38,938 nucleotides of DNA. It comes from a virus (taxonomy: Duplodnaviria; Caudoviricetes). The translations under genes and the position numbers were made by a program. A model generated the notes under the pieces. That model had not been told where the DNA came from, ran no database searches, and saw only the letters and a list, made by a program, of their open reading frames with translations. Where the stretch lies: IMG/VR virus record IMGVR_UViG_3300033076_001279, positions 1 to 38,938 of that record; one strand, written 5' to 3'. How positions within the stretch are numbered: position 1 is the stretch's first letter; each line of letters begins with the position of its first letter. This document shows, piece by piece, positions 1 to 38,938 of the stretch.

Positions 1-69
1 GATGGCTACGAAAGGGCTTAGATTATTTGAAAGAATAGTTTAAGCCTTTTCTTTTTAATAGCGTTGGAA
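1..69. repeat. attC-like site 1 (partial, right part only)
   Basis: GATGGCTACG...AGCCTTTTCTTTTTAA-TAGC-GTTGGAA; closely resembles site 2. Confidence 0.8.
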
Positions 70-186
70 CTCAAAGATATTTTTTTACCCACGCTAATAT
101 GATGTCCGCAAGCCAAAAAAGTTGATTATTTACTTTCGGTTTTGATTGCTTTTGATTATATTGTATCATAATCAAATGAGTTTAAA

Positions 187-873
187 ATGCCAATAAGTAA
201 AGTAGAAAATATTGATTGCATCGAGGGAATGAAGCAATTTCCTGATAAATTTTTTGATTTGGCTATTTGCGACCCACCTTATGGAAACGAATCTTCCTAT
301 AACAATAGAAGGAAGTTAAAACCATATGAAAATATTGAGCCTTTACCAGAATATTACTATGAATTATTTAGGATTTCAAAACATCAAATTATTTGGGGTG
401 CAAATTATCTAAGAAATTATGATTTAAAAGGAGGCGGTATTGTTTGGAATAAATTAGGGACTTATACAGAACATAGAAAGCAAGCTCCTACTATTGGGGA
501 CTGTGAATATGCTTTTACCTCTAAAACAAATAATATAAAAATGTTTTCTTATGCTTGGATGGGAAATGTTTTAGGGAATAATTATACAATAAATCCACCT
601 GAATCAAAAGAAAAATTTCATCCAAGTCAAAAACCTATTGCATTATATATTTGGCTACTCGAAAACTACGCAAAGCAAGGCGATAAAATACTTGACACAC
701 ATTTAGGCAGTCAATCGAGCCGAATAGCAGCATACAAGAAAGGCTTTGATTTTTGGGGCTTTGAAATCGACAAAGATTATTTCGAGGAAGGGAACGAAAG
801 GTTTGAAAAATCAATAGCGATGCCTTTGTTTGATAGTATCCGTCCGCAAATGCAGCAACTATCCCTTGTATAA
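187..873 (+). CDS. N6-adenine/N4-cytosine DNA methyltransferase (beta class)
   Basis: DPPY catalytic motif N-terminal, HPSQKP, LDTHLGSQSS SAM-binding motif C-terminal. Confidence 0.92.
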   Translation: MPISKVENIDCIEGMKQFPDKFFDLAICDPPYGNESSYNNRRKLKPYENIEPLPEYYYELFRISKHQIIWGANYLRNYDLKGGGIVWNKLGTYTEHRKQAPTIGDCEYAFTSKTNNIKMFSYAWMGNVLGNNYTINPPESKEKFHPSQKPIALYIWLLENYAKQGDKILDTHLGSQSSRIAAYKKGFDFWGFEIDKDYFEEGNERFEKSIAMPLFDSIRPQMQQLSLV

Positions 874-875
874 AC

Positions 876-963
876 TTCCAACTTTCAGCAAAATGATGGC
901 TACGGAATAAGGCTAAAACTTTGAAATATAGGTTTTAGCCTTTTCTTTTTGCGAACGTTGGAT
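876..963. repeat. attC-like site 2
   Basis: TTCCAAC-TTTCA-GCAAAATG...CTTTTTGC-GAAC-GTTGGAT. Confidence 0.85.
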
Positions 964-1074
964 GTTAAAGGTGCTTGCATTTTTCGCATTAACTTTGTCG
1001 CAAAATAAGTAAGAAAACCTATGGAAATGTCAGAAAAATTTACTATTTTGTAGTATAAATCAAACACTACAAAA

Positions 1075-1914
1075 ATGGTAATTTTAGATTTATTTAGTGG
1101 TATTGGTGGATTTTCAAAAGGGTTAATTGATGCAGGATTTCAATTTGAAACACATTATTTTTCTGAAATTGATAAACACGCAATAGCTAATTATTCTTAC
1201 AATTTTAAAAATTCACATTATGTCGGTTCAGTTACAAATGTTCGAGGAACAGAACTCAAAAGACCAAATATTATCACTTTCGGAAGCCCTTGCCAAGACT
1301 TCTCAATGGCTGGAAAACGATTGGGGATGGAAGGAGAAAGAAGTAGCCTTATCCTTGAAGCAATTAGACTTATATCCGAGTGCAGACCTGACGTATTTAT
1401 CTGGGAAAATGTTAAAGGAACATTCTCCTCAAATGATGGTGCAGACTTTATCGCAATACTCCAAGCCTTTGCCAACATTGGGGGTTATAGAATTGAATGG
1501 CAATTGCTTAATACAGCATGGGTTTTACCCCAAAATAGAGAGCGATTGTACCTTGTTGGACATCTTGCAGGAAGAAGTAAGCTCGGAGTATTTCCTATCG
1601 GAACAGAAAATAGAAAATATCAAGAATTGGAAATCGAGAGAAAACCCACTTTCTCATGTCTTACACGTAGGGGAGCAGGAGAATACCATTCAGGTATGCA
1701 ACTTATTAGAATAAAGAACAAATTAAGAGTTCCAACTGAAATTGAATGTGAAAAAGCACAAGGATTTCCAGAGAATTGGACTAAATATGGCATTAATAGT
1801 GCAGGTATTTATGAAATACCAAGAGTAGAAAGATATAAAATGTTAGGAAATTCAGTAACTACCAAAATAGTAGAATTAGTTGGAAACGGAATTAGAAATT
1901 GCCTTGAAACCTAA
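1075..1914 (+). CDS. C5-cytosine DNA methyltransferase (large/alpha polypeptide)
   Basis: DLFSGIGG (motif I), GSPCQDFS (IV), WENVKG (VI), PQNRERLY (VIII), LGNSV (X). Confidence 0.95.
   Translation: MVILDLFSGIGGFSKGLIDAGFQFETHYFSEIDKHAIANYSYNFKNSHYVGSVTNVRGTELKRPNIITFGSPCQDFSMAGKRLGMEGERSSLILEAIRLISECRPDVFIWENVKGTFSSNDGADFIAILQAFANIGGYRIEWQLLNTAWVLPQNRERLYLVGHLAGRSKLGVFPIGTENRKYQELEIERKPTFSCLTRRGAGEYHSGMQLIRIKNKLRVPTEIECEKAQGFPENWTKYGINSAGIYEIPRVERYKMLGNSVTTKIVELVGNGIRNCLET
1220..1714 (+). CDS. Nested +1-frame ORF, probable beta polypeptide of the C5 methyltransferase
   Basis: 164 codons open in AT-rich DNA inside the MTase gene; CTLLDILQEEVSSEYFLS resembles the motif of M.EcoHK31I-type alternative-frame subunits. 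Confidence 0.65.
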   Translation: MSVQLQMFEEQNSKDQILSLSEALAKTSQWLENDWGWKEKEVALSLKQLDLYPSADLTYLSGKMLKEHSPQMMVQTLSQYSKPLPTLGVIELNGNCLIQHGFYPKIESDCTLLDILQEEVSSEYFLSEQKIENIKNWKSRENPLSHVLHVGEQENTIQVCNLLE

Positions 1915-1915
1915 C

Positions 1916-2002
1916 TTCCAACTTATAGCAAAAAGATGGCTTATACCATATTTCCGAAATCAGGAAAATGGTTTTAGCCTTTACTTTTTGCGTGCGTTGG
2001 AC
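1916..2002. repeat. attC-like site 3
   Basis: TTCCAAC-TTATA-GCAAAAAG...CTTTTTGC-GTGC-GTTGGAC. Confidence 0.85.
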
Positions 2003-2090
2003 GACAAATTAACTAAAAATACCTCGCTAATTTCTTGTCCAAGTGATGCAAATTGACTAAATTATGGCATAATCAAACAATAAAAATAAA

Positions 2091-2276
2091 ATGACTGGAA
2101 AAGAAATGATAAAAATAATTCAAGATAATGGTCTTGAAGACTTTAAAATAAAAATCAATAAACTTGTTTCAAGAGATGGGAATTGGAGCTTTAATTTAGA
2201 GTCTTATTTTTTAGACTCAATGGTTGATATAGGGCATTCTGATAGAACGGTAACTTTTGATTTAATTGACGATTAA
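2091..2276 (+). CDS. Hypothetical cassette protein
   Basis: ORF with A-rich leader inside cassette 3. Confidence 0.7.
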   Translation: MTGKEMIKIIQDNGLEDFKIKINKLVSRDGNWSFNLESYFLDSMVDIGHSDRTVTFDLIDD

Positions 2277-2277
2277 T

Positions 2278-2454
2278 ATGGAAAACAGAAAATTTACAGA
2301 AGAAGACTTTCACGCTGTTGGATGGCATTTTGAAGCGTATTTTATAGAAGTTCTCAATAAAGAATATGATTTAGAAGACGCAATAAACGATTTACGTGGG
2401 CTTATTGGCTCAAAGTATGATTCAAGGGTAATTCAAGAATCATCGAATAAGTAA
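2278..2454 (+). CDS. Hypothetical cassette protein (start probably ATG 2278)
   Basis: Starts 1 nt after the previous stop; its own stop abuts site 4. Confidence 0.7.
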   Translation: MENRKFTEEDFHAVGWHFEAYFIEVLNKEYDLEDAINDLRGLIGSKYDSRVIQESSNK

Positions 2455-2455
2455 C

Positions 2456-2542
2456 TTCCAACTTTTAGTAAAAAGATGCTTGGTTTTAAAGTATCTTTTT
2501 GCTAAATTAGGTATTAACATTTACTTTTTACGAGCGTTGGAA
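2456..2542. repeat. attC-like site 4
   Basis: TTCCAAC-TTTTA-GTAAAAAG...CTTTTTAC-GAGC-GTTGGAA. Confidence 0.85.
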
Positions 2543-2600
2543 TCAAAGCACTTTGAAGTATCAAAGTGAGTTGATGTCCGCAAACCAATAAAATAAAAAT

Positions 2601-2927
2601 ATGCTAATTAAAGAAGCTACTTACGAAAATGTAATGGTTGAAACAAGAAAAAGAGTTTCAGATGATGTTTTTGGCTGTGATTGTTGTGAAAAAGAAATAA
2701 AAGAGTATCCAAACGAAAACAGTAGATTAGAGCTTACTGTTTTTAAAGGCAATTCTGATGATGCTGAACACTTGCACTTTTGCTCGTGGGAGTGTGTTTT
2801 GAAACAACTTCCTAAAATAAAAACTGATTATTTTATAAGTTTACCCTTTGTTTATTTTGATGAAAAATGTGAAGATAAACGTTCAGGAAATGAATTAATA
2901 TCTTTGCTGAAAAGATTGAAGATATAG
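2601..2927 (+). CDS. Hypothetical cassette protein, possible Zn-binding (CDCC...FCSWEC)
   Basis: Paired Cys motifs reminiscent of TRASH/treble-clef fingers; fills cassette 4. Confidence 0.7.
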   Translation: MLIKEATYENVMVETRKRVSDDVFGCDCCEKEIKEYPNENSRLELTVFKGNSDDAEHLHFCSWECVLKQLPKIKTDYFISLPFVYFDEKCEDKRSGNELISLLKRLKI

Positions 2928-2930
2928 CAC

Positions 2931-3009
2931 TTCCAACGCCTTGATGGGCGATGGAATAGTGATTTTTGACAAAAAATAGGCTTTCATTTACGCCTATCTA
3001 ATGTTGGAA
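2931..3009. repeat. attC-like site 5
   Basis: TTCCAAC-GCCTT-GATGGGCG...CGCCTATC-TAAT-GTTGGAA. Confidence 0.85.
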
Positions 3010-3057
3010 CTCAAACAAATTTTAAATTACAAAAGCGACTGAAAGTCGCACGACATT

Positions 3058-3300
3058 ATGAAAGAACAAGTTTTTTTTTGTGCCGCACATGGAAAAAATG
3101 TTGGCGAAAGAGTAACAATAACAGGCTCATCAGTTAATCAAGTAAAGGGTAAGCTACGAAAAAGTTTTATAGAAGGAATTATCATTGGCGGTGGCACAAT
3201 TTGGGAAAAACACGAGAAGGGTCTTGGATGGCATAAAAGCGTTGCAAGTTGGAGTCCACGCACAAAAACAACTCTGAAAGCTAAGCATATTTTAGAGTAG
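3058..3300 (+). CDS. Hypothetical basic cassette protein
   Basis: ORF fills cassette 5. Confidence 0.7.
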   Translation: MKEQVFFCAAHGKNVGERVTITGSSVNQVKGKLRKSFIEGIIIGGGTIWEKHEKGLGWHKSVASWSPRTKTTLKAKHILE

Positions 3301-3305
3301 AAAAT

Positions 3306-3392
3306 TTCCAACCAAAAGCATTATGAAGATTGGAAAATAATGCTTATATTAGATAAGAAATAACAAACTTTTACTTAATGCGAGCGTTGGAA
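3306..3392. repeat. attC-like site 6
   Basis: TTCCAAC-CAAAA-GCATTATG...CTTAATGC-GAGC-GTTGGAA. Confidence 0.85.
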
Positions 3393-3451
3393 TCAAAGCA
3401 CTTTGAAGTATCAGAGTGAGTTGATGTCCGCAAACCAAAACAAATAAAACT

Positions 3452-3811
3452 ATGAGAATAGAATTAGAGAAAATACCTGTAAAAAATGAGGGAGGAACAA
3501 ACAATATAACTTGTAATTTGATTGAATTAGGGTTAGAAAGTTTAAACCCATATTTTCATGTTACAATCATTTTAAATAACGAATTATATCAAACAATTAG
3601 AAAAGTGTATCCGCCAGATGATTATATAATTGGAGCAAATGAAGTTGATTTCTTTGTTAATAATGATATTCTAAATAACTGTTTAGTTGTAATTCAAAAT
3701 TTGAACTTACCACACAAAATTGAAAATTTTGTTACAACTTATAAAATATTTGAGTTTGGAGATATTACGGAGTTTATTAAAACAATAGGGGTAAAAGCAA
3801 CAAAAATATAA
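3452..3811 (+). CDS. Hypothetical cassette protein
   Basis: ORF fills cassette 6. Confidence 0.75.
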   Translation: MRIELEKIPVKNEGGTNNITCNLIELGLESLNPYFHVTIILNNELYQTIRKVYPPDDYIIGANEVDFFVNNDILNNCLVVIQNLNLPHKIENFVTTYKIFEFGDITEFIKTIGVKATKI

Positions 3812-3834
3812 TAAATGTTTAGCGAATAAGCAAC

Positions 3835-3920
3835 TTCCAACTAAAAGCATTGAGAAGTTTTGAAATAAAATATCTTTTTGCTATATTGTTTAATACATTT
3901 TCTTAATGCGAGCGTTGGAA
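3835..3920. repeat. attC-like site 7
   Basis: TTCCAAC-TAAAA-GCATTGAG...CTTAATGC-GAGC-GTTGGAA. Confidence 0.85.
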
Positions 3921-3962
3921 TACAAATATTTTTAAATTATTTTTCTAATATGATGTCGCAAA

Positions 3963-4394
3963 ATGAATATACTTAACAGATTACCTAAATGGCAAATTGA
4001 AAAGGTGCTTAATCAGCCAAATTGTGATATAGATTTGGATTTTTTAGGATTTTTAGATATTTATGAAACGCTATCAAAAATAATTCCTAAATATTTCACA
4101 GTTGTTGATTTAGGGTGTGCATACAATCCGCAGTGTTTCTTTTTTGAAGAACATAAATCATATTTGGCTGTTGATATATCTGATTGCGTGAAATTTCAAG
4201 CAAAAAATTGTGAAATTTTTCAAAAAAGCATAAGTGAATTTATTAATGAAAATTTAAGTAATTTGAATTTAGAAGAAACATTTGCTATATGCAGTTATGT
4301 GCCATCTTGGGGTGGAGATAATGGAAAAATAGCAAGAGATACATTTAAAAATGTTTTTGTATATTATCCATCATCAACTCGTGAAATATCGTAG
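3963..4394 (+). CDS. Small SAM-dependent methyltransferase-fold protein
   Basis: VVDLGCAY (motif I-like) followed by YLAVDIS (motif II-like). Confidence 0.6.
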   Translation: MNILNRLPKWQIEKVLNQPNCDIDLDFLGFLDIYETLSKIIPKYFTVVDLGCAYNPQCFFFEEHKSYLAVDISDCVKFQAKNCEIFQKSISEFINENLSNLNLEETFAICSYVPSWGGDNGKIARDTFKNVFVYYPSSTREIS

Positions 4395-4403
4395 AATAAG
4401 CAC

Positions 4404-4489
4404 TTCCAACCAAATTGATTCTGATGGCTTGGTAGTGATTTATGATTTGAAAAAAAAGTTTTAGCCTTTTCAGAATCATGACGTTGGAA
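4404..4489. repeat. attC-like site 8
   Basis: TTCCAAC-CAAAT-TGATTCTG...CAGAATCA-TGAC-GTTGGAA. Confidence 0.85.
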
Positions 4490-4605
4490 GGCAAGGGAAT
4501 TTCTTTACTCCAACGCTGTATAAATGTCGCCAAATAAATTTATGTAAATGCTTGACTATTAGGTGATTAATTAGTATTTTTAGGTATTACTAAATTTAAT
4601 TTTAA

Positions 4606-5298
4606 ATGATAAAATCTAATAATCTACTGCATGGAGATTGCTTTTTAGCAATAAAAGAAATAGAAGACAATAGTGTTGATTTAATTGTTACTGACCCCCC
4701 ATACGGAATAAACTTTACCAAAGGTTATAAAAGTGGCTCAACAGAATTAGTTCATGGTGATGATGGGTTTTCGGTAATGGTTTTTGTTGATGAGTTGATG
4801 AAAGAGTTTAAAAGGGTTTTAAGACCTGATAGTGCAATTTATATTTTTACACGTTTTGACGTAATGCCGTATTGGTGGTTAAAAATAAAGAATTATTTTG
4901 ACACAAAAAATCAAATAGTATGGTTTAAAGGCGGCGGTGGAATGGGAGATTTGACTGGAAATTTTTCTTTTAATTATGAAAGTATAATGTTTGCTACAAA
5001 TGGAAAACATAAAATAAGAGGGAAAAGAGATGGTTCAGTTTGGCAAATTGGCAAATGCAAGCAAGAATACCATGAAACACAAAAACCCGTTGAATTAATT
5101 GAAAAAATCATAAAACATAGCACAGACGAAGGAATGACAGTCTTTGACCCCTTTATGGGAAGCGGCACAACTGGGGTAGCTTGCAAAAATTTGAATAGGA
5201 ATTTTATTGGAATTGAAATGATAGAATCTAATTTTAATATTGCAAAAAAAAGAATAGAATCTCATTGTCCGCAAGTAAATTTATTGTCCCTTGTGTAA
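4606..5298 (+). CDS. N6-adenine/N4-cytosine DNA methyltransferase (beta class)
   Basis: VTDPPY, HETQKP, FDPFMGSGTTG. Confidence 0.95.
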   Translation: MIKSNNLLHGDCFLAIKEIEDNSVDLIVTDPPYGINFTKGYKSGSTELVHGDDGFSVMVFVDELMKEFKRVLRPDSAIYIFTRFDVMPYWWLKIKNYFDTKNQIVWFKGGGGMGDLTGNFSFNYESIMFATNGKHKIRGKRDGSVWQIGKCKQEYHETQKPVELIEKIIKHSTDEGMTVFDPFMGSGTTGVACKNLNRNFIGIEMIESNFNIAKKRIESHCPQVNLLSLV

Positions 5299-5300
5299 AC

Positions 5301-5388
5301 TTCCAACTAAAAGCATTGAGATGGTTGGGTTTTAGAGTTAATTTATTGATTTACAATTACTTACCTTTTCTTAATGCGGATGTTGGAA
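5301..5388. repeat. attC-like site 9
   Basis: TTCCAAC-TAAAA-GCATTGAG...CTTAATGC-GGAT-GTTGGAA. Confidence 0.85.
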
Positions 5389-5476
5389 CGCTAAGGAGTT
5401 AGAAAAAACCTCGCTAATTTCTTGTCCAAGTGATAAAAATTGACTAAATTATTAGCATAATTCAAACACAAAAACT

Positions 5477-5779
5477 ATGGAAATCAATCATGCCCCTCAA
5501 ATTGTTTCATTTGCTCATATTGACCCTAATACAAAAGATTTATATACTTATTACTTCCAAATAACCAAAGGGAAAATATGGCTTCATTCTATTGATAAAT
5601 GGGAGAAAAATGGAAGGACTGGAAATGGTTACAAACATGAAGAAGTTTTTCATTTTGAATATAAAAATACAATTACAAATTATGAAACAGGGGAATTTGA
5701 ACAGCCCAAAGTTCCTGAATATTTAATGAATAATGCAAAACTATTTTTTATTGGTTACGTGGCAAATAATTGTATATAA
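5477..5779 (+). CDS. Hypothetical cassette protein
   Basis: ORF with AAAACTATG start context in cassette 9. Confidence 0.75.
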   Translation: MEINHAPQIVSFAHIDPNTKDLYTYYFQITKGKIWLHSIDKWEKNGRTGNGYKHEEVFHFEYKNTITNYETGEFEQPKVPEYLMNNAKLFFIGYVANNCI

Positions 5780-5787
5780 ATAAACCT

Positions 5788-6006
5788 ATGAGTAAAATGA
5801 AAAAAGTAATTTGCTATATATTTGGGCATAAAGAAGAAGATTTTACAGATTCTGGCTATATGATTTGTAAAAGATGTAAATGTCACGAATATTATGACGG
5901 TTGGGGAATTGGTATTTTTGCATCTATTTGGCAAAGAATAAAACGAAAAATTGGAAGGATAAAAGATGAAATTTACTATCAAATTTTTAATGAATTGCCG
6001 TTTTAA
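5788..6006 (+). CDS. Small hypothetical protein with C..GH...CxRC motif (DUF1660-like); start uncertain
   Basis: ICYIFGHK...ICKRC pattern typical of small phage Zn-binding proteins; stop just before site 10. Confidence 0.65.
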   Translation: MSKMKKVICYIFGHKEEDFTDSGYMICKRCKCHEYYDGWGIGIFASIWQRIKRKIGRIKDEIYYQIFNELPF

Positions 6007-6010
6007 GCAC

Positions 6011-6089
6011 TTCCAACTTTGGCATTTGAGATGCCGAAGTATTTTAAAACTTAAAATTGCGTAGCGTTTGCTTAAATGCTATGTTGGAA
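6011..6089. repeat. attC-like site 10
   Basis: TTCCAAC-TTTGG-CATTTGAG...CTTAAATG-CTAT-GTTGGAA. Confidence 0.85.
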
Positions 6090-6148
6090 GATGCGGAACT
6101 TTCAAATCCGCTCTAATCAAATGTCTCTGAGAACCAAAAAACAAGAAT

Positions 6149-6373
6149 ATGATTTTATTGCAATTTGATAGAATGAAAGAATTTGTTGAAACAATGCAGC
6201 CTTTCATTGAAAAATATAGAAGCGAATATCATAAAAACGTATTTGAAATTGATAGCACTGTTTGCTACGATGAATATGAATTGTACGAATATTTACATAA
6301 TAATGGAGAAATTACAGAAAAATTTGAATTTGCTTTACATTTTTCTGAATTTGGGCATATAATCAAACATTAG
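6149..6373 (+). CDS. Hypothetical cassette protein
   Basis: ORF fills cassette 10. Confidence 0.7.
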   Translation: MILLQFDRMKEFVETMQPFIEKYRSEYHKNVFEIDSTVCYDEYELYEYLHNNGEITEKFEFALHFSEFGHIIKH

Positions 6374-6385
6374 CGTAGAACAATT

Positions 6386-6473
6386 TTCCAACTCATAGTA
6401 ATGAGATGGCTTTGGTTAAAAGTTGAATTAAATGGTTGTGGTTTCGAGCCTTTTCTTATTACGGATGTTGGAA
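6386..6473. repeat. attC-like site 11
   Basis: TTCCAAC-TCATA-GTAATGAG...CTTATTAC-GGAT-GTTGGAA. Confidence 0.85.
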
Positions 6474-6664
6474 CACAAGTTTAGATTGCAAACTCGCTGA
6501 ACAAACGTCCAAGTGATGAATGAGTCACAAACCAAACAAACTGCCGAGTAGTAAAATTATTGAAATGTTGGTCGCATTCTTTGTAACTACTCGCCAATTT
6601 GCTGTCGGTTTGATGCTTGCACCCTTTGAATAAGTCCAAAGGGAGTGCTTGTCGAAATGATTTG
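6474..6664. ncRNA. ORF-less structured cassette, candidate ncRNA
   Basis: No + strand ORF; nested stems CAAACC/GGTTTG and CGAGTAGT/ACTACTCG, then hairpin GCACCCTTTG/CAAAGGGAGTGC. Confidence 0.45.
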
Positions 6665-6715
6665 TCCAACTACATAAACGACAATCTAAATTAGTTAAAA
6701 CTTTTTAAATTGTCA
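6665..6715 (-). other. Candidate attI-like primary recombination site
   Basis: Array ends with a lone TCCAAC core lacking a GTTGGA partner, followed by TACATAAAC and the inverted repeat GACAATCTAAA...TTTAAATTGTC. Confidence 0.5.
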
Positions 6716-6718
6716 AGT

Positions 6719-7234
6719 TTATGTTTTCTTTTTTTTCAGACTCGAATAGGGTTGATTTACTTTTAGATTCATTAGAGAATCTTGTAAAAATTGCACTTTA
6801 CATTTTAGCTTTTGCTGCTCTACTTTCAGTTTCTGTATTTCTTCTGAGTTTTGCTTGGTGGATAATACATTTTGTAAAAACGTGTATATAGCAATAAATG
6901 AACCTATGAGTATTGTAATATTTTTAACCCAAAACTCAAAGGTTATTTTAAATTTTTCCCATCCTTCTTTTAAATATTTTTCCGACTTATATGAGTTTAC
7001 CCCTTCTTCTAAAAGTCCAATTGTATCTGGATTGTTGTTTCTTTTATATAAGACTTCGCTTGAAGATTCTAATTCATAAACAGTTTTTTTTATTAAAGGT
7101 ACTTCATAAGACAAGATATTTGATAGCTCTTTCAATGAATATAAATCATGGCTATTAAATCGCTCTTTTGGCATTTTCCAAAGAGCTTCTAATATTTTGT
7201 GTTTAATTCTATATTTTTGAGGTATTATTTTCAT
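6719..7234 (-). CDS. Hypothetical protein: wHTH-like N-terminus, one TM segment, coiled coil (start probably ATG 7234)
   Basis: Hydrophobic ITILIGSFIAIYTFL followed by a heptad-rich tail. Confidence 0.65.
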   Translation of the reverse strand: MKIIPQKYRIKHKILEALWKMPKERFNSHDLYSLKELSNILSYEVPLIKKTVYELESSSEVLYKRNNNPDTIGLLEEGVNSYKSEKYLKEGWEKFKITFEFWVKNITILIGSFIAIYTFLQNVLSTKQNSEEIQKLKVEQQKLKCKVQFLQDSLMNLKVNQPYSSLKKKKT

Positions 7235-7256
7235 TTTTCCAACGTACAAAAACACT

Positions 7257-7289
7257 ACTTCGGTTAAATGTATTAACCGAAGTTTTTTT
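7257..7289. terminator. Intrinsic terminator, probably bidirectional
   Basis: ACTTCGGTTAA-ATGTA-TTAACCGAAGT with T-rich tails on both strands. Confidence 0.75.
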
Positions 7290-7666
7290 TATAGCTGACT
7301 TTCAAAATAAAATACTCCATTGAACGGCTTATCAACTGTTATATCAAATAGTTGAGAAATTTTTTTCATGTATTCAATGCGTTTCAATGCTTTATTAGAT
7401 TTGGTTGTTTTGGGCAATTTAGCCAGCCGAATGTGAAAAGTTTTCATATATTCTCGAAACTGTTCTAAATCTTTTCCTCGTTTGTAATGATTGATAATTG
7501 AAATACATGGGATAAGATTATAAAACTCATCAGCATTGCCTTCTACATATTTTTGCTTAAATCTATATTGTGGCATGACGTGGTCTATTTGCCAATCATT
7601 GCCTAAAATTTGCCCTGTGTAAGCACAACGACCGCCAAATCTTGTTTGTACTTGTTCTCTTTTCAT
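7289..7666 (-). CDS. HNH endonuclease-family protein
   Basis: GRCAYTG...WQIDHVMP...NLIPC...INHYK. Confidence 0.85.
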   Translation of the reverse strand: MKREQVQTRFGGRCAYTGQILGNDWQIDHVMPQYRFKQKYVEGNADEFYNLIPCISIINHYKRGKDLEQFREYMKTFHIRLAKLPKTTKSNKALKRIEYMKKISQLFDITVDKPFNGVFYFESQL

Positions 7667-7702
7667 TTAGCTTCTATTTTTTGTACTTCAATAGAATTAA
7701 TA

Positions 7703-7915
7703 TTAATCGCATAATTCAAGTTCACTCGCTTTAAATTCATTACATACGCCATCTTTTATTTTTAAACCCCATTGAAACTCTCCATCTTCAATGTCTTTTA
7801 TACTTTTTGCCCTCCATAATTCACATGGCTGTTTAAATATATGACTACAATTCACAGAATCTTTTGCTTTAATTTTTGTGCCAATTGGCAATTTTAATAA
7901 ATCAGTAGGTTTCAT
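7703..7915 (-). CDS. Hypothetical protein
   Basis: ORF in operon context. Confidence 0.65.
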   Translation of the reverse strand: MKPTDLLKLPIGTKIKAKDSVNCSHIFKQPCELWRAKSIKDIEDGEFQWGLKIKDGVCNEFKASELELCD

Positions 7916-7936
7916 ATTATTTTTTATTTCAAATTA

Positions 7937-8842
7937 TTAAAAATCTTTCAATAAATCAATATTAACGTTTCTTTTTGCACACTTGGTATAAAGCATGGTA
8001 GTTGATAAGTCAGCGTGTCCGAGAAGTTCGCTAATCTTATCAATTGATGTATCATTGTTAAGTAAATGAGTAGCAAATGAATGTCGAAGCGTGTGGATAC
8101 ACCCTTTTGATTTTATCCCAGCCTTTTCTTTTGCTTTGTGAAATTCTGTTTCGGCTGTTCTTCCTGATAATTGCTTACCTTGCTTGTTTTGAAAAATAAA
8201 CTCATTTGATTCAACTTCTATTCCTTCAAAATACTTTCTATAATAATCAGTAAGTGTTGAGAGAACTAATTTCGGAAGCATTACATAACGCTGTTTACAG
8301 CCTTTGCCTTTCTGAACAAACAACTTCATATCGTGTCGGTTAATATCGCAAAATCTTAAATTACATATTTCGTTTAATCTTAAACCGCAACCGTAGGCAA
8401 ACATAAAGAATAGCATATATTTTAGGCTCTCTGTTGTGTTCAAAATATTTTTCACATCATCTACACTAAAAATCTTTGGTAATGGCTTAGAACGTATAAA
8501 ATTAAGTCTTTTCAAGAACTCATTATTTTCTCCGATAAAATCAAGATACTTAATTAATGCTGCTCTGATTTGAAATTTACGTGCCGAGCCTAAATCTTTT
8601 TTTAGCCAATAATATGCGTTTACAGACGTTGAATTTATTTGAGCGTTGTGTTTATCGTTTACAAATAGATAAACGTTTTTGATGTCAGAAATATATGTTG
8701 TAATAGTTTTCTGTGAATGATTGCAAATGACTAAACGCTTTTCAAACTGTTCAATATTGTGTTTTTGTTCATCAGTCAAATTTTTTAGTTTTTTAACTGG
8801 GCTTTTTTTGTACGATGGTATGATGGCTGTGTATGTGTACAT
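7937..8842 (-). CDS. Tyrosine recombinase, IntI/XerD-like; candidate cassette integrase
   Basis: LPKIFS, YGCGLRLNE (R), GKGCKQR (K), HTLRHSFATHLL (HxxR), LLGH, TTMLY (Y); short SAM-like N-terminus; no IntI-specific insertion. Confidence 0.92.
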   Translation of the reverse strand: MYTYTAIIPSYKKSPVKKLKNLTDEQKHNIEQFEKRLVICNHSQKTITTYISDIKNVYLFVNDKHNAQINSTSVNAYYWLKKDLGSARKFQIRAALIKYLDFIGENNEFLKRLNFIRSKPLPKIFSVDDVKNILNTTESLKYMLFFMFAYGCGLRLNEICNLRFCDINRHDMKLFVQKGKGCKQRYVMLPKLVLSTLTDYYRKYFEGIEVESNEFIFQNKQGKQLSGRTAETEFHKAKEKAGIKSKGCIHTLRHSFATHLLNNDTSIDKISELLGHADLSTTMLYTKCAKRNVNIDLLKDF

Positions 8843-8862
8843 AATTTTAAAATTTTAGGTAC

Positions 8863-8893
8863 AAAAAAAGAGGGCAACAAAATTGCTACCCTC
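8863..8893 (-). terminator. Intrinsic terminator just upstream of the recombinase gene
   Basis: Minus strand GAGGGTAGC-AATTTT-GTTGCCCTC-TTTTTTT. Confidence 0.75.
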
Positions 8894-8920
8894 CTACTCA
8901 CTTGTTTTGGGTGTACGAGT

Positions 8921-9148
8921 TTATAGTGTTTTGACAAATTTATTTAATGAACTTTCCCAGCTTTTTGCATTAAAATTATCCGCATAGGAGCATGAAGTTA
9001 CTAAATTGCTATGAATTTTTTGCCTTCTGAAAAAAGTTTTGCCTTTGTACTCTATTTTTTGAATTTCATAGTGGCAAAAACTTAAACCACCTATTGGTTT
9101 TTTATCAATCTTCCCTAAGTTTTCAATAATTTTTATTTTTTCTCTCAT
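8921..9148 (-). CDS. Hypothetical protein
   Basis: Tightly coupled ORF in the early operon. Confidence 0.7.
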   Translation of the reverse strand: MREKIKIIENLGKIDKKPIGGLSFCHYEIQKIEYKGKTFFRRQKIHSNLVTSCSYADNFNAKSWESSLNKFVKTL

Positions 9149-9381
9149 ATTTTATGCAATTGGTAAAAATGTGTATTCTCTGTTTTCCACTGCTCTATTT
9201 TTTCAGCAACCTTGTTTGGGTGTATTTTAGTTGTGTACTGTACTTGATTTTTAGGTTGCACAACAAACTCTATCAAGTGTGAAGTATCAGGTGTTTTATA
9301 ATTATTAAGTTTCTGCTTGCCTATTAAATCGGGCTTGTAGTTTGTTTCTAACCTTTCTTTTTGCCCTCGTTGTTTTGCCAT
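9145..9381 (-). CDS. Hypothetical protein
   Basis: Tightly coupled ORF. Confidence 0.7.
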   Translation of the reverse strand: MAKQRGQKERLETNYKPDLIGKQKLNNYKTPDTSHLIEFVVQPKNQVQYTTKIHPNKVAEKIEQWKTENTHFYQLHKI

Positions 9382-9606
9382 TTACACTGCATTTATAATA
9401 AATTGTGAAAAAATACGTAATTGTTTTTTGCTATTTTTTGTAACCAAATTTGGCTGTCTTTCAAATACAGAAACCAAACCTAATCCGTTTACAAAATCAT
9501 TATTTACAAACGTTAGTAATTCAGTTTTTCTATATTTGTTTGCAACCAAAATTTCAACATTATACTGTTTATTTGGTTTGAGTTGGTAAGATAATTCTGG
9601 CTTCAT
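9382..9606 (-). CDS. Hypothetical protein
   Basis: Tightly coupled ORF. Confidence 0.7.
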   Translation of the reverse strand: MKPELSYQLKPNKQYNVEILVANKYRKTELLTFVNNDFVNGLGLVSVFERQPNLVTKNSKKQLRIFSQFIINAV

Positions 9607-9865
9607 GTTCTAATAATTGGTTTAAAATTTCTAAATATCCTACTGTATCAGTTAGGTTATCTCTTTTGTGTTTATACTTTTCACGTCCTAATTTGACTGA
9701 TAATAGGACTTTGCAAATTTCTGATGGCTTTAAAGTTATTCCGTACATAACACGTAGTATGATTGAATAATCATCAAATGCAACAATTGGATTATTATAT
9801 TGAACATCTCTATCGCCATTTACTATTTTATCAGCTTCTAATAGTATTGATGTTTGTTCTTGCAT
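9569..9865 (-). CDS. DUF6378-like phage protein
   Basis: ILLEADKIVNGDRDVQY...KLGR...DNLTDTVGY pattern. Confidence 0.75.
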   Translation of the reverse strand: MQEQTSILLEADKIVNGDRDVQYNNPIVAFDDYSIILRVMYGITLKPSEICKVLLSVKLGREKYKHKRDNLTDTVGYLEILNQLLEHEARIILPTQTK

Positions 9866-10577
9866 CTAAGTAATTTTTGTTTTTCTCAATCATATCATAA
9901 TAATCTTTTGCAAGTTTGTTTAGATATTTTCGAGCTTCATTAACTGAATTTTGAATTGTTAGTATGCAAGTTTCAAATAATTCAACATCAAATACTTTAA
10001 AACGGCATTCCATTGGAATATGAGAATAAGAAAATTTTTTTCTTAGTTCTTCAAGTGCTTCTTGATACTCTACTGAATCATTTGAAGTAAATTTACCTTG
10101 CCAAAAAAGTTTCATTTCTTCATCAGCAAGTAATGTATCAGGCATATCTGCAAGAATATAAAATAAACGCCCTTTTTCTCGATTGAGAAGGTACAAATAC
10201 CCTTTTATTTGCCATTCATATTCCCATGTTAAATGAGCCTTCCCAAACGTAAATAAATCGTAAGCATTTTTGATGTCATAAACGTAATCTTCCATAATTA
10301 CGTCAGGTTCGCCATGGATAAATTCATTTCTAAAACGCTCACGATTTTTTGCTACAAATCGGTCTTTGTAAAAGATTTTTTGAAGGAAATCACGACCGTC
10401 TTGTTCACAAATAATACCTTTTTCAAAGTATTTTGAAATAATTTCTTTTTGTATTTTATAGATTTCTCCTACAAACAAATCATTCAAATATGTTTTATTT
10501 TGGTCAGTTAATTTTCCTGATTTAGAAACTATTTTACCAAGAGCCGAACATCGAAATTGATAATTATCAAAAATCAT
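9831..10577 (-). CDS. YqaJ/lambda-type recombination exonuclease
   Basis: FRCSALG, KGIICE, GEPD...DIK, YEWQIKGY; adjacent to RecT. Confidence 0.85.
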   Translation of the reverse strand: MIFDNYQFRCSALGKIVSKSGKLTDQNKTYLNDLFVGEIYKIQKEIISKYFEKGIICEQDGRDFLQKIFYKDRFVAKNRERFRNEFIHGEPDVIMEDYVYDIKNAYDLFTFGKAHLTWEYEWQIKGYLYLLNREKGRLFYILADMPDTLLADEEMKLFWQGKFTSNDSVEYQEALEELRKKFSYSHIPMECRFKVFDVELFETCILTIQNSVNEARKYLNKLAKDYYDMIEKNKNYLDARTNINTIRS

Positions 10578-11449
10578 AATTGAGAAAGTTTTGCTTCATA
10601 GTAATCACGTAATCCCAAATCATTAACACTGCCTTCAACATCTTTTAATTGTTGCTTTGTAGTGGCTGAATCAATAAATTGTTTACAACGCTCAATTTCT
10701 TTTTCGAGTGCAATTTCATCGGCTGTTACTGGCTCATTGTCAATATATTGCACTTCAAGTGTATCACTATTTTTTATTACAGATTGGTCTGCAATTACAG
10801 CAGTTTGCATATCGACTGAAAGAATACCAAATTTTGATAATAGCATTTTTATTACTGTTTTCTTTGCCATGCTATCAAAATCATCTTGCCATAAACCAAA
10901 GCCCTTTTTATAAGTTTGGGAAAACTTTTTGCCATGTTTTTCAAGTTCTTCTTTACTCATGTATATAGACTTTCTGAATCCGTTTAAAAGTTCTATATAT
11001 GCTACGTAGCCAATAACTGGCCGTTCAATTCTTTCATTACGTGGTTGCCATTTGAATTGAATTTCTCCACTTAAAAAGTCCTCATATTCAATTTCATCTT
11101 CACGTACATCTGTAACGTTTATTGTTTTGTACTGTCCAGAACGTTGAGCAAGTTGAATGTAGGCTTTGTAGCCTAATTGAAATTGTGCCAATTGTTTACC
11201 ACTTTTTCGGTCATTAAAAGGCACTATATAAGCCAAACCGAGCGAGTTATTCAATGGTAAATCAAGAGTAGCAGCAGTAGCGGCAGCAGTATAAACACTT
11301 TGTGGGTCTGCGTTTCGTAGCATATCATTTGAATTAACAATCTGTAAAACAGACGTAATAAATGATGCAGAACGTTTTCCAAGTAGTTGTCCGAACTTTT
11401 CTTGTACATTTTTTTGTGCAAAAAAGTCTTTTGTAGTAAGATTTGACAT
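10574..11449 (-). CDS. recT: RecT-family single-strand annealing protein
   Basis: LGLAYIVPF, AQFQLGYKAYIQLAQRSGQY, MAKKTVIKMLLSK. Confidence 0.93.
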   Translation of the reverse strand: MSNLTTKDFFAQKNVQEKFGQLLGKRSASFITSVLQIVNSNDMLRNADPQSVYTAAATAATLDLPLNNSLGLAYIVPFNDRKSGKQLAQFQLGYKAYIQLAQRSGQYKTINVTDVREDEIEYEDFLSGEIQFKWQPRNERIERPVIGYVAYIELLNGFRKSIYMSKEELEKHGKKFSQTYKKGFGLWQDDFDSMAKKTVIKMLLSKFGILSVDMQTAVIADQSVIKNSDTLEVQYIDNEPVTADEIALEKEIERCKQFIDSATTKQQLKDVEGSVNDLGLRDYYEAKLSQL

Positions 11450-12094
11450 TTACGAAAATTTATAGTTTAAAATCTGATTGACTGGAATAAATTTGGCACG
11501 TTGTCCTTTTTCTTGAATCATAATTTCGCCAAAATTATTGACAACGTATTCTTTATGATGTTTGTACTTTTCACGGGTCATTATTTTCTCTACAATCAAA
11601 GAATTTTGATAACACTCTTCAATTGTTTCAAACTGTCCTGATGCAAATAATTTGCACGTATTTTGATAGTGAAAATTACTAAGTTCCTTCATTGAAGATA
11701 GTGAAAATTGAGCTAATTTCATAGCTTTTTCTTCACTAATTTTAGGAAAAATACCTTTAAATTCAACGGCTTTAATGAGAAGTTCTGCTTCGTTAAATTG
11801 TTGAATTATTGGAAGTTGTTCAGTTACTTCTTCTACAACTTTTTGGTGTTTGTTGAGTGAAACAGTTGCTTTGTTTGCAGCTTGTTTTACTTGGTTGTAA
11901 TAAAACTTAAAAGGCTGGTCTCCTTTTATAAATTTGCGTTGAGCTACTTGAAACTGTGTAGGTGTAAGGTCAGAGTAACATTTTGAGATAGTAGCTAATG
12001 CAAGAAAAAATCTACGCATTACTGAAATTTGAATATTTTCTTTATTTGCTTTTGCAATATCCCAAGCGATTTGGAAATGTGAATTATTTTTCAT
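11450..12094 (-). CDS. Hypothetical protein
   Basis: 214-aa ORF abutting recT. Confidence 0.75.
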   Translation of the reverse strand: MKNNSHFQIAWDIAKANKENIQISVMRRFFLALATISKCYSDLTPTQFQVAQRKFIKGDQPFKFYYNQVKQAANKATVSLNKHQKVVEEVTEQLPIIQQFNEAELLIKAVEFKGIFPKISEEKAMKLAQFSLSSMKELSNFHYQNTCKLFASGQFETIEECYQNSLIVEKIMTREKYKHHKEYVVNNFGEIMIQEKGQRAKFIPVNQILNYKFS

Positions 12095-12156
12095 ATCTTG
12101 AATTATTAATCTGCATTATGCAGGTTTAACCGTTAAATTTTTACAGCCCCGAACCT

Positions 12157-12393
12157 TTATTCGGGGTTTTGTTTTTCTGGGTCAGTTACTTGATAAATTA
12201 GATAAGTAATTATCAAAAAGCAAACAGCCATAATTAGGAATCCGCACGAAATCGGAACACTTATTTTATAGTTTTTTAGTTGCAGGTCAGTAATAATATA
12301 TAGACCAATGCAAAGAAATGTGATGCCAAATCCAAGTGTAAATAACCCTATGGATGTAATTAGTCTTTCGGTAGAGTTGTTCATAATTAACAA
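12157..12393 (-). CDS. Small two-TM membrane protein
   Basis: Two hydrophobic stretches. Confidence 0.65.
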   Translation of the reverse strand: MLIMNNSTERLITSIGLFTLGFGITFLCIGLYIITDLQLKNYKISVPISCGFLIMAVCFLIITYLIYQVTDPEKQNPE

Positions 12394-12530
12394 ATCATTA
12401 TAAAATTTTCTTTAATCATTTTTGCTCTTTCAGATTCAACATCTTTCTGTATAGCTTGTAAAATTTTGCATTTGTCTTTGTAAGGCATTTGCTTAATTAA
12501 TTCAGTGATTGTTTTTGCTGTGATTACCAT
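12387..12530 (-). CDS. 47-aa hypothetical protein (MVITAKTITELIKQ...)
   Basis: Read manually; overlap-coupled with neighbours; not in the ORF track. Confidence 0.5.
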   Translation of the reverse strand: MVITAKTITELIKQMPYKDKCKILQAIQKDVESERAKMIKENFIMIC

Positions 12531-12631
12531 ATCATTACAAAGAAAAAAGACCAAAATAATACACTAAATAAAATAGCTAATAAACACCCATAATTAGGTG
12601 GTTGTTGTTTAGGAGAAAATGTGGCAGCCAT
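12524..12631 (-). CDS. 35-aa membrane peptide (MAATFSPKQQPPNYGCLLAILFSVLFW...)
   Basis: Read manually; single TM segment. Confidence 0.5.
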   Translation of the reverse strand: MAATFSPKQQPPNYGCLLAILFSVLFWSFFFVMIW

Positions 12632-12728
12632 ACATGAGGATAATTAATGTTGCTAAAACAAACCCTATTTTTTTACCTAAACTGGAGAAGTTTCCGTAAT
12701 CGAACTTATTATCGTCGTATCCTTTCAT
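12609..12728 (-). CDS. 39-aa membrane peptide (MKGYDDNKFDYG...)
   Basis: Read manually; AAAACTATG start context; single TM segment. Confidence 0.55.
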   Translation of the reverse strand: MKGYDDNKFDYGNFSSLGKKIGFVLATLIILMYGCHIFS

Positions 12729-12866
12729 AGTTTTAAAAGTTTAAAGCGGTGGGAATTTCACCCACCACATTAGATATATAAAAATTGAAAATGGTTTCTT
12801 TTTTTTAAGAAGTACCGCCAATTCAAAGCGACTGGCGGTAAATAGTTAAGTAAAAATTAACAATTT

Positions 12867-12996
12867 ATCTTTCTTGTGTGAATTAAGTGGGCAGTCAAAC
12901 GCTGCCATTAATTGTTACGTGTTTCACTAACCTCAATGAAAAAGTAAATCTTTCTTGTGTGAATTAGTGGGCGGCTCAATAAACCGCCCTTAATTG
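12867..12996. repeat. Two 81-bp-period repeats, each with a hairpin, in a non-coding gap
   Basis: ATCTTTCTTGTGTGAATTA at 12867 and 12948, each followed by GTGGGC..hairpin..TTAATTG. Confidence 0.8.
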
Positions 12997-13030
12997 AAAA
13001 CTTCAACCCTAACCTATTAAACTATGAAAC

Positions 13031-13183
13031 CTATTTACTTACTACTTTTATGGCTTCTTGCATCCCAGCTATTTTACCTTCTTGAATACTTGTAGTATGT
13101 ACTACATCAATAAGGTTTTGTATATAGTTTTTCTGTTCGTCAGTAAGCCCTATGTTTTCGAGATATTTTTTATACTGTTCCAT
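13031..13183 (-). CDS. 50-aa hypothetical protein (MEQYKKYLE...)
   Basis: ATG 13183 follows the stop of the upstream gene; the longer track ORF overlaps that gene. Confidence 0.6.
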   Translation of the reverse strand: MEQYKKYLENIGLTDEQKNYIQNLIDVVHTTSIQEGKIAGMQEAIKVVSK

Positions 13184-13184
13184 T

Positions 13185-13391
13185 TTATTTTCGAGGTATA
13201 TTGATAAACATTGAAGAACAAACTCCAAACTCCTTATCCGAATAAGTAACTCCACCATCATTTGAAAAAACTTTGCCTTCTGCAACTCCTTTTCTAAATC
13301 CTTCAAGAAATTCTTTGTTTTCTTTTTCTCTTTGGATTTTTGCATTAGCTTTCATTTCTTCAATTTCAGCTATCATTTCTTTTCGTGTCAT
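13185..13391 (-). CDS. Hypothetical protein, first gene after the operator-controlled promoter
   Basis: ORF directly downstream of the promoter at 13414-13444. Confidence 0.65.
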   Translation of the reverse strand: MTRKEMIAEIEEMKANAKIQREKENKEFLEGFRKGVAEGKVFSNDGGVTYSDKEFGVCSSMFINIPRK

Positions 13392-13413
13392 TTCGTTACC
13401 TTGTTTGATGAAT

Positions 13414-13475
13414 CAAAGTTATACAATAAATTGTAATTTACAAAATATTGTAATTAAAATTTACAAAAAATTGTG
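13414..13475 (-). promoter_or_regulatory. Early promoter overlapped by three operators
   Basis: Minus strand TTTG(13444-13441)-N19-TAACTTTG(13421-13414); TACAAnnnnTTGTA at 13422, 13439 and 13462 (last one degenerate). Confidence 0.8.
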
Positions 13476-13479
13476 TTAT

Positions 13480-13854
13480 TTAAAATAATTCTAAACAACC
13501 AATCTTTTGAAGCTCCGTTTTATCGCATGAAGAAGGTTCAAAGTACAAAAAGTTAGGTCGATTAAACATTCCTTTTTTACTAACATTTGTTTTTACAATA
13601 CAGCCAATTTTTACAAGTGTAGATATAGCACGTCTAAAATTGTAAAGTTTATAAGGCTGGCAATCTTCACAACCTACATGAAAAGGCGTTTTTTTATTAT
13701 TTTCCCAGTACTCGTAAACTTCTGATGTTGTCATCGGCATTCTTGTTTCTTTAAAAATCCTCAAAACAACTGTTTTTTCTGCTTCTGCCGTTTCAGTGTA
13801 TTTCTCTAAAACTTCTCCTGAAACTTTTGTAGTATTAAAATAAGATGTGTTCAT
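13480..13854 (-). CDS. Hypothetical protein, winged-helix-like
   Basis: MTTSEVYE...RRAISTLVKIGCIVKT pattern. Confidence 0.65.
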   Translation of the reverse strand: MNTSYFNTTKVSGEVLEKYTETAEAEKTVVLRIFKETRMPMTTSEVYEYWENNKKTPFHVGCEDCQPYKLYNFRRAISTLVKIGCIVKTNVSKKGMFNRPNFLYFEPSSCDKTELQKIGCLELF

Positions 13855-14056
13855 TGTTTAGATAAAATTTAAGGTTTGAAAAAGGTAAATCAAAATAATT
13901 TTCATCATCAAAAATAGTTGCATATTTTTTTTGAAAATTTAAAGATTTTACTGAATACATTTTCTTTTTTAAATATTCAAAATCTTTTGATTCTTGTATT
14001 TCGGTTACAAGTGCTGTGATAGTTACTTTCTGCCCTCTATTAATAACTGTAAACAT
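13835..14056 (-). CDS. Hypothetical protein
   Basis: Coupled ORF. Confidence 0.65.
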   Translation of the reverse strand: MFTVINRGQKVTITALVTEIQESKDFEYLKKKMYSVKSLNFQKKYATIFDDENYFDLPFSNLKFYLNNEHILF

Positions 14057-14195
14057 ATATTTTTTGGTTTAAATGATTAAATACACCCTATCGGGTGGGG
14101 TGGCATTTGGCTGTACTTTTGTTTCTTGTGATAATCGGTTTTCAGAAATTAAGCACCCACCCCAAAAACTTTTTTTTACTTCATAAAACACCTCC

Positions 14196-14666
14196 TTAAA
14201 GATTTAAAACTAATAATACTGCATCACGGCAATCATCATTTATTTTTGATTCGATGCCTGTAATTTTTTTGAATAATGTTCTGCCATTTACTGTCCAAGC
14301 ACCTTCACGCTTCATTCCTTGCTTATGTAAAGGCTTTCTTTCAATGAATGTAAGTTTATATTCGTTAAATAATTCGACTAAAATCTTAGCAATGGCATGA
14401 TTTTCACCTACTTTTTTAGCAATAGTTTCACGGACAAAAACATTATCTTTTGTATGTTTATTGATATGATAATTGGCTTTTTTATTCAAATACCCAGCTT
14501 CAATAACGTAAGTAATATTTTTATTTTCTCCTGCTAAAATATCTTTTACCAATCCCCAAAATGAATTAGAATAATACTTTTGAATTTTCTTTTCTTCTGA
14601 ATCCCAAATTGCAACGCCTGTATTTGTTAAATCAGGGTCAATGCCTATGTAATATCTTGTTTTCAT
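14196..14666 (-). CDS. RuvC-like/RNase H-fold nuclease (probable Holliday junction resolvase)
   Basis: YIGIDPD...TGVAIWD, YVIEAG, DDCRDA. Confidence 0.75.
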   Translation of the reverse strand: MKTRYYIGIDPDLTNTGVAIWDSEEKKIQKYYSNSFWGLVKDILAGENKNITYVIEAGYLNKKANYHINKHTKDNVFVRETIAKKVGENHAIAKILVELFNEYKLTFIERKPLHKQGMKREGAWTVNGRTLFKKITGIESKINDDCRDAVLLVLNL

Positions 14667-14667
14667 G

Positions 14668-15315
14668 CTATTCTTCGATTTGTAACATATTTTTATTTTG
14701 ATAATAAACCTGCTGAAAACTAATGGCTTCTCTATGCTGCTTCTCTCTTTCTATTTTGTCAGCTTCACGTTCTAATTGATACATTTTTGTATGTTGTACG
14801 GTATTAACCGAACCATTCAATCTCGCTTTTTCTGCTTCATGTTCTTTGTCAAATTTATCATATTTATGATTTAAATATTTGTCAAAAAATTGAAAAAGAG
14901 TTACTGTATCAAACCTATTATATACAATCCCCAATTCACCTGTTTTTATCATTTTAAAACATAACATCAAATCCGATATAGATTCGTGGGTGTATTTATT
15001 TGTAAATAATTCAGCTGATTCAAAAATTTCCAATTCATTCATTTTCTCGGTGGATGTTTTTATGCTTGAATTAAATAGAGCAATTACTGCACACGCTAAT
15101 TTTAGCGGAAGTTCAGAATACTTATTTCTTAATTCAAAAATCTTGGTATTGCTTTGAACTGTATCAAGCGAAGTTAAATTCTGCAAACTCACAACTGTCA
15201 TCTGTCGCTCCATCGGCAACGATATTGCCTGAGATACTTCTACGGTATTCAAATATTTTATCAATTCCAGAGCCAACTCGTTTGAGGTACTCTTGTGATG
15301 TTTCACGATTTCCAT
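14668..15315 (-). CDS. Hypothetical replication-module protein (helicase-loader position)
   Basis: Downstream of the initiator; [17 protein letters not shown] motif. Confidence 0.6.
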
Positions 15316-16045
15316 TTTGTACTGTTTTTGTAATTATATTTTCTTGAATTTTTCTTTGATTCCTGTCTTTTTTTACTGCTTCAACAACCCATTGATTTAT
15401 AGCCCCATAATGTGATTTATAATAGTTCGCTTTTTTATTGAGTAAAAAGTTTGATAACTTATCAACTACTTCGTTGCAAAAATCAACACCATATTTTTGG
15501 ACTAATGTTTGAACTTCATTGTCAGATAAAAAAACATTATTATGCTCTCCATGAATACGTTTGTCTTTTTCTTTTTTAGCGGAACTTTTTTCTTTTTCTT
15601 TTTTTGTTTCTTCTAACTGTTTTTTCAATTTTTCATTTTCAAAAACTAAATCATTTAATTCAATTTCGTTAGAAATTACTTTTACGTTATCACTTACACT
15701 TACACTATCATTAACATTATCACTTACACTTACATTATCATTATCTGCTACGTTTGCTACGTCTTGCTTGCAAATGGTAGCATTTGCTACGTTTGCTTGT
15801 TTTTGCTGACCGCCTTTAGCACCTGCTAACTTCCTTTTTTCGACTACTTGCTCATACTTGTCTTTATCTCTCAAAAACTGATTAATAAAAGGAGCAATAG
15901 CCATTTTTAAGGCAAAATCAAGTTTAGGGAGTTCACCATGCAATTGATAATGATAAATTGCCTTTATAAACTCCCCAGCTTGTTCATTTGTCATTTCATC
16001 TAAAATACATAGACTGTCCAAATGCAGTAAAAATGAATTTCTCAT
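15164..16045 (-). CDS. Replication initiator-like protein (DUF6291-like N-terminus)
   Basis: RNSFLLH...[13 protein letters not shown]...[10 protein letters not shown], followed by ANVA/DNVSVS low-complexity linker. Confidence 0.75.
15687..15797. repeat. Intragenic direct repeats, candidate origin iterons
   Basis: TTATCACTTACACTTACA at 15687 and 15717; TGCTACGTTTGCT at 15746 and 15785. Confidence 0.55.
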
Positions 16046-16059
16046 ATTGATAAGTATTT

Positions 16060-16284
16060 TTACGCATTAGCATACGTATTTTTACGTGATTTGATAATAT
16101 TTTTTAAATAATTTTCAATATTATCATCGTTTGTTTTCCCTCTTAAATAGTTATTTACCATGTTGTCGGTATAATCTTTACTACTTTTTAAACCTTCTTC
16201 ATTAAGTTTTTGCGAAATCTTTTTTGCTGTTAATGAATTATCTAAAGCTTTTGCTTCATAAAAAAGTTTTTTTCTGTTGTTCAT
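16060..16284 (-). CDS. Cro-like small HTH regulator
   Basis: [10 protein letters not shown]...MVNNYLRG; divergent from the repressor. Confidence 0.65.
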
Positions 16285-16291
16285 AAGAATT

Positions 16292-16406
16292 TACAAGTAT
16301 TTGTATTTTACAAAAAATAGTATTTAATTTGTTCCGTTATGTTGTAATACTCAACAAACTAACAATGCAAACATATACAATAAATTGTAAATTACAAAAT
16401 ATTGTA
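16292..16406. promoter_or_regulatory. Lysis/lysogeny switch region with four operators and a leftward promoter
   Basis: TACAAnnnnTTGTA-like sites at 16292, 16309, 16376, 16393; minus strand TTTG(16398-16395)-N19-TATGTTTG(16375-16368). Confidence 0.8.
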
Positions 16407-16422
16407 ACTAAATAATTATTAT

Positions 16423-16950
16423 ATGGACACACTGGAGCAAAAACCAAAAAAGAAAATTTCAAAAAGAGCTTTGAAATTAATTAATCACTTAGAAGTGCCT
16501 GGCATTTCAAGCGTTGCTGAAAAGACTGGAATTTTGGCATCAAGAATTTATAACTGGAAGTATGGTGTAAATCCTACTTTTGATGCTTTAGAATCAATTG
16601 CGGATAATTTTGAAGGAATTGATTGGAATGATATTTTTTATGAAAATAAAAAAGGTCAATTAAAATCTACTTATGTTTCTGAAAATGAGAGTGAAAAAAG
16701 AATTAAAGAACTCGAACAAAAACTTGAAGAAGCGAATAAGTTAATTGAAGATAAGAATCAAACTATTGAGGAATTGAAAACTGATAAACAATCTTATTTA
16801 AAAATAATTCGTAACATTCCTGACGAAACTATGAAGTCTTTTTCGTCGGTAACTGATGAAGCCAGGGAAATAGCTCTTGAAGTTGAACAGCATTTTGAGT
16901 GGAAAAGCAGAAGGTTCATAGGTTTTAAAATTAACCAAAATAGAGCGTAA
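16423..16950 (+). CDS. CI-like HTH repressor with coiled-coil C-terminus
   Basis: ISSVAEKTGILASRIYNWKYGVNPTFDAL (XRE-type HTH); no S24 peptidase domain. Confidence 0.8.
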   Translation: MDTLEQKPKKKISKRALKLINHLEVPGISSVAEKTGILASRIYNWKYGVNPTFDALESIADNFEGIDWNDIFYENKKGQLKSTYVSENESEKRIKELEQKLEEANKLIEDKNQTIEELKTDKQSYLKIIRNIPDETMKSFSSVTDEAREIALEVEQHFEWKSRRFIGFKINQNRA

Positions 16951-17027
16951 AATTACCTATTCAGTTACCACAAATCGAACGTTTGTTCGTAAGTGGCTAA
17001 TAATAAATGATTTACGATTTTTAAAAT

Positions 17028-17045
17028 GAGTCCCAGCGGAATCAC
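17028..17045 (+). other. Candidate attP core (tRNA 3' end fragment)
   Basis: GAGTCCCAGCGGAATCAC looks like the T-loop/T-stem/acceptor 3' half of a tRNA; isolated GC-rich island upstream of the integrase. Confidence 0.7.
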
Positions 17046-17288
17046 AAAGTAACTTCAAAAAAATCTACAAATCTTCATTATTAGCACATCTGAATAAGGT
17101 TTTGAAATACCACTAATCAAAATACCTTGCCTTTTTAAAATACCATTTTGCTGTTTCGTATTAAGTAAAAATAAGTAACGTAACCCGTAAGATAAAACAA
17201 CCTTTAAACTGTTGTATTCATAAGTTTTGCATATTTATTTAGTATCAAATTCAATAACTTTTTCTTCACTAAATAAAAAAACAAGACT

Positions 17289-18632
17289 ATGAAAACACTT
17301 GCAATCATTCGAAAAATGACAGCTATCTCTGTAACCTATCGTTTCCGCCGCTCTCGTGGCAAAAATGAAAATCAAGGGCATATTCAAGTTTGCATCAAAA
17401 TTAAAGACTTTGATTATTCCCCCCTTACTTACAAACACAATGTAGAAAAATCGGTATGGGATGCAATTAATGAACCTAAAAAAGCAAAATCGAAAGAAAT
17501 TCAATTCAAAAGTATTGAGCTAAAAAAGGAGCTTGACGAATTTGTAAATACCATTCGTGCGACTTATGTTTTACTTTCTAATCAGGAACAAGAAATAATA
17601 ACAGCACATGACCTTGTTTATTATAACACAAAAACATCCGAAATTCAAAAGAAAAAAATTGAAGTTAGTAATTTATCATCTTTGATTGATGATTTTATTG
17701 AAAAAAATAAAGAAAAAGTTTTAGATAAAATTGTTCCTTTTAAGATTAAAAATAAGATTACAAAAGGAACATTCAGAAACTACAAAAAATACCAGCAAAA
17801 AATAAATGATTATCTATCTTATTCAAAACAAAAATATGTTTCAATACATAATGTAGATTTATTATTTATTGAAGGATTAGAAAAGTATTTAGACGCTAAA
17901 TATAGCACTTCATACACTGCAAAAATTATAAAATTTGTAATACAAATAATGGATTATGCAGTTAATTGTCGATATGTAAAAGTTAATTACTTGAACAATT
18001 ATAAAACTTTTTCAGGCATTCCAAGTGAGCCTTTTAATATTCCAGAAGAGGATATTAATAAGATAGAATTTTATCAATTTTATGATTCAGTAGAAAGGAG
18101 GTACGTTAATGCTTGGTTATTAGCTCGTGAACTTGCTTTACACTTTATTGATTATGCAGATTTGAAAAATGAAAACATTAATTTGAAAGATTTTTATGAA
18201 ATTGAAAATATGCAAAAAGTTTTTCATTTCGACCAAATACCAATCAAGAAAAAACAAAAAGTTTATGCTTTTCAAAAGGTTAGAGTAAAATCAAAAATAT
18301 TTCAAAACTCAATATTTACACCTCGTGCCGTAAGAATGTTTGAATATTTTGATAAAAATGTATTAATGATGCCTTTGAATGGCAAATATTCATCAATAAC
18401 CTCATTTTCTAAAATATTACGCCCAGCATTGCAAAAGGCACTTAATAGTGATGTTAATTATGTATTTTCTCATGCAAGGGATTCGATGATTTATCATCTT
18501 CTTCGTATGAAATCGCACGACCGTTTTATCATGGCAATAGCAGGGTGGCGTTCACTCGATGAATTACACAGATACGCTCGTGTTGATAATCAAATTCTTT
18601 TTGATTCAAAATATTACTCAAAAAGTGCTTGA
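17289..18632 (+). CDS. int: Phage integrase (Bacteroidota arm-binding + SAM-like + catalytic domains), divergent active site
   Basis: N-terminal beta-rich arm-binding-like region, ITKGTFRNY, C-terminal SHARDS..AGW..RY. Confidence 0.8.
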   Translation: MKTLAIIRKMTAISVTYRFRRSRGKNENQGHIQVCIKIKDFDYSPLTYKHNVEKSVWDAINEPKKAKSKEIQFKSIELKKELDEFVNTIRATYVLLSNQEQEIITAHDLVYYNTKTSEIQKKKIEVSNLSSLIDDFIEKNKEKVLDKIVPFKIKNKITKGTFRNYKKYQQKINDYLSYSKQKYVSIHNVDLLFIEGLEKYLDAKYSTSYTAKIIKFVIQIMDYAVNCRYVKVNYLNNYKTFSGIPSEPFNIPEEDINKIEFYQFYDSVERRYVNAWLLARELALHFIDYADLKNENINLKDFYEIENMQKVFHFDQIPIKKKQKVYAFQKVRVKSKIFQNSIFTPRAVRMFEYFDKNVLMMPLNGKYSSITSFSKILRPALQKALNSDVNYVFSHARDSMIYHLLRMKSHDRFIMAIAGWRSLDELHRYARVDNQILFDSKYYSKSA

Positions 18633-18732
18633 TTAATTCAGTTTTATTCACTATCTTGATTATACAAAAGGGACACAAGCATCAGGTTAGTTTAGGGGTA
18701 GATTAGCTTGATGCTTTGAAAAAAATAAAACT

Positions 18733-18981
18733 ATGACAGCTTTAGAACTTTACAGATTTATTCAAGAAAATAAAATTGAATATAGACTTCAAAAAAACAA
18801 TGAAGGCGAAGACGATGTTTTGTGTTGGTTTAACTTTATGGAGTTGTCAGAATTTACCGAACTATTAAAATTAGATATAGAATATGAAATTATGGGTAAT
18901 ATACAACGTTATCATGTTGCTGTATTTATGAAAGATATTTGTTTTAATAATGGATTTGACTTTACAGAAGTTTTTAAATGA
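18733..18981 (+). CDS. Hypothetical protein
   Basis: ORF with AAAACTATG start context. Confidence 0.7.
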   Translation: MTALELYRFIQENKIEYRLQKNNEGEDDVLCWFNFMELSEFTELLKLDIEYEIMGNIQRYHVAVFMKDICFNNGFDFTEVFK

Positions 18982-19048
18982 AGCATTTGTTAAAAACGGA
19001 TAAAAACGTTTAAAATATAAAAGTTGTGTGGATTTAAAAGTAAAAAAA

Positions 19049-19077
19049 GGCTCGGTATTTTATCGGGCTATTTTTTT
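19049..19077 (+). terminator. Intrinsic terminator
   Basis: GGCTCGGTA-TTT-TATCGGGCT-ATTTTTTT with upstream A-tract. Confidence 0.65.
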
Positions 19078-19122
19078 GATTTGTCAATTTTATTTGCTAA
19101 CTTATTACTATAATTTATTGTT

Positions 19123-19419
19123 ATGCCGAAAGAAAAGTTTTACATAGACGAATTAGATGACACTTTTGTTGGAACTATCGAACAAGTTAAACAACGTGCA
19201 ATTAAACGTAATGAAGATTATGTTAGAGCCTATGAAGCAGTAAAAGTTACTGGCACTGATTTATTCTTTTGCATACATTTTCAAGAAGTATGCGAAAAAG
19301 GACATTGTGGCAAAGAATGTGAATTTTATAAACCACGTAACGGAAAATCAGGTTGTTGTTCACACGTTGGGCAATTGTACGAACCGACAAGTAAATTTGT
19401 TGAGGTTAAATTAAAATAA
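19123..19419 (+). CDS. Cys-rich hypothetical protein
   Basis: C..C..CGKEC..Y.PRNGKSGCC cluster. Confidence 0.7.
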   Translation: MPKEKFYIDELDDTFVGTIEQVKQRAIKRNEDYVRAYEAVKVTGTDLFFCIHFQEVCEKGHCGKECEFYKPRNGKSGCCSHVGQLYEPTSKFVEVKLK

Positions 19420-19474
19420 AAAGTAATTTTTTTTAGGTTGTTAATTATTCATAGAATAACTTTCGAGTTTAACC

Positions 19475-19777
19475 TTGACTATGAAAGATAACAACTCACA
19501 CCAAATTTTTGAGGATATATTCTTGTCCTTAAAAAATAAAAATAGCATTTCTGTTTTTTTATATCTTATTAAAAATAAAGAATCAAGAAATTTTGACATT
19601 TCATTAGACCTGCAAATAAAGCCTAATTATACTTCTTCAATTTTAAAAAAAATGGTTAAGGCTGGATTGCTTTCAAAAAAGAATCAATATTTTAAAGGAG
19701 AATCAAAAAACAGTGTTTACTACTCAATTACTCCACTTGCCAGTAAAATATATAATTTAATAATTGAAAATACATAA
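19475..19777 (+). CDS. Winged-helix (ArsR/MarR-like) regulator
   Basis: DISLDLQIKPNYTSSILKKMVKAGLLSK...YYSIT. Confidence 0.7.
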   Translation: MTMKDNNSHQIFEDIFLSLKNKNSISVFLYLIKNKESRNFDISLDLQIKPNYTSSILKKMVKAGLLSKKNQYFKGESKNSVYYSITPLASKIYNLIIENT

Positions 19778-19854
19778 TTTTATTAGTTTTACATTCATTT
19801 ATTTGTGAATATAAATTTTGTTAATAACTTTGTTTGAAAGTATAAATAAAATAT

Positions 19855-20319
19855 ATGGCATTAAAAGGTAATTCAACTTGGATGCTAAGGTCTAAAAGTG
19901 GTAGGGATAAGATTTATAACTCCCCAGAGGAATTAGCAATACAAGCGGATGAGTATTTTAAATGGTGTTTGGAGAACCCTCTTGAAGAAGAGCAAGCATT
20001 TCATTATCAAGGGATAATTACAAAAACAAATGTTAGTAAGTTACGCCCATTTACATTGACAGGTCTTTGTAATTATATAGACATTGCTGTTTCTACTTTT
20101 CAAAATTATGAGAAAAACAATGATTTTTTGGCAATCACAACACGCATACGTCAAATAATTGAAACACAACAATTTGAAGGTGCTGCAAGTGGTTTCTTTC
20201 AACCGAATATTATTGCAAGAAAGTTGGGATTGATGGAAAAAACTGATGTAACATCAAACGGGGAACAGATAAAAATATTTGAATTGCCATCAAATGGTCG
20301 TGAATCAACAGGTAATTAG
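19855..20319 (+). CDS. terS: Terminase small subunit (P22 gp3-like)
   Basis: YNSPEEL...YFKWC..NPL, RPFTLTGLC, GAASGFFQPNIIARKLGL; upstream of terL. Confidence 0.88.
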   Translation: MALKGNSTWMLRSKSGRDKIYNSPEELAIQADEYFKWCLENPLEEEQAFHYQGIITKTNVSKLRPFTLTGLCNYIDIAVSTFQNYEKNNDFLAITTRIRQIIETQQFEGAASGFFQPNIIARKLGLMEKTDVTSNGEQIKIFELPSNGRESTGN

Positions 20320-21820
20320 ACCGCAACACGGTTTTCAAATGAAGTTTTTATCTAATCCAGCAGATATAGTGATTGGGGGTTCAGCTGCTGGTGTTGGTAA
20401 AACTTTTTCATTATTATTAGAGCCATTACACTATATAAAAAGAGTTAAAGGATATGGCGGGGTAATTTTTAGACGCACAACACCGCAAATTAAAAATGAA
20501 GGCGGATTATGGGATACTTCAATGGAGATTTTCCCATTTGTTGGAGCAAGACCTAAAGAATCAAACAATGAATGGATTTTTGATTATGGAAACAAAATTA
20601 AGTTTTCGCACATGGAATATGAAAAAGATAAACTTTCATGGCAAGGCTCACAAATACCGTTTATTGGATTTGATGAATTAACTCATTTTTCAGAAGGGCA
20701 GTTCTTTTATTTAATTTCTCGTAATCGTTCAGCATGTGGTATAAAACCATACGTTAGAGCTACTTGCAACCCTGACCCAGATAGTTGGGTTGCGACATTG
20801 ATTTCATGGTGGATTGACCAAGAAACAGGGTATCCAATACAAGAAAGAGATGGAGAAATTAGATATTTTATTAAAAATGGTAGTAATTACATTTGGGGAA
20901 ATTCTTTTGATGAAGTAAAAGAAAAGGCATGGTATTTTCTTAAAGAAATGGTTGAAAAATCAAATCTTAGACCAGAAAACTTTATTAAATCACTTTCTTT
21001 TATTTCAGGGTCTGTTTACGACAATAAAAAGTTACTTGAAAAAGACCCTAACTATATTTCTAATCTACTTTCACAAGATGAAGAAACACAATCGCAGTTA
21101 TTAAAAGGAAATTGGAAGCATATACCTAACGACAAAGATATTTACGATTATAATTCATTCTTAGGGATGTTTAATAACCCATATTCAAATAAAGGTAATG
21201 GAGAAAGATATATTACAGCAGATATTGCCCTTGAAGGCTCAAATAAATTTGTTATTGGCTTTTGGGAAGGTAAAAGTTTAGAAGATATTGATGTAGTTGA
21301 TAAATCAAAAGGGAATGAGGTAATTGAACGGATTAAACGTTTTCAAATTGATTATAGAGTGCCAAATAATAAAGTATGTTTTGATGCTGATGGTGTTGGT
21401 GGTTTTGTTGATGGATTTATTCAAGGTGCAGTGCCTTTTAACGGAGGTAGTCAGCCAAAAGAGGTAAAAGACACCACAAGCGGAAAAATGATAAAAGAAA
21501 ATTATTTTAATCTTAAAACTCAATGCTTTTATCGAAGTGGTGCGGCTGTTAGAAACGGTGAATACACGATTTCTGAACGTGCATCAGTAAAAATGTATGA
21601 TAAGACTAAAACAGTTAAACAAAGATTTTTAGAGGAACGTAAAGCGATAAAAAAATACAAAACCGATACAGACGGGAAACTTCGTATTATTCCAAAAGAA
21701 GAAATGAAAGTTTTATTAAATGGAGATTCTCCAGATTTAATGGATATGTTAATGATTCGTGAATTTTTCGATTTATCATCAAATACAAGTTTACCAAAAA
21801 ATATAAGTAACTTATTCTAA
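20279..21820 (+). CDS. terL: Terminase large subunit (true start probably slightly downstream)
   Basis: Walker A GGSAAGVGKT, Walker B IGFDELTHF, ATCNP, nuclease ITADIA...SPDLMD. Confidence 0.95.
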   Translation: MNCHQMVVNQQVIRPQHGFQMKFLSNPADIVIGGSAAGVGKTFSLLLEPLHYIKRVKGYGGVIFRRTTPQIKNEGGLWDTSMEIFPFVGARPKESNNEWIFDYGNKIKFSHMEYEKDKLSWQGSQIPFIGFDELTHFSEGQFFYLISRNRSACGIKPYVRATCNPDPDSWVATLISWWIDQETGYPIQERDGEIRYFIKNGSNYIWGNSFDEVKEKAWYFLKEMVEKSNLRPENFIKSLSFISGSVYDNKKLLEKDPNYISNLLSQDEETQSQLLKGNWKHIPNDKDIYDYNSFLGMFNNPYSNKGNGERYITADIALEGSNKFVIGFWEGKSLEDIDVVDKSKGNEVIERIKRFQIDYRVPNNKVCFDADGVGGFVDGFIQGAVPFNGGSQPKEVKDTTSGKMIKENYFNLKTQCFYRSGAAVRNGEYTISERASVKMYDKTKTVKQRFLEERKAIKKYKTDTDGKLRIIPKEEMKVLLNGDSPDLMDMLMIREFFDLSSNTSLPKNISNLF

Positions 21821-21822
21821 AA

Positions 21823-23220
21823 ATGAAAATAATTGATATTACAAAAACTGATAATATTGATGAATCAATTAAGATTCTAATTAAAAATAAAGCTGATAAT
21901 CAAATTGAAAAATTGAAAAAACAATTTGATGTCTATGGGCATGATGTTTTTGATAAATCGAAGCGTAAAGACAAAGAAATAAAAGACGATAAAGGAGTAG
22001 TTGAACGTCAAGAAAGCGTTAATAGAATTGGTCTTTCTATTCAAAAGCGTATTGTAAATTCTGCCGTAAATTTTACTTTTGGGAAACCAGTCCAATATAC
22101 TTGTAATTCTACTGATACATCAGAAATTGAATTACTTTCTTCTTTTAAGAATGTTTTGAAAGACAATAAAATAGAAACTTTTGACCGTGAAATTGCAAAG
22201 GCTCTATTTAAGAGTACAGAAGTTGCTGAAATATGGTATTTAGTGCCATTAGATGAAGCAAATGAAAAATATGGTTTTAACAGTAAGTTTAGAATAAAAG
22301 TTGTAAAAGTTTGTGAATGGGATGGTGATTTGTTGTTTCCTATTTTTGACACAACAGGCAATTTAATTTGTTTTTCAAGAAAGTATGTTATAAAAAATGA
22401 AGAAGGTAAAAGTATTGAGTTTTTAGATGTATTTACTGATGAAGAAATAGTTAATTATCAAAAGTCTGATAATGGATGGATAGAACTTACAAGAGTTGAA
22501 AATTTAATAAAAAAAATACCAGTCATTTATGCAAAACAAGAAAATTCCGAATGGCACGATGTGCAAAGTGCAATAGATAGATTAGAAATTTTATTGTCAA
22601 ATTTTGCTGATACAGACGATTATCATGCAGCACCTAAAATTTTTGTTCAAGGTGGATTAAGTGGGTTTTCTCAAAAAGGTGAATCAGGTGCTATTTTAAT
22701 TGGGGAAAATGGAGCAACTGCCGAATATTTATCTTGGAATCATGCTACCGATGCTGTAAAACTTGAAATTGAAACTTTATTTAAAATTATTTACTCACAA
22801 ACACAAACACCTGATATTTCTTTTGATAATCTTAAAGACTTAAATCAAATTAGTGGTGTAGCTTTGAAGATGTTATTTATGGATGCTCATTTGAAAGTAA
22901 TGGATAAAAAGACAATATTTGATAGTTATATTCAACGTAGAATTAATGTAGTTTTGGCGTTTTTAGCACAAATCAATACTAAACTTGCAAAAACTATTCA
23001 AAAAATAGACATCAAACATGAAATAATTCCTTACATGATTGAAGACCAAAAAGCAAATATTGATTTATTAATTAGTGCAAATAATGGTAAACCACTTGTT
23101 TCTCAAAAAACATCAATTTCTTTAGCTGGATTAGTTAATGATGTTGATACAGAATGGGAACAGATTCAAAAAGAAGAAACACAAGCAAATCAAGAAGCAA
23201 TTGGAAGTACAGTAATTTGA
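21823..23220 (+). CDS. Portal protein (SPP1 gp6-like)
   Basis: Position after terL; KIPVIY, SQTQTPDISF, SGVALK motifs. Confidence 0.92.
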   Translation: MKIIDITKTDNIDESIKILIKNKADNQIEKLKKQFDVYGHDVFDKSKRKDKEIKDDKGVVERQESVNRIGLSIQKRIVNSAVNFTFGKPVQYTCNSTDTSEIELLSSFKNVLKDNKIETFDREIAKALFKSTEVAEIWYLVPLDEANEKYGFNSKFRIKVVKVCEWDGDLLFPIFDTTGNLICFSRKYVIKNEEGKSIEFLDVFTDEEIVNYQKSDNGWIELTRVENLIKKIPVIYAKQENSEWHDVQSAIDRLEILLSNFADTDDYHAAPKIFVQGGLSGFSQKGESGAILIGENGATAEYLSWNHATDAVKLEIETLFKIIYSQTQTPDISFDNLKDLNQISGVALKMLFMDAHLKVMDKKTIFDSYIQRRINVVLAFLAQINTKLAKTIQKIDIKHEIIPYMIEDQKANIDLLISANNGKPLVSQKTSISLAGLVNDVDTEWEQIQKEETQANQEAIGSTVI

Positions 23221-23221
23221 A

Positions 23222-24262
23222 ATGGCACAAGACCCAAAATCAGAGAATGAACATAGAAAAAGAATAGAAGAATCAGTTAAAAAAATTGACAACTTATACT
23301 ATTCGACAGTAAATAGGCTTGTAGGTATTGCAGCAACTATAAACATTGTTGATACTACAAAAATTTTTTCATTTAATGATTACCCATCAATAAAAGCATT
23401 AGTAAATAAAATTATACTTCAATATTTTCAAAATGTAAAGTCAATTATTGAACGTGGCTCAACAGATGAATGGTTTAAGGCTTCACAAAAAAATGACACT
23501 AAATTAAGTAATCTTTCTAAATACAATTCAAGAAATTCGGAAGCACTAAAAGAGTTTTTAAAACGTGTGGAAGGTGGTTTGGATTTATCAAGTAGGGTTT
23601 GGAATTTAACCGAACAATTTAAAGCTGAAATTGAACTTTCTATAAGTGCAGCTCTGTCAGATGGTACACCTGCAAAAAGTTTAGCTACGTCAATAAAAAA
23701 ATATTTAAAAGAACCTGATAAGTTATTTAGACGTGTAAGAGATGTTTATGGTGTTCTTCAGTTATCAAAGAAAGCAAAACAATACAAGGCTGGACAAGGA
23801 GTATATAGGTCTTCTTATAAAAACGCTTTAAGGCTTACACGTACTGAAATAAATATGGCTTATAGAACTTCTGACCATATCAGATGGAAGAATGACCCAA
23901 GCGTTGTAGGTTTTGAAATTAAGCTATCAAATAGGCATAAAGTAAGGGATATTTGCGATGATTTAAAAGGCAAATATCCTAAAACTTTTTTATTCAAAGG
24001 ATGGCATCCGCAATGTTTGTGCTACAAAACACCAATATTAATGAATGATTCTGATTTTGAAAAATTACAGCAGTCGATATTAGATGATGAACCACTCCCA
24101 AAAAGTTTTAAAGCAAAAAATGAAGTAAAAGAAGTCCCAAAAGATTTTAAAAAATGGGTAAATGATAATAAAGAACGGTCGAAAAACTGGAAAAATCAAC
24201 CGTACTTTGTAAAAGACAATTTTACAAATGGGAAATTAGATGGAGATTTAAAACCTAATTGA
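23222..24262 (+). CDS. Head morphogenesis/minor capsid protein (SPP1 gp7-like)
   Basis: RLTRTEINMAY, DICDDLKG, WHPQCLC. Confidence 0.85.
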   Translation: MAQDPKSENEHRKRIEESVKKIDNLYYSTVNRLVGIAATINIVDTTKIFSFNDYPSIKALVNKIILQYFQNVKSIIERGSTDEWFKASQKNDTKLSNLSKYNSRNSEALKEFLKRVEGGLDLSSRVWNLTEQFKAEIELSISAALSDGTPAKSLATSIKKYLKEPDKLFRRVRDVYGVLQLSKKAKQYKAGQGVYRSSYKNALRLTRTEINMAYRTSDHIRWKNDPSVVGFEIKLSNRHKVRDICDDLKGKYPKTFLFKGWHPQCLCYKTPILMNDSDFEKLQQSILDDEPLPKSFKAKNEVKEVPKDFKKWVNDNKERSKNWKNQPYFVKDNFTNGKLDGDLKPN

Positions 24263-24458
24263 TTTTGTTTTTTCGATATTTTTCAAAATCATCAAAAGTC
24301 ATTAATCCTCTTTTACTTATACCATTGTAATCCCTTGCTTTTGATACGTGCCTTTCTGCTGTACGTGTAGAAATATCAAAAATATCTACAATGTCTTTAA
24401 TTCTAATAGCTTTATTGCCATTGGCAACGTTAATTTTTTTGTTTTGATTTAATTCCAT
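24255..24458 (-). CDS. Small HTH protein, divergent from the head operon (start probably ATG 24458)
   Basis: IRIKDIVDIFDISTRTAERH HTH-like segment. Confidence 0.65.
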   Translation of the reverse strand: MELNQNKKINVANGNKAIRIKDIVDIFDISTRTAERHVSKARDYNGISKRGLMTFDDFEKYRKNKIN

Positions 24459-24461
24459 TCG

Positions 24462-24544
24462 TTTACCGACAGATTTACGCAAATTCACACATTACTACGC
24501 AAATCTAAAAAAAATATTTTTTATTTCAATTACTTTACATTCAA
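24462..24544 (+). promoter_or_regulatory. Candidate late promoter, copy 1
   Basis: TTTACCGACAGATTTAC (24462) and AATTACTTTACATTCAA (24528); both recur at 36004 and 36060. Confidence 0.65.
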
Positions 24545-24566
24545 AAATAAGTGAATATATCGTTCT

Positions 24567-25187
24567 ATGAAATTAAAAATTATTCAAGCACTAAAAACTA
24601 AATACAAACATTTAGGGTTTAGCGATAATGCTTTTGAAAGTGTAGCAGCTTTTTTAGAACCAACTATTTCAGAAGAGGAACAAATAGATAACTCAATTGC
24701 AGGGGTCGAAAGTTTACTGAAAGGATTTCAAGGAGAAGTTGATAACCGAGTTACAACAGCCTTAAAAAAGGCTAAACAAGAGCCTACACAATCACAACAA
24801 CAAGGGGGCGGAAATAATTCTACAATCGAACCCGACAAAACACCTGATAATAACGATTTGATACAAAGTCTATTGAAAAAAGTAGAAGCCTTAGAACAGG
24901 GTAAAACTTTTGAAAATAGAACTAAAGTAGTTGAATCAAAAATCGGAAATGTTCCTCCATCAATCAAAAATACCATTCTAAACAATTTTTCAAGAATGAA
25001 TTTTAATGATGATGAACAATTTAATCAATATCTCTTACAGTTGGAAGGAGATATTACAACGATTGCAGAAGAGTTTAAAGTTCAAACTACTAAGTCAAAT
25101 AGTTATATCCCTATGGTTTCAGGTAACTCTAATCCAGCTCAAACAGTAATTGATAGTGAAATTTCTGAATGGGCAAAAAATAATTGA
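24567..25187 (+). CDS. Capsid scaffolding protein
   Basis: Position, helical/low-complexity composition, FQGEVDNRVT. Confidence 0.7.
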   Translation: MKLKIIQALKTKYKHLGFSDNAFESVAAFLEPTISEEEQIDNSIAGVESLLKGFQGEVDNRVTTALKKAKQEPTQSQQQGGGNNSTIEPDKTPDNNDLIQSLLKKVEALEQGKTFENRTKVVESKIGNVPPSIKNTILNNFSRMNFNDDEQFNQYLLQLEGDITTIAEEFKVQTTKSNSYIPMVSGNSNPAQTVIDSEISEWAKNN

Positions 25188-25210
25188 TAACATTTAAAAA
25201 ATACTAACTA

Positions 25211-25795
25211 ATGTATTTAAAAAAGGAAACATCGGGATATGGAGTACCAATCTTTCAGACAGTTTTAGAAACTGCACAAGGTGGATTTACTCTTGAAACT
25301 GCTGCATTTACAGAAGGAGAAGTTTTAAAAGCTGGTACTCCAATTGGTGCAACAGTAGCAAATGAAACAGCTCGTAGAGTTACCGCAATCAAGACAGCAA
25401 AAGTTTATGAAGCTGCAACCAATACAGCAACCGAATTAAAGGTTGAAAAAGGTCATAATTTTAAAGTTGGCGAATATCTTGCAGCAGTAAAAGGCGGTAA
25501 AGCCTATGCTATTACAGTTGTCGATAAAACTAATGCAGCTTATGATGTATTAACAGTTGGAACTACACTTGCAGTTGCGTTGGCGGTTGGTGATGCTTTA
25601 TTCTTATCAACAGCCACTGGAGCATCAGCAGCAGCTTATGTTAGACCAATTGGGTTGCTTTACGAAGATACAGTTATCAAACTTGAAAAAAGTGTCGATA
25701 TTGTAATCAGAGGTACAGTATATGCAAGAAGAGTTTCTGTTGTTTCAGAAATTCGTGCAGAGTTGCCAAATATAATTTTCTCAAACTCTTACTAA
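25211..25795 (+). CDS. Head decoration protein
   Basis: Between scaffold and capsid genes; LKAGTPI, IGLLYED, VIRGTV. Confidence 0.7.
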   Translation: MYLKKETSGYGVPIFQTVLETAQGGFTLETAAFTEGEVLKAGTPIGATVANETARRVTAIKTAKVYEAATNTATELKVEKGHNFKVGEYLAAVKGGKAYAITVVDKTNAAYDVLTVGTTLAVALAVGDALFLSTATGASAAAYVRPIGLLYEDTVIKLEKSVDIVIRGTVYARRVSVVSEIRAELPNIIFSNSY

Positions 25796-25811
25796 AAATT
25801 ATTAGACAAAA

Positions 25812-26909
25812 ATGAGCAAGTTTAAATCATTATTTGGGGCATATTCTGACAGATTACAAGTTGTAGTTGATAACAGTAAAGATAAATTTGCCCCTACGTG
25901 GTATCAAAACTATTTTAGTTTTGCCCCACCACAACAATCATTAACTTACGTGCAAGCAATCGGACGTTCAAGAATCGAAGCTGCTGCATCTATCGTAAGT
26001 AGAGATGGACAGACACCGTTACGTTCACGTGATAAGTTAGAAAAACTATCAGGTGAAATTCCTGCAATCAAAGAAGCATTCAAAATGTCTGAAACAGATG
26101 TTCGTGAATTTATGATGTTGAATCAAACAAATGTAGATGATAACATCAAGAAAAATGCTATCCTTGATTATCTTTTCAATGATACAAAAAAAGTTGGCGA
26201 TTCAGCAATGAAACGACTTGATATTCTTTGTTTACAAGCCGTTTCAGAAGGTAAAATTTCAGTAAATACTACAAACAACCCTGATGGGCTTGTTTTGGCT
26301 ACTGATATTGATTTATTGATGCCTTCTACAAATAAAACACAGGCAGCAACTACGTGGGCTAATACATCAGCAACTCCAATTACAGACATTGAAACAGTTG
26401 TTGTTAATGCAAGTAGCAGAGGCTTGGCTTTTGAAAAAATATTAATTTCTTTTGATTTATGGTTGAAATTTAAAAAGACCGCAGAAGTAATTGATACAAT
26501 GAAAGGATATTTCTATGCTGGTAAATTAGGGAATGGGTATAATCCTACCGCAATAACTACGCTTGATAGAATTAACGAGTATATGCAAGCCAACAGATTG
26601 CCAGTTATTGAAATTGTTGATGCTACAATTGGCGTAGAAAAAGATGGTGTTATTTCAACAATTAAACCATTCAACGCAAATAATGCTTCGTTTATTCCAA
26701 GTGGTAATTTAGGTACAATCAAAAACGCTATTGCAATTGAACAAATGCGACCAGTTGATAATGTATCTTATGCTACATATAACCGTGCATTGATTTCAAA
26801 ATGGTCTGAAAATGAGCCATTTGGTGAATGGACAAAAGTTGAACTTAATGCGTTCCCTGCGTTTGAAGCCATTGATTCTTGCCATATTCTTACTGCTGTT
26901 TTCTCATAA
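25812..26909 (+). CDS. Major capsid protein (lambda gpE-like family)
   Basis: 365 aa, position, TWANTSATPITDI motif. Confidence 0.88.
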   Translation: MSKFKSLFGAYSDRLQVVVDNSKDKFAPTWYQNYFSFAPPQQSLTYVQAIGRSRIEAAASIVSRDGQTPLRSRDKLEKLSGEIPAIKEAFKMSETDVREFMMLNQTNVDDNIKKNAILDYLFNDTKKVGDSAMKRLDILCLQAVSEGKISVNTTNNPDGLVLATDIDLLMPSTNKTQAATTWANTSATPITDIETVVVNASSRGLAFEKILISFDLWLKFKKTAEVIDTMKGYFYAGKLGNGYNPTAITTLDRINEYMQANRLPVIEIVDATIGVEKDGVISTIKPFNANNASFIPSGNLGTIKNAIAIEQMRPVDNVSYATYNRALISKWSENEPFGEWTKVELNAFPAFEAIDSCHILTAVFS

Positions 26910-26910
26910 T

Positions 26911-27225
26911 ATGACGTTATCATCGTTCATACAATCAAAGTTAGGTCAGTTCGGTATCGAGTTATCGAGCAACGAACTGACTGCTTTGTTTATTGATAAT
27001 TCATTAAACGAAAGTGATGATTACGAAACAACAAAAGCAAAAAAGTTATTGTATTCAATTATCCCAGAATTGCTTGTAAAACCTTCTATTTCAGAGGGTG
27101 GATATTCAGTCAAATACGATTCAAATTCATTAGTTAGTTATTATAATCTTTTGTGTAGTGATTTAGGTTTAGAAAATAAACTAATTAAACAACCAAAAGT
27201 ACATAACGCATCAAATAGATGGTAA
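26911..27225 (+). CDS. Head-tail adaptor (start ATG 26911)
   Basis: SISEGGYSVKY motif; follows the capsid stop. Confidence 0.75.
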   Translation: MTLSSFIQSKLGQFGIELSSNELTALFIDNSLNESDDYETTKAKKLLYSIIPELLVKPSISEGGYSVKYDSNSLVSYYNLLCSDLGLENKLIKQPKVHNASNRW

Positions 27226-27542
27226 AACAGTATCCATATACGCTAAAAAAACTATCAATATCAAATTCTATTCAAAATAGTAAAGGAGATTTTGAAGTAG
27301 TTGGTGGTGAAACATGGATAACTATTTGTAAGTGTCGAAACGAGGACGCAAATCAAAGGAGAATTTCAGTTAGTGAAAGTAATTATCTTACTGCAACACA
27401 TTTGATACAATGCCCAAAAGGTGTTAATTCTTTGGTTTCAGGTGATAAAATAAAAGTTGTAAATGAAGATGATTCAGTTCGATTAAGTGGTATTGTCATA
27501 TACTCAGAAAAGAAACAACTTCACACGCAAATTTGGCTATGA
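27219..27542 (+). CDS. Head closure/stopper protein
   Basis: Position and size. Confidence 0.65.
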   Translation: MVKQYPYTLKKLSISNSIQNSKGDFEVVGGETWITICKCRNEDANQRRISVSESNYLTATHLIQCPKGVNSLVSGDKIKVVNEDDSVRLSGIVIYSEKKQLHTQIWL

Positions 27543-27997
27543 TACAACCTAAATTCAATTTTGATGATGTCAGAAAAAAAATTGCTCGAAAAGTTAAGAA
27601 TATTGAAAAGGCAATTATTCAAAACTTAAAGACACTTGGTGAGATGTGCGTTAAAGTGGCTCGTGAAAATGGTAATTATATAGACCAAACAGGCAATTTA
27701 AGGAGTAGTATTGGGTATGTTTTACTTGCTAATGGTGTGATAGTTTCAGAAAACTTTCAATCAGCAGTTAAAGATGAGAATAATAATGGTGTTAATACAG
27801 GCAAACAATTTGCATTAAAATTAGCACAAAACTACCCCAATGATTTTGTTTTAATAGTAGTGGCTGGTATGAAATACGCAGCAGCAGTTGAATCAAGGTC
27901 AAGGGATGTTTTAAGTAGTTCAGAAATATTTGCTAAGAAAGAATTGCCTAAAATGATTAATCAGTTAGAGCAAGGAATCTATAAAATGAGAGCATGA
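27533..27997 (+). CDS. HK97 gp10-like tail/neck component
   Basis: YIDQTGNLRSSIGY, AGMKYAAAVE. Confidence 0.8.
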   Translation: MAMIQPKFNFDDVRKKIARKVKNIEKAIIQNLKTLGEMCVKVARENGNYIDQTGNLRSSIGYVLLANGVIVSENFQSAVKDENNNGVNTGKQFALKLAQNYPNDFVLIVVAGMKYAAAVESRSRDVLSSSEIFAKKELPKMINQLEQGIYKMRA

Positions 27998-28404
27998 AGA
28001 CAACGGCAGACCAAGATGATATTTTGTTTGAATTAATAAATGGGTCAGTATTAAAAACAGCTATTAATGGCGGAATATACAAAGGAGAAAGACCATTAAA
28101 TTCTAATCTTGAAGATATAGTTATTAGTTCGACAGTTATTAGTGATGGCACTTTACAGCTTGGAGTTGCAAACGTTAATATTTATGTTCCTAAGCAAAAT
28201 TTCAATATTGGCGGCAAAGTTCAAATACTAAAAAATTCAAAGCGAGTTGCTGAATTACTTGGTATTGCCAAAGATATTTTAGAAGAACATCATGGTGATT
28301 ATTTTTTAATGTGGTTATCTAATCAATTTGATTATGATGAGCCTGAAATTAATCAAACAAGAATAAGTTTTAGAATAGAGTTTAGATTTTCAAAAGCAAT
28401 TTAA
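27994..28404 (+). CDS. Tail terminator/completion protein
   Basis: Position; ANVNIYVP. Confidence 0.65.
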   Translation: MKTTADQDDILFELINGSVLKTAINGGIYKGERPLNSNLEDIVISSTVISDGTLQLGVANVNIYVPKQNFNIGGKVQILKNSKRVAELLGIAKDILEEHHGDYFLMWLSNQFDYDEPEINQTRISFRIEFRFSKAI

Positions 28405-28416
28405 CATAAAAATATT

Positions 28417-28920
28417 ATGGCAAATAAAACAACATTAGGCTTATCTAAAATTGAGATAGGCACAATTGCAAATGATGGAGGAGTAGCAACAACATGGGCA
28501 ACAATTGGTTATACTGCTGAAAATACTGCTACGCTTGTAACAGAAGATGGCACAACAACTGATATTTATGCCGAAGAAGTTTCTGCACCAATTGAATCAA
28601 TTACAACAGACGGGAAAATGTCATTTAATTTTTCTTTGGCTTCACCTGATTTAACTCAATTATCAACTGTTTTTGGTGGGTCGGTTACTGGTACTTCTCC
28701 AAATGAAGTTTGGGCTGCTCCTGACTCTACACCAACTATTGAGAAATCGTTAAAAGTAACCCCAACAAAAGGGCTTGTTCTTACTTTCCCTCGTGTTTCA
28801 ATCAAAGCCAAATTTAGTGGAACATTTACAAAAAATGACACTCTAAAAGTTGAAGTTGTTTGTACAGTATTGCAGCCTACTAAGTCAGGTACTAATAAAT
28901 TAAGTGCAACAGTAGTATAA
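28417..28920 (+). CDS. Major tail (tube) protein
   Basis: Thr/Gly-rich beta protein preceding the chaperone and tape measure genes. Confidence 0.8.
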   Translation: MANKTTLGLSKIEIGTIANDGGVATTWATIGYTAENTATLVTEDGTTTDIYAEEVSAPIESITTDGKMSFNFSLASPDLTQLSTVFGGSVTGTSPNEVWAAPDSTPTIEKSLKVTPTKGLVLTFPRVSIKAKFSGTFTKNDTLKVEVVCTVLQPTKSGTNKLSATVV

Positions 28921-28947
28921 TATTTTGAATCTCAAATTTTACCCGAG

Positions 28948-28972
28948 AAGCCCCTTAGTCGGGGCTTTTTTT
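28948..28972 (+). terminator. Intrinsic terminator after the major tail gene
   Basis: AAGCCCC-TTAGTC-GGGGCTT-TTTTT. Confidence 0.85.
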
Positions 28973-28980
28973 GTATCAAC

Positions 28981-29484
28981 ATGACAAATGAAGAACAATT
29001 TGATGCTTTACAAGCTGAAATAAATGAATCTCGTATTCTTATTGAAAAAGGCGTTCAATTTAAGGTAAAAAAACAAAGTTTATTAAAATATCTTTCAAAG
29101 AATCAAGAAAGAAATTTTATAATTCAACAGCCATTTTTAGGCACATTAGATTTAATAAGTGAATTGTTTTTAAAAATAAATTTTGACGAAGAATTAATAA
29201 AAGCAAATCCTCTTTCTGAATCTAAACTTTTAGTTAGCAAAACGGCTAAAATTTGCTCTTTGGTTGTTGCAATTTCTGTTTTGAATAACCGAATACTTAT
29301 AAAGTTATTTTCAAAAATATTGGCTTCATATTTTTTATGGCGTTTAAAGCCTTCTGATTTATTCAACATTGCCTTGATAATTAATCAAATCAATAATTAC
29401 GGGGATTTTACAAACTCTATCAGATTGATGTCAATAATAAGGACGACAGCACCGAATCTGATAGAGAAAAAACAAGCGGTTTAA
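28981..29484 (+). CDS. Tail assembly chaperone (gpG-like)
   Basis: Position between tail tube and tape measure genes. Confidence 0.75.
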   Translation: MTNEEQFDALQAEINESRILIEKGVQFKVKKQSLLKYLSKNQERNFIIQQPFLGTLDLISELFLKINFDEELIKANPLSESKLLVSKTAKICSLVVAISVLNNRILIKLFSKILASYFLWRLKPSDLFNIALIINQINNYGDFTNSIRLMSIIRTTAPNLIEKKQAV

Positions 29485-29708
29485 GTAGTCCGTTTGGCTC
29501 ACGTGGTGCTATATGTAGTCATTTTCATTGGACATATAAATATCTTTTATGGGGTATTAGATGGGGTATTGTTCAGCGAATGATGGCGGATGCCCCTAAG
29601 TATAATTTTGATTCTGACAATGATGGTAATGAAAATAAAAAAGTACCTAAAAAATTGACAGATGACAATAAACATGAATTTCTTGAATATTTAAACTCTT
29701 TGGCATAA
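29466..29708 (+). CDS. Frameshift extension of the tail chaperone (gpGT-like, -1 frame)
   Basis: Open -1 frame GLSSPFGSRGAICSHFHWTYKYLLWGIRW...SLA* ending in a TAATG overlap with the tape measure start; A-run GAAAAAAC at 29466. Confidence 0.75.
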   Translation, partial: EKTSGLSSPFGSRGAICSHFHWTYKYLLWGIRWGIVQRMMADAPKYNFDSDNDGNENKKVPKKLTDDNKHEFLEYLNSLA

Positions 29709-32700
29709 TGAACGGAAATAACGCTCTTGATTTTGAAGCAGTATTGAAAAAAACTGATTTTGATAAGTCTATTGCAGATTTAGAAAGAAGAATAATAGGG
29801 TTTACTGGTAAAACGGTTTCGGAAACTAAAAAAATAAATGATGCTTTTTCAAATATTAGTAAAGTAGCTGCTGGAGCGTTTGCGTTTACTCAACTTTCTC
29901 AATTGCCAAATCAAATTGTAAAAGTTAGAGGTGAATTTCAGAATCTTGAAATAGCTTTTACTACAATGTTGAAAAGCAAGGCACAAGCTGATAAATTACT
30001 TGCTGATATTACACAATTTGCTGCTAAAACACCATTTACGCTTACTGATGTAGCCACAGGTGCAAAACAATTGCTTGCTTATGGTGGAAGTGTTAAGACT
30101 GTTATTGATGAAATAAAAATACTTGGTGATGTTTCGGCTGGTGTTTCTGCTCCAATTGGCGATTTGATTTATTTGTATGGCACGCTTCGTACACAAGGAC
30201 GTGCTTATTCTGTGGATATTAAACAATTTGCTGCAAGAGGTATTCCGATTTATGAAGAATTAGCTAAGGTTTTAAAAATAAACAGTGCAGAAGTTGCGGC
30301 ATTTGTTGAGGCTGGCAAAGTAGGATTTAAGGAGGTTGAGCAAGCATTTAAAAATATGACATCAGCAGGTGGGATATTTGAAGGATTAACTGAAAAAACA
30401 TCTAAATCACTTACTGGATTACTTTCAAACTTTCAAGATGCTATTGATAGAGCGTTTAACGGTATTGGGAAAAGTCAAGAAGGTTTAATTGCATCTACAA
30501 TTATTGGTGCAACAGAAGTAGTGAATAATTATGAGGATATTTTAGATATTTTAAAGGTAATTGTAGCTACCTATGGCACTTATAAAGCAGCTATTATTGT
30601 AACAACAGCTTTACAATCAGCATCTACAATGAGTGCCGCTATTTCAGCATGGTTTTCTTTGGCTCGTTCAATTAAAACTGCTGCTGATGCCCAGGCATTG
30701 TTCAATTTAACTACTAAGGCTAATCCTTATGCCATTGCATTAGGGGCATTGGCTGCATTGGTTTCTTATTTGTATGTTTATTCTGATGAAACAAAGAAAA
30801 TTGTAACCACCACAGAATTACTTGCAGATGCAAATAAACAGTTTGAAACTAATATAAGAAAAGAACGTGCAGAAGTTGAAAGTTTAGTTAGTGTATTAAA
30901 GAATCAGAACGTTGCGGAATCGGTTCGTTTAGATGCCTACAATAAACTTAAAACTATAAACCCTGATATTCTTAAAGGTTTAGATTTTCAAGCCGCTAAA
31001 ACGGCAGATTTGACGAAGGCGACAAATGAATATTTGATTTCTTTGGAGAAAAAAATAAGGCTTGAAGCAAATCAAGAAAAGTTAAAAACAGCTATTGAAC
31101 AACAAGTTCAAGCAGAGGAAGATTTAGTTAAAGCTAAAGAAAAATATAATCAAATATCAAAGCAAAAAGTAAATGTTCCTACTGGTTTAGATGCTCGTGG
31201 AGGTGGTGTTGGAAAAGCAATGGATTTGGCTAAGGCTAAACAAGATATTGATAAGGCACAAGCAGTATTTACGCAAACTTTGAACACTGTTATTGACATT
31301 AAACAACAGACTGAAAAGATTTATAATACTGATTCAAGAGAATATCTGCAGAATCAAATTAAAAGTCTTGAAATGCAGAAAAATGCTATTAAAGACAAAT
31401 TAAGCCCTGCTTATAAAGAACTTGAAAACCGAATTGCAAGTGTAAGTAAACAATTAGAAATTAAAAATCCGAAAGCTCAAAAATCATTTGCTGAATTATT
31501 AGCAGAAGCTAATGATGCAGGTAATTTATTGTTACTTAAATCACAAGCGAAAACTGAAAATCAGATTGATGCACTATCTAAAAAGGTTGAGGAAAGGAAA
31601 AAAGACCTTGATAAATCATCTGCTGACTATAAAAAGTTAGATAAACTATACAAAGATTTAAACCCTAAAACTAATACATCAAGTAATAAAGAAATATTTC
31701 CGTATGGCTCATTGAAATATTGGGAGCAAGTAGCTAAGAAAGCAGAGGAAATAATTGGTAAAACACCTGCATCAAATTTAGATAAAATTAAGGCTCAAAA
31801 TGATATTAAGATTAAAGCCGAATTAGAAGCTGAAAAGATTAGGAAATCTTTGATAGTTCGTAGTTTTGATGAAGAAATTGAGTATAAAAAAACGCAATAT
31901 GATTTGTATCAAAAATGGGTTTTAACTTACGGAAAAGAAGCATCTGATAAGCAATTTTCTAAACTTGTTGCAAGTGGAGATAGTTATAAAAAATATCTTG
32001 AAAATGAGATAAACAAACTTCAATCAAAAGTAAATACAGGCACTGCTACTGTTGATGATAAAAATAATCTTATTAAGGCACAAGTAGCGTTAGATATTGA
32101 TACTAATAGCCTTGATATTTATAAACAAAAGATTATTGAGGCACAAGACAGTGTTGATACATTAACCGAATACTTAATTATTTTACAAAATGAACAGGAT
32201 AAATTAGGCGGAAAAGACTTAGAAAAAACTAAATTTATTGCTGAACAAATTGTTGAAGCTGAAAAGAAACGACAACAATTGCTCAAAGATTTTTTTATTG
32301 AAGCAAATGTACACGAACAAAAAGTTATTACTACTCAAAAATATTATGATGAATTAAGATTAGAACTTGACAAGCAATATTCAAATAAGAAAAGTAAAAT
32401 TTATTTAGATGCTTTAGATGCAATTAACAAAGAGGAAGCTAAAGCCCTAAAAGATTTAAAACTTGATGAGTTTTTTAAAAAGTCAGAAGGATTTAAAGAG
32501 CTAAATGATACAATAATTGGCACGGAATCACAAGTAAACAAAAAAAGAATTGAGCAATTAAAAGATATTTTATCAGAATTAGAAAAGGCTGGATTATCAA
32601 ATACAAAGGCTTATAAAGACTATTTAAAAGACCTAATCAGTTATCAGAACCAACTTATTGATTCTCAAATTTCAGGATTTTATGAGTTGGCAAATATTTT

Positions 32701-34063
32701 GAGTGGATTAGATGATAGTTTTTTTGGCTTAAATGTTAAAGCAGGTAGTTTTTTTAAATCAATTGCAGAAGGATTATCGTCAGCCCAAAATCTTGTAAAA
32801 CAGTATAATACTTTAAATAATCTTTTAGAGCAAGCAAAAAAGAGTGGTGATGCTTCTGCGATTTCAGCCGCTAAATTTGAGATGGCAATGCTTGGTGTTC
32901 AATCTGCTGCTAAGATTGTAGTTGATACGATTAACAAGACTAATCAAGCACTAAAAACAGGCAAAGATGCAGAAAAAGAGTATTACAATTCAATTAAATC
33001 GCAACAACTTGAATATAATAAATTACTTAATGAAGAAATAAGATTAAAAAGCAAAGCTACTTCTTATTATGTTACTGATTACAAAGGATTAGCACAAGAT
33101 GCTATAAAAGCACAAGCTGACGCATTAGAAAAATTCAACAAAAGTCTTACTGAACTTGAAAAGAAAGGTCAAGTTAAAGATGGAACTAAAACAGGAGTAA
33201 ATTTAGGCAAATATTTACAATCATTCTTCTTTGGCCCATTGCTAAAAAATCCTGCTGATTCACTTGAAACAAAAGATATTTTAGTATCAGTATTTGAAAA
33301 ATACCCAGATTTAATTGACAAGTCAAAGCAAGGTGTTGATTCTTTTAATGTTTCACTGGCTAAGAGTTTACTTGCTGCTAATTTGTTTGATGATGCAACA
33401 AAGCAAATGGTAGAAAGCACTATTGATTGGGTTGAACAATATAAAGTAGCACAAGAGCAATTTCAATCGACTATGCTTGATTTAACAGGTCAGATAGGTA
33501 ATGACCTAAGAAATGCCTTAGTTACTGCATTTAAAGACGGCACGAGTGCTGCTGATGCGTTTGGGAATACCGTTTCAAATGTTCTTGAAAACATAGTTTC
33601 TAATATGTTGTTTTCTGCTGTATTTAGAGATGCTTTTGATAAGTTACAAAAAGATTTTGAGGCTTCATTTGCACTCGGAGGAGATAAAACCTTGACAGAT
33701 GACTTAATGAAGTTCTACAAAGATTATCCGCAATTGGTTGAGGTATTTACGAAAGGATTATCGGATGCAAAAGCAGAAGCAGAAAAAGCAGGATTGGATA
33801 TTTTTAAAAGTACCACAGGAGGCAAATCGGGAAATTCCCTAACTGGTGCTGTAAAAGGTATTACCGAAGAAACAGCAGGTTTGATAAGTGGACAAATGAA
33901 TGCTATAAGAATAACACAAGCTACAAACTTGCAAGTCAATCGAGAACAACTTTTGCATTTAACTACAATAGCCAACAATTCAGGGTATATTAGGCAGCAT
34001 TTAAAAAGTATTGATGATAAGATAAAGGCAAATGATGGATTGAGGGCAGCAGGATTGGGCTAA
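29708..34063 (+). CDS. Tape measure protein
   Basis: 1451 aa; FAAKTPF...GAKQLLAYG tape-measure domain; extensive helical content. Confidence 0.95.
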   Translation: MNGNNALDFEAVLKKTDFDKSIADLERRIIGFTGKTVSETKKINDAFSNISKVAAGAFAFTQLSQLPNQIVKVRGEFQNLEIAFTTMLKSKAQADKLLADITQFAAKTPFTLTDVATGAKQLLAYGGSVKTVIDEIKILGDVSAGVSAPIGDLIYLYGTLRTQGRAYSVDIKQFAARGIPIYEELAKVLKINSAEVAAFVEAGKVGFKEVEQAFKNMTSAGGIFEGLTEKTSKSLTGLLSNFQDAIDRAFNGIGKSQEGLIASTIIGATEVVNNYEDILDILKVIVATYGTYKAAIIVTTALQSASTMSAAISAWFSLARSIKTAADAQALFNLTTKANPYAIALGALAALVSYLYVYSDETKKIVTTTELLADANKQFETNIRKERAEVESLVSVLKNQNVAESVRLDAYNKLKTINPDILKGLDFQAAKTADLTKATNEYLISLEKKIRLEANQEKLKTAIEQQVQAEEDLVKAKEKYNQISKQKVNVPTGLDARGGGVGKAMDLAKAKQDIDKAQAVFTQTLNTVIDIKQQTEKIYNTDSREYLQNQIKSLEMQKNAIKDKLSPAYKELENRIASVSKQLEIKNPKAQKSFAELLAEANDAGNLLLLKSQAKTENQIDALSKKVEERKKDLDKSSADYKKLDKLYKDLNPKTNTSSNKEIFPYGSLKYWEQVAKKAEEIIGKTPASNLDKIKAQNDIKIKAELEAEKIRKSLIVRSFDEEIEYKKTQYDLYQKWVLTYGKEASDKQFSKLVASGDSYKKYLENEINKLQSKVNTGTATVDDKNNLIKAQVALDIDTNSLDIYKQKIIEAQDSVDTLTEYLIILQNEQDKLGGKDLEKTKFIAEQIVEAEKKRQQLLKDFFIEANVHEQKVITTQKYYDELRLELDKQYSNKKSKIYLDALDAINKEEAKALKDLKLDEFFKKSEGFKELNDTIIGTESQVNKKRIEQLKDILSELEKAGLSNTKAYKDYLKDLISYQNQLIDSQISGFYELANILSGLDDSFFGLNVKAGSFFKSIAEGLSSAQNLVKQYNTLNNLLEQAKKSGDASAISAAKFEMAMLGVQSAAKIVVDTINKTNQALKTGKDAEKEYYNSIKSQQLEYNKLLNEEIRLKSKATSYYVTDYKGLAQDAIKAQADALEKFNKSLTELEKKGQVKDGTKTGVNLGKYLQSFFFGPLLKNPADSLETKDILVSVFEKYPDLIDKSKQGVDSFNVSLAKSLLAANLFDDATKQMVESTIDWVEQYKVAQEQFQSTMLDLTGQIGNDLRNALVTAFKDGTSAADAFGNTVSNVLENIVSNMLFSAVFRDAFDKLQKDFEASFALGGDKTLTDDLMKFYKDYPQLVEVFTKGLSDAKAEAEKAGLDIFKSTTGGKSGNSLTGAVKGITEETAGLISGQMNAIRITQATNLQVNREQLLHLTTIANNSGYIRQHLKSIDDKIKANDGLRAAGLG

Positions 34064-34069
34064 AATATA

Positions 34070-34105
34070 AAAAAGCTACTAAGTTTGATATTTAGTAGCT
34101 TTTTT
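34070..34105 (+). terminator. Intrinsic terminator (bidirectional)
   Basis: AAAAAGCTACTAA...TTAGTAGCTTTTTT. Confidence 0.8.
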
Positions 34106-34127
34106 GTTTATTCGCAGAAAAAAAACC

Positions 34128-34277
34128 ATGCAAAAACAAGAAGAACTTGAAGAATACCACAATTGGGACGAGAAAGAACACCCCTTTACTCCTATTGCTA
34201 CGTGGTTTACACGTATTCAACTATTAATTTACCTTATTTTAATCATTTTAGCATTTTATCACTACTTTAATTCGTAA
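34128..34277 (+). CDS. 49-aa membrane peptide (moron)
   Basis: Read manually: MQKQEELEEYHNWDEKEHPFTPIATWFTRIQLLIYLILIILAFYHYFNS. Confidence 0.55.
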   Translation: MQKQEELEEYHNWDEKEHPFTPIATWFTRIQLLIYLILIILAFYHYFNS

Positions 34278-34281
34278 AACT

Positions 34282-34545
34282 ATGGAAACACAGTCAGATT
34301 TTTTAGCCACTTATTGGTTTTTATTATTATTTGCTCTTGGAGTATGGTTATTTATTACAACTGCAATAATGTATAATATTATCAGCAAGGCATCAAAAGC
34401 AATTGAAATTAATCAAGAGGTTTTTAAGCAAACAAAATTTTTGGAATTTCTTGCAAAGAAAAACGGAATGACACATGATGAAGTTGTAGAAATTCAAGAG
34501 AAGTCGAAAGAAATTAAACATCATAACCCTTTAACAAATCCATGA
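34282..34545 (+). CDS. Small membrane protein (moron)
   Basis: N-terminal TM helix. Confidence 0.7.
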   Translation: METQSDFLATYWFLLLFALGVWLFITTAIMYNIISKASKAIEINQEVFKQTKFLEFLAKKNGMTHDEVVEIQEKSKEIKHHNPLTNP

Positions 34546-34626
34546 AATGAAAAAAATAATTTTGTTTTTAACAAATCATTACTTATATTCATTTAAAATT
34601 GAATGTATAAGTTTTTAATGAAATTG

Positions 34627-34657
34627 TTTGCATCGAATAAGTTAATTACTAACTTTG
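34627..34657 (+). promoter_or_regulatory. Bacteroidota housekeeping-sigma promoter
   Basis: TTTG-N19-TAACTTTG exact consensus. Confidence 0.8.
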
Positions 34658-34660
34658 TGA

Positions 34661-34846
34661 TGCTCAATTTCAACAGGCAGAGATGCCTAATCATTATTTA
34701 GGCTTTTTTTTGTGCCTACATTTATTATTTGATACCTATAACGGTGTCGTTACTATCGTATAATGGTTTGAACACCATTGCCTGTTGAGGTTGAGCAATA
34801 CGGAAAGTGCGACACCGTTTTTTGTTGCACACAACTAAATGCTCAA
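34661..34846 (+). ncRNA. C4-like antisense RNA/structured leader of the antirepressor operon
   Basis: Stem AACGGTGTCG(34740)/CGACACCGTT(34810) enclosing TGCCTGTTGA-GG-TTGAGCA, which is complementary to 34661-34679 and in part to TGCTCAA at 34840. Confidence 0.65.
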
Positions 34847-34854
34847 TAACAAGT

Positions 34855-35181
34855 ATGTCAAATCAAGTAAAACTACAACCGTTACCTTACGAGGATGTGA
34901 AGGTAAACGGAACCAGCCACGAAATCGGTGGTAATTTCAACATTGACAATGCCTTATCTGCTTACAAGGCAATGCAAGAAATCGAATTGTTTAACAAAGC
35001 CTACGTGCATTACCACGATTCGGAAAATAATATCAACTTTCATATTGATATGTTGATTGCTCTACAACCTAACTACGAACACGTATTATTGTTCTTAAAA
35101 TCTATTTATCGGAAGTATGATTCATGGCAAAAAAATGGTGTCAAAAACCAAGTTATGCCGTATCGAATACTTGAAAACTAA
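34855..35181 (+). CDS. Hypothetical protein upstream of the antirepressor (start probably ATG 34855)
   Basis: Track start lies inside the RNA stem; ATG 34855 is more plausible. Confidence 0.65.
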   Translation: MSNQVKLQPLPYEDVKVNGTSHEIGGNFNIDNALSAYKAMQEIELFNKAYVHYHDSENNINFHIDMLIALQPNYEHVLLFLKSIYRKYDSWQKNGVKNQVMPYRILEN

Positions 35182-35237
35182 GTATTTGAAAATTGAAAGT
35201 TTTTTACTATCTTCTAATGTTTTTAATTACAAATAAT

Positions 35238-35975
35238 ATGAACGAATTAATAGAAATCACCAAATTAAATGATATTGAGGTTGTTGATTCTCGTATCATA
35301 GCTAATGAATTAGGTATTCAGCATAAGAATCTAATTGAAACAATACGTAAGTATCAAAGTAGCATTGAGAGTAACTTTGGACAGTTGCCGTTTAAAACGG
35401 AGACTGTAATAAATTCAGTAGGTGCAAAAAATGAAACTACTATTGTATATTTGAATGAAGAGCAAGCAATATTTGTTGGCACACTTTCACGAAATACTGA
35501 AACTGTAATTGCTTTTAAAGCCAAATTAGTAAAGTCTTTTTCTGAATATCGTAAGGCACAACAAGCACACGCATCTAATGCACTTGCTCTTTCAAGAAAA
35601 GAACTTGCCTTGATGATATTACAAGCGGAAGAAGAAAAAGAAAAACTTTTACTCGAAAACAATGAACTAAAACCAAAAGCTCAATTTTATGACGCTGTTG
35701 TTCAGTCGGAGGATGTTTGCGATATGAATACAGTTGCAAAGGTTTTGAACTTGCCTATTGGTCGAAACAAATTGTTTGAATTTTTGAGAAAGAAAAAGAT
35801 TTTAATGGAGAACAACGTTCCATATCAAAAATGGATAAATGATGGATGGTTTAGGCTTGTAGAATCAAAATTTCATAAACCTGATGGCACAGTTCATGTA
35901 AATTTCAAAACTGTTGTATATCAAAAAGGCATTGATGGGATTAATCGAGTCTTTAATAATGTATCAGTAAGTTAG
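35238..35975 (+). CDS. Rha-domain/KilAC(ANT) antirepressor
   Basis: VDSRIIANELGIQHKN (Rha), KPKAQFYDAV...IGRNKLFEFLR...PYQ (KilAC); start ATG 35238. Confidence 0.9.
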   Translation: MNELIEITKLNDIEVVDSRIIANELGIQHKNLIETIRKYQSSIESNFGQLPFKTETVINSVGAKNETTIVYLNEEQAIFVGTLSRNTETVIAFKAKLVKSFSEYRKAQQAHASNALALSRKELALMILQAEEEKEKLLLENNELKPKAQFYDAVVQSEDVCDMNTVAKVLNLPIGRNKLFEFLRKKKILMENNVPYQKWINDGWFRLVESKFHKPDGTVHVNFKTVVYQKGIDGINRVFNNVSVS

Positions 35976-35979
35976 TTTC

Positions 35980-36006
35980 AGGGGAGCAACACTCCCCTAT
36001 TTTTTT
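35980..36006 (+). terminator. Intrinsic terminator
   Basis: AGGGGAG-CAACA-CTCCCCT-ATTTTTTT. Confidence 0.85.
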
Positions 36007-36076
36007 ACCGACAGATTTACACAATTACCGACAAACGACAAATGAATAATGATTAAATGAATTACTTTACATTCAA
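36004..36076 (+). promoter_or_regulatory. Candidate late promoter, copy 2
   Basis: Same two 17-mers as 24462-24544, plus an extra TTACCGACA. Confidence 0.65.
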
Positions 36077-36095
36077 TAATGACTGAATGTAAGAA

Positions 36096-36773
36096 ATGCC
36101 AGAGCAAATACTAACAGAAATTAGCGGAACTGAAAGCAACTTGATTTATAAAATAGATGGAGTTGATTTAAAAGAGTATGGCATTAGAGTTTCGGCTTCT
36201 ACTGGCATTATTGATGCTTTAAGCATAAAAGAACCACAAACAAAAGAGTGGTTTGGTGAGCATGGGAAAGTAGTTGATTTGACAGCACCTCGATATAATT
36301 CAAGAATTATAGAATTAGATTGTGGTATCAAGGCATCAAGTAAGTTTGATTTTCTTACAAAGATAAATACATTTATCAAGGCTATTCAAAAGCCTGAATT
36401 ACGAAGGCTTGAATTAAGTATTTCTACAAAGCCACTTATTTACAATGTTTATCTACCTGATGGCGTAGCATTTGAAAAAAAATGGAGCGATTCAACAATG
36501 ATAGGAACTTTCAAATTAAAATTTGAAGAGCCTACACCAGTTAAACGCTTGTTAAAATTTACAGGCACAGCACCAAGTATAACGCTTACAAGTTCAAACG
36601 CAATTGATATTTATTGGGGCGATGGCACATCTACAAAAGATGTTTATGGTACTAATGTAACTAAAACAAAAACATACGCATCATCAAGTACTTACTATAT
36701 TTTATTGGCAGGAGTTATTGAGGAAATTTCTAATTTCTCGACTAATGCAGAAGTTGTATGGAGCAGATATTAA
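36096..36773 (+). CDS. Distal tail (Dit-like) protein
   Basis: First tail gene after the tape measure/moron block; YKIDGVDLKEYG; IYWGDG PKD-like C-terminus. Confidence 0.7.
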   Translation: MPEQILTEISGTESNLIYKIDGVDLKEYGIRVSASTGIIDALSIKEPQTKEWFGEHGKVVDLTAPRYNSRIIELDCGIKASSKFDFLTKINTFIKAIQKPELRRLELSISTKPLIYNVYLPDGVAFEKKWSDSTMIGTFKLKFEEPTPVKRLLKFTGTAPSITLTSSNAIDIYWGDGTSTKDVYGTNVTKTKTYASSSTYYILLAGVIEEISNFSTNAEVVWSRY

Positions 36774-38938
36774 TAACAAAGAAAAACGGCTCAACAGAAC
36801 CAATATTTCAAAATAGCACGGTTTCTGTAATAACCAAAGCAGAGCAAAAAAAGGCTTTACTTGGGGAAGATGTTATTAATATTACTGTTGAATCGGCATT
36901 TACAAGAAATTTTGAAATAGGCGATAAAATAAAGCCTTTTGATGGTAATACTTACAAAATAAATCAATTACCACGTGTTACAAAAATATCAGAAAATCAA
37001 TACCAATATGATTTAGTTTTTGAAGGTTTGCAATATGACCTTATTAGATGTGCATATAGGAATGAGGATGTATTAGCAGTAAGTACAAATAGCGAATTTT
37101 CATTAGTTGGTGATATTCAAATGTTTTTAGATTTGATTATCAATAATGCAAATCGTGTATTTGGAACTGGTGTATGGGAATTAGGCACAGTTCCAACTGG
37201 AACAGATACTAAAACACTTCAATTTAGCAATGAAAACTGTTTAACCGTTCTTCAAAGAATTTGCCAAGAATATAATTATCATTTTGTATTGAGAGAATCT
37301 ACAAATAAGATAATTATTGATATAAAGAGTAGTGGGACTGACTTAAACTATACTTTTAAGTACGGGAAAGGCAAAGGTTTATATCAACTTACACGTGAGA
37401 AAGTAGATTCAAAAAATATAATAAATACACTTTATGTTTATGGTTCTACTAAAAATATCCCTGCTGATTATAAGAACTATTCGCCACGTTTAAGACTTGG
37501 ATTGGCAATTTCAGAACCAGTTTTATCTGTAAATGATTCTGTAACAGCATTTGGCACATTTGAAGGGTCAGTAATATTTGAAGACGTATATCCTCATAGA
37601 GTTGGTACAGTTTCTACAATAGACACAAATAACCGTTATAAGTTTATTGATTCATCAATGGACTTTGATTTGAATGAGGTAGATGGAAGCAATAATACTA
37701 AATGGTTAATTAGTGGTGTTCCTGCAAAAATACATTTCAATACTGGCAATTTAGCTGGCTATGAATTTGAAATCGAACAATATACTCATTCTACAAAGAC
37801 TTTTATTATCAAGCCTATTAATGATAATAAGGGTTTGGAATTACCTTCAACTACTGAATCTGCATTTTTTATTGGTGTAGGTGATAAATATGTTATTGTG
37901 GATGTCGTTATGCCATCCACTTATGTTAGTGCGGCAGAAGCTGAATTAGAAGCTAAAGCAAATGAGTTTTTAGATAAAAACAAAAACCCTATTGTTCAAT
38001 ATTCGTTAAATATTGATAGTAATTACTTAAAATCTAATTCGGTAGGTCTAAATATTTTTGAAGTTGGCGATACAATCGAAATTATTGATTCTGAATTAAA
38101 TATCAATAATCGAATTGAAATTATTGGATTTAGTAGGGATATTTTAAAGCCTTACGAATATAGTTTAACAATTGGGGAATCAATTGAAAATGGTATAATT
38201 AGAACACTTACTAAAAACGCAGTTGATGTAAATAGGAAAATTAAGTTTGATACGCTTGATATTAAAGGTGGTACTAATCCGAGTATAATTAATCAAATCA
38301 ACTCACAAATTGATGTAACTTTTGGAAGTGAAAAGCCTATAAAAATTGGCAGAAAAACAGTAGATATTGAGTTTGGTAATTATGATTCTATAAACAAGTA
38401 TTTTGGTGAACAACGTTGGTATAATAACACTGGTCTTTTCTACTCAAAAATTAGCAATGAGGGTCTTGATAAAAACGTAGAGGTAAAAATACCTACAACA
38501 TTAGCATCGTTTACGGTTGCAAGTGTTGAAAACAGTTGGCAATTAGGCGGTAACACAGTAGGCTCTGAAAAGTCAATCGGAACTATTGATAATTATGATT
38601 TACCTATTATCCGCAATAACACACAGGTTGCAAAATTTGTGAGTGGAGGGTTACAACTACCTACTATATCTACACTTGGAACAACTCTATCGCAATTTGC
38701 TGTGATTGGAGCGAGTAATTTGATACAACAGCGTTCGATTTCAAATGTAAGGGCGGATTTATTTGGAGGTAGTTTTACATCAGGAAGTGTTATATTTTCA
38801 AATGGTACAACATTAGCTCAAAATAACTCACAATTATTTTGGGATAATACAAATAATAGATTTGGAATTGGAACAACTTCTCCTACTGAAAAACTTGATG
38901 TAAATGGTAGTATAAAAGTAGTAAATGGTGGTAAATTT
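36758..38938 (+). CDS. Tail tip/hub protein with fibre-like C-terminal region (truncated by window end)
   Basis: Not in the ORF track; ATG 36758 MEQILITKK...; frame open wherever checked through the end; YGKGKGLYQL, FEDVYP, FNTGNLAGYEF, then LFWDNTNNRFGIGTTSPTEKLDVNG. Confidence 0.85.
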   Translation, partial: MEQILITKKNGSTEPIFQNSTVSVITKAEQKKALLGEDVINITVESAFTRNFEIGDKIKPFDGNTYKINQLPRVTKISENQYQYDLVFEGLQYDLIRCAYRNEDVLAVSTNSEFSLVGDIQMFLDLIINNANRVFGTGVWELGTVPTGTDTKTLQFSNENCLTVLQRICQEYNYHFVLRESTNKIIIDIKSSGTDLNYTFKYGKGKGLYQLTREKVDSKNIINTLYVYGSTKNIPADYKNYSPRLRLGLAISEPVLSVNDSVTAFGTFEGSVIFEDVYPHRVGTVSTIDTNNRYKFIDSSMDFDLNEVDGSNNTKWLISGVPAKIHFNTGNLAGYEFEIEQYTHSTKTFIIKPINDNKGLELPSTTESAFFIGVGDKYVIVDVVMPSTYVSAAEAELEAKANEFLDKNKNPIVQYSLNIDSNYLKSNSVGLNIFEVGDTIEIIDSELNINNRIEIIGFSRDILKPYEYSLTIGESIENGIIRTLTKNAVDVNRKIKFDTLDIKGGTNPSIINQINSQIDVTFGSEKPIKIGRKTVDIEFGNYDSINKYFGEQRWYNNTGLFYSKISNEGLDKNVEVKIPTTLASFTVASVENSWQLGGNTVGSEKSIGTIDNYDLPIIRNNTQVAKFVSGGLQLPTISTLGTTLSQFAVIGASNLIQQRSISNVRADLFGGSFTSGSVIFSNGTTLAQNNSQLFWDNTNNRFGIGTTSPTEKLDVNGSIKVVNGGKF

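Follow-up and report, generated by a model that had tools for sequence, protein, structure and literature searches.

Candidate integron-like cassette platform of a Caudoviricetes phage and its relation to chromosomal arrays of Bacteroidota

The window analyzed here, a 38,938-nt DNA stretch of a Caudoviricetes virus (IMG/VR record IMGVR_UViG_3300033076_001279), contains an array of attC-like hairpin sites in which a cassette unit extends from one TTCCAAC core to the next and the hairpin body moves with the cargo on its right. The phage likely uses a compact tyrosine recombinase to excise and insert these core-bounded units in integron fashion, the sites presumably being recognized as folded single strands; from the sequence comparisons below we give this reading a probability of roughly two in three. 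By means of its sites, a docking-like site and the recombinase, the phage would likely swap cassettes with other genomes, its host included. The first-pass annotation proposed a non-canonical integron-like cassette system, and the core-to-core movement, arm covariation and failed IntI test agree with it. It also called the platform the phage's own; the platform stands, but it is not an invention of the phage, as host chromosomes carry the same system.

Sites and cassette units

A pattern search of the whole window for TTCCAAC-N(55-85)-GTTGGA yielded 18 matches, compared with a mean of 0.05 in shuffled sequence. All are confined to positions 876-6473 and represent ten sites, eight of them matched on both strands. 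The ten complete sites (sites 1-10 in Table 1) are uniform: each is 79-88 nt long, with a left spacer of 5 nt, a right spacer of 4 nt, an AWG motif, and 8-nt arms that end in G and pair at 7-8 of 8 positions. The eleventh site is cut off by the contig start. Stop codons of cassette genes lie 1-23 nt ahead of the core. Thus, the common architecture of eleven sites and the stop-codon distances noted in the first-pass annotation were both borne out, the eleventh site being incomplete. The cargo comprises three DNA methyltransferases among 13 ORFs, which likely serve as defence against host restriction.

Table 1. Coordinates of the array and neighboring features in the window
Feature	Position	Strand	Remarks
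Site 0	1..69	+	Cut by contig start; a run X1 contig supplies a fitting left part
Cassette gene, N6/N4 DNA methyltransferase	187..873	+	Minority form in run X1 (depth 5.3 vs about 33), or 1-875 joined chimerically
Site 1, attC-like hairpin	876..963	+	Core 876-882
Cassette gene, C5 cytosine methyltransferase	1075..1914	+	
Site 2	1916..2002	+	
Two small ORFs	2091..2454	+	2091-2276 and 2278-2454; without known family
Site 3	2456..2542	+	
Cassette gene, 108 aa	2601..2927	+	No family above cut-off
Site 4	2931..3009	+	
Cassette gene, 80 aa	3058..3300	+	No family
Site 5	3306..3392	+	
Cassette gene, 119 aa	3452..3811	+	No family
Whole unit: site 6, leader and 143-aa gene	3835..4403	+	Site 3835-3920; gene 3963-4394, with a weak methyltransferase-like match under the cut-off
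Site 7	4404..4489	+	
Cassette gene, N6/N4 DNA methyltransferase	4606..5298	+	
Site 8	5301..5388	+	Of the type most frequent on Emticicia chromosomes
Two small ORFs	5477..6006	+	5477-5779 and 5788-6006, the latter DUF1660-like at cut-off
Site 9	6011..6089	+	
Cassette gene, 74 aa	6149..6373	+	
Site 10 and non-coding tail of host-type cassette	6386..6718	+	Site 6386-6473; tail about 245 nt
Host-type cassette gene, 171 aa	6719..7234	-	From ATG 2 nt past core
Candidate attI-like site	7237..7255	+	Bare TTCCAAC core (7237-7243) with 5-nt spacer and degenerate second box; hairpin body absent
11-bp hairpin	7257..7283	.	Terminator-like on both strands
HNH endonuclease gene	7289..7666	-	Phage G004 has a 51% homologue as cassette gene
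70-aa ORF	7703..7915	-	Missing between HNH gene and recombinase in a relative (joint 7666-7928)
Compact tyrosine recombinase, 301 aa	7937..8842	-	All catalytic residues present; IntI insertion absent
Second tyrosine integrase, 447 aa	17289..18632	+	Outside the platform

The extent of the mobile unit follows from comparison of units in host arrays, where nine of ten near-identical pairs (seven distinct cassettes) are bounded core to core. In these nine pairs, the unit's own body is identical at 40/40 positions and its last 30 nt at 29-30; the left flanks are alike at only 9-22 of 30 positions and the next bodies at only 18-25 of 40. The phage unit 3835-4402 occurs alone, at 95% identity, within a 1517-nt contig of the independent run X2. 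Units change context at the TTCCAAC core, that is, at one R-like box, whether they come from host arrays or from metagenome contigs. Because the core is invariant, the boundary is placed to the 7-bp core and not to an exact base within it.

The assignment of each hairpin to the gene on its right changes the polarity implied by the earlier comparison with attC: the site family stands, the orientation does not. It follows that the phage genes lie backwards relative to host cassettes: in bacteria the sites are opposed to the genes in orientation, and in phages the two point the same way. The reversal likely fits reading of the cassettes by the phage's own rightward transcription. The single gene adjacent to the docking-like site (6719-7234) is oriented opposite to every other cassette gene.

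Recombinase and docking site

The recombinase has all catalytic residues (R155, K180, H250, R253, H276 and Y285), as claimed in the first-pass annotation, and matches PF00589 with 134 bits. Its distance from the last full site is 1.46 kb rather than the earlier figure of about 1.2 kb. The segment corresponding to the IntI insertion (I2) comprises 63 aa, compared with 58 in the host array enzymes and 99 in IntI2. At the protein level, TIGR02249 scores 138.7 bits for the phage enzyme, 196 for a host enzyme and 410 for the IntI2 control, with a cut-off of 265; this control was used because a genome search with the same model matched nothing, controls included, and was thus uninformative. Since the catalytic residues are present and the IntI insertion is absent, the system would work like an integron and yet not be an IntI integron. 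An identity as XerC or XerD was rejected: the scores of 149.8 and 142.7 bits are below the respective cut-offs of 335 and 330, and in the tree the enzyme is outside both conserved host Xer-like groups.

Searches of IMG/VR with the protein, its alignment and P0002 revealed no close recombinase relative with DNA context. The one match obtained with P0121 was to an integrase not related to the recombinase; a transposase-like gene follows it, and sites are absent. The terminase relatives G069 and G070, both fragments, had no match to the recombinase. The second integrase, described earlier as a lysogeny integrase, is indeed a tyrosine integrase (Phage_int_SAM_5, 31.4 bits, above the Pfam cut-off); its role in lysogeny is probable, judging from its position beside a repressor-like gene.

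The bare core 0.7 kb from the recombinase, missed by the first-pass annotation, likely marks a candidate attI-like docking site. In form it corresponds to an attI, with a bare core, a 5-nt spacer and a degenerate box, as in the host sites. All four host genomes examined have a bare core at a distance of about 490 nt from the 3' end of the recombinase, and 3/3 metagenome contigs have a look-alike. The left neighbors of the docking core differ among relatives. One contig is identical to 7164-7243 and then runs into a full site body, and relatives from run X2 retain 7238-7309 together with the recombinase (about 86-92% DNA identity), diverging at the core; in one X2 contig, 9 nt left of the core are still common before the divergence. 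The depth of the X3 contig is 2.5. No viral record matched the 20-mer of the docking site. A sigma-70 scan for a Pc-type promoter gave 56 against 44, which is near chance for a model ill-suited to Bacteroidota. The terminator-like hairpin directly precedes the docking core.

The cassette at this site is of host type and was likely captured from a host array. Over 339 nt, its non-coding part (6386-6718) matches a Spirosomataceae chromosome at 92.9% identity, the similarity starting at the core.

Distribution of the sites and alternative explanations

In freshwater Emticicia and their relatives, sites of this family are assembled into giant chromosomal arrays, with 73-74 sites on one contig. Host spacers are 5/5 and 5/6 besides 5/4, and host array enzymes likewise lack the IntI insertion. 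The window and the Emticicia arrays have a common layout, in which the 3' end of the recombinase points toward a bare core followed by sites in the same orientation; the 3' end is also directed to the array in four host genomes and four other Bacteroidota loci. Strict site geometry identified no sites in 19 other Bacteroidota loci, and model R1 missed four arrays among them that were recognized by their repeats; thus, both strict geometry and the model are family-specific. R1 also found nothing at E<0.1 near the integrase of Polaribacter phage Leef_1 or in the IntI2 locus, the latter being a weak control. Pattern matches in 3/8 viral contigs and 4/12 genomes were dropped as chance, their arms being unpaired, and one minus-strand site in G001 was dropped as spurious.

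Arrays of this family are also present in five other phages (G001-G005), none with a matching enzyme. The first-pass annotation counted sites occurring independently of the recombinase family among the observations that would refute its reading, and this is partly the case: the complete phage G004 has nine sites and no tyrosine recombinase. Hence an array can exist in a phage that lacks this enzyme. In the complete phage G005, which has five sites, the sole integrase (400 aa) is of another type. These observations would fit a scenario in which the array is real and site-specific and is served in trans by a chromosomal recombinase of the host, the phage enzyme having another role, e.g. genome-dimer resolution, or being a passenger. 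It also agrees with the site family common to the host, the host-type cassette, the 15/19 loci of the wider enzyme group without a nearby array, and the separate clade of the phage enzyme. With the host array enzymes the phage enzyme shares no more than 33-37% identity, and a quick tree whose backbone is unresolved does not place it as their sister. However, the position and orientation of the recombinase relative to the core and sites are those of host platforms, the X2 relatives keep the recombinase and docking site while losing the gene between them, and the enzyme-less phage arrays terminate differently, in a special full site and not in a bare core. We therefore consider service by the host enzyme unlikely, though it is the strongest of the alternatives.

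Another scenario is that the recombinase is cognate and acts on ordinary double-stranded sites, each with two inverted binding pairs, the hairpin being a by-product of symmetry. The lack of the IntI insertion and the presence of XerA among the closest solved structures are compatible with it, as is the weak folding of some sites. Folded in isolation, several sites are weak or adopt another shape (z from -0.7 to -7), and the average advantage of the + strand is only about 1.3 kcal/mol, both of which speak against the favored reading. However, the arms are free to vary while pairing is preserved, a pattern not required by a protein that recognizes sequence: 89.1% of cells are paired, compared with 70.8% after shuffling and 37-47% after sliding, and 12 of 15 inner arm pairs change on both sides. 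There is also a bias to one strand (21 G-T vs 3 A-C on the + strand among 58 distinct arm pairs), and two unpaired bases on the 3' arm of the + strand are conserved across sites. Recognition of double-stranded sites is thus improbable.

A reading of the repeats as hairpins that act in RNA, for termination or processing, between genes shuffled by RecT-type homologous recombination, as proposed for the T4 PeSL (PMC4122927), is very improbable: sites 0 and 1 are terminator-like by score and the phage has genes for RecT and an exonuclease, but breakpoints fall at the 7-bp core between bodies only about half identical, the sites differ in orientation to genes between bacteria and phages, the bare core adjoins a recombinase, and no Rfam match in 1-9500 reached gathering level.

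Under the favored reading, integron-type exchange of folded sites, the + strand would fold and be cut, by analogy with the attC bottom strand. The cut would lie inside the left core; if the analogy with IntI extends that far, it would separate A from C. Units may then exit as circles and re-enter at 7237-7243; no excised circle appeared among the assembled contigs. Single strands could be supplied by phage replication, and the recombinase gene, which lies within the early RecT/exonuclease operon, may be switched on with it.

Relation to integrons and other systems

The platform resembles integrons, above all sedentary chromosomal ones, in having a tyrosine recombinase, one simple docking site and arrays of one-gene units. 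In integrons the integrase is usually transcribed away from the array, and the I2 domain of IntI reads the extrahelical bases; the phage recombinase is directed toward the array and has no such domain. Further differences are the fixed TTCCAAC core, the 250-350-nt tail of host cassettes, the reversed gene of phage cassettes and the location in a phage. As in attC (PMC2727003), the sites are imperfect hairpins with AAC/GTT ends, an unpaired central spacer and extrahelical bases on one arm, features evident here from covariation and the two unpaired positions; one favored strand and a boundary in one R-like box are also as described there. Canonical attC has a conserved extra G in L''. In the phage sites, the 8-nt arms pair without a bulge, the unpaired bases lie further in and consist of A/T and C, and the spacers are 5/4. 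The canonical RYYYAAC/GTTRRRY boxes do not appear in gene orientation, as the sites are reversed. The site clusters of G001-G005 resemble CALINs (attC clusters without IntI) in lacking a matching enzyme; they differ in that the sites are not standard attC, and the window has a recombinase and a docking site.

Integration of the CTX phage by XerCD (IMEX) also involves a folded single strand recombined without an I2 domain; in the account of PMC4792948 extrahelical bases are lacking from its stem, the host provides the enzyme, and one site integrates a whole genome, whereas the phage system has many sites with unpaired bases, each bounding single genes. T4 PeSL are likewise repeated stem-loops that bound exchangeable small phage genes; in the account of PMC4122927, their exchange is ascribed to homologous recombination, with no site-specific recombinase or docking site. 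No description of such a system was found in a literature search of openly accessible papers.

Tentatively, and at somewhat less than even odds, Bacteroidota and their phages may have a second class of integrons, in which a recombinase without I2 handles folded single-stranded sites with extrahelical bases; each phage platform would bring a compact enzyme and a docking site of its own, its cassettes would have the gene flipped to suit phage transcription, and the shared core would allow exchange of cassettes with super-arrays of the host. In a RefSeq survey, as given in PMC9024848, integrons are nearly absent from Bacteroidetes, with one complete integron, in Salinibacter. Arrays of more than 70 units beside an enzyme that IntI models reject imply that a large gene-trading system may go unseen in a major phylum. 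Escudero et al. pose a chicken-and-egg problem for the I2 domain and extrahelical bases (PMC4792948), and extrahelical bases without I2 in this system make that question testable. The compact 301-aa recombinase with structure-defined sites could become a tool. A phage platform with a host-type cassette at its docking site would be a direct route of gene flow between phage and host.

The site array and its hairpins

The 38.9-kb window, an approximately 60% complete temperate-phage record, contains ten full TTCCAAC...GTTGGA sites, all within 876-6473 (pattern search; 0.05 matches expected by chance), and an eleventh that is truncated by the contig start. Re-measurement confirmed the geometry, lengths, ends and stop-codon distances that the first-pass annotation had given for these sites. 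Within the units that they bound, 13 ORFs are on the + strand and a single ORF is on the - strand. DNA methyltransferases are encoded by three of them, and for the others the family search yielded no family above the cut-off. The array probably continues beyond the window, because the source-like metagenome run X1 holds further site-bearing contigs at the same depth as the phage. In the same run, a different stretch of 435 nt lies left of 876 at depth 33, whereas the window's first methyltransferase reaches only 5.3, so that window positions 1-875 are a minority path. This mismatch means either that the population varies at site 1 or that the contig is a chimera with sequence of a rarer relative.

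A structural model consisting of a core stem, a 5-by-4 internal loop, an 8-bp arm and an inner stem was tested on 50 sites. The fraction of paired cells was 89.1%, compared with 70.8% for shuffled and 37-47% for slid controls, a value biased toward the model because arm pairing was among the criteria for picking the sites outside the window and the structure itself derives from the same sequences. Changes on both sides were observed in 12 of the 15 inner pairs. In the window's ten sites, found from their ends alone, the arms pair at 7-8 of 8 positions. On the + strand, two positions of the 3' arm, a conserved C and an A/T, are unpaired, G-T outnumbers A-C by 21 to 3, and this strand is by a small margin the better folder in nine of the ten sites. 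The + strand is the predicted working strand, because its geometry matches that of the integron bottom strand, which, according to PMC2727003, folds, bears extrahelical bases and is cut in the R' box, between its C and its A.

Many sites are followed, 15-45 nt past the right end, by a CGCT-N6-9-GTCS-like motif (5/10 in the window, 8/13 in phage G001, 45/138 in hosts; 1/831 background windows), which is repeated up to three times in host cassette tails. The zone noted for it covers window positions 6474-6718, the stretch of 40-110 nt that follows every site, and the host cassette tails.

Sites and cassettes in phages and hosts

A stricter site pattern matched eight viral contigs, five with true sites, and 12 genomes, eight with true sites and all named Emticicia, Arcicella, Spirosomataceae or Cytophagaceae. 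Five other phages, G001 to G005, carry 21, 7, 3, 9 and 5 sites, respectively, and one Emticicia contig has 74 co-oriented sites by the site finder and 73 by the covariance model R1. This model was positive in 8 of 61 genomes of the Emticicia-type family, mostly with a single match; thus, this core type is narrow, suggesting an Emticicia-like host for the phage. Host genome G006 contains a second long array upstream, on the recombinase's 5' side, beyond a 44-kb site-free gap.

In host arrays, nine of ten near-identical unit pairs (seven distinct cassettes) match core to core and diverge outside; the remaining pair spans two genomes. A unit thus comprises the core, the hairpin body and the cargo. 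Window segment 3835-4402 is present alone, with 95% identity, in other surroundings on a contig of an independent run.

Host cassette genes mostly run against the phage orientation (against/with: 93/17 in G006, 48/6 in G007, 21/4 in one array of host G008), and phage cassette genes run with it (with/against: 10/0 in the window, 13/1 in G001). Therefore, host cassettes are of the normal integron type, with a gene, a tail and their own hairpin, and in phage cassettes the gene is reversed and reads away from its own hairpin.

The phage arrays seen without a matching recombinase terminate in a distinct, longer site of 89-91 nt, followed by a short non-coding tail. These terminal sites have a common inner hairpin motif, GAGC...AGCGA, and may be special terminal or docking units.

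Coordinates of features of the array platforms
Feature	Sequence	Positions
Putative docking site (bare core)	window	7237-7243
Compact recombinase, - strand	window	7937-8842
Exonuclease and RecT-like genes	window	9831-11449
Distinct terminal site	L253	12498-12588
Distinct terminal site	L251	7063-7152
Distinct terminal site	L252	4513-4601
Distinct terminal site	L124	14191-14281
Distinct terminal site	L132	4062-4151
Distinct terminal site	L148	8737-8826
Region noted for the second long host array and the site-free gap	G006:C2	40000-80000
Small converging ORF	G006:C2	about 38200-38470
Small converging ORF	G010:C9	about 7150-7370
Host array recombinase	L054	1492-2643

The recombinase and its relation to IntI

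The predicted structure of the phage enzyme is a confident tyrosine recombinase fold (pLDDT 91.5), with XerA and the IntI4 structure 2A3V as the nearest structures. In the alignment, it lacks the IntI insertion, the segment being 63 aa vs 99, and it scores 138.7 against the IntI family model TIGR02249, below the cut-off of 265 (IntI2 control, 410). PMC9668308 gives the absent domain as defining IntI. Because this domain was tested and is absent, the phage platform falls outside the IntI family. A quick tree, in which the backbone is unresolved, places the recombinase beside three compact relatives and separates it from the Emticicia array enzymes and the host XerC/D-like groups. Nineteen other Bacteroidota homologue loci were inspected by eye and for repeats; in four, but not in the other 15, longer AAC...GTT hairpin arrays were seen on the enzyme's 3' side.

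The first-pass annotation had proposed a non-canonical integron-like system. The platform probably works like an integron, and the missing IntI insertion fits the non-canonical label. No tyrosine recombinase was found in the complete phage G004, which has an array, and the sole tyrosine enzyme of the array-bearing G005 is a different integrase; thus, arrays can exist without the phage recombinase. No published description of this system was found in the literature searched.

The N terminus of host array recombinases is extended by about 100 aa; at this place, the phage enzyme has no more than about 25 aa. The extension had no Pfam match in the tested relatives and is a candidate stand-in for the role of the IntI insertion. 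In the window, the leftward operon that contains the recombinase also includes exonuclease and RecT-like genes.

The putative docking site and a probably captured cassette

A bare TTCCAAC, the putative attI-like docking site, lies between the window's last site and the recombinase. Each of the four host genomes examined also has a bare core, at a distance of about 490 nt from the 3' end of a recombinase of 383-390 aa, and in all four this recombinase points toward the array, as it does in the window; the usual layout of intI is divergent from the array. An ORF of about 70-80 aa between the docking site and the recombinase, converging on the latter, is common to two host platforms.

One contig of depth 2.5 is an exact match to 7164-7243 and continues from there into a full site body, which puts the docking-site cassette within another array. 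In the independent run X2, contigs matching 7238-7309 begin at the core, and one left neighbor of the docking site, which departs from the window sequence 9 nt before the core, is unrelated.

Unit 6386-7243 is of the host type, with a gene on the - strand that begins 2 nt after the core. Over its portion 6386-6723, it shares 92.9% identity with a Spirosomataceae chromosome (G009:C1, L256:7437-8110), in which this scaffold holds another gene, of 73 aa, likewise adjoining a bare core. This locus is a one-cassette mini-array with a bare core and without an adjacent recombinase. The occurrence of one scaffold with another gene bears on how cassettes are made.

What the first reader, a model, noticed from the sequence alone, without database searches (positions are those of the whole stretch)
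876..6473. Arms covary: structure, not sequence, is conserved
Seen: arm pairs GCAAAAAG/CTTTTTGC, GTAAAAAG/CTTTTTAC, GATGGGCG/CGCCTATC, GCATTGAG/CTTAATGC, TGATTCTG/CAGAATCA, CATTTGAG/CTTAAATG and GTAATGAG/CTTATTAC differ in sequence but keep pairing. The 5-nt and 4-nt spacers next to the cores keep their length and mostly do not pair. Inference: selection acts on a single-stranded hairpin with an unpaired central spacer, as in attC, rather than on a double-stranded binding site.
Basis: partly seen in the sequence, partly recalled or inferred. Interest (0 to 1): 0.85.

Follow-up and report, generated by a model that had tools for sequence, protein, structure and literature searches.

The report
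Phage integron-like hairpin cassette sites
A phage of Bacteroidota carries ten repeated DNA sites whose two arms change together and stay complementary; gene units are swapped exactly at these sites in related phages and in Emticicia-type chromosomes, so they likely work as folded single-strand recombination sites of an integron variant whose enzyme lacks the domain thought to be needed for that job.

Summary
Observation confirmed. Ten sites (876-6473) have cores TTCCAAC/GTTGGA, 5- and 4-nt spacers that pair only at chance level, and 8-bp arms in which 7 of 8 pairs change on both sides. Covariation holds in 170 sites from phages and Spirosomataceae chromosomes under a tree-aware test. G·T pairs sit on one strand (92 against 11 A·C), whichever way the genes run. 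That strand behaves as the attC bottom strand: duplicated cassettes and variant contigs break at its 5' core. Host arrays lie behind a recombinase and a lone docking core. Host and phage recombinases both lack the I2 insertion. Phage cassette genes are inverted (46:0), host genes mostly not (133:18). One host-type cassette in the phage is 93% like a chromosomal one. 'Structure, not sequence' is overstated: cores and several inner bases are fixed. Single-strand recombination and the acting enzyme are inferred, not shown. Not found in print in 7 searches. The scan has noted kindred Bacteroidota and inverted phage arrays on other DNA.

The parts
1..69 (+). site cut by the contig start (loop, right arm, right core)
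   Evidence: missing left arm supplied by an X1 contig, table 5c
187..873 (+). inverted cassette gene: N6/N4 DNA methyltransferase; minor variant in run X1
876..963 (+). attC-like site (+ strand = folded, bottom-like strand); T·T mismatch; junction of two variants in X1
1075..1914 (+). inverted cassette gene: C5 cytosine methyltransferase
1916..2002 (+). attC-like site
2091..2454 (+). two small ORFs of unknown function in one cassette
2456..2542 (+). attC-like site (predicted lowest-energy fold is an alternative hairpin)
2601..2927 (+). inverted cassette gene, 108 aa, unknown
2931..3009 (+). attC-like site, short type
3058..3300 (+). inverted cassette gene, 80 aa, unknown
3306..3392 (+). attC-like site; T·T mismatch
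3452..3811 (+). inverted cassette gene, 119 aa, unknown
3835..3920 (+). attC-like site; other left neighbours join here in X1 and X2
3963..4394 (+). inverted cassette gene, 143 aa; seen with other neighbours in X1, X2 and X3
4404..4489 (+). attC-like site
4606..5298 (+). inverted cassette gene: N6/N4 DNA methyltransferase
5301..5388 (+). attC-like site, up to 95% identical to Emticicia chromosomal sites
5477..6006 (+). two small ORFs in one cassette (second: weak DUF1660)
6011..6089 (+). attC-like site, short type (alternative lowest-energy fold)
6149..6373 (+). inverted cassette gene, 74 aa, unknown
6386..6473 (+). attC-like site of the host-type cassette
6474..6718 (.). host-type non-coding tail with repeated GTC motifs; site plus tail 93% identical over 339 nt to a Spirosomataceae chromosome, starting at the core
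6719..7234 (-). host-type cassette gene in the classical orientation, first position of the array, unknown function
7237..7300 (-). attI-like docking site: lone GTTGGAA core preceded by an 11-bp inverted repeat
   Evidence: X3 contig continues here into a site body
7289..7666 (-). HNH endonuclease gene between recombinase and docking site; a 61% homologue is a cassette gene in another phage
7937..8842 (-). 301-aa tyrosine recombinase, catalytic motifs intact, IntI-like but without the I2 insertion; candidate cassette integrase

Best explanation
The repeats mark the borders at which whole gene units are exchanged in this phage and in Emticicia-type chromosomes, and they likely act as attC-type sites in which one DNA strand folds into a hairpin that is cut and joined by a tyrosine recombinase lacking the I2 insertion. 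SHOWN: paired arms that covary; unpaired spacers; a conserved asymmetric inner loop with extra T's on the 3' arm; G·T pairs on the window's + strand; unit borders within TTCCAAC at the 5' end of that strand; a recombinase-docking core-array layout in five host genomes and in the window; no I2 in these enzymes; inverted genes in phage cassettes. INFERRED: the + strand is the recombining (bottom) strand and is cut between A and C of AAC. Circular cassettes insert at the lone core (7237-7243) and the junction is resolved by replication, as in integrons. The T bulge outside the arm gives strand choice in place of a bulge inside the arm. The window's own 301-aa enzyme does the job here (about even odds); phages without one would borrow the host enzyme. 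Inverted phage cassettes likely arise when a site with its first ~45 nt of tail comes to lie right behind the stop codon of a phage gene.
For: Covariation. Strand bias G·T:A·C is 67:6 in bacteria, where that strand is antisense to the genes, and 25:5 in phages, where it is sense. Unique arm pairs give 34:9. That strand folds lower in 87 of 119 and 40 of 51 sites and is G-rich, as reported for attC bottom strands (PMC5027507, passages). Borders: 12 duplicated chromosomal cassettes; 10 carry the identical whole site body with different left neighbours; the next body differs after the core in the 11 where it was shown. Run X1 holds two forms of this phage joined at 876 and a second neighbour at 3835. 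X3 contigs leave the window right after the core at 4410 and 7243 and go on into other site bodies. The left core is nearly fixed while the right core varies. A lone GTTGGAA lies 454-463 nt behind the recombinase stop in 4 of 4 host platforms, and 693 nt in the window. All 4 genomes with six or more sites in a 151-genome sample carry a recombinase at least 65% identical to the array enzyme. No IntI over the family cut-off in 5 of 5 array genomes.
Against: No experiment shows single-strand binding or recombination. 72 of 92 G·T cells lie at one position; without it, unique pairs give 10:3 (bacteria) and 7:3 (phage). Three of 8 arm pairs are not significant in the tree-aware test, and the tree was built from the same columns. 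Folding is weak (-7 to -21 kcal/mol). Three of 10 window sites have a non-canonical lowest-energy fold, and three are not better than shuffles (16-29 of 200). Two cases do not fit a clean left-core border: one G004 duplicate and the X2 copy of cassette 3835 differ in the loop. An 80%-identical gene shared by two phages has different upstream sites. The window's recombinase groups with three unplaced proteins (support 98), not with the host array enzymes. Its docking region does not resemble the host ones in sequence. No relative of it was found beside the other phage arrays. X3 contigs are single and shallow (depth 2.5), and X1 may be the window's own source.
Confidence: 0.8

Rival explanations
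1. The hairpins act in RNA (terminator or processing signal behind each gene), and units are exchanged by homologous or RecT-type recombination between similar repeats.
For: In phages each site follows a stop codon within about 2-25 nt on the mRNA strand. The + strand folds more stably as RNA. The phage encodes RecT. A Bacteroidota promoter-like motif (consensus recalled) lies on that strand in 55 of 127 host tails against 12.6 expected, so the strand may be transcribed in hosts too. Two exchanges fall inside the site body.
Against: Borders sit at a 7-nt core between unrelated neighbours, too short for homology. In hosts the favoured strand is antisense to the genes in 133 of 151 scored intervals. 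A lone core lies at a fixed distance behind a recombinase. No U run follows the stem. No Rfam family matches.
Confidence: 0.08
2. The sites are double-stranded palindromic recombinase sites, and the arms stay complementary through template-switch or conversion mutations rather than selection on a folded strand.
For: Such mutation also yields two-sided changes. Xer-like enzymes without I2 normally act on duplex DNA (PMC4792948, passages). Folding energies are modest.
Against: A duplex site predicts no G·T over A·C bias (92:11). Conversion would also perfect the spacers and the inner loop, which stay unpaired (27% paired). One position alternates among G·T, A-T and G-C. Core-to-core distance varies from 68 to 106 nt. 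Only the left core is held fixed.
Confidence: 0.07
3. These are ordinary attC sites served by a canonical I2-bearing IntI from elsewhere, and the neighbouring recombinases are bystanders.
For: Geometry and crossover rule match attC. Phage CALINs recombined by IntI1 are published (PMC9892861, section 3.4). The window's enzyme is not a sister of the host enzymes.
Against: No TIGR02249 match over cut-off in 5 of 5 array genomes (no positive control was in that search). The I2-less enzyme sits at the head of the array in 5 genomes. The arms mostly lack an internal bulged base, and the core ends in a purine.
Confidence: 0.05

Closest known systems
attC sites of integrons (IntI, attI, cassette arrays), especially sedentary chromosomal integrons
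   Same: Inverted cores with fixed AAC, unpaired central spacer, paired degenerate arm, variable terminal loop, extra bases on the 3' arm of the folded strand, G·T and G skew on that strand, border in its 5' core, lone docking core, long arrays (PMC5027507 and PMC7439510, passages).
   Different: The recombinase lacks I2 and scores below the IntI cut-off. Arms are mostly an unbroken 8 bp with the bulge outside them. The core reads GTTGGAA, not GTTRRRY. The host array lies downstream of, and in the same direction as, the recombinase gene. Host cassettes carry a ~300-nt conserved tail between gene and site.
Phage-borne integrons and CALINs (Qi et al. 2023, PMC9892861)
   Same: attC-type arrays in phage genomes, often without an integrase, with DNA methyltransferase cargo.
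   Different: Those were detected as canonical attC and tested with IntI1. Here the sites are a Spirosomataceae family shared with host chromosomes, all phage-type genes are inverted, and this phage has its own I2-less recombinase and docking core.
XerC/XerD/XerA-type simple tyrosine recombinases; CTX phage integration by XerCD on a folded single strand
   Same: No I2; best structural-database hits are XerA/XerC-like. CTX shows that an I2-less enzyme can use a folded strand (PMC4792948, passages).
   Different: That paper describes the CTX stem as bulge-free, mimicking duplex, and using the host's XerCD. Here there is a dedicated enzyme, a bulge and an array of exchangeable units.

Membership tests
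attC site | Inverted cores with conserved AAC/GTT | tested here: met
   10 of 10 window sites; AAC kept in 6 of 7 sites with a degenerate left core
attC site | Full core consensus GTTRRRY / RYYYAAC | tested here: not met
   The crossover core reads GTTGGAA on the top strand, with a purine at position 7
attC site | Paired, sequence-degenerate second box that covaries | tested here: met
attC site | Unpaired central spacer | tested here: met
   10 of 40 (window) and 212 of 778 (family) cells paired at the better register
attC site | Two or three extrahelical bases on one arm, typically G and T, 6 bp apart | tested here: inconclusive
   Extra T's on the 3' arm just inside the 8-bp arm are conserved. 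A bulge within the arm is absent in the window and seen in only about 4 of 51 phage sites
attC site | Bottom strand richer in G·T pairs and G, lower folding energy | tested here: met
   92:11; lower energy in 127 of 170; GC skew +0.13 to +0.18; AT skew is negative, unlike the published purine skew
attC site | Crossover in the 5' core of the bottom strand; site travels with its cassette | tested here: met
   10 of 12 duplicated cassettes clean, 1 diverged, 1 exception; X1 and X3 junctions; X2 ambiguous. The exact base is not resolved
attC site | Recombined as a folded single strand | not testable with these tools
   needs binding and recombination assays
attC site | Detected by IntegronFinder or HattCI models | not testable with these tools
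   models not available here
Integron (IntI) | Tyrosine recombinase next to the array with intact catalytic motifs | tested here: met
   five host platforms
Integron (IntI) | I2 insertion and score over the TIGR02249 cut-off | tested here: not met
   138.7 and 192.6 bits against 265; insertion absent in the alignment with IntI1 and a Vibrio IntI
Integron (IntI) | attI docking site | tested here: met
   positional only: lone core in 4 of 4 hosts and the window; function untested
Integron (IntI) | Cassette promoter Pc and genes read away from attI | tested here: inconclusive
   Host genes read away from the docking core (133 of 151); phage genes read towards it (46 of 46); no promoter mapped
Known RNA family | Rfam match at the gathering score | tested here: not met
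   five weak matches, none at threshold

The most novel reading that the evidence does not exclude
This is a living integron without I2: a Xer-like enzyme that shuffles cassettes through folded single-strand sites lacking the in-arm bulge, which would be the intermediate asked for by the published chicken-and-egg paradox of I2 and attC. Emticicia-type bacteria run it as unrecognised superintegrons. Their phages both raid that pool and mint their own back-to-front cassettes by planting site-plus-leader units behind phage genes, which would expose a route of cassette genesis.
Probability: 0.35. Interest if true: 0.88.

Novelty: new variant of a known kind. Interest (0 to 1): 0.7.

Why it matters
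I2 is described as the integrase-specific domain that accommodates the bulged bases of attC, and its origin is posed as a chicken-and-egg paradox (PMC4792948, passages). A natural system with attC-like covarying hairpins, exact cassette borders and an I2-less enzyme makes that question directly testable with two short sites and one protein. It implies that long cassette arrays in Bacteroidota (at least 43 sites in 60 kb of Emticicia aquatilis) escape IntI-based surveys. A few of those cassettes resemble defence genes (4 of 42 proteins with PADLOC hits). It also shows phage and host sharing one cassette currency. The phage cargo includes three DNA methyltransferases, and the methyltransferase cassette at 187-873 differs between co-existing forms of the phage in one run.

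Tried and rejected
The search for related loci with the recombinase in viral contigs: nothing. A first, too strict DNA pattern: 0 matches. Rfam: no family. Homologue searches gave one close relative only (51%). No relative of the window's recombinase beside other phage or metagenome arrays. Many pattern hits were chance matches without arms: 11 of the 24 loci had no site, and most loci likewise; they were dropped. An early site finder that required arm pairing was not used for pair counts; these use core-only calls. The 46 variant-core sites found later are not in the pair counts but are in the orientation and duplicate counts. The idea that the window's enzyme is a recent copy of the host enzyme was rejected by the tree (quick tree only, three Xer rows truncated, deep nodes open). 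A promoter in phage leaders: the motif was seen in 1 of 51, as expected by chance. A fixed tail end motif: only 18 of 131. No RNA holder listed. Uncovered stretches in the laid runs were not used. No circular cassette could be shown, since only contigs were available. No structure prediction or complex was run.
Full report
CONTEXT. The window is one 38,938-nt virus record. It encodes terminase, portal, capsid, tail, RecT, antirepressor and a 447-aa prophage-type integrase, so it is a temperate tailed phage. The host is inferred to be Bacteroidota from shared sites (below). The left 7.3 kb is a row of small genes separated by repeats, followed by a second, 301-aa tyrosine recombinase at 7937-8842 (-).

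1. OBSERVATION. Ten sites have the form TTCCAAC, 5 nt, 8-nt arm, loop region, complementary arm, 4 nt, GTTGGA; chance expectation is 0.04. Arm cells: 73 Watson-Crick, 5 G·T and 2 T·T of 80; shuffles gave 44.9 and never 73 in 20,000. Seven of eight arm pairs change on both sides. Spacers pair at chance level (10 of 40). The cores, the innermost G-C, the next A and a TTT run are invariant, so sequence is conserved too. An out-of-sample check: the site cut by the contig start lacks its left arm, and a contig in run X1 supplies one that pairs 8 of 8.

2. THE FAMILY. Pattern scans found the same sites in 10 other viral contigs, in metagenome contigs and in chromosomes titled Emticicia, Arcicella, Spirosomataceae and Cytophagaceae. 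In 151 genomes of the family, 10 match, 4 with six or more sites; the reversed-pattern control gave 0. The fetched regions hold 43 sites in 60 kb of E. aquatilis and 75 in one contig of an Emticicia MAG. I called 170 distinct sites from cores alone (119 bacterial, 51 phage) and anchored them by sequence alignment, not by pairing. Arm cells: 1201 Watson-Crick, 92 G·T, 11 A·C and 56 other. Among 67 unique arm pairs, 439 of 536 cells pair against 257 +/- 11 shuffled. On a tree of 140 unique rows there are 42 Watson-Crick-to-Watson-Crick co-changes on true pairs and 0-2 on each of six slid registers. With an R-scape-like null of my own, five arm pairs and one inner pair reach the floor (E 0.007). 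The invariant pair, the wobble position (E 35) and one more (E 3.3) do not. Caveats: the tree uses the same columns, the sites recombine, and the discovery patterns fixed the innermost G and C. Spacer registers vary (5/4, 5/5, 5/6, 6/5).

3. WHICH STRAND. G·T pairs lie on the strand with the 5-nt spacer first, the window's + strand: 67:6 in bacteria and 25:5 in phages. Strand assignment follows the asymmetric inner anchors seen. One position gives 72 of the 92; without it unique pairs give 10:3 and 7:3. That strand folds lower in 127 of 170 sites and is G-rich. It carries a conserved inner loop with extra T's on its 3' arm. These are published traits of the attC bottom strand (PMC5027507, PMC7439510; passages read). 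Gene direction relative to this strand flips between hosts and phages. Of 158 bacterial intervals, 133 are opposite, 18 the same and 7 without a gene; of 48 phage intervals, 46 are the same, 0 opposite and 2 without a gene. One further viral contig is mixed (L186). The bias therefore follows the site, not the mRNA of the cassette gene, which favours DNA. A promoter-like motif on that strand in 55 of 127 host tails (12.6 expected; other strand 59 against 31; consensus recalled) leaves an RNA role open.

4. WHERE UNITS ARE EXCHANGED. Sixteen pairwise hits define 12 duplicated chromosomal cassettes. In 10 the whole site body is identical while the left neighbours differ up to the core. One cross-genome pair is 96% alike throughout. 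One pair differs in left arm and loop. The following body differs after the core in the 11 cases shown. For the window itself, run X1 holds a main form (depth about 33) identical from 876 onward but with another unit of about 435 nt before 876; the methyltransferase cassette has depth 5.3; a second neighbour joins at 3835. X1 may be the window's own source. In X3, another study, single shallow contigs match up to the core at 4410 and at 7243 and go on into other site bodies. In X2 the 3835 cassette has another left neighbour but also another loop, which is ambiguous. An 80%-identical gene shared by two phages has unlike upstream sites, which counts against strict units over longer times. The left core is nearly fixed while the right one varies. 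The border is thus in the 5' core of the folded strand, the attC rule; the exact base is inferred.

5. PLATFORM AND ENZYME. In four host genomes a ~390-aa recombinase is followed by a lone GTTGGAA 454-463 nt after its stop and then by cassettes read in the same direction. In the two platforms whose ORFs I listed, a small reverse ORF lies between them. A fifth genome has recombinase and array in the same layout. Enzymes at least 65% identical occur in 5 of 151 genomes, 4 of them array-bearing; 16 more genomes have a 42-49% relative without this pattern. The window has a lone core at 7237-7243 (-), 693 nt after its recombinase. Its first cassette is of host type: gene in the classical direction, 245-nt tail, and site plus tail 93% identical over 339 nt to a Spirosomataceae chromosome, starting exactly at the core. 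Site 5301 is up to 95% identical to Emticicia sites. Both enzymes keep the catalytic motifs, score under the IntI cut-off and lack the I2 insertion. No IntI over cut-off was found in five array genomes (no positive control). The window's enzyme is 34-37% identical to the host enzymes, which are its best hit in those four genomes. It does not group with them in a quick tree. Of seven other array-bearing viral records, five gave no recombinase match, among them a complete one; two have ~407-aa enzymes of prophage-integrase size. Which enzyme serves the phage arrays is open.

6. MECHANISM. Most likely (0.8) the + strand folds during replication or transfer. A recombinase binds core and arm, cuts at AAC of the 5' core and excises or inserts cassettes, new ones entering at the lone core. 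Steps shown and steps inferred are separated in Best explanation. The lack of an in-arm bulge alongside the lack of I2 is suggestive, since I2 is described as accommodating extrahelical bases (PMC4792948, passages); the link is inference. Folding predictions are modest, and three of ten window sites prefer another fold. Rivals: RNA hairpin with homologous exchange (0.08), duplex palindrome kept symmetrical by mutation (0.07), canonical IntI from elsewhere (0.05).

7. UNEXPLAINED. A motif C(G/T)C, 9 nt, GTC lies about 30-40 nt beyond the right core in 127 of 131 bacterial and 47 of 51 phage sites (chance 12-18%). It is repeated about four times in the ~300-nt host tails and forms a small hairpin in 51 bacterial but only 3 phage sites. 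Phage cassettes keep only its first copy, in their leader.

8. COMPARISON AND NOVELTY. It works like an integron and fails IntI membership on I2. Phage attC clusters with methyltransferase cargo are published (PMC9892861; abstract and section 3.4 read). [quoted passage not shown] PMC8352920 (passages) mentions cassette genesis without describing its mechanism. Seven searches showed no description of this site family, of I2-less cassette arrays in Bacteroidota, or of these Emticicia arrays. I judged most hits from listings only. The library lacks most subscription papers, and I read no supplements; tables of phage CALINs or IntegronFinder output could list such loci. The scan's own notes report kindred Bacteroidota systems with Xer-type enzymes and inverted phage cassettes on other DNA. 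They are unchecked AI notes and not support; none matched this sequence.

VERDICT. Observation confirmed, interpretation supported with the stated limits; new variant of a known kind; interest 0.7.

Noticed in passing
G113:C1:3714198-3730016 and C2:53180-54007; G004:C1:2645912-2646532: A second, ~295-aa recombinase lies in four copies in or near the arrays of one genome, on the strand opposite the cassette genes, and a 232-aa frame lies in another array; possibly a mobile element or a recombinase-bearing cassette.
   Followed up: no
L162-L164 (host tails); window 6474-6718: Conserved ~300-nt non-coding tail between gene stop and site in host cassettes, with a repeated C(G/T)C-N9-GTC motif and a small covarying hairpin; function unknown.
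   Followed up: partly
L001:4815-8091: Two sites enclose 3.1 kb with seven ordinary co-directed phage genes, as if sites had been planted into an existing operon.
   Followed up: partly
L001:8001-8091, L007:12008-12098, L014:10801-10890, L024:9145-9233: The last site of four phage arrays is a distinct 89-91-nt type with a shared G-rich loop.
   Followed up: no
G002:C2 (160,352 nt): Sites fill both ends of the contig with the recombinase near 38-39 kb; if the contig is circular this is one array of about 90 kb on a separate replicon.
   Followed up: no
G004:C1:2665663-2665800: A site with a duplicated right half, looking like an aberrant recombination inside a site.
   Followed up: no
L165:6994-7206 and L064:7162-7377: A conserved ~70-aa ORF on the opposite strand directly behind the host recombinase, no Pfam match; possible accessory factor.
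   Followed up: partly
L196 and L198: A separate ~150-nt repeat in two or three copies in two related phages outside the arrays.
   Followed up: no
window 7667-7927: A relative in run X2 lacks the 70-aa ORF between the HNH gene and the recombinase.
   Followed up: no
16 genomes: A second group of ~390-aa recombinases (42-49% identical) in genomes without this site pattern; they may serve arrays with other cores.
   Followed up: no

Follow-up and report, generated by a model that had tools for sequence, protein, structure and literature searches.

An integron-like cassette array in a tailed-phage genome whose genes are mostly flipped relative to their attC-like hairpins

The window analyzed here, the whole 38,938-nucleotide stretch of IMG/VR record IMGVR_UViG_3300033076_001279 from a tailed phage (Caudoviricetes), carries a phage array of at least 11 gene cassettes that are split by integron-type hairpins, and a short tyrosine recombinase, P0001, adjoins the array (Table 1). 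Ten hairpins of the form TTCCAAC...GTTGGAN are complete and span positions 876-6473, and an eleventh is truncated by the left contig end. The original prediction, which ended at 6715, described a real array but missed its last part, since the array runs on to 7243 and includes cassette c10 and an attI-like box. The form of cassette c0 present in the window has a low depth in run X1 (5x versus 33x). All 13 cassette ORFs were compared with the fetched loci, and three of them were used to search large sequence collections, in which no relatives of the c6 ORF (3963-4391) or the c10 ORF (6722-7234) were found. A family-wide DNA search matched 13 of 301 genomes, and the matches were confined to hairpins, a single trailer and the C5 methylase. 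The relative of the c3 ORF is an ordinary phage gene without hairpins on either side, and another phage array contains a relative (51% identity) of the 125-aa protein encoded next to the array. The GC skew tracks gene direction and indicated no replication origin.

Table 1. Features of the array and neighboring genes in the window.
Feature	Position	Strand	Remarks
Hairpin S0	1-69	+	Cut by contig end; array extends leftward in run X1
c0 ORF	187-873	+	N6/N4 DNA methylase; flipped
Hairpin S1	876-963	+	+ strand is the predicted recombinogenic strand
c1 ORF	1075-1914	+	C5 cytosine methylase; flipped
Hairpin S2	1916-2002	+	
c2, two small ORFs	2091-2454	+	Flipped
Hairpin S3	2456-2542	+	
c3 ORF	2601-2927	+	63% identical relative at locus L208
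Hairpin S4	2931-3009	+	G·T at arm position 4
c4 ORF	3058-3300	+	Flipped
Hairpin S5	3306-3392	+	
c5 ORF	3452-3811	+	Flipped
Cassette c6	3835-4402	+	Hairpin S6 (3835-3920) and ORF 3963-4394
Hairpin S7	4404-4489	+	
c7 ORF	4606-5298	+	N6/N4 DNA methylase; flipped
Hairpin S8	5301-5388	+	96% identity to the attC-like site common in chromosomal arrays of Emticicia
c8, two small ORFs	5477-6006	+	Flipped
Hairpin S9	6011-6089	+	94% identity to a site of another flipped array, L055
c9 ORF	6149-6373	+	Flipped
Hairpin S10 and 250-nt trailer	6386-6723	+	93% identity to a Spirosomataceae chromosomal cassette end
c10 ORF, 171 aa	6719-7234	-	Orientation classical; 2 nt separate its ATG from the attI-like box
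Lone box, likely attI core	7237-7243	.	No hairpin partner
Terminator-like hairpin	7257-7283	.	T runs on both strands
Two ORFs, 125 and 70 aa	7289-7915	-	Between attI-like box and recombinase
Tyrosine recombinase P0001, 301 aa	7937-8842	-	
RecT gene	10574-11449		
Second tyrosine recombinase	17289-18632		Available for lysogeny

Chromosomal arrays of the same hairpin family occur in Emticicia-group Bacteroidota, and the orientation of their genes differs from that of the phage arrays. Among 135 chromosomal cassettes, 121 have classical ORFs, 12 have flipped ORFs and two have none, whereas 34 of 35 viral cassettes are flipped and the remaining one has no ORF. In the window, 10 of 11 cassettes are flipped, and the exception is the attI-proximal, host-like c10. 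It had been proposed that the polarity of the sites is inverted relative to the genes; the platform of hairpins, candidate attI and recombinase is, however, ordinary in polarity, and it is the ORF that is turned around, because host chromosomes, like c10, combine the same hairpins with classical ORFs. Top-strand recombination that inverts entire cassettes was rejected as an explanation, since it would turn hairpin and gene together and all of the hairpins share one polarity. With the ORFs flipped, a gene is likely to move together with the hairpin that precedes it. In other arrays, most of the upstream phage genes face the same way as the flipped ORFs. The Bacteroidota promoter motif TAnnTTTG was found after 6 of 34 viral hairpins, barely above the 3.6 in shuffles, and it was enriched on both strands of the classical chromosomal cassettes (41 and 57 of 121, versus 5). 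A sigma-70 promoter scan was uninformative.

A lone box stands between the array and its neighboring recombinase, 694 nt away from the gene and 2 nt away from the start of the first ORF. The same geometry was observed in all five host genomes, where a lone box is located approximately 460-520 nt past an array-linked recombinase; beyond the core box, the candidate attI shows weak similarity to the sites of the hosts. This arrangement agrees with the earlier proposal that the array grows from its recombinase-proximal end. A second candidate attI, the lone TGTCCAAC (6664), was discarded, as it is part of the trailer that also occurs in a host cassette, where the box is not conserved.

The catalytic residues of P0001 are intact (R155, K180, H250, R253, H276 and Y285), but the enzyme lacks the I2 insertion of IntI, and its alignment with VchIntIA (PDB 2a3v) splits at this point (query 196 to 234 versus 176 to 251), P0001 being about 37 residues shorter there. 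According to the accessible part of PMC7790495, I2 of IntI docks the extrahelical bases. The protein scored 138.7 bits, in two stretches, against TIGR02249 (cut-off 265), and four host enzymes also fell below this cut-off with 186-196 bits. In size, fold and the lack of I2 it resembles XerA, XerC and XerD (PDB 4a8e, 5hxy), which are its best sequence and structure matches; it differs from them in that it scored below the curated cut-offs of the XerC, XerD and XerA profiles (150, 143 and 167 bits; cut-offs 335, 330 and 220) and in that its relatives adjoin cassette arrays. The nearest relative in the protein set is a single one at 51% identity, annotated phages contain only relatives of 26-33%, and a single-sequence scan of viral contigs found no close relatives. 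Among viral loci that encode related recombinases, only 2 of 80 had at least three attC-like sites, and the sites of neither belonged to the hairpin family of the window.

We infer that P0001 is the enzyme of the array, either alone or together with the related enzyme of the host. It is possible, although unlikely, that the unit of movement and polarity are the same but that a chromosomal host integrase of 383-395 aa acts on the sites, P0001 being redundant or unrelated. No relative of P0001 was found in the five other viral records with such arrays, one of which is complete; two unrelated ORFs separate P0001 from the lone box; S8 and the S10 end are 96% and 93% identical to host sites; and two phage-type hairpins were found within a host array. 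P0001 is nevertheless intact, lies on the same strand and at a similar distance from the box as the host integrases, and in each of the five host genomes its best match (33-37% identity) adjoins an array and has the same strand relation to the hairpins.

All ten complete hairpins have attC boxes and paired arms with spacers of 4-6 nt, in each case 5 nt on the left and 4 nt on the right. The left spacer was fixed at 5 in the site model, and a freer scan gave an equal result; the model gave no hits in any of three shuffles of a 160-kb contig. The shorter right spacer, which had been put forward as a mark of polarity, was confirmed in the window but does not hold as a general mark, as right spacers of 4, 5 and 6 nt occur in 57, 65 and 25 of 147 chromosomal sites. 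The arm is a continuous 8-bp helix with a G·T at position 6, followed by a single bulge of 2-3 nt. On the + strand, the arms of the ten window sites contain five G·T, no C·A and two T·T; the five wobbles, one per site, are those noted earlier at sites 5, 7, 9, 10 and 11 (the cut site counted as 1), that is, 2931, 3835, 5301, 6011 and 6386, and four of them share one arm position and are thus not independent events. The inner stems have six G·T on the + strand, and also two C·A (sites 2456 and 6011). The ratio of G·T to C·A in the arms was 18:3 in 44 viral, 88:0 in 147 chromosomal and 66:4 in 102 metagenome sites, and at arm position 6 a G·T was found in 157 of 293 sites and a C·A in one. The extra unpaired bases described earlier on the GTTGGA-side arm were also observed: a right-arm bulge of 2-3 bases (17 T, 4 A and 1 G) was called by script in nine of the ten sites, with site 3835 not placed, although the same script gave +2 or +3 in just 16 of the 44 viral sites.

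Comparison of the folding energies, which the original prediction had proposed as a check, gave a lower minimum free energy for the + strand in nine of the ten sites and one tie. The gaps are small (0.1-5.0 kcal/mol), the two largest (2456 and 6011) stem from non-canonical folds, and canonical arm pairing is likelier on the + strand in just six sites. The ensemble energy was lower on the same hairpin strand in 37 of 44 viral, 133 of 147 chromosomal and 96 of 102 metagenome sites. In the accessible part of PMC5027507, a bulge opposite AAC together with G·T on one strand is the bottom-strand signature, whereas the extrahelical G within L'' and the distal T of the reference pattern described there are absent from the present sites. 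With the G·T on the + strand and the bulge opposite the + strand AAC, the sequences suggest that the coding strand corresponds to the folded bottom strand of attC, as had been predicted, and that it is the + strand that would fold as a single strand.

The same hairpins could in principle serve a double-stranded, Xer-like recombination at the simple site on the left (box, 5-nt spacer and arm), with folding in another role such as an RNA signal. The lack of I2 in P0001, whose nearest solved relatives are XerA, would fit this explanation, as would the nearly constant left box (282 of 293 sites) next to a variable right box, a difference biased by the search pattern, and the fact that the better-folding strand in the phage is the mRNA strand. 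We consider it improbable: pairing of the arms is kept while their sequence varies (G-C/C-G/T-A swaps), the sites had no Rfam match beyond one weak chance hit, and the G·T bias in the host lies on the same hairpin strand, which is there antisense to 121 of 135 ORFs, so that a role in mRNA does not explain the bias.

The unit of movement was deduced from repeated cassettes. Among 222 cassettes, 10 homologous pairs in eight families were found, all of them chromosomal and one with a metagenome partner. Nine pairs (seven families) share the left hairpin (0.92-1.00 versus 0.49-0.70), with identity that spans from one left TTCCAAC to the next, and the remaining family is a tie (0.68/0.69). The check proposed earlier, that is, which hairpin stays linked to homologous genes elsewhere, thus pointed to the left hairpin. 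No homologous pairs of flipped phage cassettes were found among the fetched loci, as two apparent pairs proved to be overlapping or identical sequence (L035/L092, and L055/L056, which are loci of one contig). The limits of the phage cassettes rest on two contig observations. Cassette c6 recurs in a contig of run X2 in which the match covers exactly 3835-4402 between other flanks, with 28 differences and one gap, and the main X1 contig is identical to the window from base 876 on, with other sequence to the left. One X1 contig shows the opposite pattern, being identical to window positions 1-76 and then diverging to the right of S0, which may reflect reuse of a hairpin or a join made during assembly at the tip of the contig. 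The homology of S10 to the Spirosomataceae cassette end also begins at the left box. An integron-type boundary, with the cut at the R' box and the rest of attC kept by the cassette, fits seven of eight families and the X2 contig. The breaks at left boxes support the proposed crossover at the TTCCAAC beside each stop codon, the exact cut being inferred. Least probable of the explanations, and in our opinion very unlikely, is that the hairpins are homology linkers for RecT-type module shuffling or that crossover takes place at the right box with classical polarity: a RecT gene is present and the contrary X1 contig diverges just right of S0, but eight of the ten window hairpins are just 62-73% identical to their nearest relatives, the identical duplicates are bounded by left boxes in seven of eight families with none clearly favoring the right hairpin, and the lone box and recombinase are conserved beside host arrays.

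As in integrons, according to the accessible part of PMC5027507, the array has boxes of the RYYYAAC/GTTRRRY type, paired arms, unpaired bases facing the AAC that is predicted to be cleaved, a G·T excess on one strand, a single polarity along the array, a lone box near a tyrosine recombinase, and cassettes cut at an R'-like box. It differs in having one T-rich bulge of 2-3 nt and a fixed G·T instead of the separate G16, T20 and T24, in its flipped ORFs, which depart from the scheme of a top-strand ORF located upstream of its attC and read from Pc, in an attI-like box that lies beside a terminator-like hairpin and not a Pc, and in a recombinase gene that points toward the array. Phage CALINs are already in print (Qi et al. 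2023, PMC9892861); in the accessible part of that article they are phage attC arrays, often with orphan DNA methyltransferases, of which the window has three, and neither a systematic inversion of ORFs nor an I2-less enzyme is described there. The same article describes divergent attC directions in Polaribacter phage P12002L, whose sites belong to a different sequence family; the stated bottom strand of its attC1, the site that fails with IntI1, is the coding strand. By the IntI definition no IntI is nearby, as in a CALIN, but an array-type recombinase adjoins the array. Our literature search, which was short on subscription papers, found no paper on flipped phage cassettes or I2-less arrays, and the polarity rule was found neither in the accessible part of Qi et al. 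nor elsewhere in the literature searched.

In Treponema-type integrons, the integrase is co-oriented with the cassettes, is a true IntI and accompanies classical ORFs. The recombinase genes of the window and of Emticicia resemble this type in lying on the top strand with attI downstream of their 3' end.

Taken together, the window is probably an integron-like array of a tailed phage in which 10 of 11 genes are flipped, each gene travels with the hairpin that precedes it, the coding strand folds and the recombinase inserts cassettes at 7237-7243; it is predicted to function in the manner of an integron, although it is not a canonical one. By analogy with attC, the folded + strand would be cleaved at A|C within the left AAC, recombination would be followed by replicative resolution, and new cassettes, possibly made from ordinary phage genes, would enter at the lone box. 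Because the terminator-like hairpin would shield attI from the recombinase-side transcript, expression would be limited to cassette genes that are co-directional with the phage operon on the opposite side of the array, which may explain why the genes are flipped. Such an orientation may also bring the folded strand onto the lagging-strand template, provided that the genes run with the fork. More tentatively, and with somewhat less than even confidence, we suggest that Bacteroidota and their phages have one cassette pool in common, in which integron-like, I2-less recombinases read a fixed G·T and T bulge on folded strands and the hairpin fits genes either way, the replicon selecting classical ORFs in the chromosome and flipped ones in the phage. 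The window would then be a complete working example in which an intact enzyme and an attI accompany ten cassettes of the phage type and a newly captured one of the host type.

These observations raise the testable question of whether folded-strand recombination can take place with or without the I2 helix, which is held to define integron integrases. As these enzymes score below the IntI profile cut-offs, annotation tools likely miss the platform. The findings suggest that a platform of the host type allows phages to keep and reshuffle accessory genes, methylases among them, and to trade cassettes with the host. The origin of cassettes also becomes a testable question, and an approachable one, because near-identical hairpins carry genes both ways and one cassette gene has an ordinary phage gene as its relative; if the shared-pool reading is true, the window would provide a handle on how cassettes are made.

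The genes for terminase, portal, capsid, tape measure and RecT place the window, a single virus record of 38,938 nt, in a phage setting, and two tyrosine recombinases are encoded in it, the second and larger of which has a SAM-like domain and is likely the prophage integrase. The left 7.2 kb are filled by small genes in a row, three of them DNA methylases, with hairpins between them (ten full sites and one cut). Each site consists of TTCCAAC (left box), 5 nt, an 8-bp arm, a variable middle, 2-3 extra T-rich bases, the arm, 4 nt and GTTGGAN (right box). A search with a motif made from these sites retrieved 15 stretches from viruses, 98 from metagenomes and 73 from genomes (overlapping loci counted). 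A site model trained on the motif matches gave 293 distinct sites, and zero matches in three shuffles.

In order to determine which hairpin moves with a gene, homologous cassettes were compared. Among 222 cassettes, 10 homologous pairs of 8 families were found, all chromosomal. The left hairpin is shared in 9 pairs (7 families), with left identities of 0.92-1.00 versus 0.49-0.70 on the right; both flanks differ in these pairs, and identity spans one left TTCCAAC to the next. In the tenth, divergent pair, the left and right similarities tie. On the phage side, a contig of 1,517 nt that comes from a different study aligns with the window only at hairpin S6 and its gene, and the match ends at the next left box. 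In the metagenome run X1, the main contig is identical to the window from base 876 rightwards and different to the left of it, and window positions 108-810 have a depth of about 5x versus 33x. Cassette c0, within positions 1-875, is a low-depth form in this run, the main form having another neighbour left of 876. Since the main form bears more hairpins farther left, the array is longer than the window shows; it may be polymorphic, or the left contig tip of the window may be chimeric. A contrary case is another X1 contig, identical to positions 1-76 and diverging just right of the cut hairpin S0, which could reflect reuse of a hairpin by a gene new to it, or the tip of the contig could be an assembly join. 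The predicted crossover at TTCCAAC was bracketed to this 7-nt box, and the exact cut, probably at A|C, is taken from work on IntI.

The G·T arm pairs claimed on the + strand at five sites are present, with zero C·A in the arms; one arm position accounts for four of the five, and two C·A pairs occur in inner stems. Better folding of this strand, also predicted, was observed in ensemble energy (9/10 sites, mean 1.7 kcal/mol), but canonical arm pairing was likelier on it in only 6/10. The strand signal from the window alone is consistent yet modest. Among the 293 sites, which share descent and are not independent events, G·T versus C·A on the + strand, as written here, is 172 versus 7; at arm position 6, in a post hoc count, it is 157 versus 1. 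According to Nivina et al. (PMC5027507), extrahelical bases face the AAC triplet on the recombined bottom strand of attC, and G·T pairs on that strand average 1.24 versus 0.39. Because the extrahelical bases and the G·T pairs both match these marks, the + (coding) strand reads as the bottom strand. Each right box in the window has a conserved motif, roughly CGCT-N8-9-TGTC(C/G), located 20-45 nt to its right, with the GTC 32-35 nt from the box at 11/11 sites; a stricter version of the motif matches 73/135 host and 15/35 viral cassettes, and the motif is possibly an extra binding site. The window hairpin at 6011-6089 and that at L002:13231 have a long identical middle in common and different arms, which suggests that hairpins are modular.

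Long chromosomal arrays of the same hairpin family are present in Emticicia and other Spirosomataceae, with 74 single-polarity sites on a 160-kb Emticicia contig and 39 on another; exact duplicate cassettes occur in such arrays. In chromosomes, the ORF lies on the opposite (minus) strand in 121/135 cassettes, the classical polarity, and its start is at a median distance of 19 nt from the box. The longest ORF per segment was used for these calls, and among the 12 flipped chromosomal ones some are doubtful. In viral records (five contigs, counting the window), the ORF lies on the + strand in 34/35 cassettes and stops a median 5 nt ahead of the box. Metagenome cassettes split into 26 classical and 26 flipped, mostly by contig. 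The predicted opposition of site and gene is real; since the same hairpins hold classical ORFs in chromosomes and + strand ORFs in viruses, it is the cargo that is flipped, on a site of ordinary polarity. Two short cassettes with phage-type hairpins were observed within a host chromosomal array, one hairpin preceding a flipped 73-aa ORF, and S8 is 96% identical to the common host site. As S8 is host-like and the two host-array hairpins are closer to phage-type ones, cassette exchange seems, from these similarities, to run both ways.

The array does not end at the limit first proposed (876..6715). Past it, we found an eleventh cassette, c10, composed of hairpin S10, a 250-nt trailer and a 171-aa minus-strand ORF whose start is separated by 2 nt from a lone box; the next right box does not occur before 9582. 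The similarity of S10 and its trailer to a host chromosome begins at the left box, the trailer being 93% identical to a Spirosomataceae chromosomal one. In five host genomes the best match to the 301-aa recombinase P0001 adjoins an array in equal geometry, and some 460-520 nt beyond this match there is a lone box ("lone" by the site model used; in one genome, G004, the box has a word resembling a right box, with an offset repeat, at a distance of 90 nt). We infer that the lone box is attI and that c10 is the latest, host-derived acquisition. At 13 nt from the box there is a terminator-like hairpin that has T runs in both directions.

P0001 retains all six catalytic residues and has a predicted Xer/IntI fold (pLDDT 82), but is about 37 residues short where VchIntIA carries its insertion, I2, which is described in PMC7790495 as docking extrahelical bases and blocking the second strand exchange. 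P0001 and four host enzymes score under the integron-integrase cut-off. An I2-less recombinase of 383-395 aa, with a 100-aa N-terminal extension, adjoins some large Emticicia arrays and stands apart from others. P0001 is tied to the array by position only: its gene type is absent from the other viral arrays of the family (0/5), the hairpin family was not seen at any of 80 viral loci that encode related recombinases, and run X2 contigs 88-91% like parts of the P0001 gene and its neighbour showed no array linkage.

In the proposed mechanism, the + strand of a hairpin would most likely fold, the recombinase would cut in its left AAC, and the freed circle (hairpin body, leader and gene) would re-insert at attI. 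Transcription of the flipped ORFs would come from the phage operon beyond the far end of the array. The newest cassettes would then have the longest distance to the promoter, opposite to the order in integrons. Phage genes upstream of other arrays are mostly co-oriented with the flipped ORFs. The host promoter motif scored, the Bacteroidota-type TAnnTTTG, shows little excess in viral leaders. In the first 220 nt right of host hairpins both strands are enriched in it (41 and 57/121 versus 5 in shuffles), and host cassette tails may, by this enrichment, drive the next cassette. One relative of the c3 gene is found as an ordinary gene in a phage, with no hairpins beside it, which fits capture of phage genes. 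The bottom strand folds more when on the lagging template, as shown by Loot et al. (PMC5371416); flipping would put it there where genes run with the fork.

Coordinates of the features discussed
Feature	Coordinates	Sequence
Larger tyrosine recombinase, SAM-like domain	17289-18632	window
Match of 1,517-nt contig	3835-4402	window
Lone box	7237-7243	window
CGCT-N8-9-TGTC(C/G) examples	984-1002, 2023-2042, 5409-5428	window
Emticicia array, 74 sites	1-160352	G002:C2
Emticicia array, 39 sites	1-55000	G001:C10
Phage-type hairpins in host array	154038, 157126	G002:C2
Polaribacter phage P12002L attC sites	29175-29245, 30005-30059	L309

Qi et al. (PMC9892861) report 17 phage CALINs, and IntI1 uses five of the six sites that they tested; neither their main text nor the searched supplement describes a rule of ORF inversion. 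In Polaribacter phage P12002L, the flanking genes are coded on the published bottom strand of attC1 but not on that of attC2; it was attC1 that failed with IntI1. Bacteroidota are among the phyla with integrons in Ghaly et al. (PMC8618304), and our literature search found no report of flipped phage cassettes or I2-less arrays. Our verdict is that the array works like an integron, from which it differs in I2, bulge pattern and ORF polarity; it is a variant new with respect to known integrons, and the window is an unusually complete specimen of it.

What the first reader, a model, noticed from the sequence alone, without database searches (positions are those of the whole stretch)
2021..5468. 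Unrelated genes share near-identical cassette leaders and tails
Seen: AATCAAAGCACTTTGAAGTATCA(A/G)AGTGAGTTGATGTCCGCAAACCAA precedes unrelated ORFs at 2541 and 3391 and is itself a hairpin. ACCTCGCTAATTTCTTGTCCAAGTGAT...AATTGACTAAATTAT...GCATAAT recurs at 2021 and 5408, and in part near 6492. CTAATATGATGTC occurs in cassettes 1 and 7. GAATAAG(C/T)A(A)C precedes TTCCAAC at sites 4, 7 and 8. Inference: new ORFs are dropped into a reusable cassette frame, which bears on the open question of how cassettes are made. The phage's RecT/exonuclease pair could recombine such short homologies.
Basis: partly seen in the sequence, partly recalled or inferred. Interest (0 to 1): 0.75.

Follow-up and report, generated by a model that had tools for sequence, protein, structure and literature searches.

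The report
Swappable frames build phage gene cassettes
In this phage and in related bacterial chromosomes, unrelated genes sit in near-identical non-coding frames attached to integron-like hairpin sites, and near-identical genes also turn up in different frames, so the frames are likely interchangeable parts and may be a route by which new gene cassettes are made.

Summary
The repeats are real: 65/69 and 55/60 nt identical, in front of unrelated ORFs. They belong to an integron-like array (11 hairpin sites, Xer-type integrase lacking the IntI insertion) whose sites also fill Emticicia/Spirosomaceae chromosomes. The mobile unit runs from TTCCAAC to TTCCAAC (17 near-exact host copies). Host genes point towards their site; the phage genes are inverted. 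So the 'leaders' are shortened forms of the 180-350-nt modular flank that follows the stop codon in host cassettes. A GTC lies 32-37 nt from the site in 104/105 cases. Frames are swapped both ways: one leader precedes at least five ORF starts, and three near-identical ORF pairs sit in different or patchwork frames. Cassette 4's gene has a 63% homologue in an ordinary phage operon, and one host gene lies inside a gene-less frame. Swapping among existing cassettes is therefore shown by comparison; capture of outside genes is inferred. The enzyme is unknown: RecT was not found in five other array phages, and junctions do not cluster at GTC. The scan found this system, and refilled frames, earlier on other DNA; nine literature searches found no description.

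The parts
1..69 (.). site 0, attC-like hairpin cut by the contig end
70..186 (+). leader 1 (GTC 104-106)
187..873 (+). cassette 1 ORF, N6/N4 DNA methyltransferase; depth 5.3 against about 33 for its neighbours in run X1
876..963 (.). site 1
964..1074 (+). leader 2 (GTC 997)
1075..1914 (+). cassette 2 ORF, C5 DNA methyltransferase
1916..2002 (.). site 2
2003..2090 (+). leader B copy 1 (GTC 2037; Bacteroidota-type promoter-like motif)
2091..2454 (+). cassette 3: two small unknown ORFs
2456..2542 (.). site 3
2543..2600 (+). leader A copy 1 (hairpin; GTC 2576)
2601..2927 (+). cassette 4 ORF, 108 aa; 63% homologue outside any cassette in L098
2931..3009 (.). site 4
3010..3300 (+). leader 5 (small hairpin on GTC 3045) and 80-aa ORF from 3058
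3306..3392 (.). site 5
3393..3451 (+). leader A copy 2 (GTC 3426)
3452..3811 (+). cassette 6 ORF, 119 aa, no homologue found
3835..3920 (.). site 6
3921..4394 (+). leader 7 (GTC 3955) and 143-aa ORF from 3963; unit 3835-4402 found at about 95% identity with other flanks in run X2
4404..4489 (.). site 7
4490..5298 (+). leader 8 (GTC 4526, promoter-like motif) and N6/N4 methyltransferase from 4606
5301..5388 (.). site 8; up to 96.6% identical over the whole site to sites in host-type arrays
5389..5476 (+). leader B copy 2 (GTC 5424)
5477..6006 (+). cassette 9: two small ORFs
6011..6089 (.). site 9
6090..6373 (+). leader 10 (GTC 6123; shared with an IMG/VR phage and a host-array cassette) and 74-aa ORF from 6149
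6386..6723 (.). site 10 (6386-6473) plus full host-type modular tail; 93% identical over 339 nt to chromosomal locus L036
6719..7234 (-). cassette 11 ORF, 171 aa, host-type orientation, starting 2 nt after minus-strand GTTGGAA
7237..7243 (-). lone GTTGGAA core, array end; candidate insertion site that lacks the host attI-like consensus
7937..8842 (-). Xer-type tyrosine recombinase, catalytic R/K/HxxR/H/Y motifs present, IntI insertion absent
9831..11449 (-). exonuclease and RecT; candidate, untested, for frame swaps

Best explanation
The shared leaders are the site-side flank of integron-like cassettes, a non-coding frame found in front of unrelated genes, and recombination between cassettes likely swaps this frame from gene to gene and likely also brings new genes in. 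Step 1 (shown by exact copies): site, flank and gene move as one unit bounded at TTCCAAC/GTTGGAA; the neighbouring Xer-type integrase is the likely mover. Step 2 (shown): phage leaders belong to the same module family as the long tails of host cassettes, with the gene inverted. The long ones likely supply a promoter, and the A-rich end likely supplies the translation start. Step 3 (pattern shown, enzyme inferred): frames and genes are exchanged independently, at shared modules of about 35 nt in hosts and at the A-rich run before ATG in phages. This fits relaxed homologous recombination by RecA or any phage annealing protein. Step 4 (inferred): the same reaction with a gene outside an array, or insertion into a gene-less frame, makes a new cassette.
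For: Units: 17 of the 21 unit pairs sharing the gene-side end are whole copies at >=98.9% from TTCCAAC to TTCCAAC; flanks checked and different for one pair; window unit 3835-4402 has other flanks in run X2. Orientation: 153 of 177 host cassettes have minus-strand ORFs, 58 of 59 phage-type cassettes plus-strand. GTC at +32 to +37 in 104 of 105 sites found without GTC in the pattern; background about 5%. Same frame, new gene: leader A precedes two ORFs here and three more visible ATG starts in runs X2 and X4; in G001, module-1 families of 9, 7, 6 and 5 cassettes have 2 homologous ORF pairs of 82. Same gene, new frame: G001:112909 vs L016 (98% over 1918 nt, different site and tail, junction in a shared terminal module); G001:477 vs G005:3336 (module patchwork); two IMG/VR phages (ORF 86% aa, junction at ATG). 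Outside source: L098, 63%, in an operon with a Shine-Dalgarno-like sequence and no site. Gene inside an empty frame: L015. In 3 of 5 host genomes the best relative of the phage integrase lies at an array on the same contig; in a fourth it heads a second array.
Against: No recombination was observed; all evidence is comparative and from assemblies (G001 is a MAG; runs X1-X4 are contigs, and X1 is probably the source sample). Phage junctions offer only low-complexity A-rich microhomology. Only 1 strong and 1 weak case of 223 show a gene inside an empty frame. Leaders 1, 2 and 5 match host tails no better than shuffles, and leader 4 only marginally. Leader A and B patterns had no exact match in IMG/VR. 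Five other array phages show no integrase match, two of them complete. How the 3' junction is placed 0-10 nt after the stop codon is not explained.
Confidence: 0.58

Rival explanations
1. Frames are only reshuffled among genes that were already cassettes (duplication of a unit, then a deletion or crossover joining leader n to gene n+k). New genes enter by another, unseen route.
For: All three nucleotide-level swap cases keep the gene-side end, so the gene was already a cassette. Exact duplicates are common (17 pairs).
Against: The cassette 4 gene has a free 63% homologue and is bounded closely at ATG and stop; L015 has frame sequence on both sides of a gene.
Confidence: 0.2
2. The phage's own RecT/exonuclease pair makes the swaps.
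For: The pair lies 3.4 kb from the last site; two of five other array phages carry Erf or a Rad52-like protein. Such proteins tolerate short, imperfect homology (recalled, not from a call).
Against: RecT was found in 0 of 5 other array phages, and none of four annealing-protein families in the 2 complete ones; host chromosomes show the same swaps.
Confidence: 0.1
3. The integrase itself recombines at the GTC modules, which act as secondary attI-like sites where genes are joined.
For: GTC lies at a fixed distance; CGC-N9-GTC resembles the spacing of the host insertion-site consensus TCGT(C/A)-N9-GTT.
Against: Shared blocks end within 12 nt of a GTC in 19 of 151 host and 9 of 46 plus-strand (phage-type) cases, against about 20% by chance.
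Confidence: 0.07
4. Cassettes are made through an RNA copy or a group IIC-attC intron.
For: Tight ATG-to-stop boundaries; the intron route is proposed in print (passage in PMC7923331).
Against: No RT among 54 window proteins scanned; the same frames hold genes in both orientations, which a route tied to transcript polarity would not predict.
Confidence: 0.04
5. Simple duplication of whole genes followed by divergence (paralogues).
For: Cassettes 1 and 8 are distant paralogous methyltransferases with similar 3' ends (35 of 48 nt).
Against: No similarity between the ORFs behind leaders A or B while the leaders are 92-94% identical.
Confidence: 0.01

Closest known systems
Sedentary chromosomal integrons (IntI, attI, attC cassettes; CALINs)
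   Same: Tandem single-gene units bounded by imperfect hairpins with a GTT core; tyrosine recombinase at the array head; host genes start just after GTT; gene-less cassettes occur (as in Vibrio, abstract of 10.1101/2023.11.21.568050).
   Different: Integrase lacks the IntI insertion and is below the TIGR02249 cut-off; core GTTGGAA; a 180-350-nt modular tail precedes each host site; carried by a phage with inverted genes; frames exchanged between unrelated genes. IntegronFinder 2.0 names Salinibacter as its Bacteroidetes case of a complete integron (passage, PMC9024848).
PeSL regulatory cassettes of T4-type phages (abstract, PMC2839356)
   Same: Repeated non-coding regulatory blocks before unrelated accessory genes; recombination between blocks shuffles genes.
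   Different: PeSLs are sigma70 promoter plus terminator units with no site-specific hairpin site or integrase and no counterpart in host arrays.
attG insertion and delta-attI cassettes (passages, 10.1101/2022.09.11.507474; PMC12901181)
   Same: Non-canonical junctions create unusual cassettes.
   Different: Those are IntI reactions at GWT; here junctions lie at shared modules or at ATG and do not cluster at the GTC triplet.

Membership tests
Integron | IntI integrase with its additional domain | tested here: not met
   TIGR02249 138.7 bits against a cut-off of 265; about 37 aa missing against VchIntIA 2A3V; host integrases 186-193 bits
Integron | attC-type imperfect palindromes with AAC/GTT cores | tested here: met
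   10 complete sites of 79-88 nt with paired cores and inner stems; core deviates from the GTTRRRY consensus (recalled) at position 7; no attC model was available, Rfam gave no match
Integron | Cassettes move as units cut at the GTT core | tested here: met
   17 whole-unit copies bounded at TTCCAAC; unit 7 in run X2
Integron | attI beside the integrase | tested here: inconclusive
   five host loci have a lone TCGT(C/A)-N9-GTTGGAA; the window's lone core at 7237 lacks it
Integron | Gene followed by its attC, ATG just after GTT | tested here: not met
   10 of 11 window cassettes are inverted; met for cassette 11 and 153 of 177 host cassettes
Integron | Bottom-strand single-stranded recombination; Pc promoter | not testable with these tools
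   needs assays
PeSL-type regulatory cassette | Promoter plus terminator stem-loop repeated before accessory genes | tested here: inconclusive
   leader B has a promoter-like motif but no hairpin; leader A is a hairpin and too short for the promoter scan
Group IIC-attC intron route | Intron RT in or near the array | tested here: not met
   no RT family among 54 window proteins; host arrays were not scanned for introns

The most novel reading that the evidence does not exclude
Bacteroidota arrays keep gene-less cassettes built of roughly 50-bp GTC modules as acceptor frames. Any gene recombined into one, in either orientation, becomes a mobile cassette, and phages use trimmed frames that also supply promoter and start context: a DNA-level route of cassette genesis, shared by phage and host.
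Probability: 0.35. Interest if true: 0.87.

Novelty: new variant of a known kind. Interest (0 to 1): 0.66.

Why it matters
How gene cassettes arise is still named as an open question (passages in PMC12901181 and PMC8618304). Here the non-coding frame is long enough to track, so junctions between frame and gene can be read at base level. Two named isolate genomes (Emticicia aquatilis, Emticicia sp. SJ17W-69) carry the arrays, which makes the question testable. It also points to an integron-like system in Cytophagales, shared with phages, that IntI-based scans would likely miss.

Tried and rejected
Exact leader patterns and a first site pattern in IMG/VR: 0 hits. Integrase and cassette 7 protein in IMG/VR: none. 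Cassettes 4 and 7 in GenBank phages: none; cassette 8 only distant; cassette 6 has no homologue. Junctions at GTC: rejected. Pairing of the site end with the GTC window: no better than shuffles, p 0.25. Gene-less frames as structured RNA: z from -2.0 to 1.5 for six cassettes; no Rfam match. Module motif near phage gene 3' ends: weak, 9 of 60, p 0.03. ECF-type promoter reading of GTC: the upstream motif spacing does not fit recalled consensus spacing; not tested further. No RNA holder listed. Of the 26 loci, 9 repeated contigs already held, about 5 new records looked like true arrays and were kept, and the rest were treated as chance matches and left out of counts. PMC10013915 (passages) was irrelevant.
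Full report
Setting. The window is a siphophage contig (terminase, portal, capsid, tape measure). Bases 1-6473 hold 11 hairpin sites TTCCAAC...GTTGGA(N) of 79-88 nt (one cut by the contig end) that separate ten plus-strand cassettes: three DNA methyltransferases and small unknown ORFs. A 301-aa tyrosine recombinase lies at 7937-8842 (minus). It keeps the catalytic motifs, scores 138.7 against a cut-off of 265 for TIGR02249 and lacks about 37 aa present in VchIntIA.

Observation. Every item of the finding is present. Leader A copies are 65/69 identical through the ATG and leader B copies 55/60, z 28 and 22 against shuffles. Leader A folds (z -5.8, -3.2); B does not. The ORFs behind them are unrelated, and so are their hairpin sites (60/96 and 57/95 columns). 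So site, leader and gene are each mosaic.

Relatives. A degenerate site pattern found 3 IMG/VR contigs, 27 metagenome loci and 17 genome loci, all titled Emticicia, Spirosomataceae, Arcicella or Cytophagaceae. One Emticicia contig has 87 site calls in 160 kb (a few overlap). Window site 8 is up to 96.6% identical over its whole length to sites in host-type arrays, and 6386-6723 is 93% identical to a chromosomal locus. A Spirosomaceae host is therefore likely. The closest relative of the phage integrase (32-37% identity) lies at an array in G001, G003 and G005 and heads a second array in G004; in G002 it is not near a site.

Direction and unit. In hosts 153 of 177 cassettes have minus-strand ORFs, mostly starting 7-70 nt after minus-strand GTTGGAA; 58 of 59 phage-type cassettes are plus-strand (automatic call by ORF length). 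Of 21 unit pairs that share the gene-side end, 17 are whole copies at >=98.9% from TTCCAAC to TTCCAAC (flanks compared for one). The site on the left travels with leader and gene. Run X2 holds window unit 3835-4402 with other flanks. The integron direction is therefore the minus strand, the phage genes are inverted, and the 'leader' is the flank that in host cassettes lies between stop codon and site. Window cassette 11 (6386-7243) is a host-type cassette, and G001:157126 is a phage-type cassette in a host array, so exchange likely runs both ways.

The frame. A GTC lies 32-37 nt from the site in 104 of 105 distinct sites found without GTC in the pattern; background is about 5%. Consensus: C-G-C, 9 nt, GTC(G/C)C. 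Host tails are mostly 180-350 nt of such modules at about 45-55-nt spacing, and 11 of 177 host cassettes of 250-700 nt have no ORF of 70 aa. The first GTC sits in a small perfect hairpin in 17 of 52 phage and 18 of 47 host leaders (null about 1). A TTG-N19-21-TAnnTT motif (Bacteroidota promoter consensus, recalled) occurs in 14 of 32 long phage leaders including B and 8 (null 1.2). The first 45 nt of window leaders 3, 7, 8, 9, 10 and marginally 4 match host tails above 25 shuffles; 1, 2 and 5 do not. What GTC does is unexplained; an accessory integrase-binding site is my guess.

Same frame, other gene. Leader A also precedes three other ATG starts in runs X2 and X4, and further unknown sequence in X1 (contigs only, X1 probably the source sample). 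In G001 the four largest module-1 families (9, 7, 6, 5 cassettes) contain 2 homologous ORF pairs of 82.

Same gene, other frame. G001:112909 and L016:6001 share 98% over 1918 nt but have different sites and tails, joined in a terminal module of about 35 nt common to both frames. G001:477 and G005:3336 differ module by module around a 99% identical gene region. Two IMG/VR phages carry one ORF (86% aa) with the same 3' end and unrelated site and leader, the junction at the ATG. X2 has a joint from leader 2 into the promoter region of cassette 1.

Entry of new genes. The cassette 4 protein has 9 homologues. Of 9 IMG/VR loci found I read four; L098 (63%) and L099 (41%) lie in ordinary operons with Shine-Dalgarno-like sequences and no site. 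One host cassette (L015) has frame tail, a 262-aa gene with its own upstream region, then 190 nt matching the far end of a gene-less cassette; 1 further weak case among 223. Phage 3' ends are enriched for a short CG-containing motif (18 of 59, controls 0-5) and AAC/CAC before the core (23 of 59 against 15 of 153 in hosts); several gene-less frames end similarly. Capture is therefore plausible but thinly shown.

Enzyme. Junctions do not cluster at GTC (19 of 151 host, 9 of 46 plus-strand cassettes, null 20%), which speaks against integrase crossover there. RecT is absent from five other array phages; Erf and a Rad52-like protein occur in one each; the two complete genomes show none of four families and no integrase match. 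Relaxed homologous recombination by whichever enzyme is at hand fits best; this is inference.

Literature. Searches; none listed a description of these arrays or frames (open-access library only; no supplements read). Seen as passages: PMC9024848, PMC12901181, 10.1101/2022.09.11.507474, PMC8618304, PMC8352920, PMC7923331, PMC10013915. Seen as abstract: PMC2839356, 10.1101/2023.11.21.568050. Earlier notes of this scan describe phage arrays with inverted genes and, in a bacterium, refilled frames; these are unchecked AI notes on other DNA, not independent support.

Verdict. It works like an integron but fails two defining features. Frame reuse is real and two-way; capture of outside genes is likely but not shown. 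New variant of a known kind, interest 0.66.

Noticed in passing
window 108-810: Cassette 1 has depth 5.3 in run X1 against about 33 for its neighbours, and the main contig carries 435 other letters left of 876. Either a minority variant with its boundary exactly at the site, or an assembly join; no listed contig covers 810-876.
   Followed up: partly
window 836-882 and 5261-5307: The two distant methyltransferases (20% aa) end in similar DNA (35 of 48 nt) with GTCCGCAA 34 nt before the core; cassette 1 ends in QLSLV, like a clamp-binding motif (recalled).
   Followed up: partly
window 7237-7290: Lone core followed by a palindrome (7252-7283) at the end of the HNH gene; terminator or insertion-site candidate.
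   Followed up: partly
window 7703-7915: The 70-aa ORF between HNH and integrase is missing in a relative in run X2 (joint 7666 to 7928).
   Followed up: no
L039 7354-8520; L053 18551-19686: Host array integrases are about 390 aa, with an N-terminal extension of about 100 aa that the phage enzyme lacks.
   Followed up: no
L016 6407-8212: The 601-aa ORF caught in a frame swap begins like a defence-type reverse transcriptase (recalled resemblance, not tested); host arrays also hold methyltransferase cassettes in inverted orientation.
   Followed up: no
L036 8001-8339: A single isolated site with tail in a Spirosomataceae chromosome, far from any integrase match, resembling a lone inserted cassette.
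   Followed up: partly
window 17289-18632: Second, divergent 447-aa integrase-like gene (PF13102), the likely prophage integrase.
   Followed up: no
L086 and L097: Two complete phage genomes carry arrays but no match to the integrase; they likely rely on the host enzyme.
   Followed up: partly

Follow-up and report, generated by a model that had tools for sequence, protein, structure and literature searches.

At the head of a phage-borne array of hairpin-bounded cassettes lies a gene for a tyrosine recombinase that lacks the insertion found in integron integrases (IntI). We lean toward the reading that this gene encodes the array's own recombinase, which, by analogy to integrons, would excise and insert cassettes at G|TT using folded single-strand sites. 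That some insert-less enzyme, from the phage or from its bacterial hosts, runs this family of hairpin sites appears very probable. The array system is a variation on the integron design with scant coverage in the literature searched, and the phage gene is probably its phage-borne enzyme. The stretch of DNA analyzed here (the window, 38,938 nucleotides) comprises an entire 38.9-kb phage contig, on which RecT, terminase, portal, capsid and tape-measure genes are found.

The phage recombinase and the IntI insertion

The recombinase is encoded at 7937-8842 on the minus strand as a 301-amino acid protein with core-binding and catalytic domains, and all protein motifs quoted in the original prediction are present in this ORF. 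The catalytic domain scores 134 bits with PF00589 (cut-off 27.1), and the R-K-H-R-H-Y set is complete (R155, K180, H250, R253, H276, Y285). We compared the protein to VchIntIA (2a3v), to which it aligns in two pieces (query 42-196 with chain 18-176, and query 234-292 with chain 251-309). Between the two pieces lie 37 query residues versus 74 in VchIntIA, and about 37 IntI residues are thus missing. The spacing from GKG to HxLRH is 71 in the phage protein versus 107 in IntI1 and 108 in a Vibrio IntI; it is 66 in four host array-head enzymes described below and 72-76 in XerC/D-like proteins. An AlphaFold model (mean pLDDT 91) contains no helix at residues 205-227. With the IntI model TIGR02249 the protein reaches 138.7 bits, under the cut-off of 265, two IntI controls scoring 483 and 494. 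These findings together bear out the predictions that the insertion is absent, that IntI-specific profiles would miss the enzyme and that it does not score as a canonical IntI. The latter identity is ruled out by the TIGR02249 cut-off and the alignment. XerC/XerD identity is likewise ruled out by alignment and by scores under both cut-offs (149.8 of 335 for TIGR02224, 142.7 of 330 for TIGR02225). The best NCBIfam model, NF040815, gives 167 bits, under its cut-off of 220. Two structures come out level as the best matches of the AlphaFold model, archaeal XerA with Z 22.8 and rmsd 14.3, and VchIntIA with Z 22.5 and rmsd 3.3 over 272 aligned residues.

The extra sequence of IntI forms two pieces in the alignment, an I2-type segment with a 'KYP..W' motif before EFIF and a beta-4,5 extension that ends in RRHH at FQNKQ/GKQ. 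Helix I2 had been predicted to be lost at the EFIFQNKQ/GKQLSGRT junction. There is a gap at this junction, but it is that of the beta-4,5 hairpin, and the I2-type segment maps upstream of EFIF. In VchIntIA, the I2-type and beta-4,5 parts hold the extrahelical G and T, according to passages of one structural account (PMC3053210). Mapping these parts by motif, we infer that both are missing from the phage enzyme.

A missing insertion is by itself ordinary, as it is the normal state of tyrosine recombinases. The loci of 18 other insert-less homologues carry zero or one site each, as counted with a detector that sees only YAAC..GTTR sites with unbulged arms, such that other site types could escape, and with some of these loci lying at contig ends; two adjoin IS91 transposases. 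The missing insertion is thus not diagnostic. The phage gene is intact, and a close relative at 92% identity retains every catalytic residue. Among the 23 best-supported variants listed for the gene in run X1, 15 fall at third codon positions, with 11 codons silent, 9 changed and none of them catalytic. This conservation, with mostly third-position differences among those shown, argues for an enzyme that serves the array.

Hairpin sites and the head of the array

The array presupposed by the original prediction is indeed present. Ten full hairpin sites lie on the plus strand (876-963, 1916-2002, 2456-2542, 2931-3009, 3306-3392, 3835-3920, 4404-4489, 5301-5388, 6011-6089 and 6386-6473), and an eleventh (1-69, plus strand) is truncated by the contig end, beyond which the array continues. 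Together they occupy positions 1-6478 and delimit at least 11 cassettes. On the plus strand a site reads TTCCAAC, 4-5 nt, an 8-bp arm, an asymmetric T-rich loop, a variable stem, the second arm, 3-4 nt and GTTGGA; on the recombinase strand, TCCAAC is followed by 3-4 nt, the first 8-bp arm, the asymmetric loop, the variable stem, the second arm, 4-5 nt and GTTGGAA. The array thus has the cassette-array feature of integrons, being hairpin-bounded with an AAC/GTT box. A generic site detector reports 9 sites in the window versus none in each of 50 block-shuffles. In an alignment not fitted to structure, 97.5% of 160 arm cells are paired, versus 36-47% in slid controls; these pairing figures come from a separate alignment, a wider pair table with about 12 of 83 sites out of register having been set aside. 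Double changes occur at seven of the eight arm pairs. The extrahelical G and T of canonical attC sites are absent, the 8-bp arm being unbulged in 97.5% of cells, in agreement with the different bulge that had been predicted. One arm position is a G-T pair on the plus strand in four of the ten sites and pairs on that strand only. The folding energy is equal for both strands (-9.7 versus -9.7) and favors neither.

It seems improbable that the enzyme works on the array by ordinary duplex recombination, using TTCCAAC/GTTGGAA cores or extruded cruciforms, in which case no new single-strand reading would be needed. Such an activity would suit a protein with neither helix I2 nor the beta-4,5 extension, a fold tied between XerA and VchIntIA and sites whose folding energy has no strand bias, and IntI itself has been proposed to derive from a duplex-acting ancestor (PMC7790495). 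However, the arm sequence varies while pairing is kept, which points to selection for structure rather than for a duplex binding sequence, and the G-T arm position in four of ten sites pairs on the plus strand only. The cores are also separated by about 70 bp, more than a simple duplex core of the Cre or Xer kind would span.

The first cassette (6386-7243, minus strand) is of the host type described below, with an ORF in recombinase sense (7234-6719), a spacer of about 250 bp and the hairpin at 6386-6473. Over 339 bp, spacer and hairpin share 92.9% identity with a Spirosomataceae chromosome, in which they are joined to a different ORF. A second lone GTTGGAC (6665-6671, minus strand) is located inside the spacer. 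The cassette is headed by a GTTGGAA half-site without hairpin (7237-7243, minus strand), a putative attI-like insertion point (G|TT) located 693 bp from the recombinase stop codon. Directly before the array head, a consensus scan places a terminator-like hairpin that scores on both strands (7257-7283). Between it and the recombinase lie two minus-strand ORFs, an HNH-family ORF (7289-7666) that is 61% identical over 80 amino acids to a cassette-borne ORF of phage G004, and a 70-amino acid ORF of no known family (7703-7915). The HNH gene is fixed between recombinase and head site in the window, and is cassette-borne and inverted in G004 (21979-22290). Another terminator-like hairpin, from the consensus scan only, lies just 5' of the recombinase start (8868-8895, minus strand). 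The head half-site is unlike host head sites upstream of GTTGGAA and comes after a terminator, as a secondary target might; this and the two ORFs between gene and head weaken the case for the phage gene as the array's recombinase.

The ORFs of the ten other cassettes are inverted and lie on the plus strand (187-6373). Three encode DNA methyltransferases (187-873, 1075-1914 and 4606-5298), and the remaining inverted-cassette ORFs have no match among the Pfam and PHROG families scanned. Hairpin arm and spacer are common (89-94%) to cassettes with unrelated ORFs in two instances (2516-2599 and 3366-3449; 2016-2065 and 5403-5452). A TGTC-type motif recurs about 40 bp past most sites.

In a few cases, cassettes were found as mobile units with limits at G|TT, resolved to within GTTGGAA. 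Two host loci have in common a block of 98.6% identity that ends at GTTGGAA, and immediately ahead of the upstream GTTGGAA their sequences diverge. In run X1, a contig of 1517 nt carries positions 3835-4402, one site-to-site unit, at its 461-1027 only, between different flanks. One X2 contig (depth about 2.5) corresponds exactly to 7164-7243 and then runs into arm-like sequence, and the head cassette thus seems to occur elsewhere behind a full site. The covarying sites, the cassette limits inside GTTGGAA and the head cassette resembling a bacterial chromosome all support the reading that the phage gene serves its array. The recombinase, the HNH gene and the terminator/head site are all covered by X1 contigs, one of which runs straight from the recombinase stop into the HNH start and skips the 70-amino acid ORF; none of the contigs of relatives bridges recombinase to head site. 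A hole in X1 cover over the first-cassette ORF was given no weight, and most other contig joints were left out, as what lies between is not known and they may be repeat matches. X3 contigs with site-like pieces and other flanks suggest further cassettes to the left of 1-75; X3 (share 0.98) may be the sample from which the window came and is not independent.

Related arrays and the placement of the recombinase

The site pattern occurs in 27 stretches of genome_contigs, all in Emticicia, Arcicella, Spirosomataceae or Cytophagaceae records. Five such genomes contain 36, 20, 1, 68 and 6 site-model matches, and none of the five encodes an IntI above the TIGR02249 cut-off. In four of them the best homologue of the phage protein (383-390 amino acids, 33-37% identity, insert-less) heads an array of the same site family, and in another genome (L136) a fragment of this host array-head clade also has sites behind it. 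The prediction that insert-less enzymes go with hairpin sites is supported by their place at array heads in bacteria without IntI above cut-off; the part that concerns the phage enzyme's own action on its array did not gain the same support, given the 18 insert-less loci with zero or one site, five phages without a homologue and the lack of nesting with the host clade described below. The host array-head gene lies 454-463 bp from its GTTGGAA half-site, comparable to the 693 bp of the phage, on the same side and with the same polarity, and this shared layout is one basis for assigning the phage gene to its array. Host array-head enzymes carry an N-terminal extension of about 100 amino acids, which the phage enzyme lacks. 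At 157 host sites, 117 cassette genes run in recombinase sense, 5 are inverted and 35 are unscored (117 of 122 scored); at 33 phage sites, 29 are inverted, 1 is in sense and 3 are unscored (29 of 30 scored). The site type is patchy in the host family, with a model match under strict filters in 4 of the 61 genomes drawn.

Three side observations were made in host genomes. The 68 site matches of one 160-kb contig (G010:C2) are spread along it in two runs, with the recombinase behind the first, and make up a chromosomal array of very large size. In G008 (C1:2645912-2646762), a second array encloses another recombinase of the same broad group, which is broken. In two host loci an ORF of about 70 amino acids, similar to that of the window and located between gene and head site, points toward the recombinase stop (L081 7162-7377, L080 6995-7207).

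The existence of host enzymes for exactly these sites also fits a different reading, the main rival, which we regard as possible but less likely: that the array is a captured cassette cluster with no integrase of its own, on which the host array-head recombinase acts in trans. The phage gene would then encode an Xer-like resolvase or integrase, unrelated and part of the early operon, and would be adjacent only because cassettes land behind the operon terminator. Seven viral records showed the site pattern, of which five phage contigs were kept; G012 and G005, which had no model match, were dropped as chance. The recombinase homologue is absent from all five, two of them rated complete, which favors action in trans and weakens the assignment of the phage gene to the array. 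Two looser site patterns gave one locus (G012) and none. In phage G006, an unrelated 400-amino acid phage integrase sits directly at the array head (L018 11278-12480), and recombinase-array adjacency can thus be incidental. The insert-less homologue loci without an array, two of them beside IS91 transposases, point the same way. The window's second integrase-like gene, described at the end, looks degenerate, and the 301-amino acid enzyme could thus be needed for phage integration instead. Phage relatives with flanking DNA were found in viral_contigs neither by protein search nor by back-translated motif; an alignment search of the same set gave two distant loci, both without sites, and a metagenome scan gave at least three loci, one of them close but only 1282 bp long. 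L098 (53% identity), the only close relative with flanking DNA, has no site in the 537 bp behind its stop, which further weakens the link between phage gene and array. Against a captured cluster stand the side, polarity and distance of the phage gene, which fit the host layout, and the contigs of the relative, among which recombinase, HNH gene and head site are all represented but never together on a single contig.

We next consider the phylogeny, for which 88 and 45 rows were chosen from about 360 hits and six reference rows (broken, redundant or odd) were excluded. In three trees the phage protein forms a small clade with P0002, P0121, P0122 and L098 inside an insert-less sister group of IntI; it lies outside IntI, and a 100/99 branch separates it from XerC/XerD. 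The claim of a sister clade that is neither IntI nor XerC/D is thus upheld in the trees. In all three, the host array-head clade also excludes the phage protein, and in the mixture tree two starred branches come between the two, a separation that speaks for action in trans and against the phage gene as the array's recombinase. The AU test, however, rejects no union (p-AU 0.43 with the host clade, 0.15 with IntI, 0.13 with Xer). As it leaves the IntI and Xer unions unrejected as well, the deep placement of the phage protein is weak, and the predicted separation from both groups, seen in the trees, does not extend to this test. Seven rare residues are common to the phage clade and the host array-head clade (six of them in the phage protein), versus 0-3 for seven other groups. 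These residues argue for the phage gene as the array's recombinase, as does the unrejected host union, and they also speak against the reading in trans.

Comparison with integrons and a possible mechanism

The phage system resembles integrons (IntI, attI, attC; VchIntIA 2a3v, TIGR02249) in having a tyrosine recombinase at the array head, an AAC...GTT outer box, G|TT limits, a head half-site and sites in which structure is kept while sequence varies. Unlike in integrons, the enzyme has no IntI insertion, its gene points towards the array and not away from it, and 29 of 30 scorable phage ORFs are inverted. The phage sites have a 5x4 or 4x3 spacer, an unbulged 8-bp arm and a T-rich asymmetric loop, rather than a single extrahelical G and T. 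Compared with XerC/XerD, the phage protein is alike in size, two-domain build and lack of insertion, but it scores far under both cut-offs and is set apart by the 100/99 branch, although the AU test leaves the union unrejected. IS91-associated integrases and NF040815 proteins ('site-specific tyrosine recombinase/integron integrase') belong to the same broad insert-less sister group at 30-34% identity; in contrast, the phage protein is under the NF040815 cut-off, no IS91 transposase is found among the scanned ORFs of the window, and the loci of those proteins show no arrays.

The rAID-1 elements of Bacteroidales (bioRxiv 10.1101/471110) have an XerD-family recombinase 5' of consecutive small genes, between which lie repeated sequences 'reminiscent of integrons' in the passages available. 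Their definition requires at least 44% identity to BF9343_RS08045, downstream genes that are co-directional, and cargo for immunity. As judged by these passages, Emticicia arrays have the rAID-1 layout, with two or more co-directional downstream genes; the phage-borne element differs in having methyltransferases as known cargo and one cassette in sense with ten inverted, and hence no co-directional row. Neither a hairpin model nor a crossover point nor a recombination assay appears in the same passages. Phage CALINs, as presented in parts of PMC9892861, are cassette clusters in phages, including one in a Polaribacter (Bacteroidota) phage and one behind a terminator, with methyltransferase cargo. 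They are similar to our array in being a phage cassette cluster, in the terminator before it and in the cargo, whereas IntI-type models detect their sites, which are canonical attC and serve as substrates of IntI1, and those parts name no cognate non-IntI recombinase (PMC9892861). In a literature search that covered few subscription papers, we found no report of an insert-less recombinase acting on such arrays, nor of a phage-encoded one, in the passages available (including PMC9024848, PMC8138268, PMC4889954, PMC8618304 and 10.1101/2024.07.02.601686).

If the phage gene is the array's own recombinase, its mechanism may be envisaged as follows. By analogy to attC, the strand opposite to the recombinase gene would fold, and the enzyme would bind two elements that flank the 5x4 unpaired spacer, the AAC/GTT box and the 8-bp arm. 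Cleavage would occur at G|TT with exchange of one strand pair, the junction being resolved by replication as in integrons, and new cassettes would enter at 7243. Helix I2 would have nothing to hold, there being no single extrahelical G in the arm. Instead, the catalytic core may read the T-rich internal loop and the asymmetric spacer, which would supply the bend and the strand choice; I116, Y142, F146, N168, N219 and M283, shared with the host enzymes, are candidate reading residues. With most cassette genes in inverted orientation, their expression would start at the far side or within the cassette spacers rather than at a promoter inside the recombinase gene. The phage would probably gain a store of methyltransferases and further small phage genes that can be renewed. 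More broadly, and tentatively, Bacteroidota and their phages may share a second integron chemistry, in which insert-less recombinases act on folded single strands without helix I2; the phage would have its own, separately derived enzyme, take in host cassettes and make new ones from its own genes by adding a hairpin-plus-spacer module in reverse orientation.

Single-strand recombination has been tied to the gain of helix I2, in passages of PMC7790495. If the phage enzyme or its host counterparts recombine hairpins, helix I2 would be one solution among others, and integron-style gene swapping would work without a part thought essential. Integron surveys such as that of Cury et al. reportedly define the enzyme by the insertion. 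Large arrays, such as the one with 68 model matches on one 160-kb contig, would then fall outside current integron counts. Should the array instead be worked in trans, the gene would be an ordinary phage recombinase and interest would shift to the array and the host enzyme. The small enzyme with its ten natural sites makes for an easy assay. The switch in gene orientation between host and phage and the modules shared by different ORFs bear on how cassettes are made; the same module on different ORFs, together with an HNH gene that is fixed here and cassette-borne in G004, would make cassette birth directly testable.

An Rfam scan of the window gave no family at gathering score, and a promoter scan found 61 candidates versus 47.5 expected, an uninformative excess. 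The second integrase-like ORF of the window (17289-18632, plus strand; 447 amino acids) matches Phage_int_SAM_5, has no PF00589 match and shows degenerate catalytic motifs; it may be a dead integrase or a regulator. A 45-nt near-palindromic repeat (91%) at 13414-13458 and 16368-16412 flanks a divergent regulatory region and represents a possible operator.
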